Below are positions 1 through 64,000 of a stretch of DNA of 64,000 bases, in pieces. The stretch is taken from the NCBI GenBank assembly GCA_965112735.1, contig OZ218964.1, forward strand, positions 1,116,001 to 1,180,000. The letters are read 5' to 3'. The notes under the pieces are model-generated. The model did not search any database and was not told the origin of the DNA. It worked only from the letters and a program-made list of their open reading frames with translations. A program made the translations under genes and the position numbers. The stretch's first letter is position 1. Every line of letters begins with the position of its first letter. This stretch comes from Phaeosaccion multiseriatum (lineage: Eukaryota > Protista > Ochrophyta, other classes).

Positions 1-199
1 CGATGGATGGGTGATGCAGAAGGATGGCAGTGGATGGGTGGGTGGTGGGAAACGAAGGGGAGGACAAAGAACGGTACAACAAGTTGGGAGTGATGTACGT
101 AAGAAGAGTACGCAAGTGTCACAGTCAGAGTGTCCCTTCCTTCCTTCCTTCCTTCCTTCCTTCCGTCCTCCCTCCCTCCCTCCCTTCCCACCAACTCAC

Positions 200-489
200 C
201 TTCATGAGAGAGACGTCTTCGAACGGCTGGAGCATTGCCTGAGACAAGGCCGCCAGCAGCGTGGAGGAGGAGGAGGGGGGGGGGGAGGAGGGCGGGAGCG
301 ATGGGTCTCCAGCCGCAGCTCCTCCCTTCTGTTGGGTGGCAGCTTGGACAGTAGATGGAGGAGCAGCTCCAATAGCTCCCTCGATCACCCCTCCTGATGC
401 TAGACCCAGCGCCTGGGGATAGATGAACAGAGATATGTGCATTGGAACACGCACGCAAGCAAACGGACACGCGCACACGGACACGGACA

Positions 490-526
<37 letters not shown>

Positions 527-2157
527 CGCGCATACTGAGACTGACTCCCTCGCCCAGACTCGTTTTGTCCAAAGTTTTGGGCCGCAATGCAAGCAGTAGC
601 AGCGGCAAACGAGTCACAACATCAAGAACAAAGGTTTCCGTACCTGCGTGTTGACGAGGTGCGAGGCTGAGACAACGTTGGACACAAGGAGAGCATCATC
701 CGCCGCGGTGAGGGTGTCTCGGGCCTTGTCTTGCTTGTACCTAAAGACCCTCTCTTTCTGCAGGTGGAGGGCCTCAAGAGCGGCTTGGTTGGAGAGGAAG
801 GGTGCTCGGTTGCTGATGACCCACACGTCGACTCCGTGGCCTGGCGTGCCGCCCATGGGATCCATCGAGCCGAGGTACGAGGAGAAGGAGGGTAAGATTT
901 CCCCCTCTTCTCTTTCCCAGAACTCACTCACTCTATCCAGAACATACGCACACACACACACACACACACACAGGTACACACCCATGCACACGCACGCACA
1001 CGTACACACACATACACACACACGCTCACCTGCCCCCGTGTCTGTCCTCCTCCAGCGGTGTCTGTAGAGCGTCGCACGTGTACGGACCCCCCGGGGCTTG
1101 ACAAAGGCTTGCAGCACGCCTCGGTCCTCCCTGGGACCTAACAGCCTGCACATATACGTAAGTGCACGTAAGAGGGTGAATACGTACGTACTGTACTGGA
1201 CATATCATGTGGTGAACGCGACAGACAGAGTAGAGTGATGGGTCCAATAGAGAAGACATCGAGAGATAGACAGACAGGAAGATAGAAAGAATCGGTCCCC
1301 ATTCTATGCGTGTCTGGCAAGTCCATCGAGTCGAGAAGATTCTGCAGCTTGTGCTTATTAGCCTTGTTGTCCTTCTTTCTTTCAGTGTCTTCGCTCACGA
1401 AGGTATACACACACACCTTTGAAGTGTCGGCTTGAGTGTGAGGGGGGTGACCACGGTCGTGGTGTGTCGATCTCCACGCCCGGTCTTCATCGTCGGCCGA
1501 CGAAGAACAGCGACAACGGCGTGATTGGGATCGCCTCCATCCTGCCGCGTACCCTCCTCTGGAGTAGCTGGAGCTGAAGGACAGGACGACGGGGCACACT
1601 TCGCACCATCCTTATGTAATGCGCCAGACTTGTGCACGCCATCGCCTTTGGAAGCAGGGTGGGGCGATGTGGCGCGGGAGGAGGAGCAGTGCCCGTTCTG
1701 CTTCTTGAAGGCTCTGTCCAATTTGGCGTGCATGGTCCGCACCCATTCCTCGTTGCTGTCACCAGAAGGAGGTAGTGCCACCTTCTCCACGCATCCGTCT
1801 GCGGGTGCACCGAGGGGGGGGGGCAGGGAGGAGGGAAAGAGATTGGGGAAATGTCAAGGCTCTCCCTTGCTGGACGGCATAGTGGCAATTTTTCGAGGTG
1901 CAACCCTCTTCCGAACATGGTAGGACCCCCTTACCTGTTCCTGTGGCATACCAGGCGACCCGCTTGCCGCCTGCACCTCCGGGGATTGGAGTAACCACAA
2001 CGGTTGGTGCGAGCGCCAAACGGAGCTTACAGGGTGAGCGTCGCTTCCTGCCCTGTGGAAGAGGCACCAGCCACTTATAGATGGCCGAACCGGGCTGGAG
2101 AGGACCTCTGACATTACTACTCGCCGATCCTTTTTGTCCACCAGCGGTAGGGGTCAT
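200..2157 (-). CDS. Multi-exon hypothetical protein; 3' end continues beyond the window start
   Basis: Phase-consistent GT-AG exons at about 1934-2157, 1417-1798, 1030-1146, 644-840 and 200-412. They splice to ...LAPTVVV...VAWYATGT|DGCVEK...LKPTLQ|RLLGPREDRGVLQAFVKPRG...|GHGVDVWVISN...VNTQ|ALGL...SLMK|. No function recognised. The start codon is uncertain. Confidence 0.55.
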
Positions 2158-2632
2158 TGGAGCCAAAATAAGAGGGACGAATCCGAGGCGGGGATTTCTC
2201 AATTTCCCTCTACTCTTGCCTTTCCCCCCTGACAGGAGCCTCCTGGGACATGCTCACTGTGTAGGCACATCTCTCCTCTAACTCAGCGAAGGCTACTCTG
2301 CATCACTGCGAGCGAGCAGCCCGGAATGAGACTGAGGGCATCTTCTTTGTTGGGGGCGCGCCAAGTGGGGCGCCTTGTAATTCAGCAGTTACCGCACTCA
2401 CAGATGGCAAACTGATGCCAGCCTGGCATATATCCCACACCGCTGTGCACCCACCTCCTTGTCAGCCCCTGCAGTACATCAGCACTATCTAGCCGAGGAA
2501 GCAAGAAGTGGTAGCTACCGGCAGACTTGCGTGAGAAGGGCTCCAGGAGAGCACAACGAAGGGCAGAGAACACAAGCCTGTGGACACACACCACTTTGAA
2601 GCAGCGGCTACGCACGCAAGACGTAGTTAGGC

Positions 2633-4243
2633 ATGGGGAATGACTTGGGGAAGAGCTCCAATCGGATGGCCATCAGTGCCATGGCCAACGCTACGCACTT
2701 CGAGAAGAAGGAGCTGCAGGAGCTGCAGACCAAGTTCTTTGAGCTCGCCAAGCGGGAAGGCAACCCTTACACCATCACGAGGGCAGAGTTTAGGTGAGAG
2801 AGGTAAAGAAGAGAGCCCCACCGAAGCTCTCTCAGGAGGCCTCTGTCGCACTCGAGGAGACGGGGAGGGCTACAGGAGGTTTTGGGAGAGGAGAGGCAAA
2901 GAGGAGGGCGGATGGAGCAGGATAGATAGGCATGCGCCCTTCCCACTCTCACAAAAGACGACACTTCGCAGCACGCGAGACTTTCTTCCTCCAGAAATGC
3001 CCTAGTGTAGCATGCGCAACGCTCGCTCAAGCTATGCCGCCCTCCCACCTCTTTGTCTTCTCTTCACTCTGCTCCACACACACAGAGAGGCGCTGGAGCT
3101 GGCGGGGATCAACGAATCCGACTCGGAGATCTTAGAACGCCTCTTCACCATGTTTGACAGGACAGGCAACGATCAGATTTACTACAAGGACTTTGTGGTG
3201 GGCCTGGCCCCGCTCTGCCATGGGACGGTGGAAGACAAGTTAGCATGTGAGTAGAAGCTGCTCCAGGACTCTCTCGTTCTCTATCTCTTCTTTTCTCTCT
3301 CACTCGTTTTTACTCCTTCCTCTCTAGTCTTTTCTGTCTGGTAGTTTCTCTCTCTCCCTCTCTCTGATGTGCATGTGTGTATGCATGTGTTTATTCTCCC
3401 TCTCTCTCTCTCTCTCTCTCGCTCTCTCTCTGTGTGTGTGTGTGCGCATGCGTGTTCCTATGCCTCTCTCCCTCTCTTCTTGGCGCCTCTCGTCGCTGAT
3501 GCCGCTGTCTCTCTCCCCCTTCCCCAACCTCCTCTCTCCTGCCCACCTCCCGCCCCTGCCCCCCAAAGTCTCATTCGAGCTGTTCGATGTGACTGCCAAC
3601 GGGCAGATTAGCCCCGACGAGATGGAGTCCGTTTTAGCCGCCATCAATGAGACTGCGAGCTACTTTGGAGACCCCGTGGTCAAGAAGGAGGTGAGTGGTG
3701 ATGGATAGTGCACAGAGAGAAGGATGATGGGGTATGGGGCCCAACTAGTTGATTTGTTCGGGTCGGGGAGGGGAGGGGAGGGAGGAGGGGAGGGGGGAGG
3801 GGAAGAGGGTAGAAAGATGAAAGGATGAGGGGGGAAGGGAGTGCTTTGGATTGGAGTGATGAAGAGCGGAGTGGAGTGGAGTGGAGTGGAGGGCTGCTGT
3901 ACCCTGTATAATGGCCAGGGGGGGGGGGTAGAGACGCACCAAAGCAACAGGCAAGGCACCTTTACCGTTTTGCCGCTCCACCTTGCGCAGGCGGCGAGCA
4001 GTGCGCCTGTCTCCCTTTGCTCTCACTCCTCCTCCTCCTCCTCCTCCTCCTCCTCCTCCTCCTCCTCTTCCTCCTCCTCCTCTGCAGGAGATCAAGACGC
4101 TGGTGAAGGACATTTTCGCAGAGGCCGACACGAGCAACACGGGCACTCTCAACCATAAGGAGTACCTCAATGCGGTAGCCGCGCATCACGTGTTGGTGCA
4201 GTTCATCAACGGACAAGGCACCGTGCGATACGGAAGTGCCTAG
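2633..4243 (+). CDS. EF-hand Ca2+ sensor, calcineurin B-like/NCS (recoverin-type) family, ~199 aa
   Basis: Exons 2633-2793, 3086-3246, 3569-3690 and 4088-4243 join in frame. N-terminus MGNDLGK (Gly2, possible myristoylation) followed by THFEKKEL. Family motifs ERLFTMFD and GTVEDKLAFSFELFD. EF loops DRTGNDQIYYKD, DVTANGQISPDE and DTSNTGTLNHKE. Confidence 0.88.
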
Positions 4244-5009
4244 GCTAGAAAAGGTGGGGCCTGTTGGCTCTTGAGAGAGTCGAAGAGAATCAGAAACAGA
4301 ATCAGAACAGTTCTGTTGAGGGGAGTGTATCTGAGAAGCTCACAAGCCCTCCAACCCGGTGTGTGCATGCTGTCGGGCTTCATGTGCGAGTTCATGTAGT
4401 AGTATTCAAGGTGGATTGAGTTGACTTGGCTGGTCCCGGCCGGCCCCTCGCTCGGTGAGCCCTTTCCATGGTGGTCCAGTGGCGAACGGGATGGCAACAG
4501 AAGGGCGATCGATGCGTAGCTACTGATGCATTGGTGTCACGGCGCGAGCGAGGGCTGGCTGGTTAGTATAGAGGTAGTAAGTCAAGGGGGAGTTGGATGG
4601 GATGGGGGTGGTGTGCTCTACCACCGCCTTTTTGCCGAGAGCGAGCGAAGAAGGCTTCTTGTAAAGATGAATAGAGAGAAGAATGTACAGAACAAGAGTT
4701 TTTGTTATTGTTTTTTTTTGAGGTACTTCTAGAGATCGGCCCTGGCCTCTACAAGGGCCTGTTTTTTCAGAAATCACGCCGGCTGGCGCCCGCCAGTCAT
4801 TATCAGTAAAGGGGGATTAGAAAAGGGAAAGGAAAAAGAATTATAAATAATTCAGGTTTCTGAGGGCCGAATTGTTTGAAAATTGAAAATTGTTTTGCCC
4901 TTGCGCTTGCAATTGCTTTGCTTCCACCACCCCGATCCCACCCCCGCCATCCGGGGCCTCTCTCGGTAAAACAAGACGCCAAACGGAAATAACGGGAGGG
5001 AAAGGAGGG

Positions 5010-6694
5010 ATGTCCACCGCTCCTGCTGGTGCTACCTCTGCTGCCGCTGTCTCTGAGCAGACGTCTGAGACGAAGGACGACATGAAGTCGGGCGTTGAGG
5101 GCATCACGAAGCCGGCGACGACGGTGCTGATCCCAAGTGTAGTGAAAGGATCCCTGTACACCGACACCACCATAAAGGACACAGCGAGCGTGCAAGAGGC
5201 TGTGAAGAAGCATCCGGTCTTTATCCTGTCGAAGGTACTTACCTGCCTCTCTCTCTCTTTCTTTTTCTCTCCCTCTCTCTCACAGTCTCTCCCCCTCTCC
5301 TCTCCCCTCCTTTCTCTCCCTTCCCTTTCTCTCTCCCTGTCATCTCCCTCCCTCCAGACCACCTGTGGTTTCTGTTCCGAGGCGAAGCGCACTTTACTGG
5401 AGGAAGGCTTGAACATCTGTAGTATTGAAGTTGACAAGGTACCTCCCCTCGTAGCGCCATCCAACTCCCTCCTTCTCACCCCGCCTCTGGCCCTTGCAAG
5501 AGACGCCACTGAGGACACAGAGTCTGTGGTGTAGTTTTCTCACCAGCTTTGGCTCTTTCCCACCCCGCCTCTCGCCCCTTTGTGTGCCCCCCCCCCCCCT
5601 CCCTCCAGGATGCGAATGGATCGGCCATTCGCGCTGCAGTTAGCGAGCTGTCCAATAACAGCAATACGGTGCCCCAAATATTTCTAAATGGGTCATCTGT
5701 GGGAGGATGCGACGATCTCAAGGTCCTGCAAGCCTCAGGCGAACTTGCCCCAAAGGTAGAAGCCGCCCTTGCCACACAACGAGCCCAAGCCGGAGTCTCT
5801 GCCGCCGAGGAGGAGGGAGGAGAAGCAGCGCTGACGAGAGGCTCCTCTAGCTCCGGGCCGTCCGCTGCAGGGGTCTTTCCCGGGCCCAGCTCGGCCATGT
5901 ACCCGCTCTTCTTCTCTCCGGACTTTGTGGATAACAGGGCCGTTCGGCTCGGAGGCGGCTTGGTGAGGAGGAAGGAGAAGGATAGGAGGGAGGAGGAGGA
6001 CGAGAAACAAGAGAGAGAAGGAGAGATATAGAGAGAGGGAGAGAAGAGAGGGAGAGAGAGAAAAGGAGAGAGAGAGGGGGGGCTAGACGAGTCTTTTATA
6101 CTTTCTACGCTTGTTGGGTCTATTTACGAGCTCGAATCCCCCCCCCCCCCTCTTGACTCTTGCTTTTTCTCGGCTTGAACTTGGCTTGCCTTGGCTTGCC
6201 TTGGCTTGGCTTGAACTTGACTTGATTCAGACCATGGTCATTGCCATCTTAGGAGTAGTGTTCGCGACGAAGAAGCAGATGATCTGGACGCTGCTGGGGC
6301 TACTGGTGGACTACGCCATGCGCTTTGTGGCAGGAGGAAAGGGCAGCCCCATCGCCTTGTTGGCCGCGCTGCCCTTCTGCCGCTCCGCACCCAACATCAA
6401 GCCTGGGGTCTCCAAGCAGGTACGTGTGTGTGTGTGTGTGTTTGTGTGTGTGTGTTTGCGTGTGTGTGCGTGCGTGTGTGTATGTGTGTATGTGTGTGTG
6501 TGTGCGCGCATGTGTGCGTGTGTGTGCGTGCCTGCGTGCGTGGGGGGTTGATTTTGGTAGCGGAAGGCCGAGCTGGAATAGACCAGCCAGTCGTTTGGGA
6601 GAGGGAGCGAGGCAGGTCAGGTGAAAGATCCTCAGTCAGCGAGGGAGAGCAGGCGGGGGTGGAAGAGAGAGAGAGAAAGGAGGCGAGAAAATCC

Positions 6695-6725
<31 letters not shown>

Positions 6726-8288
6726 CTATTCACTGCCATCCCCTCCCCTCACCATCCACTGCCATCCCCTCCCCCCATCCCCTCCCACCCCCATCCACTG
6801 CCATCCCCTCATCCAGTTCGCCAATCTGTGTGGACTGACTTTCGCAGCACTCGGGTACTCCACCGCCGCAGCGGGGCACTCGACCGTTGCGAGGATATTC
6901 CTCGCGGGTCTGGCAGGGGCGGCCGGCATGCAGGTGGGTAGGGTAGGGTAGGGTAGGGTACGGTAGGGTGGGGTAGGGTAGGGTGGGGTAGGGTAGGGTA
7001 GGGTAGGGTAGGGTAGGGTAGGGTGGGGTAGGGTAGGGTAGGGTGGGGTAGGGTAGGGTGGGGTAGGGTAGGGTAGGGTGGGGTAGGGTATGGGGTAGGG
7101 TAGGGTAGGGTATAGGGTAGGGTAGGGTAGGGTAGGGTAGGGTGGGGTAGGATCGGGTAGGTAGGGTCTAGTGGTAAGGCATTGAGGCAGGGTAGGGTAT
7201 AAGGCAGTGGGCTGTAGGTAGGGTATAGGGTATAAGGTAGTGGGCTGTAGGTAGGGTATAGGGTATAAGGTAGTGGGCTGTAGGTAGGGTATGCAGAGCA
7301 CGTGCCTGCTGACGGTCTACACGTCACGTGCGTCACGTGATCCCCATGACGGGTGGAAGACGAGAAGCCTTCCCTTCGCCCCCCCCCCCTCTCTTGGTAT
7401 GAGAGAGAGAACGCATCCACCATGTGCACCAGCCTCCCTCTTCCTGTGTTGTCGTGATGTTCTCCTCCTCCTCCTCCTCCTCCTCCTCCTCCTCCTCCTC
7501 CTCCTCCTCCTCCTCCTCCTCCTCCTCCTCCTCCTCCTCCTCATCGTCATTATCCTCCTTATCATCCCCCTTCTCCCCCTCCTCCTCTTCCTCCTCCTCC
7601 TCCTCCTCGTCGTCGTCGTCGTGGTGTCCTGACCTGTGCTCAGTCCATTCTTGACTTCTGCGTGGGGTGCGTCATCTTCGGAGGGCTCATTCAGTTCGGA
7701 TTGCTGCCAAAGACCGTCTACAGAAGTTAGTGCCATCGTGCGTGCGTGCATGAGCATCTCCCTCTCTCTCCCTCCCTCTCTCCCTCCCTCCCTAACTCTC
7801 ACTTTCTCTCCCCCCCCCCCCTCTCTCTCACTCTTTCCCTCCCTCTCTCTCCCTCCCTCCCTCCCTCTCTCTCTCTCTTTCCCTCTCCCCCCACCCCTCC
7901 TCTCTCACTCCATCCCTCCCTCTCTCTCCCCGTCTCCCCTTTTCAACCATTCTTCCCCTCACGCACTCACGCCCCCCCCCCACCCCCTCCCTCCTGCTCT
8001 TTGTGCTTTCTTGTATTGTCTCTTTGGCGGTTACGTACCACCACACTCCGTACCATTTCCTTTTTGCCATTTGTGAATATGTAATATGTGCATATGAATC
8101 AAGTGTACATCAACCGCCGCGTGTCCCGCGTCGCCAATTGGAAAGACCAAAACATCAAAGACCCGTCCAAGACGAGCCCTCCCCCCGTGACTCACTGGTC
8201 CACCCGAGGAGTCAGCCCCTCTCCCACCGACCTCTTCATCAAGCCCAGGGACGAGAAGGACAAGTGGCAGGTGCGTGTTGTGTGTGTG

Positions 8289-8361
<73 letters not shown>

Positions 8362-8443
8362 GTGTGTGTGTGCCTGTGCGTGTGTGTGTGTGTATGTGTG
8401 CATGGAGCATGCAGTACACGCATCTTGTCTCTCTGTGTGTGTG

Positions 8444-8528
<85 letters not shown>

Positions 8529-8549
8529 GCCTGCCTGTCTATCAATCAA

Positions 8550-8583
<34 letters not shown>

Positions 8584-10161
8584 AGTCTGTCAGTCTGCCT
8601 GTCTGCCTGTCTGCCTGACTGCCTGCTCACCTTGCCTTGACCCCTCTCGCTCCCCTCCCCCCTCCCCCCTCCCTTCGCTCTCCCCCCTCCACTGTCCCGT
8701 GCCGTGCCCCCCTCCCCCCTCCCCTCCGCCCCCCCCCCCCAGGTGTTCGACCCTGTTCGCTACTGCCACGCGCTCTACTTTGCCTTTCCGCTGTCCCTGA
8801 GCGGCCTTGCCACTGTGCTCAAACTCTTGAATGAATCTCCTCGCTTCAACCTTGGTGACACGGTACGTTAAGGTGGAGGTAGCTGCGGTGGGTGGGAGGG
8901 TGGGAGGGAGGGAGGGAGGGAGGGATGGATGGATGGAGGGAGGGAGGGAGGGAGGGATGGAGGGATGGAGGGATGGAGGGAGAGGGTGAGGGACGGAGGG
9001 ATGGAGGGAGGGAGGAGCCTGTCTGCTCACAGGTTACAGGTTCTGAGTAAGGCAGTGAAAGTAGGGAGGAGGGGGGGGGTCTGAGGGAGGAGCCGCACAG
9101 CACACCACCGAATGATTGCTCTCTCACTTTTCTTTCAATTCTTCTTCCGTGGTGTGTGTATGTATCACCAACAGCCGTGGCAGGTGCTGGCCTGGATCGC
9201 CTGTGCCGTGTTCGCCTTCCTCCTCGCCCTCTACCTCGCCAAGTGTGTGGTGTACCCCAAGAAGGTCCGAAAGGAGTCGGTGGATCGCATACAAGGCCCT
9301 GCCTTAACCCTCTTCGGCATCAACTTCCTCCTCTTCGCCTTCCTCGTCAACGGACAATTCGACCCTAAGGCACCCAACTTCGGAAAGGCGAGTGAAATTA
9401 AAGTACACCCCAACGCCCGACCCATTGACACCCTTGACACCCGTTGACACCCGTTGACGCCCATTGACACCCGTTGACACCTACTGGACACCTGCTGGAC
9501 ACCCATTGATACCTGTTGACACCCATTGACACTCATTGACGCCCACCTCTACACCTCTACCCTTACCCCCTCTCTGACGAAGGACACCCCCCCCCCCCCT
9601 CCCCCCACAGGTTCTATTTTGGATCGGAGCCGTGTGGCAAGGCGCGGTCGGCTCACTTCTCCCCGCCCATTGGGTGTCTCGGCGATGGAGTGAGGAGATG
9701 GTGTCTCCGGGTTGGCTCATCCCCGCTGTAGGGGGCTTTGTGGCGGCCCTCGTTGCCCCCGGCATTGCGAGTGGGTATGAGGAAGTGGGATGGTTCTTCT
9801 TTGGACAGGTGAGGGGTGGGGTAGGGTAGGGTAGGGTAGGGTAGGGAAGGGTGGGGTGGGGTAGGGTAGGGTGGGGTAGGGTAGAGTGGGGTAGGGTAGG
9901 GTAGGGTGGGGTAGGGTAGGGTAGGGTGGGGTGGGGTGGGGTAGGGTAGAGTAGGGTATAGGGTAGGGTGGGGTAGGGTAGGGTAGGGTAGGGTAGGGTA
10001 GGGTAGGGTGGGGTGGGGTGGGGTGGGGTAGGGTATAGGGTAGGGTAGGGTAGCGTAGGGTAGGGTAGGGTAAGGTAGGGTAGGGTAGGGTAGGGGACGG
10101 TGGTGGAGGTGTGGAGGGAACCGCAGGTTGAGGCGTGTGGGCAGGCAGCAGGCAGGCGTAT

Positions 10162-10196
<35 letters not shown>

Positions 10197-10824
10197 TAGA
10201 CAGGATGGCACTGGATGAGAGGCCTTGTCCGTGATGCTTTCACCTCTGCGAAACTGAAACTGAATCGGAAACTGAACCACCTCACCCCGCCCCCCTCCCC
10301 TCCACACCCCGACCCACGCCATCCACTGCCCTCCACCACCATCCACTGCCCATCCACTGCCATATCCCCTTTCTATGGCTTTTCACAGGCCACCCTCATG
10401 TTCCTGGCACTGTGGCCCACAACCTTCTCCAAGGCCATCCTCGATCACCACTCCGACTTCCGCCTGCGCTCCTCGCTCTTCATCTGGTTGGCCTGTCCTG
10501 CGGTGGCCTGTCTGGCCTACGTCAGACTCAACGGTGGAGACTTTGATTGGCTGGCCCGTACGCTCTTTTGGGGCGGGGCTGCCCTTTTTGTGCAGCAAGT
10601 GGTTGCCGTATGGCCATTGAGTTTCTATGATGAGGGCGGCTTTGACATGAGCAGTTGGTACTTCGTCTTCCCGTTGGATGTGTTGGCGGCGGCGTCTGTG
10701 CTCTATGACCAGGCCACGAAAACCCGCGAGTCCAAGGTAAGGAATACGGGCATATGGGCAAGGCATATGGGCAAGGCATATGGCGTGTGTATGTCTGTGT
10801 ATGTGTGTGTGTGCTTGTGTGTGC

Positions 10825-10860
<36 letters not shown>

Positions 10861-11084
10861 CTGTGTACATGCGTATGTGTACGTGTGTGTGTACACGTGT
10901 GTGTATGTGCGTGTGTATGTGCGTGTGTACGTGCGTGTGTGTGCATGTGTGTGACTGTGACGTGTGAACGGGACAAGTGTGCAACTGTTACACGTTTTTG
11001 CTCCCCTCTGCCTCTTCCTCTTCCTCTTCCTGTGATGACGACTGACCTATATGCCTCTACCCTGCCCTGCCCTCACGCACCTCT

Positions 11085-11130
<46 letters not shown>

Positions 11131-11158
11131 CCCCCCCCCCCCTCCCCCCCCTCCCCCT

Positions 11159-11190
<32 letters not shown>

Positions 11191-14100
11191 CCCTCCCCCT
11201 CCCCTCCCCCTCCCCTCCCATACCCCTCCATCCACAGGCCATCTGCCTAATGTTGGTGGGCATTGCTGCCTACACATGTGCCGTCATCTTCCTCCACACC
11301 CTCCTCGCCCTCCTGTCTACAAAGCTCTTTACCCCCCTGGGCAAGTGGTCCATTATGAGTTACATGAAACTGACACACGAGGCCCTTGAAGCGGCGGTTT
11401 CACGCCTCGGCAAGCTTACGGAGCAGCTCGAGCCTTCTTTGGTGAGGGAGGGCGGGAGGGAGGGAGGGAATGAGGGAGGGAGGGAGGGGGGGAGGGAGGG
11501 AGGGAGGGAGGGAAGGAGGGAGGGAATGGCCAGTGGGAGAGAGGGAGAGAGGGAGTGAGGGAGTGAGGAGGGAGTGTCTTGAGGAGTGAGTGCCTTGCCC
11601 TTCACTGCCATCTGCCATCTGCTGCCATCTGCCAATGGATCACATTGATTCGAGTGGTCCTCCTTCTCTTGGCTTGGCTCTTGACTTGGCTCTTGGCTTT
11701 CGGCCACCCCCCCCCCCCCCTCCAACCCCTTTGCTGTTACAGTTACTATTGCTCACGCCCCCCCCCCCCCCTCACGCCCTCCCCCCCTCCCCTCGCGACT
11801 CATCCCTCACCCCCCCACACACCCCTCGCCCCTCGCCCCTCGCCCCTTCCCCTCCGGAACAGGAGCTCAAGGGCAGTGTGGCGTCTCTGACGGCTGCATG
11901 GGGCTCCATGTGTAAGGTGAGTTGGACAGTTGGTTGTACGGCTGTTGCACATGTCGACAATTGTGTCTAGCGGGCCGCCCCTCTCGGGCCGGTCCCTTAT
12001 TGGTTGGGGCTCTAAAGGAACTGGAACTGGAACTGAAACTGAAACTGAAACTCTCCTTTTTACCATTCTGTGTCCTTAAGGTGCACGATGTACACGCCAT
12101 GCATGAGGATGACGTCATCTTCCCCCTTATCGACAGCTTCTTCCCAGGTGTGTGTGTATGTGCGTGTGTGTGTGTGTGTGTGTGTTTGTGTGCCTGTGTG
12201 TGTGTGTTTGTACGTGTGTGTGTATGTGTGTGTGTATGTTTGTGTGTGTGTACGTGTGTATGTGTGTGCGTGTGCGTGTGTATCGGCACTTGGCCGGATG
12301 CTTTCTGAAGAGAGGCGAGGGGGAGGGAGGGAGGGAGGGAGGGAGAGAGGGGGGGAGGGAGGGAGGGAGGGAGGGAAGATTGGACAGAGGGAGGGAGGGA
12401 GGGAGGGAGGGAGGGAGGGAGGGAGGGACAGAGGGAGGGAAGATTGGAGAGAGAGAGGGACGGACAGAGGGAGGAAGGGAGGGAGGGACGGACAGAGGGA
12501 GGGAAGATTGGAGAGAGGGACGGACAGAGGGAGGGAAGATTGGAGAGAGGGACGGACAGAGGGAGGAAGAGGGGGGGGTGGAGAGAGACTCCTAAATCAC
12601 CAAGACAGAAACTGAACCTCTTCCCCTGTCTTTGCATAACATTATATATGTATATACTTCGTATATACTTATTGCATATATTGTTGTACACATAAAAACT
12701 TACTTTAAAGGCCAAAGTAGCCCCTCCGGGCACGAGCACGAGGAGCACGAGAGAGACATGGCAGCGATCACTGAGAAGCTCTCCTCTCTGGGGACACTGA
12801 CCGACGAGGTAAGGGAGGGAAGGAGGGAGGGAGGGAGGGAGGGAGGGAAGGAAGGAGCGAGGGAAGGAAGGAAGGAAGGAGGGAGGGAAGGGAGGGAGAG
12901 AGAGAGGAAGGGAAGGGAGGGGAGGAAGGGAAGGAGTGAGGGAGGGAGGGAGGGAAGGAGGCAGGCAGGGAGGGAGGGAGGCAGGGAGGGAGGGAGGGAG
13001 GGAGGGAGGGAGGGAAGGAGGGAAGGAGGGAGGGAGGGAGGGAGGGAGGCTGGGAGGGAGGGAGGGAGGGAGGGAGGGAGGGAGGAACCCCTTGGCGTTT
13101 TCACACGTGCACTCTTGGCTCTTTTCTGACCACCCCCCCCCCCCCCTCCCTCCTCCCTCCTCCCTCCCCAGGCATCTAGGAAGGCCGCTGTGACGGATGT
13201 GCAGAGGATGGTGCCTCGCTATGGAGCTGCCCTTCTGCAGCACATGAAGGATGAAGAGTTCATGTACGCCACGCCAGTTGTAAGAAAGGTACGTAAGCTG
13301 ACGTACCCTTCCGTTCCTTCCTTCCTCCCTCCTTTCCTTTCCCCCTCTCACCCTCCCTCCCTCTCCCTCTCTCCTACCCCCCTCCCTCCTTCCCTTTCTC
13401 CCTCCCTCCCTCCCTCCCTCCCTCCCTCCCTCCCTCCGTCCCTCCCTCCGTCCCTCCCTCCGTCCCTCCCTCCGTCCCTCCCTCCCTCCCTCCCTCCCTC
13501 CCTCCCTCCCTCCCTCCCTCCCTCCCTCCCTCCCTCCCTCCCTCCCTCCCTCCCTCCCTCCCTCCCTCCCTCCCTCCCTCCCTCCCTCCCTCCCTCCCTC
13601 CCTCCCTCCCTCCCTCCCTCCCTCCCTCCCTCCCTCCCTCCCTCCCTCCCTCCGTCCCTCCCTCCGTCCCTCCCTCCCTCCCTCCCTCCCTCTCTGCCCC
13701 CCACCCCTCTCTCTCCGCTTCCCTGTCCCCTCGCTGCCCTCTCAGTACTTCAACTTGTCTCTGATGAAGGAGGTGCTGCGCAAGACGTGGGCCAACACGC
13801 CCACTCAAGACATGTCCACCTTCATCTGCTGGGTTGTCAACGAGCTCCCCTTCACACGCCAGAAGGTGCGAGGTGTCAGGACAGACAGGAGCCAGAGGTA
13901 TCAGGACGACCGGGTGAAGTATCTTTCTCTTACCCATCTCACTCTGGGTTTTATCTCGTCTCTCTCCTTCTCCTCCTCCTCCTCCTCCTCCTCCTCCTCG
14001 TCGTCGTCTCTCTCCTCCTTCCTCCTCCTCCTCCTCCTCCTCCTCCTCCTCCTCCCCCTCCTCCTCGTCTCTCTCCTCCTCCTCCTCCTCCTCCTCCTCC

Positions 14101-14280
14101 TCCTCCGCCTCGTTGAAGGTGCGTTTTGTCAAAACCTTCTGCTGGGCCATGCCGGAGCGATCCCAGCTCATCGGCCTGTGGCTCTACAGAGGCTGCGACG
14201 ATGTCACGTGGGTGGAGCTCTCTAACGTTATGCCGGAGATTGTCCCACGCGGGCTCCCAGGCTACCGCCGCTACCTCTAG
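5010..14280 (+). CDS. Fusion protein: glutaredoxin + DUF4395-like membrane domain + SLAC1/TehA (TDT) anion channel + hemerythrin-like (HHE) domain, ~971 aa, 18 exons
   Basis: Exons 5010-5234, 5358-5438, 5609-5962, 6231-6419, 6817-6933, 7644-7725, 8104-8270, 8743-8862, 9175-9387, 9611-9808, 10389-10736, 11238-11441, 11863-11916, 12081-12147, 12711-12808, 13172-13288, 13746-13865 and 14119-14280 total 2916 nt with consistent phase and a single stop. Grx: SKTTCGFC, TVPQIF, GGCDD. DUF4395-like: VDNRAVR, DYAMRF..SPI, KQFA..CG, DFCVGC. SLAC1/TehA: [46 protein letters not shown]. Hemerythrin: [29 protein letters not shown]. Confidence 0.85.
6934..7290 (+). repeat. (GGGTA/GGGTG)n pentamer array in an intron, starting at the 5' splice site
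   Basis: Dozens of GGGTA units seen directly after the GTGGGT donor. They degrade into a longer unit near 7190-7290. Confidence 0.95.
9812..10095 (+). repeat. Second (GGGTA/GGGTG)n intronic pentamer array
   Basis: Seen directly after the donor at 9809. Confidence 0.95.
13320..13692 (+). repeat. (CCCT)n tetranucleotide microsatellite in an intron
   Basis: Seen directly. It explains the PPSL/GREG pseudo-ORFs. Confidence 0.95.
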
Positions 14281-14649
14281 TAATTGTAAGCCTCTAGCGC
14301 TTCTCCCAGCGTCAGTTTGCTAAAAGTGTGCAACAAATCTACTACTGGGGGCGGTTTGGGCGATTCTTACGCAAAACGAGTGTTAATGTGTGTGGTTAAA
14401 ATACAACAAAGCAAAATGTTCAGTGTTTTCATTGTTCATTGTTTACTCGTCTTTGAAGGTACGTGGGATGGTAGGGGGGGGGCGGCGTCGATCTCACGTC
14501 CTCTCCTGCTGCAGCTGTATCACCAACTGAAGCAGTACCTAACGGCAAGGAGAGCCATCCCCCCTCCCCAAACTCAAACTCAATCCCCCCCCCCCTCCCC
14601 TACGTCACGTAACCGCGGTGCTCCACAAAGGGCCGCCCCTCCCTCCCTC

Positions 14650-14680
<31 letters not shown>

Positions 14681-14913
14681 CTCTCATTGCCCATCCCACC
14701 ATGAATACAAAAATCTTGCTTCGAGCCTACCATAAAAATGCCTCTCCTCCCCGCTTGTCTTCTCCCTCTCTTCCTTCTTTAATATCTAAAAAGAACACAA
14801 ACACAAAACAACACTTACCACCACCCACACACCTACACACCACCCGGCAGAGAGATTCGAACACCGCCCCTCCCTCGTGTGTGCGCGTGTGTTCACACTC
14901 CTTTCCCCTTCCG

Positions 14914-15073
14914 TCACCACGCCGCGCGCTTAAAGATGGAAGTGACGGCGCTGGCGACGCTGTCATCATCTCTGGACAGGGACGGCTGTCGCTTGTCTAA
15001 AAATGCCAAAAGCGACTGTTTGGCGACGAGTTGCTTCATAATATTCTTACCCACTCCGACTTTGATCTCCACC

Positions 15074-15111
<38 letters not shown>

Positions 15112-18100
15112 AGTTGTGTTTGGATTTGGAAGGGCAAGAGGTGAGCGAGGGGAGAGGAGGGGAGAAGAGAAGAGAGTGGGGAAGGGGAGAGGGGGGGGGG
15201 AGGGGAGGAGAGGAGAAGGGAGTGGGAAAGGAGAGGAGAGGGGGGAGAGAGGAGAGGAGAAGGGAGTAGAGGAGAGGAGAAGGGAGTGGGAAAGGAGAGG
15301 AGAGGGGGGAGAGAGGAGAGGAGAAGGGAGTAGAGGAGAGGAGAAGGGAGTGGGAAAGGAGAGGAGAGGAGAAGGGAGTGGGAAAGGAGAGGAGGTGAGG
15401 TGAGGGCATACGGGAGAGGGTGACGGTGTGGGTACCAAACGCTTCTTGAGTGAAGACAGCACGAGGACAGACAGACAGACAGACAAACAGACACAACAGA
15501 CAAACAAGACAGACAGACAGACAGACAGACAAGACAGACACACACACAGGCGAAATGCCCCGTTCCTGACCTTGTTGTCCTGTTCCCTAAGCCAGTGCCC
15601 CTTCTCGGACATGAGCTCCACCATGTAGTACTCCAGGAGGCGTCTGCGGTCCTCGATGAACTCCGCATCCAAGCTGTGAGGCAACAGGCAACACAGTAAG
15701 TCAACAAGTCAACATAGTCGTCGGAGGTACTACAGTTAAGATTCGAGGGACGATCCAAGGGACAGATAAGACAGGCCGGCAGACAGGCAGACAGACTGGT
15801 AGGTAGACAGGCTGAAAGACGGACAGAAAAGGCAGACGATCCGACACCACACCAACACCACACCATACACACACACCTGTTTCCGAAGATGCAGCGGGGG
15901 GGCAGGGTCGGTAACTCCGACGACTTGAATGCGTCCGTCAAATACTCGTGCAGCCACACAAAGTCGCTGTACCGCCGCTCTACCGCCCAATTCTTCCGAG
16001 GCGTCTTGATGACAATGTGGAAGGCAACATACGCCTTTCCACCGAGGCGGTCTCTCGAGAGGAGGGCCTTGTCGATGATGACAGAGACGGTGCCGGAGTC
16101 CTCCTCGTCGCCGAAGCTAGAGACCGTATAGAACAGTTGGTGGTACAGTAGAGAGGGTTGCGGGGGGAGGGGGTGGTGGGGTTGAGGGGGTGCCGTAATG
16201 GAACAGGGCTGGTGGTACAGTAGGGGGGGGCAGGAGCAAGGCAACACAGAGAGGGGCAGATACACACGCAAAGTCACACGCACGCCCACCCACCCATCCA
16301 CTGCCATCCACCCACCCACCCACGCACCCACCCACCCACCCACCTACGCACCCACCCACCCACCCACCCACCCACCCACCCACAAACCAAGTCACACACC
16401 CGCTACCAGCGACTTACGCTTCTTCGAAGAAGCCCGCACTGCTTGGGTTGGACTCGGGCGTGCCAGTGGGGCCTGTGCCATCCCTGCCCCCCCCCGGGGA
16501 TCTCGCCCCCCCCGGGGAGTCCTTCATGCTCAGCTTCATGCTCCCAGCGGCTGCTTCGGCCTCCACTTGGAGCCTGGTGTTAGGATGGAGGGGAAATAGG
16601 AGGGGTGGAGGGGTGGAGGGGAAGGCCAATCCATTGTTCAAGCGCAGAAAGATTGTGTGAGAGAGAGAAACTTACTGCGGGCGAGTCAGAAGAGTGAGAG
16701 AGTGAGTCAAGGAATGAGTGAGTCAATGAGTCAGAGATGGGTCCAATGCAAGGCGTTTCAGGCGGACTTTCAGTTGATTGCCCCTGACCCCAGGAAGACG
16801 GGGTACTCGGCAACGCACGCACACACGCACACACACCACACACCACCCACCTTTCCTCCTCCTTCACTCTCGCCTCCTCTGCAGCAGCTGCTGCCGCCGC
16901 TTCCGCCTCTGCTGCTGCCTTCGCATCTGCTGCTGCTTTCAACTCCGCCGCTGCTTTCGCATCTGCTGCTGCTTTCAACTCCGCCGCTGCTTTCGCCTCT
17001 GCTGCCGCCGCCGCCGCTTCTTCTGCTGCCTTTGCCTCTGCTGCTGCTTTCGCCTCTGCGGCTGCTTTCGCTTCTTCTGCTGCTTTCGCCTCTGCTGCTG
17101 CTTTCGCCTCTGCCGCTGCTTTCGCCTCTGCGGCTGCTTTCGCTTCTGCTGCTGCTTTCGCCGCCGCTGCTTCCTCTGCTGCCTTCAACTCCGCTGCTGC
17201 TTTCGCCTCCGCTGCTGCTTGGGCCTCCGCTGCTGCTCTTGCTTCTTCGGCTGCCTTCGCCTCTGCCGCTGCCACAGCCGCCGCCGCCGCTGCTGCTGCT
17301 GCTGCCGCCGCTGCTGCCGCCGCGGCTGCTGCTTCTTCCTCCTCCTTGCGCTGAAAGATCCGCAGAAAGGGGTAGGCAAAGAAGAAGAAGCATTGCGATG
17401 ATAAGTGACCACAATCACCCAGGCTTTTCATAGCTCTTCCTCCACACTCCCTCCTTCCTTCTCCTTACGTATGCCTCTCGTCGCCGGTCCCCCCTTCTTC
17501 TCCCCTAGGACTCCACAGAGTCAACACCACCCACACCCAATAGGGCCTACCCAATAGGGGGCCTAATGCCTCTACCCCTCCAGCGTACCTTCTTGTCTGC
17601 AGCTTCCTTCTCTGCCCTTTCCTTGTCCTCCTTCTCCTTGGCCAGGCGCTCCTGCTCCTTCTCGACTCTCTCCTTCTCCGCCCTCTCCTTCTCCGCCTGC
17701 ACGGCTTTCTCCATGGCCTTCTGCATCATCTGTTAGAGCGCACATACATACACACACACATGCACACACACACACACATGTACACACACACATACATACA
17801 TACACACACGTACGTAATGTGAGCATCGGTTTCAGTTTCAAGGTAGGGAAGAGCCCACCACCACCAAAACGCGATGCGTTTACAATCTGAGGCGACACGA
17901 GGCAGACAGAAACCGTCCTTCCTTGAGAAGCGCACCGCCCCTGAACCCCCCCCCCCTTGCTCCGACGAGCCATCGCTGCCCATTGCACTGCGATAAACGA
18001 CTCTCGACTCTCTTTCTCTCTCTCTCCGTACCTCTTCCTGCTGCTTCTTCATCTCCTCCTCCTTTTGCTTCATGGCTGCCTCGTAGGCTGCGATTTTGGC

Positions 18101-21100
18101 CTGCAGGGCATTGACACTCGCGGCCTCTGCCTTGAGGGCCCTGATGAGCTGCTGTGCCCTGTGTGCTCAAAGGGTCGGAGTGGAGTGGAGTGGCACAGGC
18201 CAATGACAGACGAGGCAGATAGACACACATGCATACATACACACATACACGCACACGCACACGTGCACACACACACACACCCAAGACAAGATTTGACACA
18301 TACACAGGCAGAGAGGAGAGAGAGACGAAAGAGAACAGACAGAAAGGGAGAAAGGTTAGCACTTGCTCCGATGCTCTACCCGCACCCCCCCACCCCTGCA
18401 CGTCCGCCTGTCCGCCTTCACGCACCTCTTCCTCCGCACTAGGCACTGCACCACGATGGCTCGGAGTCTCATCTGCTTGTAGCCCCCTCGGGCTGTGTGC
18501 ATGCGCTGCCAAGTCTGCAGCTTGACGCTGGAGGAGCGCAGCTGGTTAAAGCGGCGTCGCTTCACCGCTGCTCGCAAGAAGGTCTGCACGGTGATACAGG
18601 CCCGCAGGTATCTGGCAGTTGTGACGGGGGTAGGAAGGTAGAGGTACATGGGCAGGGCAGGGCAGGAGATGGAAGAGGAGGAGAAGGAGCGTGGTGCAAA
18701 GTCAAAGTGATTGGGGGAGGGGTAAGAGGTTCTCACGTACGTAATAAGTGTACGTTACGTAAGTGAGAGAGGCATATGGGCAGGCACACGCACCCACCCA
18801 TACAAGCACCCCCCCCAACACACGCACGCACGCACGCACACACGCACACATACACGCACACACCCACACGTACCTCATCTCCAGCACCCGCTTCCTGGCC
18901 TGCTTGCCCCTCGTCATTGTCTGCGCTGCCACCGCGCCTCTCCGAAGCCTCAGGTAGGCACGCAGCTTGACGAAGCGCCTCCATGTAGTCTACCACGGCA
19001 GCACCAGGGTACAACACAACAGGATTTTCAGTCAGTCAACGAAGGACATGGGGTTGCAGGAGACAGAGCATGGCAGGACAGGAGAGGACCCACCCACCCA
19101 ACCACCCACCCACACACACACACTCCCTCTCTCCCTCATCCAATCCCTCCCTCACTCACTCACCCACCCACTCACTCACTCCCTCACTTACTCACTCACT
19201 CACCTGAATCACGAGGCAGGAGGTAGACAACCGCAAAGTGCGTGCCTTCTCTGCCCTGTTAAAGGCCACTTGTCTGAAGAACACCTTCGACTCCCCAAGC
19301 TGCACCCCCCCCTCCTTACAAATGTCTCTGAAGCTTGGAGCCCGTCCCAGGGGCGCCGTGCGGCTGCCACCAGAGCCTGTCTTCCCGAGAGCCTTGAAGC
19401 TCTTCATCACCACGCGGGTGGGGGGGCGTGGGGTGGAGTGGGGATGAGTTGAGGTGGAGGGGAGCGATAGCAGAGTGAGACGACGGAACGTTCGTCGCTG
19501 CTGCTATCACGGGCTGCTGCTGCTGCTGGATCACCAACTCCTCCTCCTGCCGCTCCTGCTATATCACCAACTGCTCACCTTTACATTGACGGTACCGCTA
19601 AGCATGGGAACCACTTCCTCCGTCAGCGCCTGCACCACCTCACGCTCCTGATCCCTCTTGTTGGTGTGGCTTCGCTTCGCATCCTGAGTTGCGGCCAGAG
19701 CACGACGGGCGAGGGGAGAGTGGAAGGGATGAGAGGGAAAGGTGAGTTATATATACGATCTGGTCAGGGTAGCGGTAGCGGTGCTAGCGGTGGTGGTGCG
19801 CGGACAGGAAGGGGCTGGAGGGAGGGAGGAGAGATCGATGATGCGCTCAAAGCTTAAAGCTCAAAGCTCAAAAGCACCCCCAAGACCCCTTCCTTCACAA
19901 GCCGTGAGTCAAAGAAAGCTGAAAAATGCTTCACTTAGGAGGAGGAGCAGCAGCAGCAGCAGCAGGAGGAGGAGAAACAGACAGAGAAGGAGGAACAGCA
20001 AGAGGAGCACGAGGAGGAGCACGAGGAGGACGAGGCGCTGCGCATTGCACTCACTGACACTAACGCTGACACTGAAACTGAAACTGCTGTCTGACTGACT
20101 GACTGACTGACTGACTGACTCACTCACTGACTGACTGACTGACTGACTGCCTGACTGCCTGACTGACTGACTGACTGACTGAAAGACTGACTGACTGACT
20201 GACTGACTGACTGACCTTCCATGCGTCTGCCAGGGCCTCGACAGCGAGAATGCCGTATCTTGAGATAAACTCGCTGTGCTGCATGCGCACAGGGAACCCC
20301 GCCCGTGCCACATGCACGGCAGCAAGCACTCCGCCATTGGCGAGCTGGTCGGTGATTCGGCTGTCGTGGGGGGAGGGGAGGGAGAAGGCAAAGTGAGTGA
20401 GTGTGTGTGTGTGTGTGTGTGTGTAAGTGCTGCATGAGAGAAGAGTAAGGGTCAGAGGGCAAGAGAAGTGAAGAGAAAAGAAAGGGAAGGAATGATTGAC
20501 TGACTGGCTGGTTAATTTCTTACTCTCTCTGGATGACTTGCCTGTGATCGAAGCTGTCGCGGACGTTCTGGTCGTTGGGCTTGAGGCAGCGGATGTAGTG
20601 CGGGTGGGTCTCGTCGATGACCCCCAACAGGCTGTTCAGCTGAGTCTTGAACTGCAATGCGTGGGTGGAGGCATATGGTTGAGAGGGACATTGAATGGTC
20701 AGGGCTTTCCTTCAGAAGTACGTAGGGCCAGACAGGGACCTAGGCTCTCTCTCTCTCCCTTCCCTCCCTCGCTCTCCTCTCCCTCCCCCCCCCTCGCCCC
20801 CCATCCGTCTCTCTCATGGCTGGCTTCCCTGTCGGTCCCGACACCAAATACCAAAAAGAAACTGCTCGAAAAACACCCAACAGCCACACCAGACCGACAA
20901 GGGACCGCCAAGAGTAGACTGACACTGACACGCACCTGTAGCCCTACGCTAACGCCTTTGATGCCACTCTTCCTGTTGGCCCTTCCCCCCGTGCCTCCCA
21001 TGTTATGGTTTCCGTCGTCGGCATCCCCGCGCACGTTGGCCGCCAGCTCCTGTACAAAGAGACTCTTGGAAGACTTGAGCAGCTCCACCCCTTCCTTGTG

Positions 21101-22860
21101 GAGCAGGTCCTATGCAAGCAGTAGGGGAAGCGTCCAATACAGTGTGTGTGTGTGTGTGCGTGTGTGTGTGCGTGTGTGTATGTGTCAGTGCAGAGCAGTG
21201 CAGTGCAAAGCAGTGCAGTGCAAAGCGTCGTGTCGTGCGTGGAGGGGAGGGGGAGGAGGGGGGAGGAGGAAGAGTGTTGAGGCGAAAACTCTGGCTCTCT
21301 CCGTCTTTCTGTTTCCCTCTTCTCTCTCTCTGTCGGTCTCTCTGTCTGCCCCCCTCTCCCTCTCTCCGTCTTTCTCTCTCTCTCCCTCACCCTCTCCTTC
21401 ATCTCTGTTCCCTCCCTCCCTCCCTCTATCATGTCTCTCCCTCCCTGCTGTCTTCCTCTCTGACCTTGTTCTTCTCAACGAACCCCTCGCTCATGTAGGT
21501 GATGTCTCCGGCGTAGTGGCTCACCAAGAACTTGAAGTCGACCTTTAACATGCACACACATGCGCACACACACATACACACACGCACATACACACATACA
21601 CATGCACACACACACGCACATACACACACACATCCATCGCGTCACGTCATGTCATCGGATGGGCATGTGGGCATATGGGCATGTGGGCATATGGGCATGT
21701 GGGCATATGGGCATATGGGCATGTGCGCCTTCGCTCGAAAGGTCGTAAGGTCGTGAGTGCTGAGGAGGGAAAAGGGAAAAGGGGGTGAAAGGAAGGCAAG
21801 GCCATAGCTAGTACGATCCGCGAGAGAAAAGGAGAAGGGAGGAGAGGGTGAGGGCAGCTTGCTGCTTGCCTTACTTTGCTTACAGGGGGGGGAGGGCCAG
21901 GAGGGGATGGGGTGGAGGCGGCGGGGTTGTAATCCGAGAGAGAGTACAATCACTCACAAGGGTTACAGGGGATTAAGGGACGTACGCACACACACTCTCA
22001 CCTTAAGGTCATGCGTCACGCCAAAGCGGGGATGCTTCTCCAAGTGCCGGTACAGCGAGCTTGCCAGCTTCTGATCGCCGGGCTGAGAGAGAGAGAGAGA
22101 GGGAAGGGAAGGGGGCAATGTAAGGAGCGAATGTGGGCTGGCCTGCTCAGTTTGATATGGGATAACAGCATTCACTGTGACTAAAGATAAAAAAAGGACA
22201 GAACGTAAGAGAATTCCAGAATCACAGAGCATTCCCCTGACTGAGGCCTAACTGGGGGTCCTCCCCCTTCCCTCACCTGCGGCACTAGACACTGCTCGTC
22301 CAGGAGGGACAGGATACCCGTGGGCTTCTGCTCAATGAGGTCAACGCTCTCCTTGTTGTCGGGGAACTCGATAAAGTCCCATCTAAGACAAGAAACAAGC
22401 GTAGGTTGGGAGCAAGCACGAGATGAGAAGATCTGAACAAGGCCCGCCGTATCACCAACTGCTGCATGTCCACCCCGCCCCCGCCCCCCCCGGTGTCAGC
22501 AGGCGAGGTGCCACAGACAAGACGGGCGTGGAGCACCACAAGCCAAGACAAGTCAAGTGAAGCCAAGTCCAAGCCAAGAGAAGTGAAGTGAAGTGAAGCC
22601 AAGTCACTTACTTGATGCCCTCCCGCTTGTACTCCTCCTGCTCCATCTCAAAGACGAAGTGATTGAACTGCTGCTGCAGCTTCTCGTTGGCGTAGTTAAT
22701 GAGGAACTGATGAGACAAGAGGCAGATGGCAGACACAAAGGTATATGGGTAGGCACAGAGAGACAGACGAGACGGAGGAGAAGCCACACAGCGACGTTAG
22801 TTTTAGTTTTAGTGTTAGTAAACAGGAGAAGCAGCAGTAGTAGTAGTAGTAGTAATAGTG

Positions 22861-22909
<49 letters not shown>

Positions 22910-25111
22910 CAGCAGCGACCTCCGGAGAGAGACACACGTTCTTCTAGGCCCTTGCCCTTCGCACGGCTCAACACACCCACCTGCTCAAAGTAGTTGTTCT
23001 GGAAGCTCTCGAAGCCGAAGATGTCAAGCAAACCCACGAACCTTCAACAAGCAGAGGTACCGAGACGGGCCCGGTCAGGTGTGCGAGGGGGGGGGTTGCC
23101 AGGGGAAAAGGGAGTGTATCAGATGGAAGGATCGTGGAGGAGCAGGAAGGAGCATTGTGTGCACGCCTGTCGCTGCCAACTGTGTATGGTCGTGTGTATA
23201 GTCGCCAAAGGCCTTCTCTTGTCGTGGGGAGCTCAAAACCTACTCAGTACTCAATACTCTAGAGAGAGAAAGAGGCAGTTACATACGCGCACCATATGCA
23301 TAAACAGGGTCATAGGATAAGGGCCCACCACACACCCACCCATCCATCCAACACGCTGAACCCACACATCCACCCAGCACACACAACACTCACATGTTGG
23401 TGGCCGACAGGCCCAGCGTCTTCCTCCCGTCGCCAGCCATGGGGGACCCCCCCCAATTGAAGGTCCCTCCTCCCCCTCCCCCCCCTCCACGCGGTGAGCT
23501 CATTGGACTGAGTAAGCCTGTGCCTCCACGCTGCCGGTCAATTGTCTCATTGATCTTTCTCTGTTGGGTGGGTGGGTGGGTGGGTGCGTGTGCGCGTGCA
23601 CGACGAAGCAAGTCATGAATGACACAGAGCAAGCGGGGGATGACTCAGTAGGGGGCAGACCGGCACGTGCGTGTGTGTGTTTGTGTGGACGTGGTCATGG
23701 ACACACACACACACAAACACACACACACGCACACACATGGACGTTTGGGTGGGTCCCCTTCCACTTGCCTGAACCCTCCCTCACTCTTCCCTCCTTCACC
23801 TTCCTCCCTCCCTCCCTCCCTCCCTCCCTCCCTCCCTCCCTCACTACTCACCACAAGCCAGTCGAACAAGGCGCTGTACAGGGCTTTGCATAATGCGTCC
23901 CTTCCGTGGTTGGACTCCTTCGCTCTGCGATGGAGGGACAAGAAGAAAGGGTGTGCGTGTGTGAGAGAGAGAAAAGAGACACAGACAGGGGTGGCAACAA
24001 GACATGGGGCCACACACACGAGATGCCCTACACTTACTCTTCCACGACTCATACCGACAGTCACTACTCTGCCGACAGTTACACTCCTCATTCTCCATAC
24101 TCACTCCTTGTTGACGGTTACCGTGTCCCCCGCTGCAGTGATTTTCCTCGTGCTCACTGCCTTGAGCAGCGCATCCTCGCCCACCTGCAGCAGCGTGGAC
24201 GCCCTCCCCACAAACTCCCTCGCATCCTCCACCACCTCCACCCCTGCCTGGTCCCCTCCAGTGCCACTCACGTCCCTGAGGGGAGGGGAGGGGAGGGGAG
24301 GGAGGGAGGACCGCACGCATGAGGAACACACACACGCAGTGGATGGCAGTGGACGGAGGGGGAGGGGAAGGGAGGGGGTGGTATGGAAGATGAGAGAGAA
24401 GAGGAGGGAGGAATGAGTGTACACCGTACGCAACGGAGACGGAAAGGATACCCGGCGCTTCGCATGGAGGTGCCTGCCCATATGCCTGCCGATGTGTCTG
24501 CCCTCACGCCCTCACGCACTCACCTGAACTCAATGTTGCCTGTCTGCAGCACTCCAGACACCACCGTGAACACCGCTTCTCGGTCCTCCTCGTTCACCTG
24601 GGGGGGGCGAGAGAGAAGTTTGAGTGTGCGTGCAGGGGGAACGAAGTGTAAGGCAGGTCGGCCCATCACAGGTGACGACGATTCACGCTCACGCCCGCAC
24701 GCTCACGCCCGATGTAAGCGCCCTTTCGCCCTCTCATCTCCTTCCCTCCCTCCCGATATGCGAATATCCTTCCCGTCGTCCCTCTCCTCCCCTCCCCCCC
24801 CTCCCTCCCCTTCCATACGCCTCTACATGGCCCCCTCACACACCAACGCACCTCCATAACGTGCATGGCTTGCAGCAGCTCCTCCCACAGGTCTGAGTCC
24901 TTGACCCCGTCCCTTCGGTGGTAGCAGTCGCTCTGGTTGATGTAGTGGTAGATGCGTGGGTCCGGGGAGAGTTGCCAGCGTTCCTTTTCTTCCTCGGTGG
25001 AGCCGGCCAGCATGAGGTAGAAGATGTGAAAGTTCCTCTCTTCCTCCGAGGTGTGCACGAGCCGAATCTTCTCCAGCAGGAAAGTGCGAATGGCCGCCCC
25101 CACCAGGAAGC

Positions 25112-25164
<53 letters not shown>

Positions 25165-27298
25165 GTTTTCCAGCGGATGAATAAACAGGAAACACAGGAA
25201 CAGGCATGATGAGGTGGTGCCAGCAATCGGGCTTGGCGGGGGCACACGCACACGCACACACACACACACACACACACGCACACACGCACACACACATTCA
25301 CACGCAGAATGGGGGAAAGACGGACCCAACCTCACTCCAGTCTCTCGCCGATCCAACTGCCAACAGCCCGCCCAACCCAATCCTCTGACACCAAGTACTA
25401 ACCCTAACCCTCTGACACCAAGTACTAACCCTAACCCTCTGACACCAAGTACTAACCCTAACCCTCTGACACCAAGTACTAACCCTAACCCTCTGACACC
25501 AAGTACTAACCCTAACCCTCTGACCCGCCCAACCCAATCCTCTGACACAACACATGACTACAGTGACATCGAAGAAGCAGCAGTCCGGTGACTCACCTCC
25601 TTGTCGAAGTCAATCTCTATGAATTTGCCGAAGCGGCTGCTGTTGTCGTTTCGCACAGTGCGGGCATTGCCGAATGCCTCCAGGATGGGGTTGCTTTGCA
25701 GCACCTGTGTGCGTGTAACGCCAAGACGAAGCCAAGCCAAGGCGAGGTCAAGACGAGGGAAGGAAAGGGCAGGTGAGACGGGATGTCACAAGAGACAGAT
25801 GGTGACGTTCGGGACAGAAGCAGAGAACGGGGTCCGCGTTGTGGTCTGTGCGTTAACCACAGCGCTATATGGAGCTCCCCAGCCCTTCCTCCTCCTCCTC
25901 CTCCTCCTCCTCCTCCTCCTCCTCCTCCTCCTCCTCGTCCTCCCCATCCACTGCTCCTCCTCCTCCTCCTCCTCCTCCTCCTCCTCCTCCCCCTCCTCCT
26001 CCTCCTCCCCCTCCTCCTCCTCGTCCTCCCCATCCACTGCCATCCTCCTAGCCCCCTCCCCCTTGCCTGCTGCTCGATGCTGATGACGCTGTTGTCTCCT
26101 GCCAAAAGAGCCTCCTTGTCCTTCCCCCCGAGGATGGCCAGATACTTCATAATGATCTTCGTGGTCTCCGTCTTGCCGGCACCGCTCTCCCCGGACACCA
26201 AAATGCTCTGCAGAGAGGGACGGATGAGAGGGACGGCCGGAGGGGGTTAAGAGAGGGGAAAGAGAGAGACAGAGACGCAAGCAGTCGTACATGGCATCGA
26301 TCGTTTGAAGGGTGTTAGGAGGTAATACGAGGGAAAGGAGCATGGTGAGACAGAGGAGTGGGGTACAGTTGGGTTCTGACCCTGACCCCGGCTCTTTTCT
26401 TGTCTACGTACATCGTACTTCTACTTCGTACGTGAATCGTACCTGGTTTCTCTTTTGGTTCTCACTCGTCGGCTGGGTCATGAGCCGGTACGCGTTGTCA
26501 GCGATGGCATAGCAATGGGGGGGAAGGTCGCTGACATGTTCCGGGTCGTACATCTTGGCTTGGCCTTCCTTCCTGTGAGGGAAAGAGTCAGCACAGCACA
26601 GCAGGCAGATGGCCAACGGCAAAAAAAGGAGCAGACTGAGGGAAGGGAGGGCGGGAGGGACCGAAAGAGAGAGAGGGCTTCGCGAAAGCGAACACACGCG
26701 CGACTGTCTTGTGCACGTATCCATAAAGTCTGTCTATAAGAAGGAGATTCGCTTCGCCTGCTCCTGCCGGGTGCGTCTCCCGTATCCTTGGGCTCTGCGA
26801 CTTCCGCCGCTCTCACCTGTAGTCGGTCAAGATGGCGTTGGTGTACAGCGGGACTCTCCAGAAAGGGTTGATGGCCAGTAGAATGGGCCCGGTGTAGGTG
26901 TAAATCTTGTTGTCTTTGTACCGCTCCTCAAGCGTGAACAGGATGGCTGGCTCGTGCAAGTGGGTCAGGACAATCAGATCGGCCACTTCCGCCCCCTCCT
27001 CCACGGAACCCTGCTCGCCCACGTTCCTCAGCTTGAGGTCCTTCCCTCCATCCTCATCTGCCTGTGCCTGCGTCAAGCTGTAGACGGCATTCTCCCCGTT
27101 ATCCTCAAACTGCACCGTGATGGAGTAGGTCTTGTCCTCCGTCTCCACAATCTTCCCTCCCACTTTCTTCTTCTCCTCCTCCTCCCTGCTGACCACGGTG
27201 GCGCTTCTCCAGCGCTGTCCATGGGCCCCATTCCCTCCTATTACGGACTTGCGTCTCTTCTCTGCATGCTTCGCCCACACCAACGCGTTGAACTCCAT
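14914..27298 (-). CDS. Unconventional myosin: N-terminal SH3-like region, motor domain, IQ motifs, charged and Ala-rich helical tail, C-terminal PX domain
   Basis: ATG at 27298 has an in-frame upstream stop. Motor motifs: [38 protein letters not shown]-loop GESGAGKT (~26170-26195), [64 protein letters not shown]-like segments at ~18420-19260. PX: [12 protein letters not shown]...LPTLPPR...[13 protein letters not shown]. Stop at 14914. Confidence 0.93.
16870..17345 (-). repeat. Coding 18-nt tandem repeat encoding (EAKAAA)n within the myosin tail
   Basis: The exon reads [21 protein letters not shown]... between an acceptor near 17352 and a donor near 16850. Confidence 0.85.
25382..25525. repeat. 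27-bp minisatellite, ~5 copies, each containing telomere-like (CCCTAA) hexamers
   Basis: Unit AACCCTAACCCTCTGACACCAAGTACT repeated in tandem within a myosin intron. Confidence 0.9.
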
Positions 27299-28063
27299 CG
27301 TCTCCCTCTCTCACACCAAACGCCTTTCCTGCCCCCCCCCCCCCCCCGCCGCCACGAGCGTCCCCACGTATCCTTCCGCAGCAATGGCCTGCCGCCTCTT
27401 CCCACTCCCCCGCCGCCACGAGTTGACCCACTATCCCCCAGCAACGGCCCCCTTCCCAGCAGCACCCAGGCCGGGAAGTGCTAGAACCCTTGGGTAGAGG
27501 AGAGAAATTTTTTTAAATCCAAACCAAGACGAGGCAGCTACTTGACGGCTTAAAGAGCCCCGCTGCTGGTCAATGGGGGTAGAAAGGATCCTGGGGAGGC
27601 TCACACAACGCTGCTTCCCACACTATCGTAAGGCCGATGGCGAGCTTTGGGTCTGAGGGCAAGCCTATTTTTCCTTACGTAAGGATTCTGTCTTAAGTCA
27701 ATGAGACCCTCGGCCAACTCTTGATTCTTCTCCCCCTCTTTCTTTTTCCTCCCACTTCTTACCGAGCTTTATGCTATGGCCGGCATGGGAGACCGCCCCT
27801 CCCCCCTCCATGAGAGGACTGACAGGTTGTGTGCCGAGCTTGGGAAGGGCTGCTGCTGCTGCCGCTGAGTAAATGAAAAAAGAAGCGTCCCTTTTGATAA
27901 GACGAAGTCAGGGCCAGCGGCTATTCCCTCTGCCGAGATAATACAGTCCTTCATCACGATCCTCAAGTCTCTCCTTCGTTTTCCCTCCCTTGCATCTTTC
28001 TCCCTCCTGTTTTTGTTCCTCTTTTCCTTTTTCTCGTTGAATCTTTGTCGAGACAGCTTCCAG

Positions 28064-29276
28064 ATGGAGGTAGAACAGCAAGAGCGGGAAAACAATACCG
28101 ACGTGTACGGGTCATCGGCCGGCTTAAGTGCCCGGAAGATGCACGTGTGGATGAAGGCGTACCTGCCCTCGGCTGCTTTTTGTGGCTTCCAAGCAGGTTT
28201 GTAAACTTCCTTTGGCCTCTTCCAAATCCGGTTATGGTGTAAAATGCCTGAGTGTTCGGGTTACGAGATCGCTAAGAAATGGACGTACTGAGGAGGGGAA
28301 GAGGGGAACGACAAGGAGGACAAGGACCGTGGAGTTGCAAGGATGAAGTTGATTAAATTACTAGGTTGGGAGGGTTCTTTCAGCGAGGAAGAGCTCTCCA
28401 AAGGAAAGACAGGGGACAGGGAGGAAGAGGTAAGGGAGAGAGAGAGAGAGCTACCGAACGTCCTCCATGTTTGGTTGGTTGCTTGTAAGGTCGTGCGCTC
28501 AGCGAGGAATAGCTTTGGAGAGGACAGAGATAGGTGAGGGAGAGTGAGCTGCTACCGATACGTTATTGAAACTCGAGGGGATAGATGCTGCTCAATGCCC
28601 TCTACTCTCACAGACGGTCACATCACGTCAAGAGTACCCGTGTACCCATCTGATCACGGAAGTCAAACGACGTCGAGCCGACTTAGTACTGTGGTGGGGG
28701 ACCACGTGGGAATCGTCGGTGCTGTCTTATCTCGCGCTGAGACCACATCTCACATCTCCATTCCATCATCCCCCCCTGCTCCTTTTGTCCCTCGCACGTT
28801 TCTACCAAAAGCATGGGCAGTCCAGATCGGATATGTGAGGTGAGTGAAGAGAAAAGGACATGCGGGGTGGGTGATGGAAGTCGTTCACGCTGTCCTCGTG
28901 TGAGGCCAGACAAACACCTCCCTCCCTTTCTTCACCCCCCTCTATCGAGTGGTCACCTCCTTGTCCTCTGTCTCCCCTCCCCCCCCCCCCCCTTCTCTCC
29001 TTCTGTTCGCTGCTTTTCTCTCTTGCCCCCAAGCGCCACGCTGCGAGAGCTGGGCATTTCAAACCACAGCCTCTCCTACGCGTGGCTGGCCGGGCCGCTC
29101 ACAGGCATCCTCGTGCAGCCTGTAGTGGGCTCTCTGAGCGATGCCTGCCAAAGCAGGTGGGGGGTGCACTGTGCGCGACAGGGGAAGGCAGCTGAGGAAG
29201 GCGCGTGAGAGCTTCAGTCAGCAAACACGGAAGTCAACAAACACGCCCCCGAAGCCCCTATCCTAACGTACCATTA

Positions 29277-29321
<45 letters not shown>

Positions 29322-30924
29322 GTGTGTGCGCGCGCGCGCGTGTGTGTGTGTGTGTGTGTGCGTGTGTGTGCGTGTGTGTGTGTGTGCATGCTCTCCGGGG
29401 AGAAAAGCCTCGGTAGGCGACGGCCCTGGGTGCTCGCGGGGTCTTTGCTCACCATTGCTGGACTGATGGGCTTCAGTAACGCGGGTGAGAGAGATGCCAG
29501 GCCGAGCGACCTTTCGACAGAGGCATATGGGCAGAGCGGCATTGCACTTGCCTCTCATTCTCCTCTCTCCTCCCTCCCCTCTCCTCCCTCCTCCCTCCCC
29601 TCTCCTCCCTCCTCCCTCCTCCCTCCTCCCTCCTCCCTCCCCTCTCCTCCCTCCTCCCTCCCCTCTCCTCCCTCCTCCCTCCTCCCTCCTCCCTCCTCCC
29701 TCCCTCCCTCCCTCCCTCCTCTCCCTCCCTCCCTCCCTCCCTCCCTCTCCCTCCCTCCCTCCCTCCCTCTCCCTCCCTCCCTCCCTCCCTCCCTCCCTCC
29801 CTCCCTCCCTCCCTCCCTCCCTCCCTCCCTCCCTCCCTCCCTCCCTCCCTCCCTCCCTCCCTCCCTCCCTCCCTCCCTCCCTCCCTCCCTCCCTCCCTCC
29901 CTCCCTCCCTCCCTCCCTCCCTCCCTCCCTCCCTCCCTCCCTCCCTCCCTCCCTCCCTCCCTCCCTCCCTCCCTCCCTCCCTCCCTCCCTCCCTCCCTCC
30001 CTCCCTCCCTCCCTCCCTCCCTCCCTCCCTCCCTCCCTCCCTCCCTCCCTCCCTCCCTCCCTCCCTCCCTCCCTCCCTCCCTCCCTCCCTCCCTCCCTCC
30101 CTCCCTCCCTCCCTCCCTCCCTCCCTCCCTCCCTCCCTCCCTCCCTGCCTCCCTCCCTCCCTGCCTCCCTCCCTCCCTCCCTCCCTCCCTCCCTCCCTCC
30201 CTCCCTCCCTCCCTCCCTCCCTCCCTCCCTCCCTCCCTCCCTCCCTCCCTCCCTCCCTCCCTCCCTCCCTCCCTCCCTCCCTCCCTCCCTCCCTCCCTCC
30301 CTCCCTCCCTCCCTCCCTCCCTCCCTCCCTCCCTCCCTCCCTCCCTGCCTCCCTCCCTCCCTCCCTCCCTCCCTCCCTTTCTCACCCTGCCATGGCAGAG
30401 AGCCTGGGGCAGTGGTTGGGGGACCGTCCCTCCGACACACACATCGGCCTCGCCCTGGCCATTGTGTTTAACTTCGTGCTGGACGCTGCTCTCAACATGG
30501 GCCAAGGTCCCCTGAGGGCCCTCCTAGTGGACACCGTTGGTGCGTGAGTTGGTGAGCCGGGTGTGACGAGTCGTCGTCGTTCAGCGTCGAGACCTGCAGG
30601 AGCAGCAGCAGCACCACCGCCACCACCACCACCACCACCACCACCTGCATCTGGTCTTCTCATTGTGCCGTCCATTTGCCCACACAGTACCTTTTGCCCC
30701 TTCACCCCTCCCCCTTTTGCCACTTCTCTCTCTCTCTCTACCCATGGGCCGTTTTGCTCGTTCGTTGGTTGCGTCCTCCAGAAAGTTCCCATTTGGCCCT
30801 GGGCAACGCCTTCTTCGCGGCCAACAATGGCGTGGGCAAGCTCTTGGGCTATGGTTTCGGGTCCGCCTGTCTCGTGGGGATTGCTGGCTTCGGCTGGCTG
30901 GGAACCGAGGTACGAAGGGGGGGG

Positions 30925-30963
<39 letters not shown>

Positions 30964-32605
30964 TGGTGCTGGAGGAGGGAAGGGCTACAACAGGTTGGGG
31001 GCCTGCGAGCGGTGGGGCAGCCAGCAGTGCCCCATTCTCACCTGTGGTGTGTGCCTCCTCCCGCCTCCCGCCCCGCCCCCCTCCTCCCTCCCGCTGCTCT
31101 GCTTCCATCTGATCCACTTCCGTCCAACCACTTCTTGGGTGCTTTGTCGCGCGATGCCTCCAATCACCCACCCATCCACCCACCCACCCATCCATCCACC
31201 CACCCATCCACCCACCCACCCACCCACCCACCTACTCACCCACCTACCCACTCATACACGTAGGTGCGGGCGCTGTTCTTTATCATGGCAGTTGTGATTT
31301 TCTGCACTACGGCAGTCACTTGCATCTTTGTCAAGGAGAGGCCGTGGCGACCAACGCTCCTTGCGTCGCTTTCCGCGGCGGCAGTGTCTCCCAAGAACGT
31401 CCATGGCCGGGGCTTCGTTCACGGCGAAGGGGAGGTGGGGGCAGCAGGGGTCGGTGTCGGGGTCGGTGGAGGAAGAGCAGCGGTGGAGGCGGAGAGAAGG
31501 TCAGCGTCGTCGTCTTCATCGATTTCATGTGTGTCCCTTGTGAAGGACCTGTGGAGTTGTCTGCGACTCGCGCCCCTGCCGGCCAAGAGAGCCTTCGTTG
31601 TCCAGTTTTGGGCGTACTGGGCTTGGTTCTTTTGCTTTATTTATGGCGCCACGTGGGTCGGGGAGGATGTGTTTGGGGGAGACCCCAATGACCGACAAGT
31701 GTCCGCTGGAACGGGCTGCGGCGAGACGACTGTCTTTATGGACGGGGTCAAGCATGCAAACCAGGGCTACTTAGCCATGGCGTTTGTGAGCATTGGTTGG
31801 AGTATGGTCCTGCCCATGTTGTGTCGCTGTGGTGGTGTGCGTCTTGTGTGGTCGCTGCATTTGAGCCTCTTTGGCGTCATTCTCTGTTCCGTTCCATTGG
31901 TCCAGGAGGGAGACAAGAACACCGTGACGGCCCTGTTGGCGCTCACGGGCCTGCCCCTCGCAGCAACCTATCAGATCCCATGGTACGTAAGATTCATCAA
32001 GACGTAGGCGCTGCGTGGAGAGAATTGGGAGCTGAAAGTGAAGGTCGGTTAGCGAGGTGTTGGGCCTCATTGACATGCGGTAGATGTGTCCATGTGTGTG
32101 TGTGTGTGCGTGCGGCTCGTGAAGCACTCCTGATGAGCGTGTGTGCTCGCCGCTGACGGGATGAGCAGGTGGGAAAGGAGGGAGCACGCAATCAACGCCT
32201 AATCTGTTCCGACCCCCCCCCCCCCGCCCGCCCGCCCGTTCTCCCCTTCTGCTGCCTAGGTCCATCCTCACGGCCTCAATCAGCCCTGCTGCTTCGGATT
32301 CCGAGAGGGGCAAGATCAGCACTCTTTTCAATCTGTCTCAGTGCCTGCCGGAGGTTGTCGTGTCTCTGATCGGTGGTGTCATCATCCACGCTTCGTCGGG
32401 CTCACAGCAGTGGGCGCTATTTACGGGTGGAGCTGGAGCATTCATCGGGGCGCTATGCTGCATGGCTTTGGTGATTGAGCCACCGTCACTTTACAATCGA
32501 CACTCGGAATTCAGCGATACATATGGCTATGGAGGTCACAGTGGAGAGGCGAGCACGGGTCATGCTAGCCGCTTCCCCTCAATCACTCATGGCGGCAGAG
32601 CGTGA
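28064..32605 (+). CDS. MFS sugar transporter, SUT/SUC-SLC45 (GPH) family
   Basis: Exons 28064-28196, 28812-28839, 29034-29156, 29408-29484, 30399-30539, 30782-30909, 31264-31982 and 32260-32605 join in frame. Family motifs: [88 protein letters not shown]. Confidence 0.9.
28611..28728 (+). rRNA. 5S rRNA or 5S-derived sequence (divergent single copy) inside intron 1 of the sugar transporter
   Basis: About 118 nt with 5S landmarks in order: ACGG start, CCCATCTGATC loop C, GAAGTCAAAC box A region, TTAGTACT loop E, GTGGGGGACCACGTGGGAA, GGTGCTGT end. Helices are retained: AGACGG/CTGTCT, ACGTC/GACGT, CCGTG/CACGG, CCGAC/GTCGG, GTGGT/ACCAC. Confidence 0.8.
29560..30377 (+). repeat. Very long (~800 bp) (CCCT)n polypyrimidine microsatellite in a transporter intron
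   Basis: Seen directly. Confidence 0.95.
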
Positions 32606-32741
32606 GCGACGACCCACACCACAGCGGAGGGCGACCGACGGGTTTCACGTCTGATGTCTGATGTCTGATGGCTGGCATATGTCAATGAAGGGGGCGGCCG
32701 CGGGACGGGTGCTACCGCGTTGGAAGTCCTCCCCTCAGTTG

Positions 32742-32785
<44 letters not shown>

Positions 32786-33049
32786 CTGTTCGGAGCGAGG
32801 CATGTCTCACACAGCCACGCAGCCAAGGGGTTGCCTCTTCGAAAGCGAAGGCATCCGAAGGCATCCGAAGGCATCCGAAGGCATCCCACCACAAGAAGGC
32901 CTTGAGTACTGGTAGGAGACCAGAACACGTCACTTAGGCCCCGCGGGGGGGGGTCTGGCGACGGAACGGAAACGGACCTGAGCGCTCGAGGACTTGGGGG
33001 GCGCACGGTCGACCGCTAACGTTGGCAGCTCGGCAGGAGGACAGCAGTC

Positions 33050-33273
33050 AGTGGTCCGGGAGTGGTCCGGGAGTGGTCCGGGAGTGGTCAGGGAGTGGTC
33101 AGGGAGTGGTCAGGGAGTGGTCAGGGAGTGGTCAGGGAGTGGTCAGGGAGTGGTCAGGGAGTGGTCAGGGAGTGGTGCGGGAGTGGTCAGGGAGTGGTCA
33201 GGGAGTGGTCAGGGAGTGGTCCGGGAGTGGTCAGGGAGTGGTCAGGGAGTGGTCAGGGAGTGGTCCGGGAGTG
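33050..33273. repeat. 11-bp minisatellite (GGGAGTGGTCA/C), ~20 copies, intergenic
   Basis: Seen directly. There are no unique spacers. Confidence 0.95.
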
Positions 33274-35099
33274 CGGCGCTGCACCTCATCTCAGCTCGGA
33301 ATCCTCGGCACTTCCATCGGCAGTCTTGGCGTCTTGACAGGGACTTGCTACTCTCGTCGCAGAGTAAAGGAGTGCGCCTCCCGCTGTCGAAAGGGGCGGA
33401 AAGACAGACACTTGTTAACGTGGACCACTCAATTCAAGAGGCGTCATCACCAGTCAGTTATCATCACCTTGATCAATTAGGACTGACTATTGATCAATCC
33501 TGACTGACTCTTTTTAAGGGCGATGATGACTTACTACACTGATGATGATTCTTGAATTGAGTGGTCCGTGTTTGTTCTTTCCACCCCTTTGGTTTCGAGC
33601 CTATCCGTCTCTCACACACAGACACACATACACACCCACACACACACACTTTCACATATGGTGATTCCTACTAAGTCAATGTATCCCCCCTCTTGTTCAA
33701 AGGCCGGACCGTTGCACATGATTGCACGCCGGAAACTTGTTGTAGTGTAGAGAGTTGCACTTCCTTTCCCTTTCCACCTCGCACATGCCTTTGCGTGGCG
33801 GTGGAGAACGCACGTCCCTTGGCCCCTTGGCCCCTTTGCTCTGTGCTGGACTGCTGTGGCGGCGGCCGCTGTGCCGTCTCCCGAGTAAGTCCAACTCGAG
33901 CGCTCCTTGTACCCTTCTCTAGCAGCCCTGTAGCTCTGCAGCGAAGCGACGAGTGGAAGGGTCGACCGGCTGCTATGTCCACACCACCGGCACCTCTGCC
34001 TCGCCCTCTCCCTACCTACGGGGCACTACCCACTGATCAGACTCGACCCCCTCCGTCACCAGAGGCAGCACTCACTGTTGAGACTTGGCCTCCTTTGTCA
34101 CCAGTCTCCCTCGTATCCTCTCCGCGCTTTGAGCAGTGCCGGTGGACGGTCATACGTCCTGTATGTATCTTCATCACACATGACTGACTCCTCTTCCTCT
34201 TTGGGCATCGCTTCCTCCACCCAATTCTCTCTCTCTCTCTCTCCGCCACTCGACCTTCACTCTTGTCTTGCTTCGTCGACAAGACTCAATTTCAATTTTC
34301 AGCCTCGATCCACAGTCAGTGGACTCTTGTCTACCGCCAGCCTACTCTGTCCACCTGGCTGTAGTCCCTCATCCCTGCTCTGTGGTCGACGGGTGGAGAG
34401 GCAACACTTTAGGTCGTGTGTTGAGAGCAGGGCCAGCAGGGCTCAACCAATCGGCACCTCTCTCTCGACAGCGGCATTTATCGCCTTGCTCCTCAGCCAG
34501 CCAGATGGACGACAAAGACGGCAAGAGTCCAAGAGACAAGAGCATGCTTGCCCGTATGGGCACACGAGAGCCTTGCTTGTACCGACCCCCAATTGCCTGC
34601 CACTCCTTTCATCTCCAGCCAGGCCCACTTACTGACTTACTCTCTTCCCCTGCCCGACCCCCCCCCCTTCTTCTCTCCATGGTCAGGTGCTGCCCTCGGT
34701 CCGCCACTCTTGACTCGTTCGTGCTTCTGATCTTCTGACGCTGTGAAGGCTTGTCTTTCTCTCTGGCGGTGCCAGTGATGGAGGTGGCCGCATCAAGTCG
34801 TGTGGCTGCGGGTGGCCGTGACTGTCCAGGAGTGATCAAAAGAAAAACAAGTCCACCACCACCACCACCACCACCACCACCACACCCAGCAGCAGCAGCA
34901 GCAGCAAGCACCAGAAGAAGAAAGTGCACCTTACTCGCTGCGTTGCTTTCAGTCAAATCAATTGTGGCGTTGCTGAGTGACATCTTGCAGTCGCCCGCCT
35001 CTCGCTCGCTCGCTCCGGCTGAAGCTGTGGCTTGTGATGGCTCATCAAGAGCAGCAAAGCGCAATCAAAGCCACGCCGTCCGTGCAGTTGGAGGGAGAG

Positions 35100-35136
<37 letters not shown>

Positions 35137-35142
35137 CGCCGC

Positions 35143-35455
35143 TTAGAACCCCTTCCATCCGTTGGCCTTCGCCACTGCCATTCGGTTGTACCAATCCTTA
35201 CAGCCGTACTGGGGTAAAGGGGGAGAAGGAATGGGCACACAGCAACAGCAGCGCAGCAGCAATCAGCAGCATGTAGGAGTGACTGGTGTCAGGACTGTGG
35301 CTTCCTCAAGTGCGTCAAGGAGCACACAGGAGCGCACGAGGAAACGACAAGGAGCAGCTGCTCCTCTGACGTCTTGCCGATCCATCCTAATCCTTTCGCA
35401 TGGCAGCGGCAGCAACCTTCAAATACTTCCAATCCTCGTACCCTCTCTCTGTCTC

Positions 35456-35498
<43 letters not shown>

Positions 35499-37070
35499 TT
35501 TTCGCTCTCTCTTTCTCTCTCTCTGTCTCTCTCTCTCAGCATACACAGCCTCACACCTTCAAAAAACGTGTCTTGGAGGCCGATACAGCACTCACCCAAC
35601 CCCCCTAAACCACACACACACGCGCACACACACACGCACGCACCTCATCCACACAGGGATTGCCGTATATGCAGGAGCACGTTTCAAAGCCGCGTCCGTC
35701 GTCCTTCTGTATCGCTTTGAGAGCCCCCACTTCGCCTCCCAATTTGTCCTTCATCTCGGCTTGGTCCTTCAGCAGCTGCTCCGGGTTCTGTGAGACGTAC
35801 ACCCAATACGTTTCTCCGGCGAGCAGGCCCAGAAAGGTGCCCACAGGGTTCTCCTGCACGAAGGGGACGAACACACCTGAGGAGGAGGTGTGTGTGTGGG
35901 TTGGTTGGAAGGGGCACAAGTGAGAAAGTGATAGGTTGGTGGGTGGGTGGGTGTGAGGCCTAAGAAGAGCGTCGCTTGGTTTCAGGCCGTCAAATCAGAA
36001 CGAGGGAGGGCTTTTCCATCCATCTGCTTTGCCCCCATTGTTGGGCATCCAACACAACACCCAAGTTCATAAATTCAATCGAGGGGCGGGGGGTTGAGGT
36101 GTGTACATACCTTCCTCTTCTTTGGCATTCTTCTCGGCGGACGGCTGTGCATGGGGGACAGGGGACGGGGAGGGGAGAAAGAGGACGAGGAAGTAAGGGA
36201 GGGGTGGGGGCATGGTGTGGCTTAGAGAGAGAGAGAGAGAGAGACAGAGAGAGAGAGGTGCTTTGGGGAGGGTTTCTTCGCGCATCGGACATGATGTACA
36301 GCCGCACACAAGTGTAAGGGCACTACAGTACACGCGACCTCACTCACTCACTCACTCACTCACCATCGTACAAAGGAAGAGCCTGCAGCCGGGCATGACG
36401 AAGGACAGACAGTATGTGTCATCAATCGCAGCGGCCGTGAGGCTGTTACCCGAGATGGGGAACATCTCGTCGTACATTTCGTATTTGAGACACACTTCTC
36501 CTTCTGCCCGAGCGGCGAGGTCGTCCGCGTCCTTCTTGGCCGCTGCCTCTCTCTCGTCCTGCGCTGCCTTGTCTGCTGCTGCCGCCGCTGTCGCAGCCTC
36601 GTCCTCTGCTGGCGCTGGCGCTGCTGTTGCGGATACTTCTTCTGCCGCTGTGGCATCGCTCTCCTGTTCCACCCCCGGGGATGCTGCTGGGGCTGCAACA
36701 TCGGACGCACCGCGCGGTTCTTGAGCAGTTGGTTCTACACCTTCTGCTACAACCACCTCCCCTGGTGACACCTCCTCTGGTGCCGCAACTGCGGAATGCT
36801 CCACCGTGTCAACTTTCTGTTCGGTGTGAATTCATCGGAGCCAAGAGAAGAGAACAAGGCCATCATTGTGTCAGTGGTCGATAGCGACAACGAAGGAGCG
36901 TGGGATAGCGATACTACTTACCTCTTCCCCCACCTTCTCGACCGGTCGCACTTCCTCAGCAGCGCCGCTCTTCTCAGCGAAGACTTGGAACACCAACACG
37001 TAGTCTTTTCCCTGTGTTCGCGCGGACTGCAGTGCCGGCATAACCTCGCCCCCATTTGCGATCTGCTTGC
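35143..37070 (-). CDS. Conserved hypothetical protein with a C-terminal Cys-rich motif (CSCIYGNPCVDEYGCKDW...NGWKGF); 5' exons uncertain and may extend to ~37400
   Basis: Exons at about 36920-37070, 36365-36816, 36111-36144, 35644-35877 and 35143-35208 join in phase. They give an Ala/Glu-rich linker, then GEVCLKYEMYDEMFPI...IDDTYCLSFV...GTFLGL..GETYWVYV, and the terminal four-Cys motif. Confidence 0.7.
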
Positions 37071-38307
37071 CGTGCACATGGGTACATCGACGACAGACAG
37101 GAAATGAAAGAGGTTAGAAGAACAGAGTGACTTGAGGACAGACTTCCTCCACCAGCCCTCTTGGATCGTGCGCTTGCAATCCACGCTACGCAGCTGTATT
37201 CACAGCGTGGTGACTCACCTGGCAAACGACGCATCTCCGCTTGTCGTCGTGCTCGATGCGCAGAAGCACCCAGCCTACGGTTTCATGAGGAGGTGGGGGA
37301 GGCAGACAGTGGCGCAAAGACAGAGCCCCGCATCGTTGAGAACCAGACGTACTTGCCTCACAGTCCACATCCAATCCGAGGGGGTCGCACAATAATTCCT
37401 CCCGACGTCTCGCTGTGCCTGTACTTTGATAGTCTGCCCCCCAACCTCGCTCGCCCTCTCCCTGTTAGCGTGTCCCACCTTTCTTTACTCCGCTCTTTTC
37501 CGCTAACCCAGATGCAGTAACTCCACTGACTGCGCAGCCTTTAAACGACACGCCTGCCCTCTTCCCTGCAGGAACGGGAATGCGAATCTCAGCAGGGGCA
37601 TCCGCCTAGAAGGTGGGGACAAGGGGGGGAAAGATGAACAGAGAGATTTAAAAGAAGCTACAGCGATGCTGCCGAGAGAAGATAAAGAAGCCCCTCCCCC
37701 GGTAGAGAGGGAGATGGAGCATGGCAAAAAAGGTTGACAAGAAGCATCCTCCTTCCTCAGAACGAGTGAAGAAGGGGGATTAAAGGTGCCTTGGGCGAGC
37801 CAAAGAAGGGGGGTCACTGCGCCCCGACCACCCTCCTTCCTCCTCGCACCTGGGAAGCGCCGCCTTCAGAGTCCTTCACGACGGTAACCACTCTTGCTCC
37901 CGTAGGCGTTGCAACCTTGCTTGACTTGGCCGTGGCAACCATTATAAAGATAAAGAAAAAAGAGAAGAGAGGGGTTTCTCCCCCCCTCCAATGCCTTTAA
38001 TTTTTCTTTTCCCGAGTCGCCCAACAGTGCACTACTCCTATAGCTCTATCCCTCTCCAGCTTGTTTTCTGAGCCGGATCAGCCGCCCGGCCGGCGGGATC
38101 ATGATGGTTTGACCGAGCAGTCGAATCGCGGTCGTCGAGGCTTCACAGATGAGGCACCATCACCATTTTTTTTTTTTTTTTTTTCTCTTTCTTCTTCTTC
38201 AGAGACCCCCCCCCCCTTGTAAAGAGAAGAGCGTGAGGGATTGGAGCAGGTTCTGTACCAAGCAGAGTCCCTCCGGAGCGCGAGAGGAAAAGTGAGATTT
38301 TAACAAG

Positions 38308-40408
38308 ATGGGGTTGGCTTGCAGCTCCTTCCTTGCGGAGGGAGCCTGCTGCGCTGGGTGTATGGCGTGCTCCTGCCTGAGGAAGATGATCCCAAGAGCG
38401 AAGGGGATGCGGCCGCTACGCCTGAGGTGAGGAGGTGGTGAAGCGAGAGCAGAGAGAGAGAGCGCGAGGAAAGTGAAGAACGTTCCCCGTCGCTGTTATT
38501 CACCCTCTCCCGGAAAGAGGGGGGTGAGTACTTGCCCTCACACCCCCCGCCCATCCTTTCTTATGCTCTCCCTGTACAGCCACCTGGCATTATGCACGGT
38601 CTTCCTCGCGGCCGCCTTCTGGTTGGGATCGCCGGGCCTCATTTCCTACCTCTACAGTGAGTGAGATCCTTTTGTCTCTTTGCACCGGCAAGGAGGAGTC
38701 TTAAAACGATGGTTTTGTGATGGCTCATGCTCCCCCCCACCGCCCTCTTCCCTTCCTCACACCTTCTATCCCCCTCCACATTCTGCTGCTCGCCCCCCGC
38801 CACCTTTCCCCCCCCTCTCTCCCTCTCTCTCCCCCCCCACTCTCTCCGACACACACACACACACAGAGCTTAGCGATAGCGGAATACTCGGCGTGCTCGG
38901 ATGGCGAAACCGCTTCAAGCCCCAAGTGGGCTGCCTGGACGAATACCTCGATGACTGCATCCAACACCAGGTCATGTACAGGGGCACGTTGACCATCGTA
39001 AGTAGTACGAAGTCTCAGACATCAAAGAAAGACTCCTCTGTCCCCCCTTCTTCTCTCTACTTCTCCCTATGTTTCTCTCATACACTTCCCCCCCCCCTCC
39101 CTCCCTCCCTCTCTCTCTCTCCTTCTCCCTATCTCTCTATCTCTCTCTTCTCTCTCTCTCCAAATTCCGCCGTGACGTACCCTCTAAGGTGCTGCTGAAC
39201 ATGCTCGTGGGCTCTACAGTATGGGCGACGTCTCTGCTCTATTCACGCCTTAACTCAATCAAGGCGTTGTTCGTCGTGCTGACTTTCTGCAGCCTGCTTC
39301 TCACGCATAACCGCACCATTGATCACTGGGTCACTCTTACGCGCTACCTCTCTCTGCCTTGGCTGGTACTCCAAGGTGAGGGGCGGCGCACCTTTGCTTT
39401 CTGAAACGCCACCCTACCCCACGCGTGATGGAAGCACCTTGACCAGCCCCCCCCCCCCCCCCCCCCACCACCACTCATCACTCAGGTTTCCTGCTGTTAG
39501 ACGTTGCCCACGAGCTCCACACCTTCCTTCTGCGCAAGGCCGAGGAGCAAGAAGAGCGCTCAGGGATGTCTGCCCAAGCCGGACCCCTAGGCTCTTGGTG
39601 GCGTATCCTTTACGTGGCGTTGTCCTTGGGGGGCCTGTTGGCTGCCATTTGGGGGGCCATTGCCATGAGTCAGGAGGGCTACACGGCGTGCAGCGGCCTG
39701 CTGGGGCCGTTGGTTGTACACAGCACGTGGGTGCTGGGCGCCGTGGGGGTTGTGGTGTCCCTCTTGAGCAGCGTTTGTGTCGGTCTGTTGGTGCCCAGCC
39801 TGGCTTGGGCCTACTCCACCTTTCTCTCGCGGATGGCGCTCAGCACGGATGAAACGTGCGCGCTGCTGACGTCAGAGACTGGGATGATAGACCACCCTGT
39901 GGTGTTTCACATTGCTCTGGGGCTGTTGGTGTTCTTGTCGCTGTGGTGTGCGTGGCAGGGAGAGCGGATGCTCGCACTCTTCGACCGAGGCAGCAGCAGC
40001 AGCAGCAGCAGTGGAAGCAGCGGCAGTAGGGACGGCTTCGAATTGCTCGTAGGCGGGGGAGGAGGAGGAGGAGGAGGTTACAACACCATGTCGTCTATTG
40101 GGAGCGATGACGAAGACGACGACGAAGGGCTGTCGAACAACCACAGCCGCAGAAGTAGAGCTCGGGGTCCGAAGGAACCGCCTGCTTCTCGCGCCTTCTT
40201 CTGCGGCGTACTGGGTCTGGCGAGCGCGTACCTCACCATGGTTCTCTCCGGGTGGGGAGGGACGGACGGCTCGCGCATCGCCACGTCATCCCCTTCCGCG
40301 GGGTGGCAGCCCTCAGGGGTGGGTGTCATGGTGGCGGCTCAGTGGTGCACCATCGTCCTGCAATTCATGATTCTGGCGAGGGCGTACATCGAGAATGGCG
40401 ACCTGTGA
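38308..40408 (+). CDS. SERINC: Serine incorporator (SERINC/TMS1) family membrane protein, divergent
   Basis: Cys-rich MG N-terminus (MGLACS...CCAGCMACSC), then VMYRGTL and LSLPWLVLQ|GFLLLDVAH. The C-terminus reads AFFCGVLGLASAYLTMVLSGW...VAAQW, matching the FFH..LAS.Y..M.LT.W pattern. Multiple transmembrane segments. Confidence 0.75.
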
Positions 40409-40473
40409 GCCATGGTGGAGTGAGTTGAGCACCGCGCAGTTGGGGGTTGCAAGGGGTCCCTCCTCTGACTCAC

Positions 40474-40514
<41 letters not shown>

Positions 40515-41475
40515 TGTGGGTGTGTCCGCATCAGCGGCGTACAATGTGAATACGGCCTTGCTTAGGGCGTTGTGTATAGTATGCAGATCCTACGCCCGTC
40601 CCCGCCCCTGAGGAGAGTCGAGGGTACAGTCGCGGTTACCGTCGGATGCTGCACGGGGAAGTGGATGTATATAGGAAGGGTGCAGGGTGAGAGGAAGACA
40701 TACCTGGCGTGAGGCTTTTCGAGGCAAACACGAATGACAGAGGAGTAGGGAACAGTGACGGGAGAGTGAGACGACGAGTGTTGCGTGTGGCGAGTAGAGG
40801 AGGAGGAGGAGGGGCAAGGAAGAAAGCAGCAAGGCAGAGTGGCGAAGGGCATCTCCCACAACTTCAGCGATGTTGTGCACAAGGGCAGCACACGCTTTCT
40901 CGCCACAATGTTACGGAAGTTGTTTGAGCAGCTGCCCTTCACCACACCACTCGTGTCTAGTGGCTTGTTACGTGCGGGGCTTTCCCGCCCTCTCTCTCTC
41001 TCTGCAAGGCCGCTCGTTTCCCGTGCGTACGTTACTGAAGAGCATTCTCTGGCTTTCATTCTGTGCCCTCGAATGGAGAAAGTATTGTGGTGCTATGCCA
41101 TTCATCGACACATCAGTAGTGAGAGCGAGCAGCGTTAGCGAGCTTTTATTTTGCGGCGTTTGGCATCTCCTCCTCTCTATTTGGCGCGGTCTCTTCTTAA
41201 TCTCTTCATACTTCGTACTTAATACTTTTATTCTGGAGACCCTTTTTGTCTCTCGCCCAACCCCCCTGGGATCGCCAACTGTATTCAAACGGCCGATTCC
41301 CTTCACTCCCGCCTTGCCTCTGCGCTCTGCCGTCCCAGTCTCTCTCCCTGCCATCGTGCCTGCGTCTCTCTAGGCGTCTCCTCCTACCATCTTGCCTTCA
41401 TCTCCCCTGTTTCTCCTGTACTGCTCCTTTGCGTGAGGCCGCTAGCGACCGAGGTGCCACCGCCAGAATCAAACG

Positions 41476-41565
41476 ATGATACTCCATCGCCAGGGGGAAT
41501 GTGGCGGCAGACAGCCGCAGCGGATCCCCCCGCCAAAACGCGACAAAATGGGCCTCGCGAAGGCT

Positions 41566-41610
<45 letters not shown>

Positions 41611-43952
41611 CGCAGCAAAAGCAAGTCCCAAGAGGACCGGAACAGCGGCATTGTGGAGGCAAACAGGAAGGTGAGAGGGAGAAGGGCGGGAGTACTCTTC
41701 CGACGCGGTCAGTCAGTATCCATCTCAGCGGCCTCGCTTGTGTCCATGTCGCTGCCTGGGAAGTTCACTGGCTGCTGTGACGCTGGTGCTTCCAAACTTT
41801 CCTCTCCAACCTTTCGCTCCCTCGCTGTTTGCTGCTGCTGTCTGTATAGACTGAGCTGTGTCGTAATTGGGGACCTGGAGCTGCGAACAAGTGTCGCTAC
41901 GGAGGTGAGTTGCTATAGGGCAAAGGGCCGCCGCCATTAGCTTCAGCTTCTCTCCCTCGTAAAACGTGCTTCACTCTTCCCGCTTGCTCGTTTGCTCTCA
42001 CCACTTTTCACTGCTTCTATAAACGTATGCACCCCCCCCCTTGCAGCGGCCTGTGCATTCGCCCATGGGAAAGGAGAGCTTCGAGAGCAGAGCCTTGAGG
42101 ACATGTAGGTTACCTAAGCGGGAAGGACTGCAATTCCAAAACCGCCGTCTAACTGTCATGCTTGGCCCCCCCCCCCCCCCTCACTCTCACTCGTTGCACC
42201 ACACACGCACTGAAGGGAATCGTCTGGGCGGATCCCGAGCTCAGTCAAATACCGCTGCTACCCATGCCTGGTGAGTCAAGACGAGAAAGGGAGGCTTCTT
42301 TGAGCCCCCTCTTTAGCGTTGGTTTCGTCATTCATGACCTTCACGTCCGACTCCGCCCCTCTTCTTCCTCGACGCGCAGACATTCGTGTCCACAGGGGCG
42401 TGCCCGTACAAAAACAAATGGTGAGCGCTGCATTTCACCCTCACCCTCATTCCTCGACGCCGCGGACCCCACCCGCCTGTCATGTCGCACCTTCCTCCGC
42501 GCCGCTGCGCTTCCTCCCATTCACGGTCACACTTGCGTGTGTTCGTGACTGCGTGTGTATGCGCATGCGCTTATTGTGTGTGTGCGTGAGTGTATGTGCG
42601 TATGCGTGTGCATGTGTGTGTGCGTGTGCGTGTGTGTGTGTGTGTGTGCGTGCGCGAGCGCTTTACCCCCCCCCCCCCCCCCACCACTTGATACCTGACA
42701 CCTGATACCTGACACCTGATACCCCCCCCCCCCCCGTCGCACTACCTGCAGCGTGTTTCTTCACGACCCTCGCCTCCAGGGCCCGCGGAAGGCCTATCTC
42801 GCCGCAGACCCTTCCAGGGGCGGTGTCACCTCCAGCGCGGCCCTCTCCAGAGACGTGTTCTTCTGGCCGGACCTTCTACCGCCTTCCTCCGCCTCCTCCT
42901 CCTCCTCCTCCTCCTCTTCCTGCTCCTTCGAGAAGGGTGACCATGCGGCGGTGCCGACAGCCCAGAGGTACTACAACCTTCAGAGTGACGATGCATACAA
43001 ACAGCAATCGCGAATCGAGCGCCAAAGGAAGACGCCGCCAAAGGTGAAGGCAGCGGCTCTTCCCTTCCGAGTCGACCAGCAACAGCCCTACACCCGTGCG
43101 ATCACGGGGGGCAGCGACCGGGAGGTAAGCTGGTACATGTCGGGTTCGGTGCTGAAGCTCTGGAGCGGGGTGCTGCTGGACTGCGGCCGTCTCACGGGGG
43201 AGGAGCGCAGAGAGCTGCTCCGGCAGCGACAGGTCCTCCGGCACGGGGTCGACTTGAGAGATGACGAGGATGAAGATGCACATGAAGATGATGGTGATGA
43301 TGATGATGAGAGCCGCAGCTCACCGCTGGGGCCTTTTCAGCGCCTTCCAATCTTCCGGGCCCTGGTACGCGCTGAGGAGGAGGAAAACCTGCAGAGCCGC
43401 GAAGGCAACGGGAGAGAAGGCGGGGAAGGGGCCGGCACGAGCTGCTCTGCACAGCACTTTGATCTTCCTGGCGAAACCAGCATTCACCAGTCCGAGGAGG
43501 AGACAGGAAGGGAGAGGGTCACTCCACACCTTCCACACCAGCAACCGCAGGCGAGACCGCTCCGTGGTTCTGGCCTACTTGCTGCCGATGGCGGTATTCT
43601 CTCCCAGAGCTCGGCTGCCCGACTGCCGATGGAGGCGCCACCCGGATTAAGGGGGTCCGGGTTGCTCGCGCAAGACGACGATCTCCTGGTTGATTACAGC
43701 CACAGCACGAATATAGAGGGCAGTCAACAGGGGACTGGAGATACCTCGGTCCCTTTCTGCCACAGTCTGGAGGAACAGACCGCAACGCCGTGCTGTAGCT
43801 TTATTTTTGAGAGGCCCGGCAGGAGCAGCAGCGGCAGTAGCAGCGGTTTGGCCACCGTGAGCGGCTCCCACGGCAGCATCGCTGTACCTCTTGCTGCGGT
43901 CGACAAGAAGGAGGACTCATCGGGTGCCGTCGCTCGGGCTCCGGCCTTTTGA
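41476..43952 (+). CDS. Tandem CCCH zinc-finger (TTP/ZFP36-like) RNA-binding protein
   Basis: Exons 41476-41670, 41850-41904, 42047-42104, 42216-42270, 42380-42420 and 42752-43952 splice to NRK|TELCRNWGPGAANKCRYG|AACAFAHGKGELR...KYRCYPCL|TFVSTGACPYKNK|CVFLHDPR. The start may be 41548. Confidence 0.85.
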
Positions 43953-44649
43953 ATTGCTCACTTTCAGGAGCGATGCAGCAGAGTGCAGGAGTGAAAGAGG
44001 GATTGGGTGGAGGGTGGAGGACGACATATGAGAGGAAGGAATGAAAGGGGGGGCGGAGGGCATGGAGAACGGAAGGGTTCCTTCGTGATTACACTGTACA
44101 AAGTATAGAGCATCAACTTTGAATGATGGTTCTACGCACAAATGATGCAAAGTCTACCTTGGTGGCGTAGCGCAACTTGCTTTCTTTCACAACCCTTACC
44201 TTCAAGCCACCGAGGGGCCTTAGAGAGTTGCTACAGTGAGTCCCCCTGCAGTGCGATGGCAAGCGTAGCAGTGACCTTGTCCGCTCTAATTATCGGAGAG
44301 ACCGTCGAACACCACACCCATCCTTCAACCACGGTGCTGTCCTCGGGACCATTTCACACTGGCAGCAGCTCCGCGCCCCCTCTCCAAGAATTCGGCTACC
44401 TGACTGCCGCTCGAGATCTCGGGGGGCGACACAACAAGAGGCGGAAGTGGAGCACCCCGCGCGGGAATTGGCAAACCCGGGTTTGTCTGCTCAACGTCGT
44501 GATCTAGCCCTTGCCGAGAGACCAGCAGTAGCCGTCATCGGAGAGAGAGGAGAGAGAGGAGGGAGAGAAAGGAGGACAAAGGGTTCGGCCAACTGTGAAG
44601 AGCTTCAAGAGCACCAACTGGTAATCTTCCCCCCACTTTCCTCCCCTTA

Positions 44650-46762
44650 ATGTATCACCTCTGCGTCGGCGTCGTAGTTGCCCTTGTACTCAATCTGCCC
44701 GTAGGCTTGGCCTTCTCTACACCCCTATCCATGGCGGCGCCAATAGGGAGCGGTGGCGGGCCGAGTATTGTGGTAATTGGACTTAATCCTGCTCTTCAAA
44801 AGACCCTGACCTTCAAGCCGCCGAGGGGCCTTGCATCTGGCTTCGTCAACAGAGCTGCCACAGCAGGTCAGCAAGGATACGTTGGCTTCTTGGGGATGCG
44901 AGCTTCAATCCCGTGCTTGTGCTACTTGGGACAAAACTATGCTCTCAATCACTTCCCTCATCTTTCGTTTGATATCCCACTCTCGCAGCGACCGGTATCG
45001 GAGGCAAGGGCCAAAATGTGTGCGTGGCGTTGCGGCGGCTCAAACCAGAGGCTTCTCCTCCGGCAGTGGTGCAATTCTCAGGCGGCTACGCGGGCGAAGA
45101 ACTCAATAGAAAATTAGGTATCAAGCATGCTGCAGCTGAGGGAAGGGCGGCCATGAACTCTACCCCCATGCTCACGCTCTCGCATGCTGCTGCGCACTCT
45201 CCTCCCACTCGCATACTCCAGAGGGAGCAGGCGTGAGACGCATCAGCCAGGACACGGCGGTAGAGATGAGGACGTGTTCTTCGTTGGTCGACACCTTGAC
45301 GAGCATGACCACGGAGATTATAGAGCCCTGGGGAGGCAGTATCGCGCAGGGTAAGGGAAAAGAGAAAGCCTACGTACATGCCCTGAGCATATATATGCAT
45401 ATATCCCTTTCCTCCTGCCCTACCATCCTCGCTTCTGGCCCGTTTCGAGCACGACCCGTTCCTAAATTGCCTCCTGCATTTTGTGTTGTTTGGTTGGCGG
45501 GTGTGTGCTTGCCTTGCTCGGCTGCAAACAAACAACCAGAGGAGCAAGAAGCTTTGCTCTCGCAGGTGGAAGCGTTTGCATCTGCCCCGGCCACAGGGCC
45601 GTCTGTTGGGGCGGTGGCAGTGATGGGCAGCGCGCCCGCCGGGGTTGAGGTGGACCTCCCCGCAAAGGCGCTCCAGGCGCTGGTAGAGGGAAGCAGCAAG
45701 AGCGGCAAGGGAGCGGTGAAGGTACTGGTGGATAGTGTTTTCGGAGTACCTCAGCTCATGGACACTGGACTGGTAGGCCTGCTCAAGGTCAATGGGGAGG
45801 AAGCACTGCGCCTTCGGTGAGTAGTGAGTAGCAGCGGGAGGAGGAAAGTAGCGGGCAGTGAGGGAGGGGGTGACGTGGGGGGCGGGGGATGAGGCCGCGA
45901 AGATGTCAGGCGTCATGTCACACCCCTCTCTCCACTCCCTCCACAACACTTGTTCGTCGCTGCTGATCTTGGTCCGGGTCGCCCCCTCCAAACCGCGTCT
46001 GCTTCCTCTCGGCATGCCGCCCCTTCTCTTCTCGTCTCTCTCATCTCTTACCCAAAATGGAACACCTCTACACCTCCAACTGCCCCGCTCTCCCAAACCC
46101 AAGAAACCCACACGTACCTACGATCCCACGCCCGCGCTTCCTCGAACCGTGTGTTGTGTGTTCGTCATTTGTCATTTGTCAGGGGCCTGGAGGAGGACAC
46201 TGTGGTGACGTGGATGGAAGACTCCCTCCGAGAAGCCGCAGCCTGCCTCTTCGACAGGTGGGAGACCTTACCCTTCCTCGCAGTCACCAACGGGGCTCTG
46301 CCCAGCTACCTCTTCTCTCGCGAGGGCAAGAGGGACAGCAGCGGCATGCTGTGCTTCTGGCGCCTCACGCCCCCGCCCGTGCAGGACGCTCTCAACCCCA
46401 TTGGGGCCGGAGATGCCGTCGCAGCTGCCACGCTCTCGCACTGGCTGGATAGCGATGATGATGACCATGATGCTGGCAGCAGTAGCAGCAGCAGCTCCAC
46501 CACCATGCGACCGGACCACCCCCTGGCTATGGCCTTTGCTTGTGGCTTGGCGGCCGGAGGGGCAGCGTGCTCGAACACGGACCCCCTGAGCAACAGCTGC
46601 TTCGACCTTTGCACCTACCGGAAGCTGCGCGAGGCCGTGCGCGTGGATCTTGTGGATCTGGAGGAGGAGAGGGCACAGGCAAAGGCTAGAGTGGCGGCCA
46701 AAGCCAAGGAGAGGGAGGAAGAGGAACCCGCCGCAGCAGCCGCAGTCGCTCCAGAAAAGTAG
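44650..46762 (+). CDS. PfkB/ribokinase-family sugar kinase (1-PFK/tagatose-6-P kinase-like), probably plastid-targeted
   Basis: Motifs GLNPALQKTL, |ATGIGGKGQNV, MRTCSSLVD, MGSAPAG, VLVDS, LKVNGEE, VTNGA and NPIGAGDAVAA. The hydrophobic N-terminus ends GLA|FSTP. Confidence 0.85.
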
Positions 46763-46914
46763 CCCTTACTTTTCTATAACTAAAAAAAAGATTAAAATAC
46801 CTGGTGATCCCTCCAGATCCACTGCGGCTCGGCCATTTTTACTGTTCCTGTCCAACTTCAACGCTTTAAAGCTCCTATGTGATCCCTATATACAAATCTG
46901 TGCTGCTACTGCCA

Positions 46915-46946
<32 letters not shown>

Positions 46947-46952
46947 GGCACC

Positions 46953-48103
46953 TCATTGCAACTTCTTTCGGTCCTTCACAGGGCCCACCAGTACGGGAAC
47001 ACATCTCTTGTACTCTTGGTACGCCTCCGAAGCGCCATACTTGTCCTCTCCCTTCTCCTCCGTTTGCGGGGCGGACACAAAAGTGATGAGGCTGATAATG
47101 AAGGCCGGCCCCAGCGCCGCCAGACAGAATCTCGCCAGGCCGCTACCCGTAGGCGGGTATGCTCCTCTGGCATTCATGACGAATATACCGAGCCACAGTG
47201 TCATCTCTCCGACGTAGTTTGGGTGCCTCGAGAAGCGCCAAAGGCCCGCATCGCAGAATTTGCCCTTGTTTCGCTGGTCTGCCTTGAAGGCTGACTTTTG
47301 CTGATCTGCCAACACCTCGGCGGCAATGCCGAGGAGCCACACGACAACCCCGACCACATCCGACCACGCTACTAGGTGCTGCTGCTCCTCCTGCAGTGGC
47401 TGATGGTGATGCCGTATCAGCGTGGGGAGGCAAGAGAAGAAGACCCATTGGGCCTGGACCGCCCAATAGAGGAGGAAGGTAGAGGGCTGGTCGCGTACCC
47501 CATCGAAGCGATCGTCTTTCCCCACAGACCCAATGCGCTTGAAGAGAAAGAAGCCAAGGCGGAGCGTCCACCCCAGTATCATAGCCGTGGAGAGCCAGTC
47601 CCTCCAAAAGGGCTGGACAAGGGACACGAGGGATGACATCTCATGCTGCTTGCTCTCCACAGATTCGAAGATTGCATCCAGCCCCACGCTCGAGGACGGC
47701 GACAAGTGGGAGGCGAGCACGACGGCCATGAAGGTGATGGTTCCCGTGAGGTCGTAGTAGTGCTCTGTCTGCCCTATCGTCGCTGGGATCCAGGCCTTGC
47801 AAACCAGTCCCACACGAAATTGGGGAGGCGAGCAAGGAGAGCAATTGAGACAGAGTGGGAGAGCGTAAGGGAGGGAGAATTGGGGGGGGGGGGGGGGGTC
47901 GGGGATGGATATTATGTGGGAAAGGGGGAGCGAAGCAAAGGAGGCGGATGAAGAGAAAGGGAGACACCGACGGAGTCACACTTTACCAGCAGGTTGATGC
48001 CGTACGATAGCCAAACAAAACTGGTGAGGCCCAGGGGGTAGGCCACCGCAAGGGAGATCCCCAAGCTCCCCAATGCAGATGCCAAACTCTTTATCATGGC
48101 CAT
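46953..48103 (-). CDS. DUF1295 / steroid 5-alpha-reductase-like membrane protein
   Basis: Motifs EHYYDLTGTITF, WTLRLGFFLFKRI..GKDDRFD, EVLADQQK, GLWRFSRHPNYVGE and YQEYKRCVP. Two exons, ATG at 48103. Confidence 0.88.
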
Positions 48104-48399
48104 GGTGCGCAGGGGAAGAGAGGGAGAGGAGAAGGGTGGGCGGAAGGGTCGTGGCATATTTTACTTTTAGGCAGCGATGGCACCAGAGGGGGAAACCAAA
48201 CCACCACCTCTTCCCTACTTTTCCCGTCCCTGCCCTTCCTTCTGAGAGAAAGCAGCGCCCCTCTTCTACTTTATATCACTTTAAACTTCCTTATCTCTTC
48301 TCTTGACTTCCTTGTCGCTGCTCTTGAAGTCTCTGAAGGAGTCGGCTTCGGAGGTCCCACGGAGTCTCGAAGTTGGCCCCCCTTGTCCGCGCCCAAAGG

Positions 48400-48785
48400 A
48401 TGGGCCCACTCATAGAGTGGCTGCTGGGGAAAGCGCCGGAACCAGACGAACCTCCGCCTCCTGTGAGGCAGCCCATGAAGCCAAGAAAGCCCGTCGTGAA
48501 GCGGTCGTGCCAAGCCTGTTACGGGCTCAGCATTTACAGCGCGAAGATGAAGGTAAGAGCGACCGGGGGGGAGATGGAGCACTCCACCTTCACCCCACTG
48601 CTCTTGAGGTTGAGCAAGTCGTTGGGCTTTTGACCAGCTGACCAAATGGTAGATGGGGCGGACTGCTGTTTCTATAGAAGGGTGGGGGGATGGGGTGGAT
48701 GGTGCCTCCCCCCACCTCGTTTAAGCTCTGGGCTTTGGCCCTGCTCGGTTCTTACTCTTTTCGCCTTCTCTCTCTCTCTCACTCC

Positions 48786-48836
<51 letters not shown>

Positions 48837-49923
48837 TCCCTCTCTCCCCCTCTCCCCCCCTCTCTCTCATGTCCATACCACCCTCCACACGTTTGCTCAC
48901 GGCTTGGACCCCCTGCCCGGAATGTAGGCAGAAGGAGGGCCACCGAGGTGCTACGGGATTCAAGGCCCAGCGGAGGACATCCCCACCAGTAACAAGCGCC
49001 TCTGCGACATGATTGATCGGGAGGTGAAGCGCAGGGCTCAGCAAGAGGCAGCGAAGAAGGCGCAGGAGGCGGCCGCACTGCAGAGAGGTCGTGCAGGGCC
49101 CGGACCCCAGTCCCTGCAGCAGCAGCACCAGCAGCAGCGGCAGCAGCAACAGCAACAACAACAGCAGGGACAAGCGAGAAAGGCCGGCGGAGCGGGAGAC
49201 TTCACACACGTGGTGCTTGGGTACTCGCAGTCCATCCGGCGCAAAGAGGGCAACGATAAGCAGTTCTTCGGCCCGCTCGTTGTGTTTGGAATGAATATGT
49301 TTTTCGCCTCCAAGACGGACGTGGGCAATAAATTGGGGGCCTCCCCCTCCCCCTCCGCAGAGCAGCAGCACCAGCAGAAGCAAGCCCAACAGAAGAGGCT
49401 TCGGGAGCTTCGGGGTGAGGGGAAGGAGGTGCAGCAGGAGGTGCAGCAGCACGCGCAGGGACAGAGGCAGGGGCAGGGGAAGCCACATCAAGGGCAGGAG
49501 CAGGCTCAGGGGCAGGCTCAGGGGCAGGCTCAGGGGCAGCAGCAAGGGCACTGGAGTGGGCTTCAGCCGGGGGGGAAACAGCACCAGGGGCAGCAGGGAC
49601 AAGGGCAAGAGGGACAGCAGCAGGGGCAGCAGCAGGGCTTGCCCCAGTCGCTGTTTTCTTCGTTGGACGGCGTGGACCCCGCCGAGGAGCTACAGAAGTA
49701 CCAGGAGAAAATGGGCAAGACGCTTGTGTCTGTACAGAAGTTTTGGGCGAACGGCACCAAGGACTTCCCCACCAAGTTTGAGAAGAGTGCGAGGCGGATA
49801 GTCACCAGCATGGGCGTCATGCCCGCCAGGATGGAGAAGTTTGGCCGGAAGTGGTATGCGCATGCCTTCCCTCGCCTCGACGCGTCGGAAGATGACGACG
49901 ATGATGATGGTGCAAAGCACTGA
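48400..49923 (+). CDS. Hypothetical protein with Cys-containing N-terminal motifs and Gln/Gly-rich low-complexity tracts
   Basis: Exons 48400-48552 and 48928-49923 join in phase. RSCQACYGLSIYS..K|..PRCYG, FTHVVLGYS and FPTKFEKSARRI recall a plant/algal uncharacterised family (from memory, unverified). Confidence 0.7.
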
Positions 49924-50112
49924 GTGCTCCCGAGGGAGGGCTTTTCCCCTGTTTAATCCACTGTAATGTTTTTTAATGTATCGAAACTTCCTTTTTCACA
50001 GCGATGGCCGCCAAAGATGGTGAAGGCGGGCCAATTCTGTGAGTCCATTTTGGATAACCAACGCGTGAGCATTGCCCTCCACTGCCACGGGAATCGGATT
50101 AGCTCGATTGAT

Positions 50113-51655
50113 ATGGTGCGCCGGAAAGCTCCATTCAAACAGGCATTGCTCGTCCTCATGCTGTACCGTCTCACCAGGCCGGCGGCCGGCTTTGTGAGTC
50201 CGTGCACAAGCGCAAGGGGGCCCATGATACTCCGGCAAATGACGACCTCCACGGACTCTCTTCAGCAGGAGGCCGGTACGCAAATGACGACCTCCACGGG
50301 CTCTCTTCAGCAGGAGGCCGGTACCTTTCCCAGCGCAAGCGACATGGAGGAGTCGTCGAGGGAGCCAAACTTGCTGGAGCGCTGGGGTTCGCCTCGCTAC
50401 GTATGTGCTCCAATGGTGGAGCAGTCGGACCTACCCTTTCGCCTCCTTGTACGGAGGTACGGCTGCACTCTTGCCTACACGCCCATGATCCACTCGGGCC
50501 TCTTCAGTATGCCCACCGCTCAGCTCTTTAGAGACCAACACTTTGATGGTCTGGGTGCCTCACCCAAATCTGTAGTGGGCTACACCGGCGGCAGCAGCAG
50601 CAGCGGCAGCATGGGCAGTGAATTCCCGAACCCAGCCCAGCCTGATCGCATGAAGCAAGATTGGCCCCTCGTCGCCCAATTCTGCGGGAATGACCCAGAG
50701 ACTGTGGTGCTGGCGTCCAAGCATGTGCAGGATCACGTGGACGCCGTTGATCTGGTGCGTGTGTGCGTCTCGTGAGTGTGTTTGCAAAGCCTGTCCTTTC
50801 CTTTCCTTTTCTTCTCCTCTCTCAATCTCTCTCTCTCTCTCCCAAACACAGAACCTGGGCTGCCCCCAGCGCATCGCCAGGAAGGGCAACTACGGTGCCT
50901 ATCTGCTAGCAGACGTGGACCTCTGCGCGTCGATCGTCCGAGCCATGTCCAAGGAGCTGTCCGTGCCGGTGACTGCCAAGGTCCGCTGTCTCCCCACGGC
51001 AGAAGCCACGGTGGGCCTCGCCCTCAAGCTGCAGGAGGCCGGCGCACAGCTGCTCACTCTGCACGGGCGGACCCTTGCCGCAGCTAAGACCAACCAAGGA
51101 GGAGCAGACTGGGACATCATCCGAAGGGTCAAGCAAGAGGTCTCAATACCTTTGATCGCCAACGGAGGCATTGAGACCAAGCAGGACTGCGACGCCTGCC
51201 TAGCCTACACGGGTGCGGATGCAGTCATGAGTAGCGAAGCCCTGCTGGAGAACCCTGCCCTCTTCGACCCTCACCTCACCCCTCTAGAGGAGCTGCAGGG
51301 TGTGGAGGTGGCGTGGCGCCTGCTGCGTCTCTCGCTCGAGTACGTGGAGCTTGCCAAGCTCTATGGAGAGAATGTGTACCATATACCAGTCAAGACCAAA
51401 GCACACGTCTTCAAAATGCTGCACCGTCTGCTCCAGCTGGAGAGGAATCACGACTTGCGCACCCGCCTCGGAGCTCGATCCACCTTCTCCTTCGAGCGCA
51501 TTGAGCCCATCCTGGCAGAGCTGGCACTGCGGTATTCGTTTGATCCGGTGCATCGACAGCCCTTGGCGACAGCTGCGGAGGTAGAGGCTGTGTGGGGGGA
51601 CTCGCCCTTCGTCTCGCGCAAGACGTGGTACAGAAGACACCGGAGTGAGGAGTGA
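50113..51655 (+). CDS. DUS1: tRNA-dihydrouridine synthase, DUS1-like, with an N-terminal targeting extension
   Basis: Motifs APMVEQSDLPFRLL, YTPM, PLVAQFCGNDP, VDL|NLGCPQRIARKGNYGAYL, LTLHGRT, ADWDII, IANGGI and MSSEALLENPALF. One intron at 50755-50851. Several in-frame ATGs, so the start is uncertain. Confidence 0.92.
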
Positions 51656-52541
51656 GGAGTGAGTGGGGAGAGGGAGAGAGGAAAGAGAGAGAGAAAAGCT
51701 GCAGACCTCCCTGGTTGTGCGCTATAGGTATTGGGGAGCGATATCTCGCCTTCTGCTTCCCTTGGGGGGCAAAGCTCCAAGCTTCGTGGAGGAGGCAAGG
51801 CACTATCTACACCATATGACTGCGGTTTAGCTTGGCTTTGCTTCCATACACCACAGGGAGAGTTGAGGGAGCCCTCCCTCCAAGCACGCTGACTGACTGA
51901 CACCAGGCGCTGACGGACTGACACCAGGCACTGACGGACTGACAACATCAGGCACTGAGGGACCCACCGACGGCTCTCCACAGGTTAGGCATGGTCCGGA
52001 ATGCTTTGGCGCTTTGGCATCTCGACGCAGACGCGGAAGGGACAGTCACCGAGAGACCACCCCGTCATCCCCTGACTTGGGGCGCATTTGCTCCCTCTTA
52101 TGGGGGGAGTGGTAGACGTTGTGCGTTAGGACTCCTCTGCGTGTGCGGGTAGTAGGCGTCCCTCCGACAACGTCGAGGGGCAGCAGGGGAGGGGAGGTGG
52201 CACAGCTGCTGCGCCTCCTTCCCTCTACCTCACAGAGTCTAGAGGCTACCCACTCTTGGTGGCAAGGTCCGATCGATCGATCGATCGGGAGGGGGGGAGG
52301 GGGGGGGGATTTGCGGGAGGACAGAGAAGAGAAAGGGAATGAATGCCCCTTCCAGGCTTCCAGGCGGCAATGACAGCGAGGGAAGAGCCCAGAGCTCCTG
52401 CCTGCTTACAGTGGCGATGGCGGTGGGGGAAGGGGACACTCCTTTGTTTCATCTGCGGCGGAGTTCAGCTGAAAGGAAGCACGGCTCATCCATGTATTCG
52501 TATATCAACATCAAGCGGGTGGGAGGAGAAGGGCGAGGTGG

Positions 52542-52608
<67 letters not shown>

Positions 52609-53147
52609 TAAGGGTTACACTAACATCCGCGGGACAGACGGGGGCATGTGAAACGAGGCCGGAAGCTTGGAGCACCTCCTCATTTCACTTTTGCTCCTTC
52701 TCTTGCTACTTGGTTGAGAACGAATGCGATGCTTATCGCCCATTGGAAGCACGGACCCCGAAAGCGAGGGGCGGGGAGTCGACTCCCATCTATCGCCGAA
52801 GCTGAGTTTAGCTAGAATAATGCGAGGTTTTTAGAAAATCATGTTTAATTACTAATAGTATTTTAGTTTGTGTTTGTAAGTACAGAGGGACGTGGCTAAA
52901 GTGTATGCCTTGTCCCGAGTGTATATACATGCCATACCACCAGCGATGGGGCCGCCACTGACACCTTCCCTTCCCTTCCCTTCCCTTCCCTTCCCTTCCC
53001 TTCCCTTCCCTTCCCTTCCCTTCCCTTCTCTTCCCTTCCCTTCCCTTTCGGGTCGTATCTTTCTTTGCGTTGCAGAGCGTAATCTCTCAGCGCTCTGGCG
53101 CTCTTTGTGTCTCTCCCTCTCTCTCTACCCATCTAGCTTTCTCTCTC

Positions 53148-53197
<50 letters not shown>

Positions 53198-53466
53198 TTC
53201 CATCCTTCTCTTTCTCCATTCTGATCCTCAATCTCCGGTCTGTTGGGTTTCCGTGTCTCTCTCTCCCTCCGTCTCCCGTTGTCCGTTCGTTCCTTCCGTG
53301 CTTCCTTCCCTAACAAACACACACACCCACACCCCACCATCCCCCACACATATCCTCTGTCTCCCTCTCCGTCGTTCTCTCCCTCCTTCTCTTTCCACCC
53401 AGCAGAGCCAAGACCTACCGCACACCACACCACACCACACCGCACCACACCACACTTGGACGCTAA

Positions 53467-56400
53467 CTACTTCCTCTTGAAGCGCTTGCCCTTGCTCTGT
53501 AGCTCGGGTTTGCCCGTGCTCCTCGTGCTTCCTGTCCTTGCCTGTAGCCTGGACCGCGCCGTCCGCAGCCAAAAGACAGCCAACGCCTTGGAAGCCTCCG
53601 ACAGTTCCAGCTGCTTGCCCGCCCAATCAGCGGGCATATCGTCTCCTTCGTCGTCGCTCACGTCCACCACGGCTTGCTTCTTGCGCTTCCTGCCTTTTTT
53701 GCCAAACACATTGTCCTGCGCCTTGCGGTACCACTGCAGTAGCATGGCCCTCGAGGCTGCGGTGAGGAAGACGGGTCCGTAGTCCTCAATCTCCTCATCC
53801 GCGTCGTCGTCGCTGTCTGTGAGACCACTCGCCCCCGCCATGGCGTTGTTGCGCTCGTCTTCCTTGGTCCTGGAGATGCATCTGAGACAGAGCGTTTCAT
53901 AGCGTTGAATATTCATCCAGAAGCGCTTCCACGACACTTGATCGAACTCATCCTCGGGGTGCTCGAGCTCGAACAGAGCAATCACCTCCTCCAGCGGCAT
54001 CAACAGCTTCACCTGCAGCTGCTTCTTGGACAAGCACTGTCCGCAGTGCGAGCCACGCGCGTTGTTGATTAAAGGTTGCACCACCAGCCGAAGCTTCTGC
54101 CGCTTCCTCGCCTGCGCTAACCACCATCGAATGATGTTGCGCGAGGAAGGCGCAAGTGCCACCACACCAAACTCCGGCCCCTCGTCCTCGCTGTCCGACG
54201 AAACGTCGCGATTGAGCTGGTTCAGAATACGCGTCAACTGATTGATGAGATAGGGTCGGCTGCGTCGGAGGGTGCGTGGCGTGAGTATCTCGGGCAGTTG
54301 ATTGATGAGCCAAGCGCGGTTATAGTTGAGGAACTTGTAGCGGAAGGTCTCGCTGGTGATGCGCTGGTTCATCAGATAGGCATCGTGGCTGGCTCCCTGC
54401 AGCTCGTCCATATCCGGGATGTCAAAGTCATCGTCCTCCTCCACGCTGCTGTGCCAGGCGGTGTTTTCGTGCTTAATCTTCCACAGGTTGAAACGCACGG
54501 CCAGCCACATGAGTGCCTTTCCAATGAGGTAGCTGGCAGCCAACACGAACACCATCACGACTGCCACGGCCGGGTCGCCCCACAGGTTGTAATCCTGCCG
54601 AGTCATCATCTGCACGCCCAGCACAAAATAGATGATGCCGTTGACATGCACCGTGAGCATGACGTAGTACTGACTGCTGAAGCACATTTGGTCCAACGTT
54701 CGCATGCTTTCGTCGATGCACTCATCCAGCGAGTCCTCCAGGCCTTTCCAGCGCGTCTCTCGCTGTAAGAAGCGATAGCGTGTGTACACCAAATAGTCGT
54801 GAATCTTCCACCCGTGAAACAGCTCCTGCACGCCGTGGATGAAAATGTCCACGGCCAGCTGAAACACGATAATGATGAGCGCGAACCACAAATAATACTC
54901 CATGTCTTGCTCCTTGATACTGTACAACGCCGGCAAGGCGGTGGGGTACCGTAGCGTCATGAACAGCACGATGACGTAGGGGAAGTAGAAGAGAGACATG
55001 GCGTCCGTGGAGTAGCTCCCGAACGAGTCTAGTAGCGGCTCCACCGTCTCTCCTCCACCTTCGGGCCCAACCTCTTCCTCGTCGGGGAAGAGCGGCGGTT
55101 TCCCCGCGCCCTTCTCCTCCTTCTTTGCCGCCTCCTCTCGCTTGCTTACGAGACCGAACTTCATCTTGATCCACTTGGGCTGCAACTCAATGAGTCGATC
55201 CTGGGCGGCGCCCACTTTCTGTCCAATGGCGTGTAAGATGAGGCCTAGAGTTGGGTCCACATAGACTCGAAAGAGCATGACCAGACCCAAGTCCAGGAAG
55301 AAGCCGAGCAAAAAGTCGAGGAAATCAGACGCGGCGAGGGTAGTAATGCCCATCACTAAACCCAGCGAAGTTCCGATGGGGGCCGACAGCAGCGCCTCCT
55401 GAAGTTGGTGGTCCACAATGTCGCCAATAAACATGTCCATGATGGTGTAACCGATAAACACATACCAGTAGTACAGTCCGAACTGCGACCAGAGCGAAAA
55501 CTCCACAAGGAAGAGACAGAAAAGACCCATCATGTAGGAAGTAAAGATCATGTTGGACCGTTTCCACGTCAAGCTCGTCCACACCAGCTCCTTCGCCGCG
55601 CGAGGGTCTCGCTTGAGTTCGAGGTCTTTCTCTCTCTTGCTCTGGCGATTAGGGAGGAAGATTTGCGCCCCCACGTAGATGCTCACGGCACTGATGCAGA
55701 CAAAGCCAATCCCCAGTCGACCGTAACGAGCCTTGAGGAAATCGTCAGGGTCGACCGCGGCGCCCATCTCAACGTAGTGGAGGGCGTAACCGTCGAGCAG
55801 CCAGGCGTCGGCCACGTTAGGGAAGAGGCCGCCGAGAGACCAGCCAAAGACCAAGCCGTAGAGGCTGAGTGTTAGGAGAGCGATCGGAATGAGTCCGAGA
55901 ACCGTGCCGGAGAAGGCAGGAGGCGCAATGAGCGTGTACATACTCCAGAAGCGAAGGCGGGGTGGACTGACGAGCTGCGTGGTGAGACGCACCACGACCC
56001 AAAACAAGAAGGCGATGAAGACGGCAAAGGTGCCCGTGATGACAAACAGCACCCAAAACACCGACCGCTCGAAGGCAAACTTGATGATCAAGGCGCGGTA
56101 ACCCAGCGGCTTGAGCTCGATGCTGAGCTTGTAGTCGGAGTTGGTCGTATCTTCGTCGAAATCCTCGTAGTAGAGAATGGCCTCCAGGATGCGCTTCTCG
56201 AACTGGTCCAGTTGGTAGTACGAAATCTCCAGCTTGAGGGTGCGTGGGAAGCACAGCGTGGTGCAGCCTCCAAGGTAGTCGTTGGCAGCGGTGCGATCTA
56301 CCATGACGGGCACAAACACATCGTCTCCTTCCTTGTCCTGAATGTAGTCGATAAAGTAGCTCGTCCCTCCGTCATCCTCCGCTGTCCGGGTGGTGCCTCT

Positions 56401-57666
56401 TCCCGTGAACTGGTTCCAGTTGATGGGCTGCCGTAGAAGCGAGAAGAGCTCGTCGGAAGTAGACGCCTCGAACCACCTCGGTACCACATCCACAGACCCG
56501 AGGTCTTCCTCATACTGACAATCCACCGAGAAGCGACACCAGTCTGCGACGGGCTCCTGCCCAACATCCGCCGGCCCCACCGCCCGCACGTCGTCCTGAA
56601 TGGGGAAGGAAGGGAATGCGTACCTCCACCATGACGAATCATAGTCGTCGGGCAACTCACAGGCGTCGCTCTCAAAGGCGCGGTGGATGGGAATGTGCGA
56701 ATCAAACCCGCGGCAGTTGCTGAAGTAGGGGAAGTAGGGTAGCATCATCTGGGTGAAGTCGTACGTGTACTCGGTGCCGGCGGCGCTGCTGGGATCGTAG
56801 GACATGCCGTCGAACACTTCCAGCCATGCGTCCTGTTGGGGTTGGTGGGGGTGTGGTTTGGTTGGGTTGGGGTCGGGTTGGGTCAGGTTTGGGTGCGGAT
56901 GTGGGTGTGGGTGGGGGTTGCGGTTGGATACAAGCGGTCAATTCATTCGGTCATGAGGAGGGGGTGAGGAAAGCAACGCCAGCAACAAGACCAACATCAC
57001 ATGTCAATTCATTCGGTCATGAGGAGGCGGTGAGGAAAGCAACACCAACAACAAGACCAACATCACAGTGAGAGAGAGGAGCGAACCCCGCCTGTTAGAC
57101 CGTCCATCCACAACCATCCATAACCATCCACAACCATCCACAACCATCCAAACTCATCCAGAGCCATCCATCCACACGCACCTTTGCTTCCTTGGAGCGC
57201 ACATCCGTGGCTTCCGGAGCATCCCAATAGGCGGAGTCCGGCGCTACATCTGACTCCTCCTCTGTGAGCCACGGCGTGTCCGCATTCAAGTGGCTCGTGT
57301 TGAAGCCCAGCAGCACGCGGCCCTTCTCATAGTCGCTGTACCTCGGCGGTAGATTAAGTGGAGCCGAGAAGGAACTGAGCTGATCGAAGGTGTACACCGA
57401 TACAAAGAACCACTCTCTTTCTACGTGCCGCTCCCCGAATGACACATAGGGGCTGAGCATCCGGCCGTCCCGCCCCTCCCTTCCCATGGCCACGTTAGCC
57501 CTTCCCGGTGAGAAGATCTCGACGGTGGTGGTGTTGACGAAGAAGGGGGCAGCGGGTAGGTGCACACCGTACATTATCTCAATGTCCGTCTTGACGAGCA
57601 CGTCTTCGAGCGCAAACACCGTGAAGTTCAGCATCTGCAAAGAGTGTTGGTGTGTGCGTGTGTGTT

Positions 57667-57707
<41 letters not shown>

Positions 57708-60700
57708 AGAGCAAGAGCGATCGTTAGTCACGTGGAGAAAAGGAGGGAAGGGGGCGCAAACTTGCAACAACCCCGCAAGCTCAGGCAGTCAAGCTTTTAC
57801 ACATCGGGGGACATGAATACAACCCCGCAAGCTCAGGCAGTCAAGCTTTTACACATCGGGGGACATGAAACTCGCAAGCTCAGGCAAGCTTTTACACATC
57901 GGGGGACATGAAACTCGCAAGCTCAGGCAAGCTTTTACACATCGGGGGACATGAAACTCGCAAGCTCAGGCAAGCTTTTACACATCGGGGGACATGAAAC
58001 TCGAAAGTACGCACACGGGCACACCCCCCACCCCCCTTTGGCGCGTGTAAGGAAATGTAAACATAACATTACGTAACGCACCTGGTTCTTCGGTACCGAC
58101 GCATCCAAAAAGCCGCTGGGGAATTCGAGGGGCTGTCTGCAGGGAAGCGTTTCGGAAGCCGCCAGACGGACTCGGTTGGAGTTGCACAGTTCATCGTCAC
58201 AGCGAGAGGGCGTCACATGGATGGCAATCTTGTAGTGCTCATCGTACAGCAGCTCCTCAGGTAGGTGAGAAAAGTCGTAGGTAAGGCGAGCCGTCTCCAA
58301 GGCCCGCAGCATGAACCAGCCTTGCTCTCGAGTCCGAGGGGCCTCTTCGCTCACCACAGCGGCCACACAACGCCGAGCATCCATGGCGTAGACACGTGTG
58401 TCGTTCTCCCATCTGCTGTCGAGGATGTAAGTGAAGGTGGCGAAGGTAGGCAGAACCTCCCAATCCAGGAAGTTGTCGTAGTCGTCCGAGAGCACACTGT
58501 GCGGGTAGAGCAGACCGTCTCCGGAGAAGCGAGTGCCTCCGTTGGTCACATCCACGCGCATCTCCGCGGTAAGGCAAGGGTTCCACCTGAGCCCCTTCTC
58601 CGGTTGGTCCCAGCACAGGCCGTCGTCAACCTCGTCGGTGGTACACGGGACCAGCAGGCTGAAGATGCTGCGGTAGCCTCCTGCGCACTCCTCCAGCGAC
58701 AAGTCTTCGGCAGAACACGTCTGTTGGAAGGCGACCGTTCCGTCCACCTCCACACAAAGCTCGTGGGCGGGCATGGTGGTCAAGTCGTCGGCAAACTCAT
58801 ACCGCGGCAGAGGGCACTCCACCCGAGTGCTGCTGATGTAGGTGGCCGGTAGCTCAATGGACTTGGGGGACACGGTGCCCAAGTTGTAGTCCAGGTCCCG
58901 GCAAGAACGCGGACCCGCCTCAGTACCGTTACATGCCGAGTAACGGCAGTGCAGTACGGTACTGTCCTGGAAGTTCCGCCCAATGACCGTGATGGTGCGG
59001 TAGTCGGGGTCGGGCGTGGCCGGGCCGTAGCTCGGGCACGTCCGGAATACCTCCACCGTGTCATTGGTCCAAAAGGCGTCGGAGCTCGTCTGGTTGACTG
59101 GGTTGACCTTCTCTACTACCGCCACCTCGCCCGTGGGGCTAGCGTCTACCGTACTATCAAACATTGTCGACCCAGAGCCGTCCAATTTCGAGTAGGCGAA
59201 TTTTGGGTAGTAGGAAGCTAGTTCAAAGGGGTCGTCTTGTGAAATCTCCAGCTTGTCGCACACCGAGGTTTCCGCGATGATACAATTGGTAAGGCTTGTC
59301 GAGCCTGTCTCTGAGGTGGTGCCACGTGGGCATCGTGTATCCTTTGAAGCGCCGCTCGCCGACCCCGTTGGGCAGTAGTAGCCGACAGGGCACTTGTATT
59401 GGGTGGCGAGGTAGCTGGGGGTGCCACGGGTACAGTAGTAGCCTGCCTCGCACATGAGGTCGTACTGGTTCTCTGGGGCTGTCTCCACGCCGCAGTAAGT
59501 ACCTGGGTGTAGGTAAGGGTATGGCCGGCAGGGGAAGGCATAGGGGTACAAGGGGCAGGTAAGAGGCATATGGGCATATAAGTATGGGTATATAAGTATG
59601 AGTAGGCATGGCAGGGCAGGCATATGGACATAAAAGGCACGCAGAGTAGGGCACGGCAGGCGTATGGGCATGGGTGTGGGTAGGTAGACAGACACATGTG
59701 CATGCATACCCCGTATACCTAATACCTACCTGCTGGGCACTTGTGCGCGAATTGCGTGGTACGGTCGGTGCCGAAGCCGCAATTGTAGCCCGCCGAACAC
59801 TGCTTGCTCTCCAGCAAGTTGCTCATGCCCTGCACACCGCAGATCCTTCCCGGTGGGCAGGGCTCGCATAGAGAAATGTCCACCACGCCTTCGTGCGGAG
59901 AGAAGGTCCCAGTGGGGCAAGGCCGGCAGGTGACTGAGTCTGCGATGGAGCGGTAGTAGCCGCTCTGACAGATGCTCGGCTCGTAAGTTCCGTAGTCAGG
60001 GCAAGTGTAACCAGCGGGGCACACAATGCATGCATCTGAGCCGGTGAAGGGAGTAAAGGTCCCCGGGAAGCACAGCTTGGGCACCACCGAACCTTCCGAG
60101 TCCGCAAAGTTCCCCAGCGTCACCTCCACAGGATAAGACACTCCAGGGGGGCAGTAGTGACCCGCGAAGCAAGGACCAGAGCCCGAGGGCGACACCGAAG
60201 CCGCCTTGCAGTAGGTTCCCTCTGTGCAGGTCTGAGGGGCTGTCATGCCCTGTGGACTTGTTGCTCCCCAGTCCATGGTGATGTTGTGAGCCACCCCACC
60301 CAGGCAGAACGTCCCCGGGGGACAAGGCATGGGTCGATGTGGGGTTGGGTCGGCGGGGTTGAGGGTGAGCGTGCCCTCGTCGCAATAGAAGCCGGGCGGG
60401 CAGAGCACCACCGGTGCCGACAGACCCAGTGAAGTGCAGACAAAGCCGCTCGGGCAGGGCTCTGGGTATTGCCTGCCCCACCCTGGGCAAATGTGCCCCG
60501 TTGCGCAGAGAGTGCAATTCGACTGGGCCGAGAGCGAGTTGAACGTCCCCGGGGGGCAGTCGCGCGGCTTGGTGTTGCCCACCCCGGGGCACAGCGACCC
60601 CGGGGGGCAGGCGACGGCGTCTACTGGCGATGGACAGTAGAAGCCGGTGGGACACGGGCCGGAGCCTTCGGGAGAGAAGCTCCCCCTTGCGCAGAAGAAG

Positions 60701-63296
60701 CCATCGTAGCAGCGCTGAGGGGTGCTAAGGTTCTTGGGCACAGGTGCCCCCGAAGCAGCGCCGGTGCCACAGTAGAAGCCGAGGGGGCAAGTGATGGGCT
60801 GCTCGGCAAAGACGGAGGTGTTGGGGGTGTGCTCGAGAAGGAAGCGGCCGTACTCGGGGCTTGAGCGCTCTTGCCAGGCCCAGGAGGACCCATCCAGGCT
60901 GGCGGTGAAGTTGAGTTCGACGGCCCCACTCTCCACGTGCACAGTCCACACCTGCTGCTGTTCTTCTTCTCCTTCTCCTCCTTGAACCGGGTCAGGATAA
61001 TCGGCGAGCGAGGCGTTGAGCAGAGACACCACCGAAGCCGTTTTGGTGCCCGTTCGGCAGAAGTGGCCCCGAGGACAAGGCTTCTCTGGTGTTCGCAGGC
61101 CTGGAGTATCGCAAACAAAGCCCGCGGGGCAAATGACCGGCTTGGATAGCCCAAAGTCCGGGCAGATGAAGCCCACAGGGCAAAGGAGGCAGGAGGGGGC
61201 ACCAGCAGAGGGCTGGAAAGTACCCGGCTCGCACAAGGTGAAGTTGGAGAGGAAGTTTCCGCCTCCGTAAGTTGCCATCGCTCCGTCCGCAGCATGCTCT
61301 CCATCCCGCCCGCTCCTCGCATTGGCGACTCCGGCGTACGTCCCGTTGGGAGCCGCCATGGAGTGCCTTCCTCCCGGGGGTACGTAAAACCCGGGTTTCG
61401 CCTCGTCCACGTAGGTGACACTCACACCGCAACTGGTGTAGTCGAGTCCGTTAACGGTTACCTCCAAGGCGAAAGCGCCGAGAGAGCGCTGCAATAAGGG
61501 TTGGGAAGCATGGCTGGGGGCGATGCAGGCAAGTACATGAGGGGTGATGAAGGTGGCGCGCACCGGCACGCTGCCAACCAAGCAGCCCAGAGACGTTGTG
61601 TTGACAAAGTTCGCCCCCTTGACAAAGAGGGCAACACCACCTTCCTCCAGCACCTCGTTAGGCATCACCGAGTGCACACTAGGATCGGTCACATAGAGGA
61701 AGTGGTGCTGCCCCCGACTCTGCTCCCGTCCCTGCCCCTCCAAGGAGGAGGAGGAGAAGTCTCTCCCATTGTTGGTAACCTCCAGGCTGACGAGTCCCGG
61801 CTCGTGCGGTGGAGCGGCACACAGAATCGTCGAATTGGAGACCCAAGTCGCTCGGGAAGACGCCGAGCCGCTCCCTTGATTGGCACCGAAGCGACAAGCC
61901 AAGTCCACGCTCTGCTCAAACCCACTGCCGTGGATCGTCACCACAGTGCCGCCCTCCACTGAGGGGCCGAGCAGAGGCCATACTGAGGCAATCTCTACAG
62001 GGGGCATGAAGGTGAAGGTGAGACCAGAGAAGCTGTAGTCCATGCCGCCGTTGAGGGTCAGCTCCAGGGGGTAGGTACCCGCGGCGTGGGGGGGAGCCTT
62101 ACACAGCACCGCGGAGGATGAGAGGAGGATGGCCTCTGAGTCAGTGGCGTCATCGAATCTGCACCGAAGCAGCTTCTTGCTGTTGACGTTGTCGTCACTG
62201 TCGTCAGTTGCGTCCACAAAATTACGCCCTGTCACGAGTACCTCCGTACCCACGGGCCCGCGCGGTGGGTTGGCCGCATGTAGCTCCACTTGTTGGTGAT
62301 ACGTAAACGTCGCCTGTGTGTAGGACGGAGGAGCGAAGGTGACATTGTTGTTGCTCACCGCCACCGTCACCACGTTGGATAGCGCTCCCGGGGGCCGGGG
62401 GGGCGACAGGCAAACCACGGAATGCCCTGCGGGGTCCACCGAGAGGGCCCGAACGGTGGCGGAACTCCCCGAGCCGAAGCGACACACGACATTGGCTTCT
62501 GATTCCGTCACGCCCGTACCAAAGTGGTTCCCCGTGACGGTGACACGCGTATAGCCCGAGGGGGGCCCGAGCGGGGGCGAGAGGGACACCACGGAAGGGT
62601 CTTCGGTGAAGGAGAAGCGATGTCCGCTGGAAGAGAAGGTCACGCCGTTGCTGCTCACCTCCAGGATGGCGTTTCCGGGTCGGTGTACAGGCGCGACGCA
62701 TCGCAGCACTTGCTCGCTCTGAAACACGGCTCGGACAAAGGTCGTCGTCGTCGAAGAAGAAGAAGGCGAAGGGGATGGCACCATAATGCCACCACCACCA
62801 CCACCACCACCACCACCACCAAGACCACCATTCCCGCTGCCGATGGAAGTGAACGCGCAGGTGAGATTGGCGGTATTGGTGAAGTTGAGACCCTTCACCA
62901 CAATCTCCGTGGCGCCGCTGCTGGCGGGCACCCTGTGGGGGGCAACGCCCAACACCTTTGGCATGGGAAGAGCGGTGGCTTGAGCACGGCTACTCGTCCA
63001 GTCTCCCGTCAAGGCGTCGCCAACCTCCACGTGTATGCCCAACGGGCTCACGTGCAGCGAGTCCAGCGAGGGAGGGACGAGGCACTTGATCACGACCTCT
63101 CCCTCCTCATTACTGCCACCGCCGGAGATGATCGTCCGTTCCACCAAGCCCCGGGACACGAGTGGAGCGGGCTGCCCCAATCCAAGACTAGTTCGACTAG
63201 TCAGTCCTCCTTCCAGTCCTACTGCCGGTTCGTATCTACAGATGGCCACCTCAGCTGTTCCGTTGTCGGTGTCAGGACTGCTGCCGCTGCTGCCGC

Positions 63297-63330
<34 letters not shown>

Positions 63331-63918
63331 GCTGCTGCTTCCGAACCAAGACGAGAGGGTGACGGGGTAAACCCCTCTGCCCGAGGTGACACCTTCCGAC
63401 AGAGCCCGTTGCGTCCAGGAGGGAGTGGTAACTCGAGGGAGGGGTTGGAAGGTGAAACGGGTCGGCTGAGTGTAGGGCTTTCGCGTACCAGCCGCCACGA
63501 GCAACACATCCACCTCCTCCTCCTCGTCGTCGTTGTCGTCGAATCCAGTCGTCGCCATTGCTGAGTGCGGAGGAGTGATACATCTCACTCGGTCTGTGGA
63601 GAGCAGCAGAGCGGGCACAATGTGGGGACCAAAGGCGCAGAGGGTGTCTTGGCGGCCAATGTTGAAGCCGGTCAGAGTCACCACGGTGCCTCCCGCTGCA
63701 CTCCCACGCGGGGGATGGATGGAAGTGAGCACGGCGAGAGGCTCGAAGGTGAAGCCCAGGGGGGCGCCGCGAGTCACAGGTTGGCCACCTATGGATACAG
63801 TCACACGCACCCCCAGGGGGGCGTTAGTCCATTCGCTGGGCAGAGCAGGGGTGACGCACACAACGCTCGAGGACGACTGCACCGTGCCGTTGCTGTGTAT
63901 CACCAACTGCTCATACTG
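53467..63918 (-). CDS. Giant surface/membrane protein: IPT/TIG domains, Cys-rich GCC2/GCC3 (ephrin-receptor-like) repeats and a multipass TM C-terminal region; CRMP-like; 5' end outside the window
   Basis: Long exons at about 59729-63918, 58082-59501, 57182-57635 and 53467-56832 give more than 3000 aa visible. Repeated IPT pattern (P..G...GGT.VT..G..F...C.FG....C..P...V..NG.D). Many CPxGxYC repeats. About 9-12 hydrophobic segments, then a cytoplasmic tail. Confidence 0.85.
56937..57067. repeat. Tandem duplication of a 66-bp unit in an intron
   Basis: GTCAATTCATTCGGTCATGAGGAGG...CAACATCACA occurs twice with few mismatches. Confidence 0.9.
57764..58003. repeat. Intronic minisatellite, 43-bp unit (52-bp variants at the left end), ~5 copies
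   Basis: ACACATCGGGGGACATGAA recurs at 57799, 57851, 57894, 57937 and 57980. Confidence 0.92.
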
Positions 63919-64000
63919 CTGAGAAGAAGAAGCAGAAGAAGAGGAAGAGGAAGTGAAGGTGCATCGTACTGCCGCGGCCCGGTCAGAGCCCCCTCCTCCT

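Follow-up and report, generated by a model that had tools for sequence, protein, structure and literature searches.

A predicted SLAC1-type anion channel fused to glutaredoxin, DUF4395 and hemerythrin-like modules in Phaeosaccion multiseriatum

The window, a 64,000-nucleotide stretch of Phaeosaccion multiseriatum contig OZ218964.1, contains at positions 5010-14280 of the plus strand a gene whose 18 exons join in frame to give a 2916-nt coding sequence of 971 amino acids with no internal stop codon. The encoded protein carries, in order, a glutaredoxin (Grx) domain, a DUF4395 module, a SLAC1 channel domain and a hemerythrin-like (Hr) module. The exons are given below with the residues they encode and, in parentheses, the basis of each assignment; bit scores and profile positions are those of Pfam, with cut-offs of 22.9 bits for Glutaredoxin and 27.9 bits for SLAC1.

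Exon 1, 5010..5234, + strand: aa 1-75; start codon, low-complexity N-terminus without signal peptide, first Grx helix and strand (splice model; aligned to the Grx N-terminus of homologues)
Exon 2, 5358..5438, + strand: aa 76-102; Grx active site CGFC, C78-C81, 5364-5375 (Glutaredoxin 23.1 bits, profile 7-33; CxxC column kept in most homologues)
Exon 3, 5609..5962, + strand: aa 103-220; rest of Grx (TVP 5666-5674, GGCDD 5702-5716), linker, DUF4395 start in a 13-aa stretch (Glutaredoxin 18.6 bits, profile 35-59; FxFPxxV(N/D) aligned to eukaryotic and bacterial DUF4395)
Exon 4, 6231..6419, + strand: aa 221-283; DUF4395 TM1, TM2 and lateral helix (DUF4395 profile 12-56; AF2 model of a homologue)
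Exon 5, 6817..6933, + strand: aa 284-322; DUF4395 KQFA motif, TM3, TM4 (DUF4395 profile 75-111; alignment)
Exon 6, 7644..7725, + strand: aa 323-349 plus 1 base; DUF4395 CxGC, here CVGC, C328-C331, 7659-7670 (DUF4395 profile 114-128)
Exon 7, 8104..8270, + strand: aa 350-405; final DUF4395 helix, linker to channel (splice model, homologue alignments)
Exon 8, 8743..8862, + strand: aa 406-445; SLAC1 TM1 (in homologues, colinear from position 1 of the SLAC1 profile)
Exon 9, 9175..9387, + strand: aa 446-516; SLAC1 TM2-3 (SLAC1 29.8 bits, profile 35-89)
Exon 10, 9611..9808, + strand: aa 517-582; SLAC1 TM4-5 (SLAC1 32.2 bits, profile 105-178)
Exon 11, 10389..10736, + strand: aa 583-698; SLAC1 TM6-9, gate Phe F676 (10668-10670) in SWYFVFP (SLAC1 37.5 bits, profile 181-303)
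Exon 12, 11238..11441, + strand: aa 699-766; SLAC1 TM10, Hr helix 1 with H745 (11376-11378), invariant H13 of alignment A2 (splice model, alignment, homologue-only profile)
Exon 13, 11863..11916, + strand: aa 767-784; first part of Hr helix 2 (splice model, homologue-only profile)
Exon 14, 12081..12147, + strand: aa 785-806 plus 1 base; Hr helix 2 HxxxE, H789 (12093-12095) and E793 (12105-12107) (alignment, homologue-only profile)
Exon 15, 12711..12808, + strand: aa 807-839; Hr helix 3, HEHEEHE, H816 (12737-12739) (alignment, homologue-only profile)
Exon 16, 13172..13288, + strand: aa 840-878; Hr helix 4 HxxxE, H863 (13241-13243) and E867 (13253-13255), with E867/E868 as A2 invariant E135 and near-invariant E136 (alignment, homologue-only profile)
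Exon 17, 13746..13865, + strand: aa 879-918; conserved helical Hr extension, first part, included in the BRUTUS-like fold match, no Pfam family matched (alignment, homologue-only profile)
Exon 18, 14119..14280, + strand: aa 919-971 and stop; best-conserved cytosolic stretch, in segments of 11 and 10 aa (diplonemid homologue 47% identical over 65 aa; A2 invariants P197, G204, E225, P228, R229)

Of the 17 donors in the splice model, 16 are GT and one is GC (AAG followed by GCGAGT at 9388), and the acceptors are AG throughout. An alternative in-frame GT donor for exon 9, at 9403, would add five residues (ASEIK); comparison with homologues at this junction weakly favors the shorter exon, and the donor is probably GC. 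Residues 48-970 align with independent homologues of 900-1000 aa in single HSPs (E 1e-124 to 1e-167), and the 18-exon reading frame together with this end-to-end homology is, judged from the alignments, far beyond chance. None of the 17 exon junctions carries a family-wide indel. Two of the three domain junctions, Grx/DUF4395 and channel/hemerythrin, fall within single exons (3 and 12, respectively), and a conserved pre-channel motif runs across the exon 7/8 boundary at the third. It is highly improbable that two or more adjacent genes were joined by eye. The non-canonical donor would fit such an artefact, as would exon 11, which was contained in none of the RNA runs in which it was sought, but full-length homologues, transcript assemblies among them, align end to end in single alignments, and the intra-exonic domain junctions and indel-free splice junctions also oppose it, so that this reading is already nearly refuted. 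The earlier note, which had joined the 18 exons into one open reading frame of ~971 residues, is borne out by the splice model and these alignments. We are highly confident that the locus is one intact nuclear gene whose 971-aa product is a membrane protein with a ten-helix anion pore of the SLAC1/TehA type, including gate Phe F676, at its core.

The identification of the domains as a whole is made with similarly high confidence. The N-terminal domain is predicted to be a class-I-like dithiol glutaredoxin (CGFC), for which PDB Grx matches of a homologue reach E values as low as 8e-16. Across the family, P, G, A, E or T occupies the second active-site position (CPFC in most members), the second Cys is missing in Porphyridium and one other member, and in one member the Grx is replaced by Rdx (PF10262), another thioredoxin-fold redox domain. 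In the channel domain, all three SLAC1 matches exceed the cut-off, and alignment of SWYFVFP places F676 opposite TehA F262 and the Phe of the SLAC1/SLAH TFP motif, a position invariant across the family. Among solved structures, plant SLAC1, SLAH1 and SLAH3 are the best matches (E 2e-17 for a homologue). The C-terminal module contains the ligand set H745, H789, E793, H816, H863 and E867. Pfam Hemerythrin gives no direct match on the short exons of the gene itself, but a homologue-only profile aligns over the full length of residues 734-971 at 254 bits with the ligand residues in place, and homologues in that profile pass Pfam Hemerythrin with up to 38.6 bits. For the C-terminal module of a homologue, modeled with AF2 at pLDDT 92, the top structural matches are PF0695, FBXL5 Hr, NMB1532 and the Rv2633c homologue (Z 13.5-15.8), as compared with Z ≤10.9 for generic helical bundles, and BRUTUS Hr regions match over the whole module with TM 0.66-0.78. 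The module is identified as an FBXL5/BRUTUS-type four-helix bundle with the full H-HxxxE-H-HxxxE set and a conserved helical extension. Sphacelaria, the closest relative, and a few other members no longer have the ligands, and Myrmecia has lost part of them; several members score below the Pfam Hemerythrin cut-off, with no match in P0001, P0002, P0013 and P0065. Metal sensing therefore cannot be essential to the core function of the family.

The DUF4395 matches on exons 4, 5 and 6 are colinear, each below the cut-off and together ~44 bits, and all of the 19 eukaryotic and 10 bacterial sequences compared keep both cysteines of CxGC. Structure models were made of separate, individually folded domains of a homologue; in its AF2 model, DUF4395 is a four-TM-helix bundle with short helices, ruling out a hairpin. 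CxGC lies at the edge of the membrane, and both DUF4395 termini are found on that side, which would be the cytosol because DUF4395 leads into the cytosolic N-terminus of SLAC1. Fold and sequence searches found no solved structural relative of DUF4395. Bacterial stand-alone DUF4395 has a second CxxC ~17 residues downstream, which the eukaryotic fusions lack while possessing a Grx; Trx-DUF4395 and Grx-DUF4395 fusions also exist. The 80 bacterial DUF4395 loci examined have no TehA, Grx or hemerythrin neighbor. Nothing beyond the fusion itself supports a functional link. The earlier note had recognized an intact dithiol Grx, which agrees with the CGFC, TVP and GGCDD motifs and the colinear match over exons 2-3, a TDT channel with SWYFVFP as its gate-Phe motif, and a C-terminal hemerythrin-like domain with its ligand set, all of which hold; of its DUF4395-like membrane hairpin, the family stands on Pfam and motif evidence and the hairpin does not. 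Profile support comes from the gene's own exons for Grx, SLAC1 and, in sub-cut-off pieces, DUF4395, and through homologues rather than directly for hemerythrin.

Full-length relatives of 800-1015 aa, found in single alignments with E down to 1e-167, occur in brown, yellow-green, green and red algae, ichthyosporeans and a diplonemid, and Capsaspora has a shorter form. At least 13 homologues, some of them derived from MMETSP and Trinity transcripts, show the Pfam series Glutaredoxin-DUF4395-SLAC1-Hemerythrin, and the same gene order is present on eukaryotic metagenome contigs. This recurrence agrees with the original reading of four domains in one polypeptide and extends it to an old, widespread and uncharacterized family of algae and protists that is not confined to this genome. 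Database labels include 'S-type anion channel SLAH3' (Porphyridium) and 'TehA-like permease/glutaredoxin' (JGI), with other members unnamed. Among searchable papers, none describing this architecture was found, in agreement with the initial remark that no such protein had been characterized. The gene model, domain identities, motif conservation and recurring architecture are all shown by the analysis.

From these features we infer the topology, thiol relay, metal binding, gating and substrate of a putative sensor-gated channel, in which thiol-redox and Fe/O2/NO status would set anion flux, a plausible mechanism to which we assign about an even chance. Folded modules, predicted to face the cytosol, would take the place of the phosphorylated tails of plant SLAC1. 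Disulfide or glutathione exchange between Grx and the DUF4395 CxGC may report GSH/GSSG or H2O2 state, and the di-iron site of the hemerythrin module may report Fe, O2 or NO. Both sensors would act on the pore from the cytosolic side to set its open probability, such that anion efflux would track cellular redox and iron/oxygen status. By analogy with SLAC1/SLAH, the transported species are most likely small anions, for example chloride or nitrate. The earlier note, which had proposed this kind of coupling, listed sulfite, nitrite, bicarbonate or organic acid as cargo, and the analysis lends that list no support. The invariance of CxGC, the exchange of Grx for a second type of redox domain and the BRUTUS/FBXL5-type module support gating by thiol redox, Fe, O2 or NO. 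The first two of these, the second bacterial CxxC that the Grx-bearing fusions lack, and the existence of Trx- and Grx-DUF4395 fusions support a thiol relay. The gating reading is weakened by the members without hemerythrin ligands and by the two without the second Grx Cys.

The same features could instead belong to a substrate-processing machine, in which Grx and CxGC use GSH to reduce, or exchange thiols with, a reactive oxyanion (for example selenite, tellurite, sulfite or arsenate) and a TehA-type pore moves substrate or product, redox chemistry then serving transport or detoxification, not regulation. TehA, linked to tellurite resistance, and the sulfite exporter Ssu1 belong to the pore family, CxGC is invariant even alongside a monothiol Grx, the Rdx of one member has a selenoprotein-W-type fold, the two CxxC pairs of stand-alone bacterial DUF4395 resemble a self-contained redox or metal site, and hemerythrin ligands are dispensable in some members. 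This alternative is nonetheless unlikely: plant SLAC1/SLAH channels are the closest among solved structures, the gating Phe does not vary across the family, no bacterial DUF4395 locus examined adjoins a TehA-type gene, and DUF4395 has neither catalytic precedent nor a detected fold relative.

Two further proposals bear on the appended domains. The CGFC Grx, with Gly for Pro, might ligate an Fe-S cluster or metal together with CxGC and, with the hemerythrin module, act chiefly as an iron-status sensor. Glutaredoxins with CGYC or CSYC active sites, such as poplar GrxC1 and human Grx2, bind [2Fe-2S], the four Cys of bacterial CxGC...CxxC have typical metal-site spacing, and FBXL5 and BRUTUS, which the C-terminal module resembles, are iron sensors. 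However, the CPFC of most members disfavors cluster binding, and with a variable second active-site position Fe-S ligation cannot be general to the family, making this proposal decidedly unlikely. It is also quite unlikely that the appended domains serve mainly structure, assembly or trafficking, with little or no signaling and a channel regulated otherwise. Degenerate ligands in Sphacelaria and Myrmecia, the four members without a Pfam Hr match and the strong conservation of the non-ligand C-terminal extension are consistent with such a role, but the P. multiseriatum copy keeps all Grx and hemerythrin signatures, CxGC is invariant, and a redox domain is retained even where its type changes. 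The sensor-gated channel remains our preferred reading.

Class I dithiol glutaredoxins (for example poplar GrxC1 with CGYC, human Grx2) resemble the N-terminal domain in having a CxxC with Lys three residues earlier, a TVP cis-Pro loop and a GGxDD motif; unlike them, the Grx here is covalently tethered to a membrane protein and has the variant CGFC. Bacterial stand-alone DUF4395 (PF14340; Chloroflexota, Actinomycetota) has the same four-helix membrane fold and shares FxFPxxVNE, GPPK(Q/R)FAQ and CxGC with the eukaryotic fusions, but is ~160 aa long and solitary. By analogy only, VKOR homologues that carry a fused thioredoxin-like domain, together with DsbB, also combine a four-helix membrane bundle, its CxxC at a helix start, with a thioredoxin-fold partner within one polypeptide. 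Neither by fold nor by sequence was a match between them and DUF4395 detected, and the CxGC here is predicted to be cytosolic, with no quinone site evident; the resemblance would be a lead, not family membership. FBXL5 (3u9j, 3v5x-z) and BRUTUS/BTS Hr share the long four-helix bundle and ligand set. FBXL5 Hr superposes on the homologue model with Z 14.4 and rmsd 2.6 Å over 156 residues, and the third BRUTUS Hr region matches all 238 residues of the module, helical extension included, at TM 0.76-0.78. In those proteins, the Hr domain controls E3 ubiquitin ligase stability. Here, it follows directly on the final TM helix of a channel, in a chain that has no F-box, CHY or RING parts, and its iron site is predicted from sequence and homologue fold. 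Plant SLAC1, SLAH1 and SLAH3 (PDB 7wnq, 7en0, 9m7r, 9m7s) and bacterial TehA (3m71) belong to the same Pfam family (PF03595) and have a ten-helix pore whose TM9 F-P gating Phe is kept here, with regulation carried by the cytosolic ends. Sequence identity with the pores of the plant channels is low, exon 11 matching them at E 4e-6, and anion-channel function is a prediction for this protein. The plant channels are gated by kinase phosphorylation of disordered tails, whereas the tails here are folded Grx-DUF4395 and hemerythrin modules.

Rebuilding the splice model joins 18 exons on the + strand, between 5010 and 14280, into an in-frame coding sequence of 2916 nt, which specifies 971 residues and contains zero internal stops. 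The earlier note had described such a clean splicing of 18 exons into a reading frame of about 971 residues, hidden from the ORF track, and both points hold: the frame is recovered on reconstruction, and the bacterial-style ORF listing contains no trace of the gene. All 17 introns end in AG, and the donors comprise 16 GT and one probable GC, the latter in intron 9 (9388-9610), a likely GC-AG pair with AAG/GCGAGT at 9388. Use of an alternative GT donor in the same frame 15 nt farther on, at 9403, would lengthen a variable loop by five residues (ASEIK). When exon 11 was searched exhaustively with HMMER against 1.8 billion cluster representatives, 82 relatives emerged, many of them 800-1024 aa in length and matched in mid-protein; the window's own protein is absent from protein collections, the best identity found being 55%, over exon 11. 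Single HSPs align residues 60-970 with the homologue from Myrmecia (E 1e-149), residues 48-970 with an MMETSP transcript protein, and residues 133-971 with the homologue from Ostreobium (E 2e-167), and insertions or deletions shared across the family fall at none of the 17 splice junctions. These near-full-length alignments and undisturbed junctions indicate that the 18-exon model is, to judge from comparison with its homologues, essentially right, and an artefact of the gene model is accordingly very improbable.

Domain matches and intron repeats of the gene (+ strand, 5010-14280)
Exons 2 and 3: Glutaredoxin (PF00462; Pfam, single exons), 23.1 and 18.6 bits (cut-off 22.9), profile positions 7-33 and 35-59, colinear
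Exons 4, 5 and 6: DUF4395 (PF14340), 19.7, 12.1 and 12.7 bits, each below the cut-off of 24.5, profile positions 12-56, 75-111 and 114-128, colinear
Exons 9, 10 and 11: SLAC1 (PF03595), 29.8, 32.2 and 37.5 bits, each above the cut-off of 27.9, profile positions 35-89, 105-178 and 181-303, colinear
Introns 5 and 10: (TAGGG)n arrays
Introns 4, 7 and 14: (GT)n
Intron 7: (CTGT)n
Introns 5 and 17: (CCT)n
Introns 12, 14 and 15: (GGGA)n
Intron 16: (CCCT)n
Intron 11, 10874-10958: repeat
Intron 11, about 11087-11240: C-rich tract of ~150 nt, nearly pure C

The introns, which span 5235-14118, are crammed with these microsatellites, which are strand-biased and many of which could form G-quadruplexes or i-motifs.

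Several observations bear on whether the four domains belong to one gene. The junction between the glutaredoxin (Grx) and DUF4395 domains falls within exon 3 and that between channel and hemerythrin within exon 12, while the junction between DUF4395 and channel, at exons 7/8, is bridged by a conserved motif. By Pfam, 13 or more homologues carry these four domains in this order, transcript assemblies have yielded homologues in MMETSP1442 (a 3.4-kb transcript) and in a Trinity contig from the diplonemid Namystynia, and eukaryotic metagenome contigs preserve the same gene order. Taken together, the within-exon junctions, the spanning motif, the recurring order and the transcript- and metagenome-derived homologues make it almost certain, on comparative grounds, that the four domains form one gene and one transcript, in keeping with the single-polypeptide fusion originally proposed. 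A whole-gene search of sequence reads found only 6-10% of the gene's words in RNA runs, and none of those runs was among the four that contain exon 11 when this exon was searched alone; the shared words are therefore probably intron microsatellites. One run with exon 11 and three more from that sample each contain 78-86% of the whole stretch; since the introns are covered too, these runs probably represent DNA reads from the genome itself.

At the N-terminus, the signature of a class I dithiol Grx is complete, with CGFC (C78-C81), a Lys three residues before it, the TVP cis-Pro loop and GGCDD. These motifs align with those of homologues that score 33-53 bits on Pfam Glutaredoxin, which, together with the Pfam match of exons 2 and 3, bears out the assignment of an intact dithiol domain. 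The active site in most homologues reads C-[PGAET]-[FY]-C, and two homologues are monothiol (CPFT and CAYS). In a 963-aa protein from a JGI metagenome (P0013), which has no Pfam hemerythrin match, the Grx position is occupied by Rdx (PF10262, of the selenoprotein W/T/H type), a natural swap between two thioredoxin-fold redox modules.

Homologues aligned end to end with the window protein cover the SLAC1 profile from 1 to 331, and F676, in the SWYFVFP motif of exon 11, aligns with F262 of TehA and with the F-P motif of SLAH1/SLAC1. A Phe in TM9 occludes the pore in the SLAC1/TehA family (F262 in TehA, F450 in SLAC1), and this gate residue is invariant in 24 family members. The PF03595 matches and this alignment uphold the initial identification of a TDT-family channel with the TM9 gate motif, and by sequence the protein classes as a PF03595 member with the gate Phe, joined to genuine Grx and DUF4395 domains.

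For DUF4395, a profile built from homologues matches residues 196-362 at 176 bits, and those homologues themselves score 48-89 bits on the Pfam family. A CVGC motif follows the fourth TM helix at 328-331, and neither Cys of this CxGC varies among 19 eukaryotic and 10 bacterial sequences (alignments A1 and A3). The earlier note had pictured the domain as a membrane hairpin, a description that does not survive modeling: for the Ostreobium domain, AF2 (pLDDT 91) predicts a membrane domain built of four long helices, accompanied by two short strands, a lateral helix and a further short helix at whose start the CxGC lies. In this model the FxFPxxVN strand, the GPPKQFA strand and the CxGC would all lie on one side of the membrane, predicted to be cytosolic because the chain continues into the cytosolic N-terminus of SLAC1. 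Comparison of the DUF4395 model with the PDB by Foldseek and a wide VIA-align search returned only generic helical bundles, at Z 8.5 or less, and these structure searches provided no link to VKOR, DsbB, DoxX or a similar fold. Stand-alone DUF4395 proteins occur in bacteria at more than 586 loci among the matches listed, mostly in Chloroflexota and Actinomycetota. Of 80 such loci, each surveyed with flanks of at most 8 kb, none has a gene for SLAC1/TehA, Grx or hemerythrin nearby, and no neighbor is conserved, the commonest real one (probably an amidase) occurring at 10 of the 80, so that an operon-based clue to DUF4395 function is ruled out. A full-text literature search found nothing on the function of the family.

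The C-terminal module is recognized mainly by its homologues and its predicted fold. Pfam PF01814 gives no match to the hemerythrin exons of the window, where six short exons were scanned separately with exon 13 (18 aa) left out, and among homologues Pfam Hemerythrin reaches 26-39 bits (maximum 38.6) in ten, while six score under the cut-off and four give no match. Against a homologue-only profile, residues 734-971 score 254 bits end to end. The putative ligands H745, H789/E793, H816 and H863/E867 occupy conserved columns (alignment A2), recovering the H-HxxxE-H-HxxxE set that had been read from the sequence, and the four-helix bundle on which it was placed is present in the AF2 prediction for the Ostreobium module (pLDDT 92, pTM 0.89). 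The seven best PDB matches of this model are all hemerythrin-like: PF0695 (Z 15.8), four FBXL5 entries (13.8-14.4), NMB1532 (14.1) and a Rv2633c homologue (13.5); generic bundles reach Z 10.9 or less. Among Swiss-Prot models, the whole 238-aa Ostreobium module is matched by BRUTUS, in its third Hr region, and by the two BRUTUS paralogues (TM 0.66-0.78, E 2e-4), and the BRUTUS match extends over a conserved C-terminal extension to which no Pfam family corresponds.

The best-supported reading of this anatomy, to which we give about an even chance, is a sensor-gated channel, in which a SLAC1-type pore would carry folded sensors at its cytosolic ends in place of phosphorylation tails. The thiol side of such a mechanism has the strongest comparative support, because the membrane-edge CxGC is invariant and a thioredoxin-fold partner, Grx or Rdx, is always present. 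In the bacterial stand-alone proteins P0098-P0106, a second CxxC lies ~17 residues after the invariant CxGC, giving four Cys in total that may constitute a metal site or an internal disulfide relay. The eukaryotic fusions have no second CxxC downstream, and the Grx or Rdx partner appears to stand in for it. An Fe-S or metal-bridged iron sensor, an alternative on which these cysteine arrangements bear, is improbable. Fusions of Grx-DUF4395 and Trx-DUF4395 that lack a channel also exist. A machine for redox-coupled handling of oxyanions is a rather unlikely rival of sensor gating.

Putative iron or oxygen sensing rests on the modeled fold and on the ligand set, which is complete in the window copy. 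In the protein from Sphacelaria (P0001), the closest relative of the window protein, other residues occupy most of the hemerythrin ligand positions, and in that from Myrmecia (P0065) the first Glu ligand is lost; with the set degenerate in one and partly so in the other, the family cannot, on this sequence comparison, depend on it. Both proteins conserve the helical scaffold together with the C-terminal extension, a pattern pertinent to the proposal that the appended domains are mainly structural, which, set beside the invariant thiols and the complete ligand set here, we judge to be improbable. Sensor gating in its fullest form would mean that a hemerythrin di-iron center directly gates an ion channel, the first such case, with an added intramolecular thiol relay from Grx to the membrane CxxC. 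DUF4395 would then gain a first assigned function, as a membrane redox-switch module, in an old design that four or more eukaryotic supergroups have conserved and that would tie anion efflux, with no need of kinases, to Fe, O2, NO and the redox state of glutathione. We regard this full form as possible but doubtful.

The family is found in brown algae (Sphacelaria, Ectocarpus), a yellow-green alga (Tribonema), green algae (Ostreobium, Myrmecia, Trebouxia), a red alga (Porphyridium, whose protein is auto-named 'SLAH3'), ichthyosporeans (Pirum, Creolimax), a filasterean (Capsaspora) and a diplonemid (Namystynia). In an ML tree, the window protein groups with Tribonema and Sphacelaria with support of 100/100, and a second stramenopile clade contains Ectocarpus and relatives, which suggests that the two clades are paralogues. 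Greens and holozoans each form their own groups, and the family therefore looks old and mainly vertically inherited. A full-text literature search found no paper on the Grx-DUF4395-SLAC1-hemerythrin architecture, consistent with the original statement that no characterized protein is known to have it; the architecture is not unique, however, recurring in the same order in homologues of wide taxonomy. Such proteins are already public, unnamed or auto-named, and the gene in the window is another member of an undescribed family. The initial interpretation is thus supported in part: the anatomy it gives is correct, the architecture recurs widely instead of being unique, and the gating is putative.

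If the gating is real, it represents a new logic, in which redox and iron or oxygen control anion flux. The fusion also offers a handle on DUF4395, a family with no known function or solved fold, and is a compact natural sensor-effector whose domains are separately mutable. Because the family extends to unicellular relatives of animals (Capsaspora, Creolimax, Pirum) as well as to red, green and brown algae, characterization of one member would annotate many genomes. Interest for channel and redox biologists is high, since the hypothesis is directly testable by single-residue mutation.

The likeness to FBXL5 and BRUTUS is confined to the sensor module and is of the Hr type; the ligase parts of those proteins (F-box/LRR, CHY/RING) are absent by Pfam from the window exons and from every homologue, and the window protein is not a member of either ligase family. 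For the channel of a homologue, the best solved relatives are plant SLAC1, SLAH1 and SLAH3. SLAC1-family channels are known as the kinase-gated valves of plant guard cells, and whereas plant SLAC1 carries phosphorylation tails, the family described here is proposed to place folded, sensor-type domains at the cytosolic ends of the pore.
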